From Eledone cirrhosa (lineage: Eukaryota), in assembly GCA_964016885.1 (NCBI GenBank), contig OZ024743.1, positions 18,848,001 to 18,912,000 on the forward strand: a stretch of DNA of 64,000 nt. Reading direction: 5' to 3'. How positions within the stretch are numbered: position 1 is the stretch's first letter; each line of letters begins with the position of its first letter. Position numbers and translations under genes: made by a program. The notes under the pieces are model-generated. The model was not told the DNA's origin, made no database searches, and was given only the letters and a program-made list of their open reading frames with translations. Below, in pieces: positions 1 through 64,000 of this stretch.

Positions 1-156
1 GGACGCCATGCTTTCTAGCATAGTTTCGTCCCTTTACGGTTTGAGTTCAAATCCCGCCGAGGTTAACTTTGCCTTTCATCCTTACGGGGTCGATAAAAAA
101 GTACCAGTAATGTACTGGGTAATTGCTGGCCTTGTGCCTAAAGTAGAAACATTTAT
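1..156 (+). mobile_element. tRNA-derived SINE, 5' end cut by window edge
   Basis: B-box GAGTTCAAATCCC, body GGTTAACTTTGCCTTTCATCCTTACGGGGTCGATAAA...GTACCAGT and 3' end GGCCTTGTGCCTAAAGTAGAAAC; near-identical copies at 44329, 61075 and 61296. Confidence 0.85.
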
Positions 157-239
157 TTATACTCCAGTCCTATAAATTGTTGAGTGCTACTTATCCGATA
201 TTTGCATTGCTTTATTCTGCTACAATAAAACTCACCTCC

Positions 240-398
<159 letters not shown>

Positions 399-491
399 TT
401 GTATATTTGTATATATATATATACTGCATATATATATATAACAGCCGTACAAAGAGTGAGAAATGAAATATTTCGTTTCATTTTTTGCATT

Positions 492-527
<36 letters not shown>

Positions 528-868
528 TAGTAATAATAATAAATGTGAAGACTAAAATCCAAAGAGGGCTCGATAAGGATAAATATATATCAAATATATG
601 AGAACCTTAGAGCAAATATTTATTAATCTGTTATAATATATATATATATATATGTATATATTAAAAATATATATTGAGTTAGGAACTCAAAATAGTCACA
701 TACAACAAAATAGCTCTAACAAAGAGATATTTCTGAGCTGTATATTATAATAGAATATAAAAGAAAAGCGAACACAGACATATATGTGTTCAAATCGGAA
801 GGGACCTTATTCGCTAAGGTGAAAAGTATACTAACTATAGACAATTGGGTTCGCTTGTCTCAATGATC

Positions 869-905
869 AGCTGAGGATCCGCTAAGGTGAAACAATTGTT
901 CTCGG
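869..905 (+). ncRNA. Minimal type-I hammerhead motif, family A (stem I 5' arm partly deleted)
   Basis: ag CTGAGGA tcc-gctaa-ggt GAAAC aatt GTT ctcgg; the sister copy at 27625-27688 supplies the full 5' arm ccgag that pairs with ctcgg. Confidence 0.6.
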
Positions 906-964
906 TATGGTGAACTAACTGTTGTGGAACCACTTCTATATACATGTGTGTGTGTGTGTGTGTG

Positions 965-998
<34 letters not shown>

Positions 999-1003
<5 letters not shown>

Positions 1004-1815
1004 TATGAAGAGAGAAGAAACATTTAGATATAATTAGTAATAGAATGTATCATACCTAAACTGCTCCTAGATTCCTCGACTACGAAGTTTCGTGGCATAA
1101 ACAAAAACAATACATCATAAAGATATAGAGTCCTTGCGAGGTCTGCCGACTTATCAAGAGGATACCTCATTTTACTAGATTCAAGAACTCGTCCACACGA
1201 CGTGAGAAAGAATCCCAAAAGGCGGAGGGGAGATAGTCACGCGATATAACGGTCGAGAAACAGAGCTAAGCCTCTTATAACCCCGAAGAAAATACCACGG
1301 AGGCGGAGGGGGTATTTATATCGAAGCCGTAGAAGAGGTGGTGAAGGAGGCGAGAAGTATGAGTAATGGCAGCTTTCCAGCAGTAACCACACTTCAAAGA
1401 TTACTCAACCAGAGGGAGTTATTAACAATATATGTTTCTCAACCGTTATATCGCGTGACTAACTCCCCTCCGCCTTTTGGGATTCTTTCTCACGTCGTGT
1501 GGACGCGTTCTTGAAGCTAGTAAACTGAGGTATCCTCTTGATAAGTCGGCAGACCTCGCAAGGACTCTATATCTTTATGATGCATTGTTTTTGTTTATGC
1601 CACGAAACTACGTAGTCGAGGAATCTAGGAGCAGTTTAGGTATGATACATTTTATTACTAATTATATCTAAATGTTTCTTCTCTCTTCATAATGTATTTT
1701 TTACTCTGATACTGGTTCAGTCTAGTTCAACCGGATTGGTCTGTCCCAGTCATTCATTGAGCAACATCGGTGAGGATGGCACCCTTAACTCACGGTTGGG
1801 TGTGGATGCATTCAT
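999..1815. mobile_element. Non-coding head-to-head inverted insert with two HHR copies (PLE pseudo-LTR or retrozyme type)
   Basis: 999-1262 is the reverse complement of 1433-1696 (about 264 bp, few mismatches); flanked by microsatellite on both sides. Confidence 0.8.
1533..1622 (+). ncRNA. Type-I hammerhead, U3-A8 core, long stem II (mirror copy 1073-1162, minus strand)
   Basis: tcctc TTGATAA gtcggca..(59 nt insert)..tgccac GAAAC tacgta GTC gagga; stem I tcctc/gagga, palindromic loop III. Confidence 0.75.
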
Positions 1816-1853
1816 GTATATGTGTGTGTCCGCATGTATCTGTGTGTTTCTAA

Positions 1854-1980
<127 letters not shown>

Positions 1981-2135
1981 GCATATCTACACACAATGCA
2001 TTATCATGTACACATCATTGGGTGTCTGTTAATGAGCTGTGTTCCACCATATTTAAAACCGTTAAACAGGAGTTGTCTTTCGCCCTACCGGCTGGCTCAC
2101 GTACATTATCCTCCCGAAGCAACCTTTGTGGGATT

Positions 2136-2206
2136 GCAGATTTAGTCGCCGGTGACCCGATTATATAGCAGATTTAGTCGCCGGTGACCCGATTATATAG
2201 CAGATT
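2136..2206. repeat. 32-bp tandem duplication
   Basis: GCAGATTTAGTCGCCGGTGACCCGATTATATA occurs twice, followed by GCAGATT. Confidence 0.9.
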
Positions 2207-2389
2207 GACAGGGCTACAGGATATTAGTAGCGACCATGAGCGACGTGATATAATATGCATACAAAACAGTGAACTACCTCCACGTGTAATTAACTTGTAC
2301 ATGGCTGATCTTTCCACAGACACATGCACTTTTAATACAGCACTGAGTGAGAATTAACGGGACAATGATTGTCACTTGAATTACTGATA

Positions 2390-2530
2390 CTACACATTTC
2401 TGCCTGATTGAACTGGGTCAATGTAAAATAAATTGCATGTCTTGCTTAAGGAGACAACACGTCGGCTGGTCGAAGAATCGAAAGCAAGATATTACGTATG
2501 TTAGCCAAACACTCTAACCATTAAACCACT
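2390..2530 (-). mobile_element. Degenerate tRNA-derived SINE (older family)
   Basis: Minus strand starts GTGGTTTAATGGTTAGAGTGTT (A-box-like), has TTCGATTC (B-box-like), then a TGTTGTCTCCTTAAGCAAGACA core. Confidence 0.5.
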
Positions 2531-3351
2531 CGTCTTCACAGATATATGCACACGAGATTGCCATTTGTATAAACTCTCAAAGATGCATTGGCACAAAATA
2601 ACACAAGAAATTTATAAAAACAGTACATTGTTGCGATTCAGTGAAATGACAATGCAACCTGGCTCAATCTTTCCAAATGTAATCATGTGTTCTATTTTCG
2701 TTTTCAAGAATACTTTAAGATATAAGCATATGGTATATACACAAATCCATACAAAATTAGTAATCTCACAAACGAACACACGTGTTCTATACAGGCATGT
2801 GCTTCTACGGCATGCATGCAGTAATAACCTCCACTTACTTATGCATATAGAATATATACCTCACGTATTCACAAAACCTCGGATCCGTATTCATTCAAAC
2901 AAAGAAATGTAAATGTTATTTTGTGAGTGTCTGCCTTTAAATCTGCAAAGAACGTAAATATATTCCAGTTAAATCATACAATGACTATCTGTTTATACTT
3001 ATATGTGTAGGTAAGTGAGGAAACAGGTAGAATATTGGAGAAATGCCTAGTTAGATAGGTACATGCATACCGATTTATAATTCTTTAAACTAACCGAAAT
3101 GTACATTTCTGTATATTCCTATATCGATCGTTTATTATGTATCTTTTCTTTCTTTCGGTCAATTCATGTATATTTTCGGTTTATATAACATACCAGCAAT
3201 TCTGCAGATTGCACCAAATTTCAATGGATGTTTCAATCTTGCGCTCCTCTTATTTCTCCATTTTGTTGCTCAGTTGCTGTCTATAAATATTTATATAATC
3301 CAAATATTATGGATAGACATATGCATATAGATGGATATCGTACACAAACAA

Positions 3352-3386
<35 letters not shown>

Positions 3387-3418
3387 CAAACATACATATA
3401 TATATACAAACATACATA

Positions 3419-3485
<67 letters not shown>

Positions 3486-3515
3486 TTGTATCTATGTATG
3501 TATGTATGTATAATG

Positions 3516-3548
<33 letters not shown>

Positions 3549-3549
3549 A

Positions 3550-3642
<93 letters not shown>

Positions 3643-3653
3643 CATATTTATAT

Positions 3654-3690
<37 letters not shown>

Positions 3691-4204
3691 CGTATATATA
3701 CAGAGATAGAGAGTGAGAGATTTGTTTACAACCAGATCGTTTCACGTATTTCAATAAAGTGCCATAGGTAATATTTTTACATATGCATAGTACTGAGCAT
3801 GCATATCATACATATCATGGTATGCCTCTCGTATATTGCCAATCTTTTATTGCAGTAATGTAAAAAGACACAAAGTAGAATATATTGCTATTTATTCCTG
3901 GATACAATGAATGCTGTAAGATATTAATGTTATCAAGATTTATTTCGACCTTTCAAATGTATATCTGTATGTGAGTGCCAATGTGTATCTGTATTGTACC
4001 TCTATAGATAAATATCTAACAATTTCAAATAGGGAACAATAATCTGCTATTACGCTGGTTTCTATATATTGTAATTTCTTATCCTAGTTTATTGTTTCTT
4101 ACACAATACAAATCCTATTAAAGAAATAATGTACACATATATGAATTTACATATCTACAGATATATATCGTTTTCACTCACTCTCTTACTATTCTCCCTC
4201 ACAT

Positions 4205-5148
<944 letters not shown>

Positions 5149-5945
5149 CATTTTATATCTACGTATGTATATGTAGTTCTTTCTCTTGCTTTAGACATGG
5201 TGGCAACATACTTTTCAATAGTAAATAAAAGCTCTTTCAATAGGCGAATGCAAACAGCTCAACGTGAACTTTACTTGTTGATTGCACGAAATCGTGTCTT
5301 CCTGAAATATCACAACTGATGTGATAGGGAAAAATACTTGTCATGGACAAGATCTCGGCATTAGAATTGCATTTCTTAATATTACTTCAGATGTCCACAT
5401 TTAACATAATATTTTCATTCCACTTACAAATAGCTAACAGTGAAATGCCATTATTATCAGAGACACACTTACTGTATATGCTATAATATAAGTCGAAGAA
5501 ACAGCAATAAAAAGAATTGCAACTGTGCCTAATACATCAGCCAATATCTGCTCTAATATCAATCTTGAAATGTAAGATTATATTCTTAATTTTAATAATA
5601 ATGTAGGTTACCGGCACTGCTTATTTTATGCCCCATCGGTGTGTCTGATTTGAGAGGAAATGATTGCGCCACTTACACATCCTTAATATGAATCTTTAAT
5701 GATGTACACGAAAACATCACATAATCTGTGCATAGGAACAATGGGTATTTTTAATACATTCATACAGAGGAAAGTTCGAACGTTAGATATATTATACGTT
5801 TCGAACAAACGTGTCCTTCGCAAGAAAAAGGAAAAAATTCGAAACACAAAGTGGATAACAGATACTATGTGTTGTGCTCCATTATATAGTATCTATCTTT
5901 CACACACACACAGACACACACATACTTACACACACGCACGCACAC

Positions 5946-5978
<33 letters not shown>

Positions 5979-6366
5979 ATAATACTATTTATAGTTATGT
6001 ATATGTTATAAAAAACTATAAACACGAAAGGTCAGTAATATTCTACTACCTTATTACCAGTAAGAGAAATAGCTCAATGTAAGAATATCAGTTCTTTTAC
6101 AGAGCAGAAAAATAAATAAATTAGGCAATTATCAAAGTTGTGTTCAAATCATTTAATAGCTGACAATCGTTTCTTCCAAACTCTCGTTTAGTGGCATCGG
6201 AGCATTAACAATGTTTGCACATATAATTAACCTCCTATTCAACTGAACAATAATATAGATACAAATACGAAACTGTTGCTCACAACATCAATATATATTT
6301 GAACACAACTTTGATAATGTATTTATCAAACTTTGATAATGTATTTATTATATATATATATATATT

Positions 6367-6429
<63 letters not shown>

Positions 6430-6610
6430 CATTAATATAAGTATAATTAGGTACACGGGTGACATGTTCAGGTACTTAATTTTCGTTGGATTGTTCAACC
6501 CAACTCATTCAGCATATCATTAGAAAGAAAATGGCTTAGGACGGTGGACATTTTATTTAAAGTGTTCTAAGGCTAGGTAATAAGATAGTTATCGATAAAT
6601 ATATAAATAA

Positions 6611-8336
6611 CACCGTGTAATATATTATTTGTTCCCCGGTTCTAAGTATTATTTTCTGGTTTGTTATATCCCATTATTAGGAGAAATATACTATTATTTA
6701 ATCAGAAGTTTGGGTTTTTGGTCAGGAGTTTGATATTTCGAAATTTTCATATTTTTCAAGAAAAAACACATTTTTTAAAAATGTATCAGTTCATATAATT
6801 AAATCAACAGAGTATATATTTATTTTATTACACAAGATTATCAAAAGCGACCAAGTAAAAACAAACAACACTAATAAAGCAACTTATACACGTAAGAAAT
6901 GAATGAATTTCCTGGATTTGCGGTTGTAGTCCAGGTCGAATTCCCGCACTAGCCCCCTGATATATTCCCCCATCATGTTTTCATTGTAGTGGCCCCGGTA
7001 CCTCCGCTCTATCTCTTTCCCATATTGGTGGAATCGTTCGTCTTGTTCTTCTGAGTAGGCGCCCATATTGTCCTCGAAGTTTTCCAGGTGAGCGTACAGC
7101 ATATGGAGTTTAAGCGACATCCTGCATCCCATGGCGCCAAAAGCCTTTATCAGATCCTGCACCAGGTGCTGGTAGTTTTCAGCGCTGTAGTTGCCCAGGA
7201 AGCCCTTAACAAATGGCTTGAAACAGTCCCATGCTGTTCTCACAATCCTATTGAGCTTATTGGAGAGCTCGGTAGATTCAAACACCTTCTTTATCTGAGA
7301 TCCAACAAAAATTCCACCTTTGATTTTGGCCCTAGATAACTTGGGGAAGAACTCAAGAAGTTACTTAAAAGCGGCTGATTCTTAGTTGAGAGCCTTCACA
7401 AACTGCTTCATCAACCCCAACTTAATGTGCAGTGGCGGATATGAGCACAATCCTGGGATCAACCAGTGGCTCTCACATGATGTTCCGGGTCCCAACTACA
7501 AATTCTTTTCGCTGCTCCTAGTTCTTTCTTTTGTAGGGGTCAGAGGTGGCTCTGCTATCTCAAAGGCAGGGGAAGCATTGGAAATCCTCCTTGGAGCACA
7601 AGCAGGAAAGCCACCATCTTGAAGTCTCCAATGATTTCCCAATTGTAATGGTTGTATTGCAGAGCTACCAAGAGGACTTTCACACTGTAGTAATATTCCT
7701 TCAGGCAGACTGAATTAGCTAGGGGCAGTGTCGGGAACTTGTTTCTATTGTGGAGGATGACACCCTTCAAACTTGTGATGGAGCTGTCTATAAATATCCG
7801 CCACTCCTTAGGCACAAACGCACCCCAATAACGTCAAACAGTCCAGGCACGTCAAAGCAGAAGCAGAGGCCATCCCTAAGAGTGTAAAAGCCTGAGAAAG
7901 GTTTGTGTCGACTTCTCTGACTTGTCACCTGTACTTCCTCTTTGACCAAGTTCCACTGCTTCATTCTAGAGACGAATGCTCAAAACACAACTTACCCTTT
8001 ATTCAGGGTGCGAAAATCCAATATCAATAAATCTCTTTAATCCACTTTTTAACAATGTTATACTTTATTGCACTTCTATAATTTTCTTTAGGTATTACTC
8101 TTTATTTCATAATTTCAATTTAACCTGAAACATATATTAAAATATTGTTTAACATAAGAAAATTAAACTTACATACGACGTATACATATAATTGTAGTGA
8201 ATAGCTTAGAATTTTTACAAACCCAAACTTTTAACTGTTTAATAGCACTTTTTCTTTATTTATTTGGGACCTAAGCAAGACAAAAAATGATTACAAGCCA
8301 GGAACAGAGAAAACATGTTTTTTTTTATACACGGTG
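6611..8336 (-). mobile_element. Chapaev3-type (CMC superfamily) DNA transposon, internally deleted
   Basis: Termini CACCGTGTA...TACACGGTG with subterminal TGTTCC..GG; 3-bp TAA duplication at 6608-6610 and 8337-8339. Family assignment is from recalled motifs. Confidence 0.8.
6884..7980 (-). pseudogene. Chapaev3-like transposase remnant (frameshifts, N-terminus missing)
   Basis: Motifs WRIFIDSSITSLKGVILH, WEIIGDFKMVAFL, PPLHIKLGLMKQFVKAL, MSLKLHMLYAHLENF and YSEEQDERFHQ are spread over several frames. Confidence 0.8.
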
Positions 8337-8714
8337 TAATGTAACGGAACATAGGGCTAACTATAACAAAAAGCAACATAGGCAACTCGTGTTTCACAAG
8401 GAGCCTAGGGATGAAGTTGAAAATTCGAAGAAAATAAATAAATCCAAGTAATCTGTTCTAGAGCAGTTCTCAGACCAAATTTTGCTTCATGAGGAGAGCC
8501 ACTAAAGCTGGCGTGGTGCGTCTTTAAGCAACGTTACACTGAACAGAGATGTGTGATATATTCCATTTCTCCGAGTTACACAGCTAGCGAAGTTTCTTCC
8601 CATTGACGTAGAGTGAGCATCCTTCTAGTATGTTCCTTTAATGGAGAACCCTGTGCTTTACTTTAGTTTCCACATATGTTCACTGAGCTGAGTGGAATGC
8701 TTTTTTGTCTGAAG

Positions 8715-8880
8715 GTTGTGTCATATTTCAGGAACCAGGTCTCAGACACTCCTACATAGGGCCAGGCTTCAGTTTGGCGGTTTTTGTTGGTGGATGTCTT
8801 TTCAACTTCATATATCACTGCTAGAGTTCTCCTCTATTGATCTAGGTTGCATGCCCCTGGCCTTCTGCCTGAACATCCGT
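8715..8880 (-). pseudogene. Possible LINE AP-endonuclease relic
   Basis: Minus-strand peptides QKARGM and YVGVSETWF resemble APE motifs (WNARGL, ETW); highly decayed. Confidence 0.3.
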
Positions 8881-11800
8881 ACGGTTGTAGTCTATTGCGT
8901 GTGTTGTTGATGATGAATTACATGTTTGCGGACAAATGTAGACCGTTTTCCCGGTGGGATGCCAGTTTTCTTATCATGGCAGACTGTGTGAGTTGGCATA
9001 GAAAACCCATAGAAGCGTACATACCTGTATATGTCACTTTTGTAATTAATTATACTTAACTCTTCCTATGGACTGAGTGCTCTTAACCCTTTTATATTTA
9101 TACTAAATGTTTATTACACTATGTATACATATATATACTTGTATGTGTGTTTGTGTGTGACAAAATGTGTGTTCTATCCATCACACGAGTAATTATGTAA
9201 ATAATATTATTTTTTTCATGTTCATGTAATGCGTTTCATCATAAAACACTTCCAATCCTGTATTAGGTTTTAATCTTACATGCATAAAGTGTCGTTTTGC
9301 TTAAAGTAGTCGTAATCGAATTCAAATATGTTCTTGTTTGTTAATAAAGAGCGAAATTCAATTAGTTTTAATTATATTAGTTATACGGAACCAACTGGAA
9401 ATTTGGTTTCTTAAGTATCTGAAGATCTACAATTATCTATATGGATTAGGTGTCCATTATACTTATAAGTAATGCGCGTGTCTTATAATTTCTTGTTTTT
9501 ACTTTCTTTTCTGGTGGGCCAAACAATGGTGAAGCACCATGATGTAAACAATAGTTGTTACGTAAGTACACTACTTATAAGTTGCCTCTGCCAAAACCAT
9601 TGTGTTTTAACGCGTGTTTATCAGTAATTATATATATATTTTGTATAATATTAATGAAATGATTTACTGAATAACAAAATTCTCTTGTTTCGACTTTTAG
9701 CGAAACAGCTAAACGCTGCATTGCAGGTTTATTTCAAAATGTACTAAAGACATATTGATGCGCGTTCGTAGATTTGTATGTATGTTACGCACGTTATAAG
9801 GTTCCTTGCTTCGCCACATGCAATTACATTATTAGTGAACTACATTGGAATATGTCATAACTTTAGACGATATAAGTGCAGCGTATTTAATATTAATATG
9901 CCATATTTTATAATCAAGAGAATTACAAACTGAAAATCAATTCTGTCAGTAAGTTATTGCCAACAGCATTGACGAAGCATGTATATATGTTTCCCACCCA
10001 ATTCTGTCAGCACCGACGTTTCTCAGGAAAATATTAATGATATATAATTATGCACGAATACATTATACATATAATTATGCACGAATCTTTAGAAAAAGAC
10101 ACAAGTAAGATCAAGATATTCTTCTTCTCAGATCGAGATAAAATTTCTCATATTTATTAATCTGATGCATCTATAGAATATAGTTATAGACATGTATCTG
10201 GATATTATTTATTTTAGATTTTCAATTAGAACAAAAAGCATTTGCGCTAAACTAGACAACGGTTTCACAACAACATTTAATATCCGGAATTCAATATGTT
10301 CATCTTGTAGTCATACCCATCTTTCTTCTTTAAAAGTGCTCCTCGTTAAATTAATTTGAAGTGCCGTCCTTACATATATGTATTTTTATCCTACCAATAG
10401 CTGAACGAATGCATTGATTTTATCATATCAACATCAAGCAGCAATGTTTATTTCGGGATTTTTAATAACTTACGTTTTTGTTTTAAAATTCTCTGAACCT
10501 GTTGGGAAACTTTTTAGACAGTAAATTTATACAACATGCTTAAAGCATGCAGTTGCCCACATACTACCTAATTTAATACGCAGGTCACCAAAGTTTCTTG
10601 ATTCTATATGAATTGATTTGATTAACTGTACATACATTTCTTGAGTACAAATCTCAGAATACACGAAAGCATCAATTTAATTATCATGCCTGTACATCCA
10701 TATTATCCTCTTTATAGCAAAACGAAATATGCGAATATATATCGATTTTTTTCTCAATAATTATCCTATAAAGAATTTATTAGGTTGCTGCGTCAAGCTG
10801 AAATCATATGATTAGGCTATATGCAAGTTGATGATTAATGCCAATGAATGTTCAAATTCCGATAATTCGATTGCTTATGTGTTGTTCCAACTTACATTTT
10901 GGCATTCAGTCTCAAAATGTGGAAAAATAGTGTAATATTTGGAGTATTTAATATTTGTCATCTAATTATCACTTAACTTGTCAAATGGGATAATCAACGA
11001 ACCAATGAGGTATTATCTACTTGGTCATTTGATCAGCAGAACAATAAAAATCAAATCTACCTGACATTTGACAGTGTTCTGTTCTCCTCGAATAAAGGAG
11101 GATTTCTTAGGATTATGTAATCTAATATGCACTAGGTATTAATGAACCAAAATTAATGATCAGTTCTGAAATTTCTTTAGCCATATGTATGTGTGATCGT
11201 AGTTGACCTAATGATAAACAAAATCTATAAAAATATAATCGACTACAGGTCCATTTGCCGCGTTTCTCTGTTATCTCTGATATCCTTCTGAAATGTTGAT
11301 AATGTAGCAATAAGGATATAAAGATTTTAATACATATTACATCGGTAGTGCACAATTATAATACGTATTTGGGAACATATGAATTAAATTCTAGCTTCTC
11401 ATATTGTCTCACTAATATATATTTGTGTATATGTATGCAATATTTAATTTACTGATATGTATTTAAGTATACTCGTTGATGGATACTTCAACTAGATCTT
11501 CTTGATTCTATTAAATGCATTGCGTGATATCATGACAAATGCAATGATTTCAACTTCATGAAATTACTACATAATATACTTATAGCTGGTATTGTGTAAT
11601 ATGTTCGAACATACACCTACAACCCTTCATATTACAGTTGTCAATATATATCACAAAATAGAAATTTGTACAATAAAGTAACATCTCGAAATACTTTAAT
11701 TGTTTTGATGAAATATATTTTGGTAGAAATTGTAATTTGAATGGTCCAATCAACAAATATTATTCATAACAAAATAACACCTGCAATTGTAGTTCTTGGT

Positions 11801-14800
11801 GTTTAGCCGCAATTCAAGACATATCTCCGAATTAGTTATAAATAAAAAGATTCTCTCTTTTAAGGTTGAATATAACTTATTTTACGCGCTTTTCACTTAT
11901 AGTACCATGGATAACATATGTATTACAATGAAATACGGAACTTACTTTAACTTAATTCGTTAAGAGATTAAGCTAAGACATAAAATAAATTAAACTTAAC
12001 AACGATAATCATCTACGTAGATATTTCAACCTATTAAAATAGTTTCCAAATCACAATAACAACAACTTCATACATTGAAACTGGCATGATACATTGGATA
12101 ATTTAGATTGGTTACCTGTATATGTTTAATATTGGATGGCCATATGTGTAACAATCTGTGTCTGTCTATTTGATGCATCTAATGAAACGTAAATGTCAAA
12201 ACTAAATATTTGAAAACAAAATCCATCATGTATCCAATACCTATCCATCATAATTTGTTTCCTCGTATCAATTATTTATATTCATGAAAACATTGTGTAG
12301 GTCAATACAAATACATCATTTCAATATGTTACATGAGGTAGGAATGCAAGATAATAATGATAATATGAATTTTCTTTTATATATTGTATTGTGACGTATA
12401 TATTTGGAAATGTTATTTAGACATTACAAAAACAACAAACTTGAAATGAGCGAAAACCTAAATTTTAATGAATTAACTGTAAAACTGTATGAATTTTATC
12501 AGCATGCGTTTGTGTATACGGCATCAGTATTACGGTAACAAATGTGAACGGAACATATTCATTTGAAGCATTTTTGTTATGTAAACCTTGAAATTACGTT
12601 GTCGAAGAAGTTTAATTCACTGAAGACAAACAAACATTATATTCTAGCCCTCTGTGCTTCATACAGAAGATTTTCCGTTATATGCTTATCTAGGATCCGA
12701 TGTTCTACATGACTCCATATATAATTATATAGCCGTTAGTGTTTGGTACGTATGCATCTAGCAAGCATAGGTTATCCTACGTCTCTAGGGTCGAACATGT
12801 TTTCGAATCACTAGAATCGCTGATGTAGTTACAGGTCTTTGAGTATGATAACTTCTTAGCAAAATGTGGATTGAAATATTCTCTAGAGGAGTTATTGGAA
12901 TTAGATCTATGTACTACGCGGATATATCAACATGAAATAAATCAAAATATACATAATCAATATTTCCACGCACAGGAAATTCCTCAGTGTTCTTTAACAC
13001 TTAATGATTTATATATTCCGAAAGAGATAATTAGAAATTAGGAAAAAACATACGAACATATTTTAAAGCGGAACACTAGTAAAATCAAAGTCAAAAGCCC
13101 TCTTCAGTATGTGATTTACCCTTCAATAGCTAATATAGTAAAATTGTAAATTCAGGAATGCTTTTGTTCCTTTCTTGTTTGTTTAATATTTTATGATCAC
13201 AGTATTTTATTTTGAATATTCGCTGTGTTTAATATACGAATATATAGGAATATTTTCAGAAATGTATCGGCAACATCATATTTAAATGCTGGGTAGTAGA
13301 TATTTCGATTCTACTCTGAGATACATACAGAACTATTCAAGTGTTAGGAAGGTAGGTTAGTTACTTTCGTGTTGTGGGCTTGTTTCCTATCATGGGTATT
13401 ACACTGCATATATTGAAACTGAGTATTGTTATGCAATAGTAGAGTGCCGTCATCACGAATTACTGCGTTCAATTATAATGTCGAAAGTCATAAAGAGTAA
13501 TTTATATATTCAGAGTGATATTTTAGCTAGCTGTTCTAATTCCCTGAAGTTGTGTCTGTTAAGCACAAACAATGTCCACACATTCGCTATTAGAAAACAA
13601 TGATACTTCAGTAAAATATTCTGATTTACAACAGTAATTTCAACCACCCTACTACCCTACTTAAATGGTTTTGATGAGACCTTCTCAAAAATATTACATT
13701 CCGTTCTGGTTGTTATTGTATCATTAAAATATTAAACGTCTGTTTATATTACTCGCCGCATTTCTAAAATAGAAAATTAAATTGCCTTAAAAATTATAGT
13801 TTTACAACAGTTATACAACAGGAATTCAAATAGCTAACCTTATATCTATGATAGAGTGTTATTTGAGGGAATATGACGAAATCCTTTGACAATAAATACA
13901 TGTTTCTGTTTGACGTAAACAATATAGTATAATTAAGAAACACAATAAAATAGTTGCAGGCGAACTTGAATTCTATTGATACCTATATTCCGTATATATT
14001 TTCATAGGTATAAAGAAATTTCAGCTCTCACCTATATTATTGCATGTATATAACTATCTTGGGAAAGTATTCAAGGGCAACTGCTCAAGCCCATTGTTAC
14101 GTGGTTATTGTTATCGAAAATCATGGAATATTATAAGATGATCGTGCCTATAGTCATTATGTGATGAACCCAAAAGCAAACTGTTTATTCTTTGCAGCAA
14201 CATTAAATGGATGTCTGCTATTTCATGCCAATGGTCATTCGATTTTGGGAACTATATTGAAAGGAGTATAGTTTACTACTAAACCTATCGCTACTGCAGC
14301 CAGTGATTTCTGTGTTTATCAACTTATTTGGTACTGTTTCGTACTCATTCCCTCATATATTACCAGAAATAATCTATCATAACTTTTTCTCCTAGACGTT
14401 TTATTAAATGAAATATATTGATATATCAGTTAACTGCGTAAGCATATAATTTTGCATTGTTTACGATTTTATTCCTTTATTTCCACCTTATATTACATAT
14501 AATATTTCATATTATATATAACCTACATGGAAAGCGCCTAGTAATTATCAGCAAGGTATACGGTCAGGTAAACCACCATAGATAATAATTATAATACTAA
14601 TTGTCTATTCAGTTGTAAAGCTACGTAATACATATATCATAATATCAAATATGTATGAACTTAACAATTCTAATAATTTTCGCCACTATTAAAAACTATA
14701 TTTTTCAATTTATTTAATGCGAGTATGTCAAACGTGCGTTGTTTACCTTTAATTCAGTTAACGTATAGGATATGCTATCATTTTTCTGAATCGTTATAAA

Positions 14801-17063
14801 ATTCGACGCTGTAGCTTAACTGTCTTACAAATTTAAACCAAAACAAAAGGATTTGACTAGTTATTTAATATTATCTACAACTGTGAGCCATTGAATTCAT
14901 CATACGATTGTATCTCCTGAAATCGATTCCATTTCCCATCTAATAGACATATAAATCTCAGTAGCCTCTAATAAATTACTATGTGCCTGCTGTGCAATTA
15001 GCTGCCAAGTAGCACGAAATGCCGGTCGTGTTACATTTCGAAGAGTCATGTATCCTGTTTTAAACCAAACGGCAATTTCAAGACTGAATATTGATCGTAA
15101 ACAAAGGGCAAATAGAAATCTATAAATTTAATTCAGAATACGTAGATGATATGCCATTTTATGAAGATGAAAATATCACAAAGATTTCAGATTAGAAAAT
15201 AGGATTTCATTTGATCATTTGTTATTTTTTTATATTCGATATTGAAATTGATATTGTGATATGATATGCATAGTAGCTAACTATCATTAAATAGCATCCA
15301 TTATACAAAATCTGTCAGAGATTGTTATGATAATAAAAACTTTTTTTTATGAAAATAAAATACTTGTCATCTGTATCAATAACAGTTACTTTATGCCAAT
15401 GATTGTTAGGGAAACATTATGCAAGAATAATAATTAAAAGCTGAGAAGAAAAGAATTTATAATTTGGTTTTATTTCTGATAACAGATGTAAAATTCTACA
15501 AACTAAACTCATTAACTGTTCTGTAAACGTAAATAGAAATATGATGACGTGTGACAGATTGTCACTATCAATTGTATAATTTGATCACACTAAAAAAGAA
15601 CTTTCGCCTTTCGTGAGTCTGGGATATGTTTGAGTCAACGCATAACTTTTCAAGATAGAACATCGAATAATTTTAATAAGTTAAGATGTTATAAGTGATG
15701 TAACATGGTGCAGTCAACGGTGTTTGTATAACCCATCTAAATTGGAAGACACTTGAGCCATATCTATTCTAGCGTCTGTGAAATAGTGTATTTGGCGACT
15801 ATTGCGTATGCTCCCATTCCATCGTAATAACAATTTGCCACAACAGAATGGTGGTAATGATATTGTATCTAGGTGATTTGTTTAGTTGCAAGGACTAGCA
15901 GACACATGTCCACTGCATCAAATATTACCAAGCAATGGAAGTGTAATTCCTAATAGAGACGCAGATGCGCCGTTGTAAGTTCCGACACGTCACAGGTCCT
16001 TTAAACCTGGTGGATATCAAGCATCTAGAGGTAAGATAATAGCTAATTTCTTACAGGAACGAGATGAGAAAGTTAAAGGAAGGATATTGAATAATTGGTA
16101 AAGGAGAAGACACAAATATGGACGTTTTATGATAACACAGACAGGAGTTGAAATTTTGATAGCATAGCATGCATCATTCTAACGAAAGTTCTAACTCATC
16201 TGGTATTTCGCCAGCTTCATATCGCATATGACTCCTGCCAAGAATGAAATTCTCATACGAAAATATTATTCTTGACATAAAAAAGTAAGAAGCATATAAG
16301 ATCATGTATTTATACTTGAATATTTTAGATTATACAAAAACAAAAACCGAACAAGCAAAAATGGATCAACATATAGTAGTTTACATAGTAAATGAAACAG
16401 CAGCATTCATGATATTTGAATGTCCTCAAAGGCGGGTGAAATGAATGCTGACAAGGATCTGCTTAAACTATTGAACACCATGTAGAGTTATACGGAGAAC
16501 TAGTGTCATGGGCAGGAGCGACTGTACTTATATTAAAATGGGAGATGAATCATTAAAGAAGGTGAGAAGAAGGAGACGAAAGCTTCATGGGCACCGATGA
16601 TTGCATGGCTTGTGAAACCAAACTCTGAAGAGCAGAAAATATTGTAGACGACTCAGAGGGACGGAAAATCACGGAACAACACGTGCCAGTGAATGGAGAA
16701 AAACGTTAGCTAATTTATATAGATAACATCTATGGCTTTCGAGTGAGGTCGAGAATAACAAGAAGAGAAAGTAGCAGCACCGTCTCATGTAGGGATAGTG
16801 CAGCGGTGTGGTATCCCTTGAGCCATGCTGAAGAAAAGACGTCATACCGTCCTTCAAGCAAACTCAATGTCGTGACATAAAATGAACATGGTAAACAGGA
16901 CTTCGATGTTAAGACAGATGGAATAGTTGCAGAGAGAAGGTTTTTCTTTTATCAATGACCCCTTCAATCTGGGTGTATATAAATCTAAACTATACCAAAA
17001 GGCATATCACTCTAAATAATCAGTAAATTGGACGATTGTCGTATACTTTCCATAATAACTATA

Positions 17064-17295
17064 TATGATCTCTCATATTTATTAAAATAACAGATTAAAG
17101 TTTAAGCAAAGAATCGCTCATCTTCAGAAGATCCCGTTAAGGGTGAAAGCAGCGATTCTTTGCTTAAACTTTAATCTCTTATTTTAATAAATATTTGCTC
17201 TACGGTTCTTATATATTTGATATATATTTATCCTTATCGAGCCCTCTTTGGATTTTAGTCTTCAAATTTATTATTATTACTATGATCTCTCATAT
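17064..17295. mobile_element. Short fold-back insert with 15-bp target duplication and HHR remnant
   Basis: TATGATCTCTCATAT at 17064-17078 and 17281-17295; about 45-bp inverted arms around (c)AGAAGA tccc-gttaa-gggt GAAA; the 3' part matches 527-625 (minus) and 28530-28570. Confidence 0.7.
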
Positions 17296-17765
17296 ATATA
17301 TATACAAAGCATATAAAAACCAACCTTATATCATCCATTATTACATAATGATATAAGATTGAAACACTGTCCGTATTGAATATGGCCTACCATCGATATA
17401 TAAGCTGGCATTAACATTTGCCCATTGGTGGACTTTAACTTACTTTCCGGTTTTAGATATGAGTATAACGGAATAGATTTAAGTAGTAACTGTAAGTTAT
17501 ACAGAGAGAAATATGGGAAAACGTCATTGTCATGTTATTTAATTATCATATATTAAAATCATAAATGCTCTATATACTAAATTATCATATTGCATTAGAG
17601 TTTAGATTAATTTTAGTTTATATCAGTTATGAGGTATTCATCTATCTCGTTAAGATATTTCCAACTGTATAACTACTGGTGTAATTATTACGTGTCAGAT
17701 ATTGCCTCGCAATCCATTTCAATGTTGTTTTACTGGATTGCCCATCTAGATTACTCATATCTGTG

Positions 17766-17799
<34 letters not shown>

Positions 17800-18394
17800 C
17801 ACAGATATATATATACGGGGAGGGGGGTATGTGCGTGCACATGTGTGTGTCTGTTTATGTGTGTGCATGTGTGTGTGCGTGTGTCTGTGTGATTATGTAA
17901 TGATGCATGTTTCTATTTATATATGTGTGTGAGTTTAAAGTTTGCGTGGGTGGGTATATTTCTCTTTATGTGCGTGTGTATGTATGCATGTGTAGGTGCA
18001 CGTGTGTATTTATATATACATGTGTTATGATCTATCGCTGGTGTGTATGAATAAGTTTCCCTTTATCAGTGCATAATATCGTAAATAAAATCAGACACAT
18101 ATTTAAAATATTGGTGTATTTAATATAAATTCCTGTCAAATAAATATATCCTCGATACGTAAAACTAATATTCTGATTTGAAAAGAAAAAATGTTCTATA
18201 TATACACTGCACGTGGAATTCATGAAAAAATAAATATCACTGTTGTTTCAAGGATAAATTGTTTTGTTGCGTTTATACTAGGCAGCAAATAAAAAGTCAA
18301 GGAATATTTTATGTATTGCATTAGTAAATATCTAAATAACTCCCACGTGCAATCTACAGAATATTACTTAGGAAAATCTGCTTCGTAGTATCAA

Positions 18395-18490
18395 GACATA
18401 TCTGACGACCGTGGTGATTTCAGAGTCAGGTGTGATCACTATATCGATCGTGCCTCGAGCTGGTTGCCCGAGAAACATTTGTAATATGTC
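18395..18490 (+). ncRNA. Type-I hammerhead, canonical core, long stem II
   Basis: gacatat CTGACGA ..63 nt.. GAAAC attt GTA atatgtc; perfect 7-bp stem I. Confidence 0.75.
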
Positions 18491-18618
18491 CAATAAATTC
18501 CTTTCGTCGCAGCACTGATTCTCTTTTTTCTGTGATATCAGACTCTGCTCTACGTGGGCATTGAGTCCTCGTACGGCCTACCGAATGCGGATGCTTTAAG
18601 CATCCAACACCAATTATA

Positions 18619-18663
<45 letters not shown>

Positions 18664-18668
<5 letters not shown>

Positions 18669-18860
18669 AACGAGTAGGACCCCGACGGCTGAGCTCAAGC
18701 CGTTTCGACGGCTAATTCTGGAGTCCAGAATTAGCCGTCGAAACGGCTTCAGCTCAGCCGTCGGGGTCCTACTCGTTCCTATTACCCACCCTACTACCCT
18801 AAGTATTGAGTACTTTGGTAGTTATGGTCCACCTGGTTCCGTACCAATTTTCCTTCGTTA
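18664..18860 (+). mobile_element. GC-rich hairpin-headed short element in (TA)n
   Basis: 59-bp arms centred on 18723 with one mismatch, plus a ~80-bp tail; homologues at 36876-37060 and 37564-37732. Confidence 0.75.
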
Positions 18861-18927
18861 TATATATATATATATATATATATGCTTATACATATATATT
18901 TATATGTGTATATATATATATATATTT

Positions 18928-18977
<50 letters not shown>

Positions 18978-19216
18978 GAAAGTACAGCATATTCGAAGTT
19001 CGAGCACCAGCTAAGTAAACGAATGCCTTCAGCAGTGCACCAAGCACTCGTCAAGGTATAGACCTCAGAGTAATAACATAGAGTTTAAAGGGCTTTGCAA
19101 ATTGAAGATAACGACCGCTGATTCAGCCGCTTGATCTGTAACAACGAAAGAACTGACTAGTGAGAAAAAATACATAGACACAGATACATACATATATATA
19201 TATATACATATGCACA

Positions 19217-19287
<71 letters not shown>

Positions 19288-19334
19288 GTATGCTTATATA
19301 TATATTTATGTATATATATATATATATATATATC

Positions 19335-19405
<71 letters not shown>

Positions 19406-19432
19406 GCTTATATATATATATTTATGTATATA

Positions 19433-19511
<79 letters not shown>

Positions 19512-19513
<2 letters not shown>

Positions 19514-20310
19514 GGTATAACAAATTATCGTTGTAGGTAGTCCACTTAGAGGTAGTCCAGTTAGAGTACTCCGAGTAGTGGATAGTATTGGCTAATTTTG
19601 ACTCAACAAGACGTTTCCATAGTGATTCTGCGAGTACGCGGTGATTTCTATGTATTTTATACTTGGAGTAATAATACATCAAGAAAGAAGAGTGACATGG
19701 TTTGCTATACAATAAGGGTTTTATTCACATTGCTGACAATTGTTCCTACATCTAACATAGGCCACTTAAATAACGAATCTACAACTCCATTCTACACCAC
19801 ATAAAAATTACCATCCTCACAAAAATGAAGATATTTTATGTGTCAGATAAAAAAATAAATCTTCAACTTACGGCCAGCAAACCTACAGTAAAGCTGATAG
19901 TCCATAATTCCAGGCCCCAAGTTATCTCTTTGCCACCTCTGCACTATATCTAGTGTACCCCATGACAGCTTTCACATGTCAATTTCATACATCAGTATCG
20001 TATCTGTTCGTTTTAGATGCTAAGGTCATCATTATACACTATTCTTACTCAGATTGATGTTGTGATTGTTTTAACTATTTACTATCTAGCTAATTTATTT
20101 GAGTATTGTTATTATTGTTCTGATTTAATACCACTACTATATATAGTAGCGCACGCTCTGATGAATAGACTGGTTATAACAAAGTATTTGTGATCGATTG
20201 ATGCAAAACCAGGCGGGGAGCGATCTCTAGACCTACGAGTTCAGAGAAACAATTGTCAGCAATGTGAATAAACCCATTATTGTATAGCCAACTATGTCCC
20301 TCTTCTTTAT

Positions 20311-20314
<4 letters not shown>
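19512..20314. mobile_element. Head-to-head inverted PLE-type terminal (pseudo-LTR) insert
   Basis: 19678-19747 is the reverse complement of 20246-20314; minus-strand 19515-19747 is a diverged homologue of 28689-28920; flanked by (TA)n. Confidence 0.7.
20155..20260 (+). ncRNA. Type-I hammerhead, long stem II (base of stem II decayed)
   Basis: gct CTGATGA ..81 nt.. GAAAC aatt GTC agc. Confidence 0.6.
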
Positions 20315-20369
<55 letters not shown>

Positions 20370-22182
20370 TATATATACATATATATATATATACATATAT
20401 ATATTTATATAAATATATATATTTATATAAATATATATATATACATATATATATATATACATATTTATATAAATATATATACACATATATATACATATAT
20501 ATTTGTATAAAAACCTCGCAAAACTAATTCATATATATATATATATATATATTGAACACACACGCTTCTTCTCCATTTATCCCGTTTCTTCCTTCTCTCA
20601 CTCTCCTCTACCTTTTTATTTATTGTATCTTTCATTTTATTTTCTGACGAATGAAAAATGAATGACATGATGGATGGATGGATTTTTGTAAGCAAACATA
20701 ACATTATGATTTCAATTAGGGAGATGACTTTATTTCATAAATACATATTTCACAAATTATAATTTTTTTGTTTTATATAAATATTGCTTGATTAAATTTT
20801 TTTTAATATTTTTTAAAAACATATATAACGATATTCAGCCTCACAGAAGCATTAACATATAAAATTATGTTTTTCATTAATGCATAATCCAACGCACTCT
20901 ATTTCATATTAATCAATGATTGATGACCTATTGCAAATATGATACACCATGCCTATATTATATGTATAATATTGTAACATAACTGCATGATAATCCATGT
21001 TCCAATTATATGCATAACATTGTAACATAACTGTGTGGGGGAGGCGAAGAGAATCAGAGTGAAATGGGATAAGTGACAGGTTTTATATTCAGATGATATA
21101 AAACAATTTCAAGTAGTCAGCAACACATTTAATCCAGTGGAATTTACTTATTTTAATGTGCATTCGATTATCGCTTGTTCATTATCCAATTTTAGGTGAC
21201 CTGAATTCACTTTTCTTTTGGTTCTGATGACATTCAGAAACCTAGGAGTAGAAACATGTATAGAAATCTTCAAGTATAATGGTATATTGGCAAAGTTTGA
21301 TGGTAAATGTTACTTTCATTTCAATGTAGAGTTAAAACAGCTGAATTACAAGGTCTTCTCATAGAATCTATTAGGATATTTTCCTATCCTTCTCGTACCT
21401 TTATTAGGTATTATACACATCGCATCTGATTTCTCCCAATAAGCTTTGGTTAAATCATTTAAACAGAGGTGTTTCATGAAATTCAATAGCAGAACATTAT
21501 TCTCAATTTAACAACTAATGATCTAAATTTCAATTTTCAAAGTAACTTATTTATATCTATAATGTCCTTATGCATACATCCCTTTTAACTTATAGGTAAA
21601 AAGAAAATGAACAATGGAAATCACTATAAGTACAGAAAGACATTAGCGTAATTAATTATTACTGAGTGAAAAGAGTGTAGATATATAATTTATTGTGATT
21701 TATAAACCATATCCATTCGTATTTAACAATCCATCTAATTCGTGGGTCGAGTGTCTATTCGATTTCCATTACCTATTATTATTATTTTATTATGTTGGAT
21801 TTGGATGCTTACAAAAACTACAATTGTATATCTATTTATGTAATACACATTGCTTTCTTTATATACTTTAGTATTTTTTTTTCTTTATTTTGCAAACTAT
21901 ACACTCATTTATTTAGAGCTATGACAGGAAAAGAGGATTAGAATAGCTGAAATATGTGATAAATGATGTCTAGTCTTTACGGAATCAAATATGAAGCATA
22001 TATAGGATCGCCAAAATTAGAAAAAACACAATGGAATTTTGATAATAGAATATCTGATCATTTTTGCAGAATGTCACAGACAATCCCACCCACATTCAGA
22101 CGTTCATATATATGAGTTTGTGTATGTGATTGTGTATGTGCGTACGTATATGTGTGTATGCGTATCACACAGCCCCCCCCCC

Positions 22183-22627
<445 letters not shown>

Positions 22628-22842
22628 GTTAAAAATGTACATCCACATATGTATACTGAAATACTAGTATGCATATGAATACACACACGTGTACATATGT
22701 AGATGTACCGAGTTTTTCACTGGACACTTTACTGTGAGTGTCCAGCTATTCTGTATGTAAACACACAGACAAACCGGTTTTTAGAGTCATACTGGTTTTC
22801 GAGGAAACACCTTTCCTCTATTCTCCAGAAAGCCAGACAAGG

Positions 22843-22887
22843 AATATTGGACTAGTTTCGATGTTGTTACATCTCATCAGCAATATT
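22843..22887 (-). ncRNA. Intact minimal type-I hammerhead (family C, inverted copy)
   Basis: Exact reverse complement of 23354-23398. Confidence 0.9.
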
Positions 22888-23260
22888 TACCTATCTTCCG
22901 GCCTGTAACAACATCGAAACTAGTCCAATATTCCTTGTCTGGCTTTCTGGAGAATAGAGGAAAGGTGTTTCCTCGAAAACCAGTATGACTCTAAAAACCG
23001 GTTTGTCTGTGTGTTTACATACAGAATAGCTGGACACTCATAGTAAAGTGTCCAGTGAAAAACTCGGTACATCTACATATGTACACGTGTGTGTATTCAT
23101 ATGCATACTAGTATTTCAGTATACATATGTGGATGTACATTTTTAACTTAATTGTTTAAGCGTCAGTCATACAAAAGTGAGTTACAAACGAAACGAAATT
23201 TAATTTCGTTTCGTTATTTGTTTTTATCGTCTCCGCTGAACCGGTACGTACTCACGCTCT

Positions 23261-23268
23261 ATGCAAAT
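23261..23268 (+). promoter_or_regulatory. Octamer ATGCAAAT in a conserved module upstream of the HHR (also 32161-32168 and 40287-40294)
   Basis: TATGCAAATTAG is conserved across diverged families B and C, with ATATA about 40 nt downstream; function is inferred. Confidence 0.5.
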
Positions 23269-23353
23269 TAGTCTGCCCACTACTAATTTTCATAGAAAAA
23301 GCATATAACGATATGTGCTTTTACGATTCTCTAGAAAGGCCGGAAGATAGGTA

Positions 23354-23398
23354 AATATTGCTGATGAGATGTAACAACATCGAAACTAGTCCAATATT
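23354..23398 (+). ncRNA. Intact minimal type-I hammerhead (family C); predicted cleavage after 23391
   Basis: aatattg CTGATGA gatgt-aaca-acatc GAAAC ta GTC caatatt; all core nucleotides and stems are perfect. Confidence 0.92.
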
Positions 23399-24870
23399 CC
23401 TTGTCTGGCTTTCTGGAGAATAGAGGAAAGGTGTTTCCTCGAAAACCAGTATGACTCTAAAAACCGGTTTGTCTGTGTGTTTACATACAGAATAGCTGGT
23501 ATAAGTATGTATACATATATGTATACACGCGTACAGTAGTATGTATATATATACATACATGCGCACATATATATATGTGTACAAGGAGAAAAGACGAGAG
23601 AGAAAAACAGGGGAAAGCCTACAAATATGAGAGAAATAAATACAGAACTAGCAAAATTTCAGAGGCAAATCAACTATAGGAAACGAACAAAACATCTCAT
23701 TTCCTTTTCAGTTACCCCATCGAAAATGCGATTTCTTCAATACAGATGGCATTGTATTGTTATTTTGAGGACGCGTAAAGTACAACCACATAACATATGC
23801 ATACCATAACTGAGAGAAACAAACAAACGAAAAATTACAATTGGAAATACAAATGATGACAAAATATCATTTATATAAAATGGTTGGCGTTAAAGTTGTA
23901 TCCTCCTAAATCCGATTTCGAAGGCAATAATTGAGTATACGTACAATAAAATTAATTGAGAAAATTAATTGAGAAGACCAGATGTAGATATTCATAATTC
24001 ATTTTATTCATAATCTGCCGTAATAGATATTTTAGTATCGTTAAAAATTACATAATGCTGTTATGAACCGATATCAGACAGGTTTCCTCAGACATTAGGA
24101 ATTCCTTTCTGTTGTCCCTGCGTGCAACACCTGATCTGAGTTTTATTTATAATTTTCAATTATTAATCATGTTATCGTCATCGTGGTATATATACCAGTA
24201 ACTTAAACCTCCCTTAGGCCCAGCACGGCATTTGATACACGCTAATATATTTACTGCTAATATAAATTATGAAGTGCTCTAGTGTATATTAAGTTTGTTT
24301 CCTCTATATGTACTATAAAACTTATGTATAAATGTATCCATCGATACATACATACACATATACACACATACATTCATACACAGATACATACATATCCATA
24401 CATACACACACATATGTGTGTGAGTTTATATATGTATATAGGTACATATGTGTATATAATCAATGCAAATGGTACACAGTTCTCAATATTATTTTAGAAA
24501 CGGGACTATATAATGTAACAGATATTAAACATAACCTAAATAAGTGTTTCTCTCTGGTACAATCTTGGAAGATTCGCTATAGATTCGACGTTCCATTGAT
24601 TTTGTTAGTCTAAAAATATAAATGTGTTTATGTATAAATGTGTAATTGGTTCTTAAATGATTGGTTGTCAAACTGACTCTAATACTTTGAAATACTTGAA
24701 GCAATATTTGTTTTTATGTCATCTTTATTATATTTATGTTCTTGATCTCTTTACTCGTTGTATTTAGTAATATATAACGGTATATACATATATGTATGTC
24801 ACATACATATGTATACATACACATATACATACACACACTCATACGTATATATATATATATATATATATAT

Positions 24871-24874
<4 letters not shown>

Positions 24875-24949
<75 letters not shown>
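24875..24949. repeat. (GA)n microsatellite
   Basis: Seen directly in the sequence. Confidence 0.97.
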
Positions 24950-24952
<3 letters not shown>

Positions 24953-26579
24953 ATATCTATTTGTATTTGTGTCCATTTACCTCTCTGCCTAAATATCTTG
25001 TTTCCCCCATTTAATGATATATTTTACTGAATAATTCTTTTCGCTTTCTTTGTCTACCATTTCTTCTCTCTGCCCCCTCTCTATTTATCTATATATCTCT
25101 CTTTCTCACTCTCTCTATATATAACCAACTTGTTTCATGTCTATCCTGTTTATTCGTTGTTTTTAAGCTATGACTGATTTCTCTAATCAAGAAACCTTGT
25201 ATTCAGCTGCTGTGTGTCTCAAATATAGGTTATTTCCTTTTAGTAGCTGTAACTTACTAGTGACAGGTTTTAACAGGGTTCGTCTTGTTTTGCAAATAAA
25301 TACTACTTTTTTTTTATAATCAAATCCCATGTACCAATATCATATACATTTCCCAAATGCAAAGCGGTAAATCTATATGAACCAAATCATGCTTTACGTT
25401 CTCTAAAATCGATGCATTCCTATTTAATCACTCTTCACATACTAATTATGAACATGAAAACCAGGCAAAAGTTATCTAAATATTTTAGAAGAATTTAAGA
25501 ATTTGTAGATAGAGTAGATACCACCTATAAGTCAACATGAAAGAATGAGTCATGTTTCGGTCATATTATATATCAACACTAGACCACACAAATACGTTTA
25601 ATAAAGTAAAAACAAATCATGGGCTTATTGCATGGGTCACCAAGTATGGAGAGAAACATACTTAATGGGATTGTTCTGATTGACGTATATACATGCTTAA
25701 CAGCACTCTCACATGCTGAAAATGAGTCATGGGCAAATAAAGAACAGATACTCTCTGTTGGGATTTGAATCTCTATAATAGAATACAGCTCAGCCTATTG
25801 TTATACTCCTATCTTTTTGTTTTTGCAAGATGTATTTACCCGATAAAACCCACACGTTTTAGGGGCCCCGTTAGTCCCAGGGTAACTGAGTGGTGTCATG
25901 TTTTATTGCAGAATAACTAAGTATGAAACTGAAACTTGGTACAAGTATAAACCTTTGATAATCAACAGTTTCTCCATTACAAAAATATTACACACGACAC
26001 AAGATTTCTGATGACACTTTCAAGTGTACACAGTGTTCGATCTTCCTGCAGAAGTGCGATTTCTATAGCCACGACACATTGCAGAAATATAAGCACTGCA
26101 CATAGGGACTTGCTATGTTTGCTACCAGATGAAACAGCAACAATGCTATGTCAATCATTTGATAATATTTTGTCATGGTAACTACATAGACACCATGAAA
26201 ATGACGTCGTTTTCATAGCAACCGTTGCAATGTAACAAAAAACACATACATTAGATATTGATTTGATTACAAAGACTAAAACATATCATAACTATCTACC
26301 TTCTATTGAACTCCTAACGTTTCCATTGGAATGTGGACAATTATTTTCAAAAGCACTTATGTGAGCATTTGAGTGTGTAAAGTTGAGGACAGGTCACCAA
26401 ATAACACTGAGAATTCTGCTTCTTTTTAAAAGCTATACAAACGAATGTCCAATCATATTGATGTCTTTGTAATGCGCATAACTGGATTATACAATAGATA
26501 ACATTGGATAAATGTGCAAAATTGTTCTTACATCTCGCTGACACATTCCACAAACACAGCTCTCTCTACTGTCCACTCT

Positions 26580-26800
26580 GAATAATACCTTATGTTTTCC
26601 CATTATCTCTCTTCAATTCTCTGCTCCCCAGGGATTTCGACGTCAATTATTCACCACTTGCTCTCCAATTTTTCTATCACGACAACGTCGGATTTTCGAT
26701 GTTCAATAACTTTGACTGTTGGCACGTCAGATCGCGATTATTGTTTCGTTTTGCTCTCCACTGCTTCTTCGGCTTCTCCTTCTACTTAACATTCATTCTA
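26580..26800 (-). pseudogene. R4/Dong-type non-LTR retrotransposon restriction-like endonuclease relic
   Basis: Minus-strand translation DVPTVKVIEHRKSDVVVIEKLESKW*IIDVEIPGEQRIEER*WENIRYY follows the pattern EHRRPDIVV..IIDVAIPGD.RIEEKE.EKI.KY. Confidence 0.6.
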
Positions 26801-26999
26801 TCGTCTACTACACCAAATCATTTTCTATAGACACATTAATCACCCTTCCCAAAACCCATTCCACGGCGATTATATATCATGAAACTGATGAAAATTGTCT
26901 TATTTCCTGATAATTTCGGACGAATAAAAGAGTTCTAATCGTGAGTGAGAAAGGGAGAGAGAGCACTCAACAGTTATTTTGGTATATATAGGTATACAT

Positions 27000-27048
<49 letters not shown>

Positions 27049-27179
27049 GATAAATCTACCAAGAGTTTACGGTAGTGTCCAATCCGTATGAAGAACTCAA
27101 TGTAATCCGGATATCATGGAAAGAAGAGATGCAATGAAAAATCACTTTCGGTGAAAGATAAACGGAATACAGAGTCAAG

Positions 27180-27607
27180 ATAAAATATTAAAAAAATAAT
27201 GAATAAAACAATGAAACATTTCCTTATATTAAACAAAAAAAGTTCATTATTTAACGATCGTTTCTGGGATATATATGTGTTAGAATTGGCATGTATATTT
27301 AACAGATCTATGTACAAAATTATACAAAATTATACAAACTATCAAAATCAAATATACATACCAACTCATATATATGCCGTCTTCAGAAATAATGATTATT
27401 TCTGAAGACGGCATATATATGAGTTGGTATGTATATTTGATTTTGATAGTTTGTATAATTTTGTATAATTTTGTACATAGATCTGTTAAATATACATGCC
27501 AATTCTAACACATATATATCCCAGAAACGATCGTTAAATAATGAACTTTTTTTGTTAATATAAGGAACTGTTTCATTGTTTTATTCATTATTTTTTTAAT
27601 ATTTTAT
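27180..27607. repeat. Near-perfect ~428-bp palindrome centred on 27394, made of two HHR-bearing arms
   Basis: Arms of about 213 bp with a 1-nt spacer and 2-3 differences. Confidence 0.92.
27395..27542 (+). ncRNA. Type-I hammerhead with 115-nt stem II (mirror copy 27246-27393, minus strand)
   Basis: attattt CTGAAGA cggcatatatatg..agttggtatgtatattt..aaatatacatgccaatt..catatatatccca GAAAC gatc GTT aaataat. Confidence 0.8.
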
Positions 27608-27624
27608 ATATATATATATATATA

Positions 27625-27715
27625 TTTCACCTTAGCGAACCCTCAGCTCGGATCAGTCGATCCGCTAAGGTGAAACAATTGTTCTCGGTATGGTGAACTG
27701 ATTGTTGTGTTAACA
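27625..27715. mobile_element. Family A HHR fragment, head-to-head
   Basis: Minus strand ccgag CTGAGGG ttc-gctaa-ggt GAAA; plus strand GA tcc-gctaa-ggt GAAAC aatt GTT ctcgg; matches 875-925. Confidence 0.65.
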
Positions 27716-27781
27716 CTTGTACCTAACTCGTCCCCTGGGCTGAGTGCTCTACCACTACGGATATTACATTCCAGTGTTATT

Positions 27782-27857
<76 letters not shown>

Positions 27858-28129
27858 TCTAAACTATAATAAATAAGACGCGCGGGACTACGTACGGCTT
27901 ATAGTTTGTTTATCCCCTTAGTAAAATAAGTTGGATTACTTTGAATAAAAAATGAATGAATATTACATAACCTATCTAATTTCGTGGCTGTTCATTAAAT
28001 ATATTTTATTACTTATTAAAAATGATTGTCTTTAAAATGTTCAAATGTCAACACTTCCTGTCAGCGATCGTTTAAATAAATATTCTTGTTCATATATTTC
28101 TGTCACTAATTTTCTCCCAATGCAGTTTA

Positions 28130-28483
28130 TATATAATATCATCTTTTTTTAATGTTCATGGAATACGTTACTGATTACATAAAACAGTGTAACACAGTCT
28201 TCGTTCAATTTCTGTGTATATTGTCAATTACGATTTTATTTGATCATATCTACATGCATATATACATGCGTATAATCACAATATACACATTACACATGCT
28301 AGAGGTTATATAATATCGTCTTTTTTTAATGCATCATGTATTACTTTACTGATTACAGAAGACAGTATAAGACAGTCTTTGTTCAATGTTGTGTATATCG
28401 TCAATTACGTTTTTATTTGATGTATCATATCTACATGCATATATACTTGTGTATAATATCAATATACACACTATACTTGCTGG
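28130..28483. repeat. Diverged ~177-bp tandem duplication
   Basis: 28130-28302 aligns with 28307-28483. Confidence 0.85.
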
Positions 28484-28568
28484 CAGAAAACCACCCGAAG
28501 AGTGATTTTTCTGTTACTAATAATAATTAAGCAGAAATTATTTGCTTAAACTTTAATATGCTATTTTA

Positions 28569-28595
<27 letters not shown>

Positions 28596-28599
<4 letters not shown>

Positions 28600-28704
28600 C
28601 TGATTAGTTGGTCAGAGGTAAATAATGTAATGGAGATCGAGTGACGCTACTTCGAGCGATTAGCGACTTCTAGACTCACCTAATCAATGAAACAATTGTC
28701 AATA
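28596..28704 (+). ncRNA. Type-I hammerhead, long stem II, G8U mutation (probably inactive)
   Basis: tatt CTGATTA gttggt..82 nt..atcaat GAAAC aatt GTC aata. Confidence 0.6.
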
Positions 28705-29144
28705 CCTGAAATAAAGCCCCTTGTTGTCAACCAGCCATGTTACTTTTCATTCTTTCACTATTATTACTTGAAGTATAACCTACATAGGAATTACCGCGAA
28801 TCGCTGCCTCACTACAGATACATCTTCTTGAGTTAAACCAAACCGTACGTTAAAACTGTTCAGGACACAGAGTAATCACAACCTCTAACTGGATTACCTA
28901 TAACGATAACTTGTTACTCCATATATATATATATATATATATACTTTGCTTTGGGACAGTTTCGAAGATCTCTGTAAATTGGAGTGTTGCCTCAACACCC
29001 AATAGCCGACGAGCTAGACTACATTAATGTTTCTCATCTTTCTATATATCTAGTTCCATGTGAGAATAAATATATATATATATATATATATATAGTATAA
29101 AAGAAAAAACACAGGTAAGCATTAAGAGAAGGATTTTATCCAGG

Positions 29145-29246
29145 TATTTACGACCGTTTCATTGGTAAGTGCAACCTTATATTGCTATACTGCAAATAGC
29201 AGCCACTCAATTATAATTGTTGTTCACAGTCCAAATTTTCAAAATA
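29145..29246 (-). ncRNA. Type-I hammerhead, U3-A8 core, long stem II, in a PLE 3' region
   Basis: Minus strand tatt TTGAAAA tttgg..75 nt..ccaat GAAAC ggtc GTA aata; about 540 nt downstream of the GIY-YIG stop at 29784. Confidence 0.6.
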
Positions 29247-29558
29247 GTAAGTTACTCTTGAAATAATTCTTAATATATAGAGAAAAATATTTATTTGGAA
29301 TTGTATTTACTAGTATAGAGAGAGAGGAATCAGGAGGTGGGGGGACAGACGGCATAGTATAGAGAGAGAGGAAGGGGGAAGAGGTAGGAAGTAGAATGAC
29401 AAACTGAGATGGAGTGAGGGGTAGAGGTGGAAGGATTCTTTGGTCAGTTTTGATAGCAGACATCATGTCGTGGAGTGTAGTGAGTTAAAGAGAATTAAAT
29501 AGATAATAGTGGGAGGGATGGATAGAGAGGGAGAGAGAGAGAGGGGGGATATAAAGAG

Positions 29559-29589
<31 letters not shown>

Positions 29590-29783
29590 CAAAATAAAAA
29601 TAAAGATAATAATGACAAAAATAAAAGCAAAGAAGGGGGAAGGAAGGAAGAAAACGAAGAAATAGAAGAGGAATGAGGGAGAAGAGGGGGATATATGTAT
29701 TGGTTTTGTGGGTAATTAAAGGGTTTAGATATAAGAGGGTATAAAGTCTTAGTATATGCAGTTTGTCAGTTGTTAGTAAGAGG

Positions 29784-30410
29784 TTAAGGGTTCGATCTGT
29801 AGTGCGAAAACTTCTCTTTGAGTCTATGGTTACAATAAATTAATCTCGCGATTTTATTGTTGAGTAACCTATTCTTCGAACTTAAGATGTGGAACAGCTC
29901 AAGGTCGCATAATCGACAGCTTCTCATACCACTCCGATATGGGGGCGCGTTTGATAATTTGTTTCCACTTCAGGGTGTATTGATGGTTACTTTCCCTCTG
30001 TTGCCAGGTCTTGTTTGCAAGGGTAGTTACATAACGATTCTGGGAATGTTTCATTGCGTAACGGTGTGTATACCAACGAGCTTTAAATGTATTCCCAGTC
30101 GCTCCGATGTAATACCATTTCTGGTTGTCTGATTCCACTGTGCATTGGTAAACCAGATTAGACTGCATACATTCATTTTGTAATGGACAGGTTTCAGGTA
30201 GGTGGCAGTTACATTTCTTGTTATGGGCAACTTTGGAATTATTTGTGGGCTGCGATGCCTGAACAAGTGTGTTACGTTTTGTTTGCCTATTAGCGGGTGG
30301 TTGTGTATTAAATATTCTGTTGTGTTCGGTGGTTATTGTTGTAAATGTGTTATTGTTGTAAACTTGTGTTTTGGTGTTGTTATGTATCTTTTTAGCGTTC
30401 AGTATCTTAA
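29784..30410 (-). pseudogene. Penelope-like element linker plus GIY-YIG endonuclease (inverted 3' part, frameshifted)
   Basis: CNCHLPETCPLQNECMQSNLVYQC..YYIGATGNTFKARW..H, then CRLCDLE..NN..CNHR. Confidence 0.9.
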
Positions 30411-31942
30411 CGGACAAAACATCAAATGTGTATACGATGGATGTTAATACATACAATAGCTTCATACGGAGGGAATTACATAGGAAATACAAAAAAAATA
30501 ATGAGGCGGCACTGATAAACATCAACAACGAGGCACACAATATAGTCAAACACCTAGGAATAGACGACAGAACGGAGCCACTTAAGCCATGTACCCCCAC
30601 AATTAACCTCAAAGACCACAAGGTAAATTTTGATTATAACCCCACTATTAGACTTATATGTCCATCCAAATCGGACATCGGGAAAATTAGTAAACATATA
30701 TTAGACAGAGTGATAGCACAAATGAAGAATAAACTAGTGATTAAACTATGGGGTAACGCTACCGAAACAATTAAGTGGTTTAACAATATAGCTATAAAGA
30801 ATTATCTAAATTTATACAATTTGACATTAACGATTATTACTCATCTATATCCCCCAACACCTTGGATAAAGCCTTAGCATTCGCCAAAGCCAATTCTGAC
30901 ATAACAGACGACGAGATAAAAATCATATTAGCTGCTAGGAAAACAATAATTAAATTTGAAAATGCCTATTGGGAACGTAAGGATAGATTACATAACTTAG
31001 ACATCACGATGGGGGCTAACGACTCGGCTCAATCACAGACTTAGTAGGTATTTACAGAGCCCATAGTTTACAAAGCGAGTTTAGCGACCTTCACGGTGGA
31101 ATCTAAAGAGACGACGCCCTTCCCCTAGTTAAGAACCTAAATAACCAGAGCATAGAAAGACTCCATAAGAATATTAGAAAGACTCTCAGGAAACTAGGCC
31201 TTAGCATAACGTATGAGTATAGCACTAAAACAGTTAACTTTCTAGATGTGACGCTTAACCTAAATACGGGACTTTGAAGACCTTTTCACAAGATTAATGA
31301 AAACTTAGCATACATCAACTGTAACTCAAACCACCCACTATCAATAATTAAATCCATTCCACGCAGCATATTCCTTAGGATCTCCCGCCTCTCATCTAAC
31401 CGACAAATCTTCGAAGAACATGCAGAATACTACAATACCGCATTAGACAAGGCAGGCCACTTATATAGAGTATAATATATAGATGAAAGCCTCCGTGAAG
31501 CGCACACGAACACGCATAACACAAACTCCAGAAACACACGCATACACACATTTACGCATAGAACTGCAAAGTATACAGCAAATTGAAATACAACATCGAA
31601 ATCAAACGAGTCACGCAGTAGAAAATATATTTGGTATAACCCCATATTTAACACCTCTATTAGTACTAACCTACCCTCTACTTTCTTTAGAATAATAAAT
31701 AGGCACTTTCCAGATTCACATAGATACAGCAAAATCCTTAACACTAAATCTATTAGACTATCCTACTCCACGGCACCAAATATAGAGGCACACATTAAGA
31801 GGCTTAACGCTAAAAAGATACATAACAACACCAAAACACAAATTTACAACAATAACCACCGAACACAACAGAAGGCAAAAAAAACGTAACACACTTGTTC
31901 AGGCATCGCAGCCCACAAATAATGCCAAAGTTGCCCATCACA
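30411..31942 (+). pseudogene. Penelope-like reverse transcriptase, 5'-truncated, with stops and frameshifts
   Basis: RLICPSKSDIGKISK, FIQFDINDYY, DITMGANDSA, GGI*RDD, VNFLDVTL and WYNP; clear homologue of the 58281-60040 ORF. Confidence 0.9.
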
Positions 31943-32494
31943 TTTTTGTTCAACACTGACACAGCATATGTATATGTGTGCATGTATATATATATATATA
32001 TATATACTACTGTATGTCTGTATACATATATGTATGTACGTATACATACATACATACCTTCATTTAAGTAAGAGCCGTACTAAGAGTGAGAAAAGAAATT
32101 TCGTTTCATTCTATTCCATTTATCGTTTTCGGTGTGCCCGGCCGACTGAACTCACTCGATATGCAAATTAGGCGGATCAGCCGTTAATATGCATAACGAA
32201 AGTATATACTTTTTGACGTTCAACCATCTGGCAGGAAGGTATACGATGCTGACGATAGCTAATAAGCTTGAAACTAGTACATCGTTCCTGTGTCAGTGTT
32301 AAACAAAAAGGTGACGTTGCCTAAACACTGTACGGCGTAATTTGGGCTGTTTGTTTGTTTACAAACAAACAAACCGAACATTATAATAAATGTCCGGTAA
32401 ACCGATACGTGCATATATATATATATGTGTGCATGTATGTATATATATTTTCATACTTCTGTACGTCTGTATACATATATGTATGTACGTATAC

Positions 32495-32495
<1 letters not shown>
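31943..32495 (+). mobile_element. Retrozyme-like element, family B (~425-bp unit) with short inverted 5' piece
   Basis: Near-identical to 39990-40630; upstream fragment at 442-492; carries the octamer and an HHR. Confidence 0.8.
32243..32285 (+). ncRNA. Minimal type-I hammerhead (family B); predicted cleavage after 32279
   Basis: acgatg CTGACGA tagc-taataa-gctt GAAAC ta GTA catcgt; stem I can extend via gga/tcc and ctggca/tgtcag. Confidence 0.85.
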
Positions 32496-32556
<61 letters not shown>

Positions 32557-32602
32557 AAATAAAATAAATAAGTCAAATGTCTAAAATGTGGCTTCGTTTA
32601 TT

Positions 32603-32657
32603 ACTGCTATATGTATTTCGGTGACAGCCATCTTTGGCTGTGACCTCTTCAGGCTGT
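32603..32657 (-). ncRNA. Type-I hammerhead with AUA cleavage triplet
   Basis: Minus strand acagc CTGAAGA ggtcacagcca-aaga-tggctgtcacc GAAAT acat ATA gcagt. Confidence 0.7.
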
Positions 32658-32664
32658 CCGAATT

Positions 32665-32827
32665 AGTGCGGTAGAGACGAGTACACATGTTGTTGAGGTG
32701 TATAACTTTGTCTATACTCTGATATGCCCAGCTCCTGGTTGGGTTGTTATTTCACTGAGGATCTGGAATCATATGAATTGAAACAAATACATTTCAGCGT
32801 CAAACATATACTCAACATATACTCACA

Positions 32828-32920
<93 letters not shown>

Positions 32921-33917
32921 TCCCGTTGATAACGCGCACTCCTACTTCAGTCAGGATACGAGAAACTTAACATCCTTTATGTAAGTGGACAGTAAATGAC
33001 TTATGGAGACGCAGAGACCCCAACACTGGACTTTACCATCATTCCAGGGGTCCTGGTGAGTAGAAAACATTTATGCTTTCATATATTTTTATATATGTAT
33101 ATCTGTTTGACCCGAAATAGGAGATCGTATCTTCGCTGTGTGGATAATTAGTTTAACCACCATCTCAGTGTGTGTGGCCTTTAACGTAAGTTGTAAGCTC
33201 TAATTCTTTTGAATTATTGAGAGCTTGCCTCACAATTCGAAAGTGCTTTTTCGCTATTTCATGGGCTGAAATTCGATTCTCGCTAATTTTTACTTGTATT
33301 AATTTCCAGAGTCTAGCTATTGGCCAGTTAATTTTATTGACTGGTTTTGGTCTGTTCTATTGACTGCCGAATAGCTTTGTTACATTTAACCACTCTGTCG
33401 AGAGCTTCATTCGATTTGTGATATTTTGCATTTTCGCAATATTATACACAGATGAATTCATTCGCCTAATTTAGGTGTTGCCTCCCTTGCTGAACCCCAC
33501 GTGGGGTCAGTTACAGACACATCTATGTGGTCTTTAGAACTGAATCCCTTTGATAACGCGTGCTCCTAGTTCAGTCAGGATACGAGAAACTTAACATCCT
33601 TTATGTAAGTGGACAGTAAATGAGTTATGGATCCGCAGAAACCCTAACACTGGATTTTACCATCATTCCAGGGGTCCGGTGAGTAAAAAACATTTATGCT
33701 TTCATATATTTTTATATCTCTATATCTGTTTGACCCGAAATAGCAGATCGAATCTTCGCTGTGTGGATAATTAGTTTAACCAACATCTCAGTGTGTGTGG
33801 CCTTTAACGTAAGTTGTAAGCTCTAATTCCTTTGAATTATTGAGAGCTTTCCTCACAATTCGAAAGTGTTTTTTCGCTATTTCATAGGCTGAAATTCGAT
33901 TCTCGCTAATTTTTACT

Positions 33918-33954
<37 letters not shown>

Positions 33955-34126
33955 TTTGTGTATATGTTGAGTATATTTTGAGTATATGTTTGACGCTGAA
34001 ATTCATTTGTTTGAATTCATATGATTCCAGTTCCTCAGTGAAATAACAACTCAACCAGGAACTGGGCATATCAGAGTATTGACAAAGTTATACACCTCAA
34101 CAACATGTGTACTCGTCTCTACCACA

Positions 34127-34128
<2 letters not shown>
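32665..34128. repeat. Nested repeat: inverted arms 32665-32830 and 33955-34128 enclosing a 624-bp-period partial tandem (32917-33300 and 33541-33921)
   Basis: Direct and inverted matches are visible; modules are separated by (TA)n. Confidence 0.85.
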
Positions 34129-34207
<79 letters not shown>

Positions 34208-35514
34208 GCATGTCTGTGAAAGTGTTTGCGTGAGTAGCAAAATTATTACAACTGTAAGAAATGCGGCTCTGATATTTCAGACATTCAACCTTCTGAAACG
34301 AAATAACACGCGAGATTTCTAAACGCAACTTTCTTTCGTTTTGCTGCTGGTGGTCCGTATAACAAACACCTTACTCCTTACACATATTTCAGTCAACACA
34401 TCATGCTGTTGATAACATTAATACGTTAGTGGCCCTCCAGCAGCATAAGGAGGTTTTCAACACAAAGAACAACCTTCAAACCGATAGTACAGATTTATAT
34501 TTCATGTGTTCAACAATATGGAAACAAAGTATAATATACACACACAAGAAGAATTCGAACAGAATTTTGACAATGAATTATTAACTGCTTGGATAATTAA
34601 TCATTATTTTTAATGTTTTTTACCGTTTGCTTGTTCATCTCATGATTTTACTTTTTTGTAAAGATTTTCTTCGAGATTTTCTTCACAATTTTTGATATAT
34701 TCAAAATTCTTTTCTCAGTTTTAAACATTCTCACTCAAATGTTCATATACTGTTTAAGATGTTTACTCACACATGCAAAGAGAGCATGGTTTTCAAGATT
34801 TTACACGCACAGAAATGGCAATAGCAATTGTATTTGATTGATTTATCAGGGATTTCACGAGATATTATTCTCTCTTCTCTCAACCATCAACTAGCATCGA
34901 AGTACGGAATAGCTGCTGATTCACACCTCCATCTACGCCTATGTGGACACACAATACTATACATATTATAGATATTGTTAATGGTGTATTACAGTATACT
35001 GCTACATTTTAACTTCAAAATAGTTTCAATGTTCACACATGCACATTGGCTATAAAAACTGCGTTGAGGAAATGCCACGCTCCGTGTGTCTTCAGGAAGC
35101 GAAGATCTCCAGCATCTTATTTCAAATTATGCAATAGAAGCGCACTATTTCGCTACCACTTCTTTTTTTGTTTTCATATTTTCTCTTCAATGTGGTCAGG
35201 CAAGAAATATAACGAAATAATAACAATGCGAGTTGGAAACATATATAGCTCTGGGGTGATCAGAGGAAATAGCTATGATGAAATAGTGGTGGGAGGGTAT
35301 GGGCGCTATTTCGTTTCTCTCTTCTTACTCTAGCATCACCTCAATTCCATGGTGCTCTTTGTGATTATACAAATCACTGGGATTCTGACCCTACGCGATA
35401 TTACACACAGTCAGAGGAAACCATTTCACAAACCAGGATAGTGAAGTCATATCTCAGCTTTTAAGCATGTAAATAAAACCCGTTTTGAAAATCTATTTTT
35501 CTTACAATCCATGT

Positions 35515-35591
<77 letters not shown>

Positions 35592-35949
35592 CTGACAGAC
35601 GTATGTATGTAACACAATGTTCGTCAAACAGCTGAACCAAATAGTACCAAATTTGAACCATACATGTAACTGTTTTCCGAGTAAGAAAGTGAGGGTATTT
35701 TATCTACTAAATATTGTTAAAAGATTAAAGATATTATTTAAATATTTGATTTCTTTAAAATTTTCAAATGTGAACACTTCCGATTATACGATTATCCTTC
35801 TTTCTTAGTCTGTCTTTTTAGATAGGTACATACCTATAACTTCGGCCCGTATAACATGTCTCTGTATGTCTGGCTGTCTGCATCTGTACATTTACTTGGC
35901 TATCTGTGTGTGTATATATGTATATATAGTCTGTGTATATATATATATA

Positions 35950-36091
<142 letters not shown>

Positions 36092-36543
36092 GAGAGGTAT
36101 AGAGATTGTATTAGCAAGAAGCTAACGGCATTCTATAACATATATGCGACTATAACGTCAAGATGGGAAAAGTAGTTAACGAAAGATTTAGGAAAGATAA
36201 CTCAAACTCATCTCAAAAGAGAATCAGGATATAAATTCATCCACAGAATTTAGTAAAATCCAGGGAAAAATCTATAGACCTTTAACTCATGATAAAATAA
36301 AGTTTGAAACACTTATCCTTCAATTTGGAATAACATCAAATGCTCTGTATAGTCTTCAAAGACTATTTCATGAAATATATATAGAATGTTTAAGTATCGA
36401 GAGAGAGAAAAAAGAAGAGATAAGCGATACATATATTTTTAGTTGCCAATAGCTTGTGCAAATGAACTCAATACTTGTGCCTACAGGGTTAAATATTAGA
36501 AGCATTAATATCTAGCGGGCGAGAATATAAGCAGAGCGGTTAC

Positions 36544-36845
36544 AAGAGAAATGAATACAAAGGATTATATACCGCTAAAACATGTTTATATAACAATTCA
36601 CCTACGTACGGTTCGCCCAAAAAGGGCTTCTCAAGGGCATAGACAACCAAAAAATGATCAGTACGTGGCCTAGCAGGGGTTTTAAGGTTAAATTTAAGGT
36701 TTTAACCTTAAAACCCCTCCTGGGTCGCGTATGATCATTGTTTAGTTTTCTATGCGCTTGAGAAGCCCTTTTTGGGCGAAACGTACGTAGGTGCATTGTT
36801 ATATAAACATGTGTTAACGGTATATACTCCTTTGTATTCATTTCT

Positions 36846-36848
<3 letters not shown>
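36544..36848. mobile_element. ~305-bp imperfect palindrome with two HHR arms
   Basis: AAGAGAAATGAATACAAAGGA...TCCTTTGTATTCATTTCTCTT, centre near 36696. Confidence 0.85.
36752..36796 (+). ncRNA. Minimal type-I hammerhead, U3-A8 core (mirror copy 36596-36640 has GAACC)
   Basis: atgcgc TTGAGAA gccc-ttttt-gggc GAAAC gtac GTA ggtgcat. Confidence 0.75.
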
Positions 36849-36875
<27 letters not shown>

Positions 36876-36878
<3 letters not shown>

Positions 36879-37055
36879 CAAAGGAATTTTGGTAAGGAAC
36901 CAGATGGACCATAACGCACCAGAGTACTCAATACTTACGGTAGTAGAGTGGGAATTAGGAAAAAGTAAGACCTCGACGGCAGAGTTCAAGCCGTTTCGAC
37001 GGCTATTTCAGGTCCAGAAAACGGCTTGAGCTCTGCCGTCGGGGTCTTACTTTTT

Positions 37056-37060
<5 letters not shown>
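36876..37060 (-). mobile_element. Hairpin-headed short element, homologue of 18664-18860
   Basis: Reverse complement aligns over the tail and hairpin arms. Confidence 0.75.
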
Positions 37061-37112
<52 letters not shown>

Positions 37113-37161
37113 CTGACAGACGTATGTATGTAACACAATATTTTTATTTTTTTTATTTTTA

Positions 37162-37469
37162 TTTTTTTAAATATATATATTTATTTGGTTCCTTTACCGG
37201 TTTCGCAGTTCTGCTTTTCAAAGTTGAGATGGAGGGTCTGTGGTTTTTCTCATAGATGTGAGAAAAACCACAGACCCTCCATCTCAACTTTGAAAAGCAG
37301 AAGAACTACGAAACCGGTAAAGGAACCAAATAAATATATACATTTAAAAAAAAAAATAATATATAAACAAATAAGACTCCAGTTGCATTTTCGATTTCAT
37401 CTCTATTTCTTTATACTTTCACTCGTGTAGGACACCTCGGTTATTTTTCAATTTGTAAAAAAAACTCAC

Positions 37470-37475
<6 letters not shown>
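37162..37475. mobile_element. Fold-back insert (palindrome 37162-37352) with two U3-A8 HHR motifs (37191-37226 minus, 37286-37324 plus)
   Basis: TTGAAAA gcag-aagaa-ct(g/a)c GAAAC cg GTA aagg; stem I is weak. Confidence 0.7.
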
Positions 37476-37528
<53 letters not shown>

Positions 37529-37563
37529 GTATATATATATATATATAATATGTATATATATAT

Positions 37564-37732
37564 ATTGAGCTCAGGCCATCGGGGTCTTACGTTTTCCTAT
37601 ATATAGTAAGACCCCGACGGCAGAGCTCAAGCCGTTTTCTGGACCTGAAATAGCCGTCGAAACGGCTTGACCTCTGCTGTCGGGGTCTTACTATATATAG
37701 GAAAAAGTAAGACCCCGACGGCAGAGCTCAAT
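37564..37732. repeat. Nested double fold-back of the hairpin element
   Basis: The whole 169 bp is a palindrome and each arm is itself an imperfect hairpin around CTATATATAG. Confidence 0.85.
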
Positions 37733-37763
37733 ATATATATATATACATCTATATATATATATG

Positions 37764-39065
37764 CAGGGTGTTCGGGATAAATTTGACAGTTTCATCAGGA
37801 AAAAGAAAAAGTGCTTGGTATCTACAAAATTTATTTGATTTAAAAGAAATTCAATGGACAAGGAAATTACACTATTGTCAAAGAGTTTTACACAAAATAA
37901 CCGCCATTAATATCTATTACAGCCTCAATCCGGGCCCAGAACCTTGAGCAAGCTGATTTTACACTTTCCCTGGGAAGGCCCTCAAAAACTACTTTAATTC
38001 TGTCGATTAACTGGGCTTTTGTAGTACCTGCACGGCGATTGGTGTCTTTCTCTACAGCGCCCCATACATAATAGTCCATCGGCTTAAGATCAGGGGAGTT
38101 CGGAAGCCAAACATTGGGACTGGTGTAGTCGTAAAAATTGGCTGACAACCATTTTTGAGTTTTCCCCGAGGTGTGGCAGGGGACCGAATCCTGCTGCCAT
38201 ACATACGGCCTATTATTGGCTACCCTTGTTATCCAGGGCTTAACTACAGTGGTTAGCAATTCCACGAAGGCATCTGAATTCAACCTGAGACCCTGTTTGA
38301 AAAATTCCGGCGGCATCACATCATCCTCGGAGGACACATCCAAAAAACATGACAGTTTGGGAAAATTTAGTCTGCATGACTCGAGGAGTGTCCTTTCGAC
38401 TGTATGCAAGTCATGTGTTATTCTGCGTGTTGTGTTTTTGATTTTGGCAAAAGTTTTTCTCATCGGAAAAGAACCAGATTGTTTGTGCTTCAGCAGGATA
38501 TTTCACTTTGCTCAGAAGTTTCTTCGCCTTTGCAGACGATTTTCGCGGGCCTTTTCTGTGAGAAGTTGACCTCTGCGACGCTTGTATGAGTAGTAGCGAA
38601 GGTTTTCATTGAGTGCAATTTTCATAGTAGAGGCTGAAACATTCAATTCACGCGACAAAGACCGAATTCCGATGCCAGGGTCCTCCAACACTTTTTTCTG
38701 CAGATTTTCGATGAATTCTGCTGTGCGAGAGCAATCAGATATTCTGTTATGTTTCTTTCTTCTAGCCACAGCCTCGTAGTCTCCATTGCAATTCTCCAGT
38801 TCATGCCGGATTGTTTTTACAGTGTTCAGGGAGCATTGAGCAGCGACCATAATCTCCTTATTTTGATGGGCGGCGCGAATCACCATGATACAAGTTATTC
38901 TCTTCCATGATTCAGGGGGCTCCCAGTCATTCATTCTCGTTGTCATCACATATATGAACGAAGGAGGGTTTAAACTTTCAAATAAAGCCTAGTGGGCATG
39001 AATGAATTTAAAACATCTGAAAAACAACCAAATATTATTCTGTCAAATTTATCCCGAACACCCTG
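37764..39065 (-). mobile_element. Full-length Tc1/mariner, DD37D (maT) family
   Basis: 26-bp TIR CAGGGTGTTCGGGATAAATTTGACAG at both ends; TA on the right, TG on the left; inserted in (TA)n. Confidence 0.93.
37888..38949 (-). pseudogene. DD37D transposase, frameshifted
   Basis: HTH-like N-terminus; WFFSDEKNF in a shifted frame near 38460; WQQDSVPCH..WLPNSPDLKPMDYYVW with 37 residues between the second and third Asp. Confidence 0.9.
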
Positions 39066-39448
39066 TATATATATATATATAGAGAGAGAGATAGATATAG
39101 TCTTAGGATCATAAATAAGAGACAGTTTAATTTGTACATTTTTTTACAGCATTCCTTTATACTTATATATACATACATGAATATGTTATTTACAGTTGTA
39201 TAAATAATAAGTATAATTGTTTCTACTTTTGGCACAAGGCCAGCAATTATTCCACCACATTACTGGTACTTTATTATATGTAATATATATAATACGACAT
39301 TCTTACTCTGTCTTTTTAGATTCAAACATATCTATAACGTCGTGCGCTTATAATATCTGTCTTGTGTCTGCCTGTCTACATTGACTTCGCTTCTAACTAA
39401 ATTAAACTTTTAATTAAATATATATCTATATAGTTATATATTCGTGTA

Positions 39449-39714
39449 CATATTTTCAACAGTAGTACTGTACTATACATTTTCAAAAGTAATAATGTAC
39501 TATATATTTTCAAGATTAATACGATACTATATTATATATTTTCAACAGTAATAATATACTATATATTTTCACGAGTGATACTATATATATAAGATACTAT
39601 ATATATATATATGTTCAACAGTATTACTATACTATATATATTTACAGTAATACTGTACTATATTCTTTGAACAGTAATACTATACTATATATTTTCAACA
39701 ATAATACTGTACTA
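39449..39714. repeat. Degenerate ~30-bp minisatellite (TATTTTCAACAGTAATA(A)TATACTATA)
   Basis: About 8-9 imperfect units. Confidence 0.8.
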
Positions 39715-39850
39715 TCTATATATGTAAAACTGAGGATGTCTGTCTGTGTGTGTGTGAGTTCGAGTCCCTGAAACTGGAGAACCACCCAACCGACTGTTTT
39801 CAAACTTTACACATGTAATACTTATGTTTCAAGGAGTGTTCTAAGGATAT
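39715..39850 (+). mobile_element. Helitron-like 5' end fragment
   Basis: A|TCTATATATGTAAAACTGAGGATGTCTGTCTGTG..CAACCGACTGTTTTCAAACTTT, a typical non-autonomous Helitron start. Confidence 0.55.
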
Positions 39851-39909
39851 GTATGTATACATATATGTCTGTATACATATATGTGTGTATACATATATGT
39901 CTGAGAATA

Positions 39910-40635
39910 TGTCTGTATACATATATGTATACAGACGTACAGTAGTATGTATATATATATATACATTCATACACACATATATACATGCTGTGTCAGTGTT
40001 GAACAAAAAGATGACGTGTAACTCGAGTTGTTTGTTTACAAACAAACAAACCAAGCATTATAATAAATGTTCGGTAAACCGATACGTGCATATATATATA
40101 TATGTGTGTGAATGTATGTATATATATACATACTACTGTACGTCTGTATAGATATATATATGTACGTATACATACATGCATACTAACATTTAAGTAAGTG
40201 CCGTACTAAGAGTGAGAAATGAAATTTCGTTTCATTCTATTCCATTTATCGTTTTCGGTGTGCCCGGCCGACCGAACTCACTCGATATGCAAATTAGGCT
40301 GCTCAGCCGTTATATGCATAAGGAAAATATATACTTTTAGACGTTCAACCATCTGGCAGGAAGGTATACGATGCTGACAATAGCTAATAAGCTTGAAACT
40401 AGTACATCGTTCCTATGTCAGTGTTGAACAAAAAGGTGACGTTGCCTAAACACTGTACGGCGTAATTCGGGCTGTTTGTTTGTTTACAAACAAACAAACC
40501 GAGCATTATAATAAATGTTCGGTAAACCGATACGTGGATATATATATATATATGTGCATGTATGTATATATATATACATACTATTGTACGTATGGATACA
40601 TAAATGTATGTACGTATACGTACATGCATACTTAA
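39910..40635 (+). mobile_element. Retrozyme-like element, family B: about 1.5 tandem units (period 425) with inverted 5' piece; HHR at 40368-40410 has G8A
   Basis: TGTCAGTGTTGAACAAAAAG at 39991 and 40416; acgatg CTGACAA tagc-taataa-gctt GAAAC ta GTA catcgt. Confidence 0.85.
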
Positions 40636-40776
40636 ATATATATATAAGTTTATCCCAATCTCCACCCTCTCCTAGCACCATAAATGATATAAACACCATA
40701 TTACTTGGACAGTCGCCTTCATGATGATTATTTCTCCCAAATGAATCAGCTCTAGTCCTGTAGAAGCCTTTTCTAT

Positions 40777-40812
<36 letters not shown>

Positions 40813-43111
40813 CATGTTTGTGTGGCGTGTGTGGGTGTGTGTGTATGCGTGTGGGTGCGTGCGTGTCTGTGTTTGTGTGTGTGTGTATCTAAATCCAAGG
40901 CAATATTCATTTGGTATTGGTTTATTAACATCCGTAATGTACATTTCGCTGAGGACTATCGGTTATGACAGCCTGAGCTTCTTAAACGGTTAACAACAGT
41001 GAAATATTATTTTTAAAAAACCCTTATTCATACAGGAGTTGATACAGTGGGGTGCCGGACGTATGATGTTATTTCCTCTACGGTCAGCCCCTGTATATGT
41101 GATGTCCTGGTTTACACTTTTAATAGGTCGTTGAGCGCTTTGCTTCATCTACTTCATAACCAACAGACCATTAAATGTTCCGCACGTCCTTGTTCGGTCA
41201 ACCCCTCACTATATATCTATATATATAAAGTGAAGTTGGGCGTTGTTTGTTTGGTATTCCGAACTTGCAGGCTACACCGTTCATCCGATTTTCATGAAAC
41301 ATCACACATATATAAAGTTTGACCAGAAGCCAAAAATCGATATTTTCAAATATCGTCCGATTTCGATGAGACTCGACGCAAGTGTGTATTGCGATCCGGG
41401 TATGAACGTGAGCTACATTAAATATTCGTAGAATCGATAATTGGATCATTACAGGCAAAATTCGATATTTACGAAATTTGTCCTATTCCAATGAAATTTG
41501 ACGTAGGTATGTATTTTGATGCAGGGATCAAATTTTCAAAAAATCGATAATCGGACACCTAGAGGCAAAAATCGATATTTTCAGAATTCGTTCGATTTCA
41601 TTGAAATTTGATATTACCATAATAATAGATCCATTAGGAGTTACTCCAATGCTGCAAAATTTCAGAAAGTTTTTTTAAACTCATAAATCATGCGTTAAAT
41701 GAGACCTTTAAGAGTTACGGCAGACAATTATTCATAGTTTAATTATCAATGGCGCAATATTGTAGAAATATGCAAATCTACGCCTTTTGTTTATGGGAAA
41801 AGGGAAAGCTTTACAAACAGATATTCAGGGTTCTTTAAGTAGAATTCTTAATTCTTAAATAATTGTACAATTAAATTAAATATATGACAGAATGTTTTTC
41901 ATATTTTCTTCACTTTTAGTTTACACCTGGCGCAATCAAAATCAATTTCATATGCCCATATAAGCACGCACACACTGTGACTCACGCGCGTTATTGATTG
42001 GACGGTCTGTCTATACCACGAGCAGTATGTTTTCTCAACGATAGATACACAAACAGGTATGCACACACGTGCGAACCGCCTTATTTTCTCTTTGTGCGTA
42101 TCCGCTTTTTGTGAACAACAATAAATCCGGCCGACTCACTAAACGGACCTTTACAGAATTTGCTCACTTATCGGTGAGTTAGTGTTTATTCATTTAGACT
42201 ACGTGCATGCCATTTCAGTTAAATTTAATTCATTTTTCGCCTTTCTTAAATTTAAAAGTCCCCATTCGGACTTGGGGATTGTCGACATCTTTGCGTTAAA
42301 CTTTTCATATCCCCCCTTATTCAAGTGCAAATACAGTATTATCCCTATCTGAAAGGAAACCAAATTTAATGGTGTCTTTTGTGATGCCAAAAGCAAAAAG
42401 CGGTGAGTACATTTTCGAACAGTCTTAAATAATCATGCTTTTTGAAAAAGATTTACTAAATAATACTTTGACCAACTTGTATTGGACACATACAAAGTTG
42501 TAAAAAACGGTACGTCCGTACCATTTTTTTCCGTTTTTAAACAAAAGGTTCTAAAAAATTACTTAATTCATGACACTACTGTCACAGCCTTTTGCACAGG
42601 AAGTGAGTAAGTTTTCGGGTTTTTAAACGTAGGTTCACCAGGGTTTGTGTCTTTTCCATTATTAGCCCACCTCTATTAGCATTTTTTTGTTTGTTTATGA
42701 CTAAATGTTATGAGCGTATTTGCAAATTGTTATTGTTCTTTAATTTTTTAATTAGTTGTCATAGACCATCTGCATGCAGTGCAATTGATTGCGCACACGT
42801 ACACACCAGCATGCAGATAAACACTGACAGATAATAAAATATCGATAATTTTCTTATTAAGACATCGGTCAAAAAGAGAGATTGAATGTACTTTAGAACA
42901 TTTTTTGATTTTATTGTTCTTTTTGGCATGATATGTCAAGAATATAGCTACTATTCACTTTGGTTATGTTTTGTAACTAAGAAACGGTTCCTTTTGGGTG
43001 GATACTTAACAAGAAAGATCCCAGGGTTTTGTACAAGTTTGTTTCAGGCACTGTATAGACGCCAATTTTGTCACACCTTGGTCATGAATTCGTATTCTTT
43101 TCCAATAGATA

Positions 43112-43367
43112 CCGTATTTTACGCTCTATAAGGCTCACCGGGATAAAAAGCGTATCATTTAAAATCAGGTCGGCGCAACGGCGTGTAAGACGAACCAGAA
43201 AAATGCTATCTTCTTTACTTTTAGTCTAGATCTATTACTTCTGTTAGAGCCGTGATTAATTACCGTTGTATTATTTATACATAAGGCTCACCGGAGTATA
43301 AAGCGCAGAGTTGTTTTTTTATGACATTTAGGTATTTTAAGTGCATTTTATAGGTCGCAATATTCGC
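43112..43367. mobile_element. Tc2/pogo-type MITE, decayed
   Basis: TA|CCGTATTTTACGCTCTATAAGGCTCACCG, internal repeat ATAAGGCTCACCGGAGTATAAAGCGCA, degenerate right TIR. Confidence 0.45.
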
Positions 43368-43488
43368 AGTTATTATAAGCATATTTCCAAACCTTCCCAT
43401 TCACAGTAACCATGTTAGCGAATCTGGTGCCACCTCTCTCTGTACTTAATCATCCCTCTCTAACCTAACAGCTTCGTTACACGTCGTT

Positions 43489-44260
43489 ATGCCCACACGG
43501 AAACGTTCAAGACTTACCTCCAAAAAAGATACAGCTACTGCTTTGAGACGACGAATTAGGCGTTCTCAGGTATGCGTTCATTTATAATTGGTTAATCTTT
43601 TATGCAATATTCTCCCTTAATGTTAGCAAGCACTGCGTTTATCCTAACTGTCACCACCTTTAAGCAACTACAACATTCTAATCGCAGTTATTTTGAATTT
43701 ATTGTCTTACCTTGATTCTCCTTTGTTCATATTACACGTTTCTCATTTACTATTGGCACAGTGACTTTGGCTTAGCTAACCAGTAGCATTAATTAACTTT
43801 CTCTAGGAAACACCTGCTGAATCTCGACTGGCTGATAGACGCTTTCCCGGCTGGTTGAGTCACCAACATCCCGTACGACAAGGCTTGGTGATGTTCACCT
43901 TCCTCGTCAACAAGCGCTTGCGGAGGAGTCACCAACATCCCGTACGACGAGGCTTGTTGGTGTTCGCCTTCATCGCCAATAAACTTTGACGGAGGAGTCA
44001 CCAACATCCCGTACAACGCGTCTTGCTGGCGTTCGCCTTCGTCATCAACAAGCGCTTGCAGAGGAGTCACCAACATCCCGTACGATGCGGCTTGCTGTCG
44101 TTCGCCTTCGTCACCAACAAGTGCTTGCAGAGGAGTCACCAAGATCCCGTCAGACGAGGCTTTCTGGGGTTAACCTTCGTCGTCAACAAGCGCTTGCAGG
44201 GTAGTCCACGGCAGACAGAGATATCAGGCTTGCTGCTAAGCGTTCCCGGCATACATTAGC
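43489..44260 (+). pseudogene. Spliced Helitron RepHel-like N-terminus
   Basis: ATG at 43489, MPTRKRSRLTSKKDTATALRRRIRRSQ, GT(43570)..CTCTAG(43806), then ETPAESRL and EESPTSRTTRL repeats; frameshifted. Confidence 0.55.
43857..44200 (+). repeat. 69-bp (23-codon) tandem repeat, 5 units
   Basis: GAGTCACCAA at 43857, 43926, 43995, 44064 and 44133. Confidence 0.95.
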
Positions 44261-44328
44261 TACTGTTGCCAAGAGCTCAGGCTGCGTAAAAGCCTCTGAG
44301 GATTATGGACTTCTGCCTACAGTTTCCA

Positions 44329-44508
44329 TTGGCAAAATGAGGGTCGGACGCAATGCTTTGACGCATAGAGTTACGGCCCTTGCCATTCTGAGTTCAAATC
44401 CCACCGAGGTTAACTTTGCCTTTCATCCTTATGGGGTCGATAAAATAATGTACCAGTAATGTACTGGATAATTGCTGGCCTTGTGCCAAAAGTAGAAACA
44501 ATTATTAA
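44329..44508 (+). mobile_element. tRNA-derived SINE
   Basis: Same family as 1-156; B-box GAGTTCAAATCCC. Confidence 0.85.
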
Positions 44509-44591
44509 TATTCAAAAAACTCAGATTACATTTATTTATATATATATATATATGAAATATAAGAATCAAAGAACTGTTCAAAACATTATTG

Positions 44592-44638
44592 TGCTTACAG
44601 CTGTTTCCTCCAAACCGAGGTTTGGATTCTTCGGAGCA
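44592..44638 (-). ncRNA. Type-I hammerhead with U4C core (plus copy 47143-47181 has an 8-nt stem II deletion)
   Basis: Minus strand tgct CCGAAGA atccaaacc-tc-ggtttggag GAAAC agct GTA agca. Confidence 0.7.
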
Positions 44639-44928
44639 ATTTATTAATGCATGGACAGTTATATGACCTCCTTTTCAGCCGAGAGACATACCGATACATA
44701 TTCAAACATTGATACATATTCAAACATTGTGGGTCAACCTTCATTACAGAGTTTAGAGTGGCAGTACACACTTCGAGATTACATTTATATTAAGAGGTAC
44801 AATTAAAAATCAAAAATACTATTAAAATGTGTCACAATATAGACCCTAATTTCTATGGTGATGCGCATCCTCCAAGAGAATTTTTAAAGCATAAAGTGTA
44901 TTAACTATAGAGTAGTTTAATTAAGTTA

Positions 44929-45672
44929 GGACACAAGTACCACAAACTTTTAATCAAAAACACCATTAAAATCTCATACTCTACGACGCCTAACTTAGCA
45001 TACCACATAGCTAGCAGCAATAATAGTAAAATTAGTTCTTACTTCCAACAAACAAAATCACAACGGGATGCAAACCCTCTAAATACCACTGTAGCAAGCA
45101 ACCATAGCAACGGCAGTAACAATAGAAATAACACTAGTATAAGTAATAACACCAGGGTTGTCAACCCGAACGCCCAAAATCCTATAGCTACCACACAGAC
45201 TTCCGCACTGCATTATAACCAGCGGACTAACGCACAGGATAATTGTAACTGTAGAGCTAATAGAACCTGTCCTTTAGATAAAAAATGCCTAACCAAGGAT
45301 ATCATATACTCATGCACCGTCACGACTAACAACTCTTCAGAAACCTATGTAGGCTCCACTTCTAACTGCTTCAAAATCAGATATAATTCGCACATCCACT
45401 CTTTCAAAAAGCACAGCCTAGCAAACTCCACCTCACTTTCTAGCTACATACACTATCTAAAAACTAAAAATAAACCATACACACTCAAATGGGAAGTGAT
45501 AGGCAGCGCAACCTCGTACAAACCACCTAATAAATTTTGTAACCTCTGTATACTAGAGACACACAATATTATCTTCTCCAACCGTAACCTACTTGAAAAA
45601 AAAACTGAGGTGTTTGCAACTTGCCAGCACCGCTTCAGACATTCCTTCCAAAACTTTAAGCCCAATATATAG
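44929..45672 (+). pseudogene. Penelope-like linker plus GIY-YIG endonuclease, 5'-truncated open frame without ATG (absent from the ORF track)
   Basis: GHKYHKLLIKNTIKISYSTTPNL..CNCRANRTCPLDKKCLTKDIIYSC..TYVGSTSNCFKIRYNSH..CNLCILE..CQHR..KPNI*. Confidence 0.9.
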
Positions 45673-47411
45673 CAATGTCGGACTGGAACCTAACACCACA
45701 TCTAGCATCAAACACCAGAGACACACCTTATACTACATACCCAACACTAACTGATCTATTATAACACAGACAACGACATCCCTCTGGAACCCTTCGCAGG
45801 GAGAATACCCATTTATAGCTCTACGTCAGGTGTGACAACATCCACCCACTTGAACGGCACTACACCGCTCTAATGGTAATTTGAGCATGAATTGATCGGT
45901 TGGATAGTGTTGTGCAGAGGAAACACCTTCCTTAGACAGATGAAAAATGATTTAATCCAGTAACGCTGTTGAGCAGTAGGACCAGGCTGCTGAGCGCAGT
46001 GAGTGTATGCATTGCAACTACCGTGCGGGTTGTACATATATGGATGATCTGACGGTCAGAGAGGGGTCGCGAGGACTGCGGATTGACCTCTGGCCGGCCT
46101 GGGGATGATTATCTTTCGACATCCAAATGTAGCAAGCGATGACCCAGAACTTACCAGAGATCATTGGGTCCTTAAGCAATCCTGCAATCACCGCGCCTGG
46201 TCCTATGAGTAGACCACAACCACAGAGATCATTAATTTAGAATCATCGCTTCATCTATAATTTCCATTTGTGGCACCTTACGATGGGTTAATCCACCATA
46301 ATAATATGATCACCTTCAGTATAACTTAATTAAACTACTCTATAGTTAATACACTTTATGCTTTAAAAATTCTCTTGGAGGATGCGCATCACCATAGAAA
46401 TTAGGGTCTATATTGTGACACATTTTAATAGCTAGGTATAGAAACCCCAGAGTTACCCCCCCCCCCCCGCATGCATTAACTCCCCTTATCCACACACACA
46501 CTTCCGGGTGGTATTCAATGGCGTTTCTCGAAACGTAACAGCCCCCTGTATTAAACTAAAGAACACGAGACTACGATCTCTAACTGGATTGTCAAACGCT
46601 CAATATCGGATTGTCGTGGATTATGTGAAGGGCATATAATCAAAAATTACACTCCCCTGACCATGAAAGTGCCGAAGTACATGAAATACTTGACATGCCT
46701 TCGCTGTGCATCTCCAATACTTTTAACACTTTTAATGCTTGCACTATTCTTAATGCTTATAACATTTCTCCACACACAGACTATATCAATCATATAAAGA
46801 ATTTGCCACCAGATCTACCAACTTAACACTCTTGTTTACCTACCTAAGTGCCTCTACCACACATATCTCTCTGCCACACTATATAAACAAGACGCACATG
46901 CGTGCCACACATATAACATTTGCACTATATAACCGCTTATCTTCATGTTGTATTTTAACCTGTATTTTTGATTTTTGATTGTACCTCTTAATATAAATGT
47001 AATCTCGAAGTGTGTACTGCCACTCTAAACTCTGTAATGAAGGTTGACCCACAATGTTTGAATATGTATCAATGTTTGAATATGTATCGGTATGTCTCTC
47101 GGCTGAAAAGGAGGTCATATAACTGTCCATGCATTAATAAATTGCTCCGAAGAATCGGTTTGGAGGAAACAGCTGTAAGCACAATAATGTTTTGAACAGT
47201 TCTTTGATTCTTATATTTCATATAACTGCTCTGTAAATCATCTGATGTTTTTACATTGAGCTACTTAACTTACTGGTAATAAGGTAGTAATACATTACTG
47301 CCTACCACCATTTAGGGTGTGTGTAAAATACTTATAACTGCATAAGGTTTTGTATTTACATAACCATAAATAGTATAAATAATACTATATATATATATAT
47401 ATATATATATA

Positions 47412-47657
47412 TGCAATACATTACTAAATGGAAACTATATTTATAAAACCATATTTATTTTATTATATATATTTAAAGGGCAACCAAGGCAAATTATGGT
47501 GCGCTTTCATCACATAAAATACAGATTTGTTTTATAAATAAATATTGACATACCCGGAAAAAAGACAACCTTAACCGTTGAAGCTTCCTTGAAATATATA
47601 TAATAAAATAAATATGGTTTTATAAATATAGTTTCCATGTATTAATATATTGTGTAT
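47412..47657. mobile_element. Fold-back insert with decayed HHR (47458-47519, minus strand)
   Basis: About 70-bp inverted arms; minus strand ttttat GTGATGA aagcgca..tgccctt TAAAT atat ATA ataaaa; the other arm keeps GAAAT atat ATA. Confidence 0.55.
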
Positions 47658-47939
47658 TTACTCCACTAAACTGTTGAGTGCTTTATATTAGTTATAAAAA
47701 TGTTTAAGCTTGTTGAATCCCAACAATTTAAATATAACCTCTGCATATATATATATATGCGCGTGTGGGGGGGGGGGGGTATATGTGTGTGTGTGTGTAT
47801 TTATGCATTTAGTTTTGCAATATTCTGTATGTGAAAGTGTGTTGAAAGCGTTATTACTATATTTGGTGATGGTCTCGATGCCTATATTGCCAAAGCGTCA
47901 TGTCCATTGGTAATGTGGGGCACGAATAACGAATTGAGG

Positions 47940-48200
47940 ACAGCGAGTTTGGCTTTTACGCCTTACTCTCTCTGTAATGCTGACTGCTGAAACTGCCGCA
48001 TTGCAGCACCAACTCCTGCAATTCTTGCACTCAATTCAGCTTCCTGTCTTCAATCAGTCGTGAACACGGTCCCGGGTAACATGAACTTCTCTAGTTGCTT
48101 CAGTGGAACACCATTTACATATATAGTGCACTGCGCAGGCTTCCTTGAGAGGATGATTGTCTCAGCTCTTACTGCACTGATATTCCTTCCAGTCATGGAG
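47940..48200 (-). pseudogene. RTE-type LINE RT C-terminal relic
   Basis: IYVNGVPLKQLEKFMLPGTVFTTD resembles I.VNG..LKQVEKFKYLGSVFT.D. Confidence 0.55.
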
Positions 48201-48972
48201 CACTTTACATAAAACCTACGGAGATAAAGGTTTGCATATTCCAAGACCACAAAGAGTGTCCACTTTAACAGTTGGAACATCATAACTCTTCCAGTTAAGG
48301 AACATGAACAAGTGGAGGAGGATAGATGCTACCGGCTAAATATATTTGGGTTTTTTTCTACAATATTCCCTGGCTCTGATACTGTACATTTGTATGGATA
48401 ATAGAAACTACACTATTCATGTGTGGCCCCATAAATGAAGGCAAAGGTGGGAGTGGATGTATATATATATATATATATATATAAACATACACACGCACGC
48501 ATGTATATATATATATGATATGGGTTTAGATTGATACCTAGGAATGTCGATCTCATGTGCTCAACATATTCATATGGAGTTCACCTATTTGGTACTACAA
48601 CATTCCCAGTCAGATGCCTAAGCTATTAACACAGTGTAATTAATTAATCAACACGTTATGATCTGAACAGCCAGAATTCTCCTATTTTCGCTGATAGAAA
48701 TCTTCCGAAGTACAACATCAACGTCTAAACTTGTACAGTTTCACGTTCCCTATATAATCTACTAATCATCGATTAATAATAAGTCCATAACCAACACATT
48801 CCGGACAAGAGAATTCTTATCGAGGAGCCATCCTATGAAGAATGTGCGAAATTCGATCTTACTGCTAAATTGTGAAGTAGGAACCGGTACCCCACGTGTA
48901 GATTTAACTGCAATACGGTCAGCAATGTACTGCAGCAATGGGATCGGGTTCGGCGATAATGCTTAATATTGC

Positions 48973-49026
<54 letters not shown>

Positions 49027-51043
49027 TCATTCCTAACCGAGTAAGAATATATCAACAGAATGAGAAGAGACAGTGGTACAAGAATAGTCTGTCACGTGTC
49101 GTTACATTTATTTCCAGTGTTTGGAAAGGCTGCGGCTTGTAAAGTACTTCAAATTACCTTCTCTACATTATATAAAATGTTTGTTTACATTCAAGCAGAT
49201 CGGCTTAGTTATCCTATTCAGACAAATGTGTAGCTATAGACCCTTCACGTCAACGGGGTTCTATGTTTCATAGAGGCTGTTGTTATATCTCTTCCTCACT
49301 AACTGTATTTTACCTGATTAAATTATTATCTATCGTAATCGTGTAATGTTACAGATATTTTCTGCGTTTCAGATTGATACACTTTCGAAAGAATTAAAAT
49401 TATAAAATGCTTCCATAGAATGATATTTTTGTATCTGTGCATTTATTGTGTAGCCAGATATGCTCTTGCACATAATTATTTTAAATACATTATTTATCCA
49501 AGTGAAATATGGGCTTGATTTCATGAGTTGATATTTCACACATTAGGAAATTAATATTGTTGTCCGTTACTTTTGTCGAAAATGAAATATGTTATGTATC
49601 ATTTTAATTCTGCATTGAGTTACTTCAGACATACGAAATATGTTTTAAAATTATGTGCGTGTCCACATTCTTAAAACGCAGATTAAAATGTTTTAAGATA
49701 GTGATAATTGGTAAGAGTTACTCATTTGTAATATTAATTCAATATACCAATGGTACAATGATCTGCTCAAGTGAATAATTAGTTATTGCTGCATACATAC
49801 GTACCAGATTTAATGACACGTTTGCATCTTTGATTAGAAAATATTTATCAGTCCATCATGTCGATAACAATGACAATGTCATAAGGGCAACACCTAGAGT
49901 CAGATCTGAAACGGATTATTGTTTTGTCTTGTTTCGTATAAGGTACAATTAAAACCCATTTATCTTAGTACTAGTGATCAATTATCATTCTACAGTTTCT
50001 ACCAGAAGAAAGTGTTTCCCTTTAATATATAATCTTATTTGGTGGATACAGTTTTTAATAAAACGAAAGAAACATTTTCCTTCAATGATTTCTATCTCGC
50101 AGATATATTTGACATATATGTCTTTCATTCTACATATTGATGGCAGATTGCGTTAGGACTAAATTATAGCTTATGTTGTATTGAGACATTGATTAATAGC
50201 ATTACTTCATGGAGAGGAAATAATACGTATTGTAGCTCGGGAAATCAATATGTATAGTGGAAAGCGGTAATGGTAAGGAGCTATATTCAAAATAGAAGCC
50301 AATGAAATAGTAAATTATCGATGGTCTCCATCTCGCGTTCAATCGATGAACAACATTAGAATGAGGTCGCATGACAACTCTCCACTTTTTGTCCAAAGTT
50401 TAGGTTAATAAGCACCCTTTGGCGTATCATCGAATCCCTCGAGCCGGGATACAAGGAAATTAGTAAAATGAAGGAAAGGGTCATTCGGGCTTGATATACT
50501 GCACAGTTAATTTATAAATATCAACAGCAGTCTATTATGTAATGATTCATTACATTATTAATTTAAGGAAATATAATTATATTATAATCACATAGTTTGT
50601 TTAATCAACATAGTTATAATATTTCACATTTAAATGAACATCGGATCACATTATGTTTAATTTGTGCAGAACTACTGTATACATTGAAACAATCGTGTGA
50701 TTGCTGTATACCTAACACTGTGCAATACAAATATCGTAAATATATAAAGTTCTACGAATACAGAGTGTATGCTTCTTAGGCAACGAACATATACAAACTG
50801 AACTGCTTTCTCCTTAACTTATATTGTGAATGGCTGATTAAGTAAACGATTAAATAAACGGTGACGTTTCAGTCTGAAATACTGGATATATAGTAGCGTG
50901 ATTAGATTCTATGCCTAAGAAGGTGAAGGGAAAAATCACTCTATATATAGTCTTTACCAAGATGCCAAGATTAGGTGTTGCCAGAGAAAACTTCCGTTCT
51001 CATATATATATATACACACACATACATACACACACACACACAC

Positions 51044-51132
<89 letters not shown>

Positions 51133-53811
51133 TATATATTCATACATACATATATATATATATATGTATGTGTGTGTTAACTTGACGGCATGCGGGTGAG
51201 TGCGTCGGTGTTGCTATTTTGCGTGTGCTTTTAGTTATAGAACTACGTGGCATAATTTGTATGTTCTCAGAAATTCATCTATATTAATCATCAAAATATT
51301 TCGTGTCTAAAAGTCTGTAACACAATTGGGTGGATGATATTTGCAAGATTGTTATCTATATACGGCCTGATTTCTATTTTCCGTGGTGTCCACGTAAACA
51401 TATACTTGCCACAGTATCTATTGTTTGTTACGGAAGAGATTTCACTGATATTGATTATAATATCCATTGGTGTACCTCTCTGTCTATGGCTTCATAATAT
51501 AAGAGTGTTTTAGGCACTTAAAAAATACCTCTTTTTAGGTACATAAAATCTATGAAAACTGGGTAAATAATGGACATAAAAATGCAGACTAATATTTATC
51601 AGGATTTATTTCGATGTTTCACTATTTATGAAGATTGTTCAAACAGTAAATCTTGAAGGGAACCGGGAACATTCGAGATGTCATAAATGCAAGGAAGATA
51701 ATGATTAAAGTAGCTGATACTAGCGAGGAAATTTTAAATTAGCTGAGCTCAAACAGTAACAGGCTCAGAGACAGCCTTACTTCCAAATTAGTTATGGCGG
51801 CTTACTCATATCCCCTTGAATAGGATACTACATGATTATCAAATCTGTGCATTTGTTTTCTCTACAATGGACTCATTTAAATTGCCAAATGCGTGACCTG
51901 TTGGTAAATCAGAAAAATACGTCATTAACAATTTATAGAAAGTGTCATCTTTAAACGTTATATTTTTGAGTTTCTAGAATCAGTATATGGGCTCTGAATA
52001 TCAATATACATCATATTACCTCATAGCCACTGTTACAGTTATTCGTCAGTTGTGATTTCGATGCGGGATCAATCCTTCCCTGGTGTATTGCCCTTCCTTA
52101 TCCACTATTACTATTTCGAAATACTTGTACGTTAGAAAAAACTGCCTTATTTCACTAAAATAATATAATAGTTCATACGACAAAATCAATAGCAATTGAT
52201 ATTCATTAACTTGTATAACGCATTAGAAGTAATGTATAGAAACTTCAATGTTGAATATATTAAAAAGGATGATAAACACAACGCTATAGGTTGTTATAGA
52301 TGTTGCAACTGAAAGAACAATCTAATAGGTTTTGTTTATTTTGTCCGTTGTTGTTTCGCTATATACAATAACATTATGTCCTGTAAATTTCTATTTTGCA
52401 TATTTCTTTTGACGAGTGTTTTGTATAAAGCTACAAATATAATTCAAATCGCCCGTCAGAAAAGCAAAAATAATTGATTTTGCTGTTGTTACAAATCAAA
52501 TTCTAGTGCTAAATTGTGGGCAAGTAACAAGAGTCTTTTGTTAAATTTCAATATTATCGTATTATATTATTAATGTTCTCTGTTTCCGGGAAAATATAAC
52601 AATTACTATCATTACATGCATCATGGTATACATATAATGCATAATATATTGTATATTGATATATTCAACTGTTCAGCACTTTCTAATTATTTGCAATTTC
52701 TCGTAAACAAAGTTAGCTTCTGATAAATGCAAAGTAAGTGATTTGATTGAAATATTGTAAAAAGTGTTAATGCGTTTTAGAAAATATTAAATATTTAAAA
52801 AGAGCATTGTGTTATAACAAACCCGAATAGCTATTTGCAATATGAAGCAAAAACGCATAAATATTCTGTTTTTTTTCAATAAATGTTTTTTTTTTCAATT
52901 TATGTTTATCATGCATGTGCTTTTATCCAACGTGAAATTTTCGAAAACGAGAGCAATTCTGTATGTGCCTTCAAACAATGACCGCTTGACCATTAATATA
53001 TTTTCAGTTTGCGTGTGCATACGTATATATGTGTATGTGAGATAATTCTGTATGTCTATCTTTTCACACACAATGATTATTATTATTATTCTAATTATTA
53101 TTATTCTAACGGCCATCTCTTATCGAATGACTGTTAAATATTTCCCTTGGGATGTACTGCCACAATGTGTATGAATTCAATTCGTAGAATTCATCAATAG
53201 TGTATAAAAATAAAAAATGAATTATTTCAATTATGTCTCCTTTCTGAGATCACTTTTAATTCTGGAGTTATTCCATTTGATTTACACACCCAAGCACACT
53301 CAAATACACTCATGTACGTATACACAAACACATGTTGGAATAAGATTGCAAACACAGCTATATATATACGTGTGTCTGGTTACATGTATGTGTGTGTCAA
53401 TGTGTTTGTGGATATATGTGCATGTTTTTTTGTATGCTTGTATGGGCGTGTATGATCATATGGTGTCTCATTCAGGCAATAACTCCAGCCTTGTCTAACA
53501 CAATTCACACACCACTCATATATGTTTAAGTATATATGGAAAATGACAATATATCAGATAACCCTGGTTTAAGGAGCACTTAATTCTCTCAGAGCATATG
53601 TAAAATACATGTAGGAATATCTGCATATATGAGCCAACAAGCGGTAAGTAGACGTGGTGGTTAAAGCCGTTTGCAGTAAAATTGTAATCTCGCTCTATTC
53701 ATGATTAATTCTCGTACGTGCAAATGCAGGAAGGAACGAAAGGGTTGAATCCGCAATCTTTGTTCTCCTGATATTAATACACCAGAAACACCCCTCTCTC
53801 TCTCTCTCCCC

Positions 53812-53849
<38 letters not shown>

Positions 53850-53870
53850 GTATATGTATATGTGTGTGTG

Positions 53871-53923
<53 letters not shown>

Positions 53924-54578
53924 TTGCACTGGTCAAAGAAATATTCTAAACATGGTAATTAAAAGAGATAAAGAAAAACACAGAAAAATTGATATATGAC
54001 CTGATGCATTTTTTTCTATTTGTTTCTATGTAAGGAGAAGCCAACAAGGAGGCATGGATCTACATTGTAGAAATAGATAAATAGTAAACGATTGCACTTC
54101 ATACCATGTACCATATGGATTCTGCATTCTTTTGCGCTTTGCGACAACTTGTACAAATATTTTCTACTATATTCTAGTGGACACTTCTACTGTCCTTGGA
54201 CCTATGGCTACCTCCCTACTCAACACAATAGGCGCTGAGCTGGCTAACCACATGTTATGGAATGGATGTTCCAGCGCACGCATCTCCCTCATAATCATCC
54301 GGGGAAACGCTTTCTCTATTCTGTCCACCATATCCGTGGGGTGCCCAGTGCTTGGGTCCCCGTTTGCTCATAGTATTGAGAGATGGAGATGGCGAGAGAC
54401 ACGAAAGCGAGGAAAGTGTGAGTTCGTCTCCTCAATGTTCGGACCTGGTGTACATGTGTGTGCATGTTTACTGATGATGGTTGCTTCTTATGTCTGTTGT
54501 TGTTACAAACCTTTGAACATAAAGATTGACAATGTTTTGAAAGTGGAACTTTTTTCAGACAGAAATTGCAGAACGTCT

Positions 54579-54614
<36 letters not shown>

Positions 54615-55506
54615 TGTGCGTGTGTGTGGGGGGGATGTGTGTGCGTGTGTGTGCGTGTGTGCGTGCGTGCGTGTGTGTGTGGGTGTGTATGTGTGTGTGT
54701 GTGTGTGCGTGTGTGTGTTTGCGTGTGTGCCTGTCTCTGCATTTTCCATGTATTGTATCCCTTTTGAGTGTCGATAACCGTTATTTTATATATATAGACA
54801 TATATAAGCAGATCAGATTAGTCGATAATACAACCAAGGTGGAGTGATATATTCAAGGCTTATTGTGATAGGCAAAAGGCAGTTCAGATTTTAATCGAAC
54901 TCATAAATTTCCAGTTACACAAGCCTTACAACATGGCAAGGCCAATGTAAAATGAATGAATAAATAACCAAGGTTCAACACATTACTTAATCGATTCAAA
55001 CACGTTTCTTACAAATACAGGAGAAAGTAGGATTTTATTACTTATTCGACCAGCCTTCAAATATCTCCAAACTCGAAATAATTTAAAACCTAAATAACTT
55101 TATATCTAGTCGGGAAAACGTTAACAATTATCGAAGACTTTAACGCACAAATTATAATTTGTTAGTAATACACGTACTATGTAGTGGGCTATCTCGACTC
55201 TGAAAACGTATATTTACTCAAATAAACATTACGGAATGAAATTAGAGCGTACAAATTTGATAACAGTTATTACTTAATTTAACAACCAATTGAAATACTA
55301 ATTATGTTAACAGAAAATAGATGCTAAAATTTGTAATTATGTAAAAATTAGTAGGGTGATTTTTGATTATCAAGGACTATTGCCATAATAGTTACTAATA
55401 TTTTTAACACTGTGTACGCAATATATATATATATCGTGTCAGACAAACCGTTGATTACAGATTCGGGCGAAATCGATAGAGATCGAACCTTCAGCTGATC
55501 GGTGGC

Positions 55507-55525
55507 GAAACGCGCGTCACCAATC
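55507..55525 (+). ncRNA. 3' half of an HHR (5' core lost at the (TA)n junction)
   Basis: GAAAC gcgc GTC accaat in a short insert between TA tracts; no CTGANGA upstream. Confidence 0.35.
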
Positions 55526-55576
55526 AATAAACGTAATGAAGGAGGAACCACTCACCATTGTTTTATTTTATATATC

Positions 55577-55644
<68 letters not shown>

Positions 55645-57292
55645 GGTGTATAGGTTTGTGTGTGTTTGTGTATATGTATGTTTATGCGTACACTTTATTT
55701 CTAGTGTTTGTCCTGTTTCACAAGAAAGTATCAATAAGGTAAGTAATTACTAGAGTCGGTATGACCCTCTAAAAAAAGCCGATGCTCACTCATGACTGCA
55801 GCTGCATGTCTGAAATCAGTTAAAGTATAAAAAATATGCATGACCTGAGTGTATGTGAGTGTGTGTTTCAGTATGTGTTTGTGTGAGTGTCAGTTTGGAT
55901 ACATATAAATGCGAAAAACTAATAAAAGACATCACAAGCGTGAAATAGAACAGAATGCAATGATGGTGTAAAATGTTACCGTTCGTTAGATTTGGCATAG
56001 TATATCAACATTTCAAATGCTAGATTGAATAATGGTGACAAATGATGAGGTTTGTAGAGAGATACACATTAAACCTATATGAGAGTAGTAAACAAAGAAT
56101 AGATGTATTAGTAGATATATGGGAAGCAAGGTTTGTTTGTCAGTGATTTTGAAAATATATATGAGGTGATATATGCGGATCAACATAGTTAAAATAGTTG
56201 CCAGACGTCACTCTGTTGAAAGTCTAATATGGTATATTTCGAACTGTCTCTTCCATCCTTTCGAAAACAATAAATTGACTATAAGCAAAGGTATTAGAGC
56301 GTCGAATGCGGTGCATTGCGTTATCTATTCCGACACAATGCCTTCTATGTCCTGCTGGTTGGATATAATAAACTAGCCCGTTTGTGTATGTCTAAAAAGC
56401 AGCATAGCATGCCTTGGAGCAACGATTGCAGTGTCAAATATGTTTCTATACAAACACACTAAAACACAGAAGTATCTATCGATCCACTATCATTATTGAG
56501 CAGAACCTGATTCAACTAGAACCCTAATATCATGAATATTACCGTAGATAATATGAAATTATAATGTCTAGTGTTACAATAAATGACGAAATCGTGACAG
56601 TTGGAATTTCTTTAATCATAGATCGATTAAGATCTTACGTCGGCAGAACAACACATGCTCTAAAAGTATAGCTACACGTAATATAAACTGAGAAGTTAAA
56701 GGGAGTTAATGTGGAAAATATAATTATTTTCTTTAGCAATCTAACGTCCCAACTACCCACTAAACTCACTACATGCTGTTATATATTGATTTCCCTTGAG
56801 TATTCCTAACCTCAATATCAGGTAACATGCACAGTCGGTCTAATTAATGTTACTATAGAGGTGATATTTAATTTATCGATCAAGCGTAGATGAAAACGTG
56901 AACATCGTCACAGTTGAGATTAAGAAACAGAGCAGTAAGTTGTAAAACTTACAATTTGATAATACTAATAAAGTTCACGCTGCGCTTGTGTCTACACCAT
57001 AGCCAAGAAATCTCTCAGCAAAATCGCTTACAAATCAAGCGAAACAGAAAGACTTCATAGTATGTTAAAAATAGCAGCCATGTCCATATAACCAGCATCT
57101 TAAAGTATGACGAACTATTTTCTGGAATGGAGGTCTTCGTGCAATATTAAAACTGGTATTAGTCTCCAGTTGAAGGAATTAAAACAATATATACATACAC
57201 ACGTATACACACATACATACGCACATACCCCGCCCCATATATATATATATATAGAGAAAGATTTGAATGGATACAGTTTAGTTGAAAGGAAT

Positions 57293-57414
57293 TTATTGAC
57301 ACGTGTTTCTGTAACAGTTACATAACCTGAAAACAGCTGCTATCTACAAAAGTTTTATTTATGCAGACATTCAATATTTCAATGTTATTATTTACTGTCA
57401 TTTCATCAGAATAA
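57293..57414 (-). ncRNA. Type-I hammerhead, canonical core, 93-nt stem II, in the 3' region of the near-intact PLE
   Basis: Minus strand ttatt CTGATGA aatgacagt..actgttaca GAAAC acgt GTC aataa; about 870 nt downstream of the ORF stop. Confidence 0.75.
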
Positions 57415-58280
57415 TATTATTGAGGACCTATTTGGTTTTTATAGAGAATATTAGGAGGGAGGGATGAAGTTGTTAGAAGAATACTTGAGGGAGTGGTTTG
57501 TTGATAGCAGTGAGAATTTTTTGGTGGCAGTGAGTAATTAGATTCCCATCTGTTGTTTTGACATTTTTATAGAATATATTATTGGTTATTTTTCTAAATT
57601 TATAGAAGGATTAGAGATAGTAAAGATATGCGTGGTTGGTTTTGTGTTTGCACTTAATTAACATTCAGACTTAAATTTTTCTTTCAAGTGTACGTATCCT
57701 TTCACCCACGCATTCACACACAAATATATTTGCACACCTCTACAAAATACATATACTCACATTCACATATTCATATTTACATACATATACAAATGCATAC
57801 ATATATATATACACACATGTATTCATGTACATACATACGCGTTCATGTGTATACATTTTCATACTCAACTTATCTTTATATACACACGCATAGACACACA
57901 CATATATACATACATACTCTAGTCTATGTGTACACATATACATATACATACACACCTATACATATATATATATATATACACACATATATATATACATATA
58001 TATATATATATAAGCACTTTAATACATGAATACACTTACATCCTACTATACACATCAAACATATATATATTTACTTATTTATATACATTTTCACATATAT
58101 ATACATACTTATGGACGTTTTTAGACACATTCATTATCGCATATTTGCACCTATTTTCATCAGCATATCTTTCCATTATTAGTGTGGTAATTTAAGGTTA
58201 TTAATATATGTTGAGAAGAGATTGTTTTTATATTTTTCTAACTAGAATGAGGTTTATATAGTTGGGGGGATGTTCCTCTT

Positions 58281-60152
<1,872 letters not shown>

Positions 60153-61074
60153 ATGCGTGTGTAGACAACAATTTGATGTTTAAGATAACTGTGGTTGCAA
60201 TAAGAATATCTAATATATTTTCTAACGGTATTTGAAAACACGGGGATGAAACAATAAGAAACAGAAAACGTGGAAGCGTCAAGCACAATAATTCACGGTC
60301 ATCGGCTGTCTTCTGGAGATCATTATAAGTTTGAGTATTCACCACCAGTGTATCAATAGAGTCCACGGAATTATTTATAGATAGCTATTCGGGATGAGAA
60401 CATAACAGACGATAGACAAAAGATCTAAAAAGAAAAATGAAAGCAAAAAAAATAGCTACATACCAATACGAGATGGTGGAATGAAAGGTTCATAGGCTGA
60501 CTATGAAGAAGTGATTGTAGAAGTGTGAAATGTCGCATGCATTAATTTGAACTCTTCCTATTAATAAATGCATTGTTTCTATCAGGGAATATGTTGAGAA
60601 ATAAACCTCAATTGTACAAGTCTTGAGAGTATCTTCGTCAGTCAATGAACTTTTCAGCCGGCACTCTTATACACACACACATACACACACACACATACAC
60701 ACACACACACACACAATCACACACACACATACATACACAATATCACACACATATATATATTTACATACATTTATATATGTATGTGTATATAAATATATAT
60801 ATACACAGTTCAAGAGTAACCAATCTTAAAGAGAGAGATGGAGATAGGAGAGGAGATAGGAGAGGAGAGATTGGTGAATCAGTTAGAAGCCAAAGCGTAA
60901 AGGCATGTGCTCAATGTGCAATATGCAGTGGAAGGCTGCTCGGTGGCTGGGTTCATGCAGAGGTTAGGTGCACAGAGCTGGAACTATTCATTAGTTGAGC
61001 AAAACAAGACCACACATTTCACAAGGAAGACATTATTAAAAGATTGTCAACATATTTTAGTTTGATGTAAGGAA

Positions 61075-61286
61075 TAATAATAATAATATTAATAATAATT
61101 GTTTCTAGTTTTGGCACAAGGCCAGTAATTAACCAGTATATTACTGGTACTTTATTTTATCAACCCCATAAGGATGAAAGGCAAAGTTAACCTCGGCGGG
61201 ATTTGAACTCAGAATGGCAAGGGCCGTAACTCTATACGCCAAAGCATGGCGTCCGACCCTCTACCGTTACTGCCAATCCACCGCCC
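61075..61286 (-). mobile_element. Full-length tRNA-derived SINE
   Basis: Minus strand GGCGGTGGATTGGCAGTAACGG (A-box), GAGTTCAAATCCC (B-box), (TTA)n tail. Confidence 0.9.
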
Positions 61287-61295
61287 TTAATAATA

Positions 61296-61471
61296 CTAAT
61301 AATAATTGTTTCTACTTTAGGCACAAGGCCAGCAAATTAACCGGTGCATTACTGGTACTTTATTTTATCGACCCCGTAAGGATGAAAGGCAAAGTCAACC
61401 TCGGCGGGATTTGAACTCAGATCGTAAAGGGACGTAACTATGCGTCAAAGCATGGCGTCCGACACTCTACC
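61296..61471 (-). mobile_element. Second SINE copy in tandem, 5'-truncated
   Basis: Same body; closest to the copy at 1-156. Confidence 0.85.
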
Positions 61472-61483
61472 ATAATAATGTCC

Positions 61484-61602
61484 GTTTACAATTGTTTCGC
61501 TACTCCATATAATATTTCTGGATCAAATGATTATATATCATTATTGATCTGGTTCATTTGAAAATAATTAACATAGGTAGAAATAGAGCAGCTCATCCAA
61601 AT
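61484..61602 (-). ncRNA. Decayed long-stem-II hammerhead in a PLE 3' region
   Basis: Minus strand att TGGATGA gctgctct..94 nt..ggagtagc GAAAC aatt GTA aac; 8-bp stem II base; core positions 3-4 mutated. Confidence 0.5.
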
Positions 61603-61962
61603 TTGAAAAGGAATATTAATTAAAATAAGCGAATAATGTTACATAAATGTAATGTTCCCTATGTTGGTATTTCACTATGGTGTCCTGGGTATATCAATGG
61701 TTGCCACAGTGGAGCAGTATTCTTCTGTCGAAGCTGCATTGTGTGAGATCTGCCTATGGGTAACAAGATTTACCTTACTAATTAGAGGGTGGTTTCAGGG
61801 GAAGTAACTCCTCGAGAGATTAGAAATTGTGGGTAGTTTATAGTTGTGCTAATTTTTTAATATTTTTAATTGAGAGCCAATGTAAGGGAGGTAACTTATA
61901 ATTATCTAAGTTAGTTATAGCTATTTAACTTATTAGCTACAAGTAAAAATGGGGCTAGATGT

Positions 61963-62865
61963 CTATGTTGGGTGAAATATTCTGTTGGCGAAGGAATTAG
62001 CCTTTCGATGTTGACAGCTAATATTTACCTCCGTTCTATCGTTAATCGGTAGAGGTCCTGATAGAGTTATGTAATATGCTTCGGTAAGACAGAATTCACA
62101 AGCTGTTCTTCGTCCATTGAACGGTTGTGCACTAGACAAGATATCCCATGTTAATGAGTGTTCAATGTTGCTTAATTTAAGGTTTTTAATTATCCTAGCT
62201 AGAGATGTCGAACATCTGTTGTTAGGGTTTCGGAAGGAAAAGGGGTGCGCGTTATAGCGTACCTTAAAAGGGTTAGAGGTAAACCCGATATATGAGCTGG
62301 TCTGGGAAGCAGTTTTAACCATGCACCTATAGACTATGTTGGGTGTCAGGCAATGTCCATTTAGTGGACATGCGTTCGGGTAACGGCAGTTGCAGTTACT
62401 CCTGCGGTTAGTGAGAGTAGGGTTGTTTAACCTAAGCGGTTGGTCAGTGCTAGAAGGATAAGATGGGGGGAGGTGTGCTACTAACGTAAGTATTGATGTA
62501 GTGGGTTGTGTATTTGTTGGGAGTGGTGGTACCGCGGTGTGGGAGTTATACTGTCTTAGTTTATGATTGTTACTGAATGCGATGTGGCTAGTCAGGTTTG
62601 GTGTTGTGGAGAATGAGCTTTCAATGTTAATGTTATTAAAGAGTTTGTAATACCTATGGTTGGGGGTGGGTGGGGGTAGATAGGATAGAGAAGAAGCGTT
62701 TAGGGATATTAGTGGTAAGATTAGATGAGAATGAGGGGTTAAGCCAGGTGTTATTTCTGGGCCTATTCCTTCTAGGGGTTTTAGTGGAGTTGGTAGGGGC
62801 CTTCATAGGGTTATTATTACCTGTGGATTTGTTATTTGTCATCCCATTTCTCATTCCTATTCTGA
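61963..62865 (-). pseudogene. Penelope-like linker plus GIY-YIG, 5'-truncated, frameshifted
   Basis: WLNPSFSSNLTTNI, FSTTPNL, CNCRYPNACPLNGHCL..IVY..YIGFTSNPFKVRY..CEFCLTE..CQHR. Confidence 0.9.
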
Positions 62866-63039
62866 TAACAGCAACAACACCGACAACACCGTTTTTGGCA
62901 GTAGCAACAGCAACAGCAGCAATAACAAGATCAGTAGCCGCAGTAGCGGCAGCAATAAAGGTGCTGCTTAAAAAGGGGCCACTTCTTTCGCAGGTGTGAT
63001 CCGAAATATAGAGACAGTGCTAATCACGGAGGAGGAGAT

Positions 63040-63650
63040 GGCAGTCGCAAGAGCCATTGTGTCGAGAACAATAGTGTTTCCCTGAAACCTCCACCGGATT
63101 TCTTCAAAGACCAGTAGCTGCGCACGGTTACTGACCGCACCGTAAGCAAGATGTCACATCAGGTGGAGAGAGACACGGAGGCTCAAATCCAAAAGCGCGC
63201 AAAACCCACATCACCCGAAGCAAAAAGTACGCTACAATAGATCGATTGTCGCCACCCCACAACAGGCGAAGTCTCACTCTTTAGAACCCTAAAGTGGGAG
63301 GAGATAGTCTTGGTGCCCTCCTACTGCGGGCAGAAAATTGTGAGGGTCAAAGTGACCCAGGTCCCTCCCAACGAGACCATACCTGGCTGGCCGCCTCTGT
63401 ACTGGCTGGAATCGAGGGGAAGACCACCATACTGCAAATACAGAGAATGGGAAAAGCGAACTGGTCATGAATAGGCATGCAAATGCTAATACAGACTGAC
63501 CAGGAGTGTATCGAGGCCATCCCAGACATCAGAAACCTAGAAGAAGGGCTCCAGCTCCCTATAAGCGTGGAAGGAAGGCGCCCAAACTTCTAACTTTGTA
63601 GGCAGAAGACAGCCAAGAAGAGGGCTCCCCTCCTTCCGACGCCTGATCCG
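63040..63650 (+). pseudogene. Possible retrotransposon ORF1/gag-like relic with decayed zinc knuckle
   Basis: GC-richer block; EEIVLVPSYCGQKIVRVKVTQVPP and VEGRRPNF*LCRQK; several stops. Confidence 0.35.
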
Positions 63651-64000
63651 CTGCTATCAAGAGCTGGGCAGGCAACAGAGGCAGAAAACCCTTCCATGGT
63701 GAGTAGAATGGCAATGTCCGTGGCACCCATACCAAGGCCACGGACAACTAAAGCAGCAGCAACGGTGGCGGTAACACCAACAGTCGCAGTAGCTACACCG
63801 GCGAACTGGGATGCTTCAGATCCGTGTCAGCTTACGTCGAAGACCTCACCGTGGTGTTGTCGAGCTCCAAACACGTCCAGATGTTCGGCACCGCTCTCAA
63901 GGAATACGAAGCGATGACAGCAGCAAAACCAGGAAAAGTCAGTGGTCTTGCAACTCGGCACCTGGAGAGGCAAGACCATTCAGTCCGACAGCCTCGTGTG

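What the first reader, a model, noticed from the sequence alone, without database searches (positions are those of the whole stretch)
22622..23499. Retrozyme families B and C share an octamer/TATA-like module and a covarying ribozyme
Seen: the 466-bp unit here and the 425-bp unit (31966-32495, 39990-40635) align through AGTGAG, TTTCGTTTC, TTTATCGT, ACTCAC, TATGCAAATTAG and ATATA before the HHR, while stem I (aatattg/caatatt versus acgatg/catcgt) and stem II differ in sequence yet still pair. Established: ATGCAAAT is the POU/Oct element of snRNA-type promoters, and newt satellite 2, an HHR repeat, uses an snRNA-type promoter. Inference: self-transcribing, self-cleaving units, possibly forming ~425 and ~466 nt circles, in an invertebrate.
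Basis: partly seen in the sequence, partly recalled or inferred. Interest (0 to 1): 0.75.

Follow-up and report, generated by a model that had tools for sequence, protein, structure and literature searches.

The report
Self-cutting repeats with borrowed snRNA promoter
These are copies of two abundant, protein-less repeats whose units carry a hammerhead ribozyme motif just behind a 12-base box that also sits in front of the host's own U6-type RNA genes, so they likely switch themselves on, are predicted to cut their own RNA, and are likely pasted into (TA)n repeats by Penelope-type jumping genes.

Summary
B (466-bp unit) and C (420-540 bp) are non-LTR retrozymes with tens of thousands of copies. 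The shared motifs are two modules, not one promoter.

(1) AGTGAG/ACTCAC, TTTCGTTTC and TTTATCGT form a predicted RNA junction (one compensatory change). It sits at the insertions' two fixed ends, the Penelope 'tail' signature.

(2) TATGCAAATTAG plus TATA. The box lies at -76 to -78 in 5 of 5 distinct best-scoring host U6/U6atac/MRP promoters and in 0 of 15 U1/U2/U5 promoters.

The repeats' box-to-TATA distance is 42-45 bp against 46-48 in the host. They also carry the U1/U2/U5-type YCA core 26-29 bp before TATA, and B and C units hold T-tracts. I lean to a hybrid promoter read by Pol II, but that test was significant only for sister families, not for B or C. Within C the octamer is not clearly more conserved than its flanks.

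No RNA run was listed, so transcription, cutting and circles are untested. None of the three window copies has two complete hammerheads on one strand. The scan had already noted this promoter-retrozyme layout elsewhere in this genome; newt satellite 2 is the precedent (read second-hand).

The parts
22551..22622 (.). (TA)n target tract at the left end of the B insertion
   Evidence: 3' ends of B and C arms lie in (TA)n or AT-rich DNA at nearly all loci
22622..22903 (-). B minus arm: 5'-truncated, one complete hammerhead (core starts at 22880, cut after 22850), no promoter block, ends at fixed site 1 (unit position 228)
   Evidence: 99.6% identical to the plus arm over 250 nt
22904..23499 (+). 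B plus arm: truncated hammerhead (22904-22925), one 466-nt unit (22926-23391), 108 nt of the next unit; its end is non-canonical
   Evidence: 1 of 33 arm ends at this position
23153..23227 (+). Penelope-type 'tail' interval between the two fixed 3' end sites (unit positions 227-234 and 299-303); site 2 is TTTAT|CGT
   Evidence: 32 of 33 distinct B arm ends fall at these two sites
23176..23255 (+). Predicted RNA multi-way junction: outer stem GTGAG(T)/(A)CTCAC, hairpin 23187-23215, single-stranded TTTAT start site, small CCG/CGG hairpin
   Evidence: fold z -4.99 for 23170-23300; homologous C stem A-U in 25, G-C in 14, G-U in 1 of 40 copies
23260..23271 (+). TATGCAAATTAG box (octamer-containing), matching the proximal box of host U6, U6atac and MRP genes
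23277..23279 (+). YCA triplet at box+16, in the register of the host U1/U2/U5 core relative to TATA (weak for B itself)
   Evidence: 10 of 10 family representatives, 0 of 5 Pol III promoters; matrix test not significant for B (p 0.33) or C (p 0.17)
23301..23309 (+). TATA-like element (TATA at 23304); predicted start about 23333-23335 (inferred)
   Evidence: it also lies in a predicted hairpin
23354..23398 (+). Type I hammerhead: stem I 7 bp (extendable over about 23326-23423), core CTGATGA, stem II 5 bp, helix III A-CTAG-T (one pair plus palindromic tetraloop), predicted cut after 23391
   Evidence: (z -5.45)
23500..23577 (-). Fragment of a C-type element ending at its site-1 end, abutting the B plus arm
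31966..32495 (+). Family C copy 1: about 1.2 units, one hammerhead (core 32249, CTGACGA), box 32160, TATA 32203
39988..40640 (+). Family C copy 2: about 1.5 units, one hammerhead with a G8A core change (40374), box 40286; short inverted remnant to its left

Best explanation
B and C are two related families of abundant, protein-less repeats whose unit carries a hammerhead ribozyme motif behind a box shared with the host's U6-type genes; the box with its TATA likely works as an internal snRNA-type promoter, and the RNA is likely copied into (TA)n DNA by a Penelope-type reverse transcriptase. Step 1 (inferred, ~0.7): in tandem arrays the box/TATA block starts transcription about 30 nt after TATA, 15-28 nt before the ribozyme core. 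I favour Pol II over Pol III about 60:40, because only read-through across the unit's T-tracts yields RNA that contains the promoter itself. Step 2 (predicted from the fold): two hammerheads pair through the palindromic ACUAGU helix III and cut out unit-length RNA, which a host ligase would circularise (~0.6). Step 3 (end positions shown, mechanism inferred, ~0.9): a Penelope-like RT-endonuclease nicks AT-rich DNA and starts reverse transcription inside the RNA at two fixed sites 55-70 nt apart, next to the AGTGAG/ACTCAC junction, one site per DNA end. This gives head-to-head arms of tandem units with scattered 5' truncation. The 'module' is therefore two devices: an RNA start signal and a DNA promoter.
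For: Host match: the box (at most 1 mismatch) lies at -76 to -78 with TATA at -30 in U6 (three distinct upstreams), U6atac and MRP; chance is about 6e-4 per promoter. It is absent from 15 of 15 distinct U1/U2/U5 upstreams. It is the only 12-mer shared by B and C upstream of the core. The first TATA falls at box+42 to +45 in 10 of 10 family representatives although TATA was not in the search pattern. YCA sits at +16 in 10 of 10 representatives and in 24 of 30 box-anchored segments, versus 0 of 5 Pol III promoters. Host Pol II promoters have YCART at -55 to -58 (15 of 15) with TATA 26-27 nt later (13 of 15). A Pol II matrix picks +16 with p<=0.004 in sister families F, G and H. A 4-bp Pol II/III offset is used for insect snRNA promoters (57 versus 61 bp, PMC1761439). 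The box strand stays fixed while its predicted pairing partner is rebuilt in B, C, D and E (read from the sequences), which fits a sequence-specific constraint. Ends: 32 of 33 B ends lie at two sites. 8 of 8 complete two-armed B insertions (read) and 24 of 27 C locus rows (some overlap) have one end of each kind. The Penelope 'tail' equals the stretch between two internal RT start sites in vitro (PMC11167929). An outer-stem A-U to G-C change is present in 14 of 40 C copies. Whole-unit circular folds give z -11.1 (B) and -5.5 (C) against 30 shuffles.
Against: There is no transcript evidence of any kind. Within C (40 insertions chosen by the hammerhead, not by the box) the box scores 0.952 against a median of 0.923, rank 31 of 152, and the octamer is intact in 34 of 40. 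A successful C subfamily changes the box A that is invariant in the host promoters (14 of 40) and often deletes 8 nt after TATA (10 of 40). Box and TATA both lie in predicted hairpins in B and C, so RNA structure could hold them. The Pol II matrix test fails for B (p 0.33), C (0.17), C' (0.13), C'' (0.69), D, D2 and E, and the YCA motif was defined after looking. No host promoter with the same hybrid layout was found, and the host distal element TTACCTCCCTT is missing from the sense strand of both units. The compensatory change is one event in one subfamily. No autonomous partner was identified: none of 42 GIY-YIG loci has the unit as its own pLTR, and the end resemblance to one RT/GIY-YIG family is not significant (shuffle p 0.08 for C, 0.22 for B). 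B shows no A>G editing bias (22 versus 21). In vitro, a Penelope RT mostly used uncut RNA (PMC11167929), so circles are not required.
Confidence: 0.62

Rival explanations
1. The block is a U6-type Pol III promoter. It makes a short RNA from just before the hammerhead to the first T-tract (about 275 nt in B, 330 nt in C), and occasional read-through supplies the unit-length or multimeric template.
For: The box is found only in host Pol III type-3 promoters. There is no T>=4 run between the predicted start and unit position 214 (B) or 279 (C), and the first runs lie beside the insertion end sites. Schistosome hammerhead repeats are reported as Pol III-transcribed (PMC6765202, passages).
Against: Box-to-TATA is 42-45 against 46-48 in the host, and the host CCT at +15/16 (4 of 5) is replaced by YCA. 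B needs read-through of four T4-5 tracts per unit. Sister families D, E and F have T5 or longer within about 105-160 nt of the predicted start in the copies checked, one E arm only at 277. The T-run gap is short enough to arise by chance (my estimate p ~0.15).
Confidence: 0.22
2. The box is not a working promoter. It is an inherited relic or an RNA-level protein-binding hairpin, and the units are transcribed only by read-through from host genes or Penelope promoters.
For: The box is not clearly more conserved than its flanks within C. Box and TATA lie in predicted hairpins. One subfamily alters the box and deletes 8 nt after TATA. With tens of thousands of copies, passive transcription could suffice.
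Against: It does not explain the position-specific match to five host promoters, nor box-to-TATA and box-to-ribozyme distances kept across families whose spacers have diverged.
Confidence: 0.12
3. The arrays are ordinary satellites amplified at DNA level (unequal crossover, fold-back repair), with a fossil ribozyme and no RNA intermediate.
For: Some older arrays share variants between non-adjacent units (L198); no editing scar was found.
Against: Dispersed, 100%-identical copies on different chromosomes, two fixed 3' ends in (TA)n with one of each per insertion, scattered 5' truncation, and covarying ribozyme stems.
Confidence: 0.04

Closest known systems
Metazoan non-LTR retrozymes (Cervera and de la Pena 2020, PMC7229834, passages and Discussion read; Li, Clavereau and Pollet 2026, bioRxiv 10.64898/2026.07.22.740005, parts 1-3 of 5 read)
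   Same: Tandem, low-GC, non-coding units with a type I hammerhead; thousands of copies; co-occurrence with Penelope-like elements; strongly folded predicted circle.
   Different: In the parts I read neither paper describes an internal promoter ('octamer' has 0 occurrences in PMC7229834) or maps RT start sites. Units here are at the long end (420-540 nt) and come as two-armed insertions. Cleavage and circles are shown there, not here.
Newt satellite 2 (Coats, Zhang and Epstein 1994; Cremisi 1992; neither held, seen only as cited in PMC2220036 and PMC6765202)
   Same: Hammerhead repeat with an internal snRNA-type promoter read by Pol II. The one-pair helix III with a palindromic tetraloop matches the amphibian type described in PMC7229834.
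   Different: Here the box is proximal (about -73) and matches host Pol III type-3 promoters, with Pol II-like spacing. It is in an invertebrate and is kept across several diverged families. I could not read the newt promoter's layout.
Penelope-like element pLTRs (Craig et al. 2021, PMC8557442, passages; Frangieh et al. 2024, PMC11167929, parts 1-2 of 4; Cervera and de la Pena 2014, PMC4209133, passages)
   Same: Partial tandems, inverted 5'-truncated copy, a 'tail' at one end only, AT-rich or microsatellite targets, hammerhead with palindromic helix III predicted to cut as a dimer.
   Different: No ORF; the tail is 55-70 nt rather than 30-40; no autonomous element with this pLTR was found.
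Host U6/U6atac/MRP (Pol III type 3) and U1/U2/U5 (Pol II) promoters of this genome
   Same: Box as in the Pol III genes; YCA core and core-to-TATA distance as in the Pol II genes.
   Different: No host gene examined combines both. The repeats lack the shared distal TTACCTCCCTT element and the Pol II AATTAAAT at about -90.

Membership tests
Non-LTR retrozyme | Type I hammerhead in each tandem unit, at least two consecutive units | tested here: met
   Met by the families (arrays at 466-bp spacing; C periods); not by the three window copies, which have one complete hammerhead per strand
Non-LTR retrozyme | No protein-coding capacity, no LTR/PBS/PPT | tested here: met
   No ORF of 120 aa or more overlaps the three copies other than a simple-repeat frame at 40484-40888; PBS/PPT were not searched for specifically
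Non-LTR retrozyme | Self-cleavage of the transcript | not testable with these tools
   Core and covarying stems are present; C2 has G8A
Non-LTR retrozyme | Unit-length linear and circular RNA in vivo | not testable with these tools
   No RNA run was available to examine
Penelope-mobilised non-autonomous element | Two fixed 3' ends with a tail at one end, inverted 5'-truncated arm, AT-rich target | tested here: met
   32 of 33 B ends; 8 of 8 two-armed B insertions; 24 of 27 C locus rows
Penelope-mobilised non-autonomous element | Homology to the pLTR of an autonomous RT/GIY-YIG element in the same genome | tested here: inconclusive
   Not found in 42 loci out of 10,595 GIY-YIG candidates; end resemblance to the L167 family p 0.08 and 0.22
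Host U6-type (Pol III type 3) promoter | Proximal box TATG(C/G)(A/T)AAT(T/G)AG | tested here: met
Host U6-type (Pol III type 3) promoter | Box-to-TATA distance 46-48 bp | tested here: not met
   42-45 in 10 of 10 representatives
Host U6-type (Pol III type 3) promoter | Distal TTACCTCCCTT-like element at about -260 | tested here: not met
   No sense-strand match within 3 mismatches in B or C
Host U1/U2/U5-type (Pol II snRNA) promoter | YCART core 26-27 bp before TATA | tested here: inconclusive
   YCA in register in 10 of 10; matrix test significant for F, G, H only, not for B or C
Host U1/U2/U5-type (Pol II snRNA) promoter | AATTAAAT about 33 bp before the core | tested here: not met
   Not seen in the aligned upstream sequences (by eye)
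Any snRNA-type promoter | Drives transcription from a defined start, SNAPc-dependent | not testable with these tools
   Needs 5' end mapping and reporter assays

The most novel reading that the evidence does not exclude
A whole clan of invertebrate retrozymes has built a chimeric snRNA promoter not found in the host genes examined: the POU-type box of Pol III U6 genes moved 4 bp to Pol II spacing over a U1/U2-type core. Pol II would then read through tandem units and the RNA circle would carry its own promoter, while an adjacent RNA junction hands the circle to a Penelope RT at two fixed start sites. That would be a self-transcribing, viroid-like retroelement with separable promoter, ribozyme and RT-recruiting modules in under 500 nt.
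Probability: 0.3. Interest if true: 0.75.

Novelty: new variant of a known kind. Interest (0 to 1): 0.52.

Why it matters
Animal retrozymes are reported to be highly expressed in many tissues, but the retrozyme papers read here do not say what drives them, and their mobilisation by Penelope elements is proposed rather than shown. These families give base-level predictions for both: a start site about 72-74 nt after the box, and two RT start sites 55-70 nt apart. The host comparison also describes this animal's snRNA promoter code (Pol III box versus Pol II core, 4-bp offset), which would be useful for building guide-RNA expression in a lineage for which my one search listed no U6 promoter paper.

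Tried and rejected
Rfam at gathering score: no hit.

RNA evidence: no RNA holder was listed. The four runs laid are contigs of unknown kind. Two runs from other organism labels give one low-depth contig that goes back 466 nt, which fits tandem DNA as well as a circle, so I did not use it. The kind of those runs stayed undetermined.

ADAR scars in B copies: A>G 22 versus T>C 21 distinct variants, singletons 14 versus 9, in 25 insertions; no signal.

Vertebrate-style distal octamer at U1/U2: not present.

Autonomous partner: none among 42 GIY-YIG loci; the end similarity to the L167 family is not significant.

All six motifs as one promoter: rejected, because four of them map to a paired stem, a hairpin and the insertion end.

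Rows left out of the '5 of 5' count: 7 further U6-like hits (L160-L166) and 4 U6atac-like hits (L180-L183) lack the box in place. I judged them pseudogenes from their repeat or microsatellite flanks and lower scores. In 3 of 8 fetched cluster U6 copies an insertion separates the box from the gene. 19 of 59 C insertions lacked the whole module and were left out of the conservation test. L227-L229 lacked the layout but stayed in the 24-of-30 count.

One search grouped loci wrongly and was redone.

Papers not held: PMC308520, PMC48510, PMC108972. No supplements were read; the Repbase-matching tables of the 2026 preprint and the figures of PMC7229834 could bear on whether such promoters were noted.

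Full report
1. Observation. The window holds one B insertion (22622-23499) and two C copies (31966-32495, 39988-40640). TATGCAAATTAG is the only 12-mer that B and C share in the ~220 nt before the ribozyme core. Each copy has a type I hammerhead with helix III A-CTAG-T. Stem I is AATATTG/CAATATT in B and ACGATG/CATCGT in C; stem II is GATGT/ACATC and AGCT/AGCT. Fold z-scores are -5.45 (B), -1.54 (C1) and -3.95 (C2). Rfam has no hit at gathering score. C2 carries G8A in the core, seen in 1 of 96 sampled cores. The B period is 466. The C period is 425 only in one window copy with a deletion; close relatives give 441-447 and the family spans 420-538.

2. Abundance. In the 3.0-Gb genome the pattern box-N70..100-CTGANGA matches 25,371 times and the C hammerhead pattern 28,096 times; both reversed controls are 0. 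The top 40 of 797 B candidates are 100% identical over 271 nt on two chromosomes, so B is very young. The best other C hits are 95-96% identical to the window copy (3,168 candidates). A pattern excluding the main B/C forms gave 384 matches and exposed sister families that I label D-H. That the animal is a cephalopod is my inference from recall and from the wording of earlier scan notes; no call named it.

3. Insertion anatomy. The B locus is a head-to-head pair of arms joined at 22903/22904, the left arm ending in (TA)n. Numbering the unit from the predicted cut, 32 of 33 distinct B arm ends fall at 227-234 (14) or 299-303 (18); the exception is the window's right arm at 108. All 8 complete two-armed B insertions have one end of each kind, and so do 24 of 27 C locus rows with both ends classified (some rows overlap). 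In C the sites are ~196-217 and 270. In both families site 2 is TTTAT|CGT, one of the 'shared motifs'. Inner junctions are scattered over the unit, and only one of 23 read is at about the cut site, so the template was a circle or an uncut multimer rather than a cut linear monomer (inference). Partial tandems, an inverted truncated copy and a one-sided tail are the Penelope signature (PMC8557442, passages). In vitro a Penelope protein cuts AT-rich DNA on both strands and starts reverse transcription at two internal RNA sites that bound the tail; uncut RNA was the main substrate (PMC11167929, parts 1-2 of 4).

4. The upstream motifs are RNA structure. AGTGAG pairs with ACTCAC around two hairpins in both B and C circular folds (whole-unit z -11.1 and -5.5 against 30 shuffles). 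In 40 C insertions chosen by the hammerhead alone, the sixth pair of that stem is A-U in 25, G-C in 14 and G-U in 1; this is one event in one subfamily. The junction spans the tail and leaves TTTAT unpaired, so I read it as the RT-recruiting signal (inferred). An autonomous RT/GIY-YIG family (L167; Pfam RVT_1 and GIY-YIG; a CxxxxCxxC motif before the nuclease as described for Neptune/Nematis, no tree built) has its own 68-nt tail. One of its ends reads TTTCGATTTCAT-9 nt-TTTAT, but the resemblance is not significant (p 0.08 for C, 0.22 for B). None of 42 GIY-YIG loci carries the unit as pLTR. The partner is unidentified.

5. The box is a host promoter element. The best-scoring U6 genes (two singletons and one cluster), U6atac and RNase MRP all have TATG(C/G)(A/T)AAT(T/G)AG at -76 to -78 and TATA at -30: 5 of 5 distinct promoters, chance about 6e-4 each. 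Eleven lower-scoring U6/U6atac hits lack it and were set aside as probable pseudogenes. None of 15 distinct U1, U2 and U5 upstreams has it. They have AATTAAAT-like sequence near -90, YCART at -55 to -58 (15 of 15; U5 served as an out-of-sample check) and TATA 26-27 nt after that core (13 of 15). Most U1, U2 and U6 genes examined also show a distal TTACCTCCCTT-like element near -260, which B and C lack on the sense strand. That ATGCAAAT is a POU site is recalled.

6. Which polymerase. In 10 of 10 family representatives the first TATA is at box+42 to +45, against +46 to +48 in the host Pol III genes. YCA lies at +16, 26-29 nt before TATA, against 0 of 5 Pol III promoters, four of which have CCT at +15/16. 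[quoted passage not shown] A matrix built from the 15 Pol II promoters finds +16 with p<=0.004 in F, G and H, but is not significant in B, C, C', C'', D, D2, E or any Pol III promoter. The motif was defined after inspection. B has T5, T5, T4 and T4 tracts per unit and C two T4 tracts, which Pol III would have to read through for the promoter to be inherited through RNA. On the other side, no T>=4 lies between the predicted start and the end sites in B or C. I put Pol II at about 60:40 over Pol III.

7. Results against the promoter. Within C the box is well kept (0.952; no shared variant in the eight octamer columns; intact in 34 of 40) but ranks 31 of 152 twelve-mers. One subfamily changes TTAG to TTGG (14 of 40) and 10 of 40 delete 8 nt after TATA. 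Box and TATA both sit in predicted hairpins. There are no transcript data. None of the three window copies has two complete hammerheads on one strand, so they are products rather than sources of monomer RNA.

8. Known relatives. Non-LTR retrozymes are tandem type I hammerhead repeats shown to give circular RNA in coral, mussel and axolotl, with Penelope elements proposed as movers (PMC7229834, passages and Discussion). A 2026 preprint ties vertebrate retrozymes to pLTRs (parts 1-3 of 5). One- or two-pair palindromic helix III hammerheads work as dimers (PMC4209133, passages). Newt satellite 2 is cited as having a Pol II snRNA promoter and schistosome repeats a Pol III promoter (PMC2220036, PMC6765202, passages); the original papers were not held. 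Seven literature searches listed no paper whose title or abstract start describes these families or this promoter; subscription papers and supplements were not seen. Earlier notes of this scan report the same promoter-retrozyme layout and two-armed ends on other DNA of this genome. I had found the U6 match in the same turn as the first look-up, and I treat those notes as leads only.

9. Verdict. A real, abundant non-LTR retrozyme clan with Penelope-type ends. The shared module splits into an RNA start signal and a likely internal snRNA-type promoter that mixes host Pol III and Pol II features. It is a new variant of a known kind, with a vertebrate precedent, and function is untested. Interest 0.52.

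Noticed in passing
window 37153-37482: Two-armed pLTR fragment of an autonomous RT/GIY-YIG Penelope-like family (L167, L168, L172, L175, L176). It has a minimal hammerhead variant whose core has U3-A8 in place of C3-G8, a CCGG helix III, and a 68-nt tail.
   Followed up: partly
window 23500-23577 (-): C-type site-1 end directly against the B right arm; B may have inserted into the (TA)n of an older C end and lost its canonical right end.
   Followed up: partly
window ~452-495: Tail-only C fragment between (TA)n tracts, ending at TTTAT.
   Followed up: no
window 29899-30877 (-), 44911-45672 (+), 58281-60179 (-), 61963-62802 (-): Four ORF relics that look like Penelope-type RT/GIY-YIG proteins by eye but have no Pfam hit; the 58281 one has a degenerate hammerhead-like motif downstream.
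   Followed up: partly
window 6884-7360 (-), 37888-38988 (-): ORFs that look like DNA-transposase relics (recalled resemblance, not tested).
   Followed up: no
L097, L098, L100 (U6 cluster on C19): In 3 of 8 fetched cluster copies a ~200-bp repeat has inserted at the TATA box, moving the box to about -280.
   Followed up: no
L091, L092, L131-L135, L145, L147: U6, U1 and U2 genes share a distal TTACCTCCCTT-like element at about -250 to -270; U1, U2 and U5 have a TATA-like element at -30.
   Followed up: partly
L218, L219, L232, L233: Sister families G and D carry extra degenerate copies of the box in tandem upstream of the main one.
   Followed up: no
window 22771-22791: Contigs of run X6 (kind unknown) show five clustered A>G differences on the strand antisense to the unit, four of them absent from the deep run X1. 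This could be editing of fold-back RNA, or a variant.
   Followed up: no
L141:1-613: A B-family copy lies about 0.9 kb upstream of a U1 gene at the edge of a U1 cluster.
   Followed up: no
L170, L171, L178: A second autonomous RT/GIY-YIG family, two-armed in L178, with two ends about 55-60 nt apart in (TA)n.
   Followed up: no
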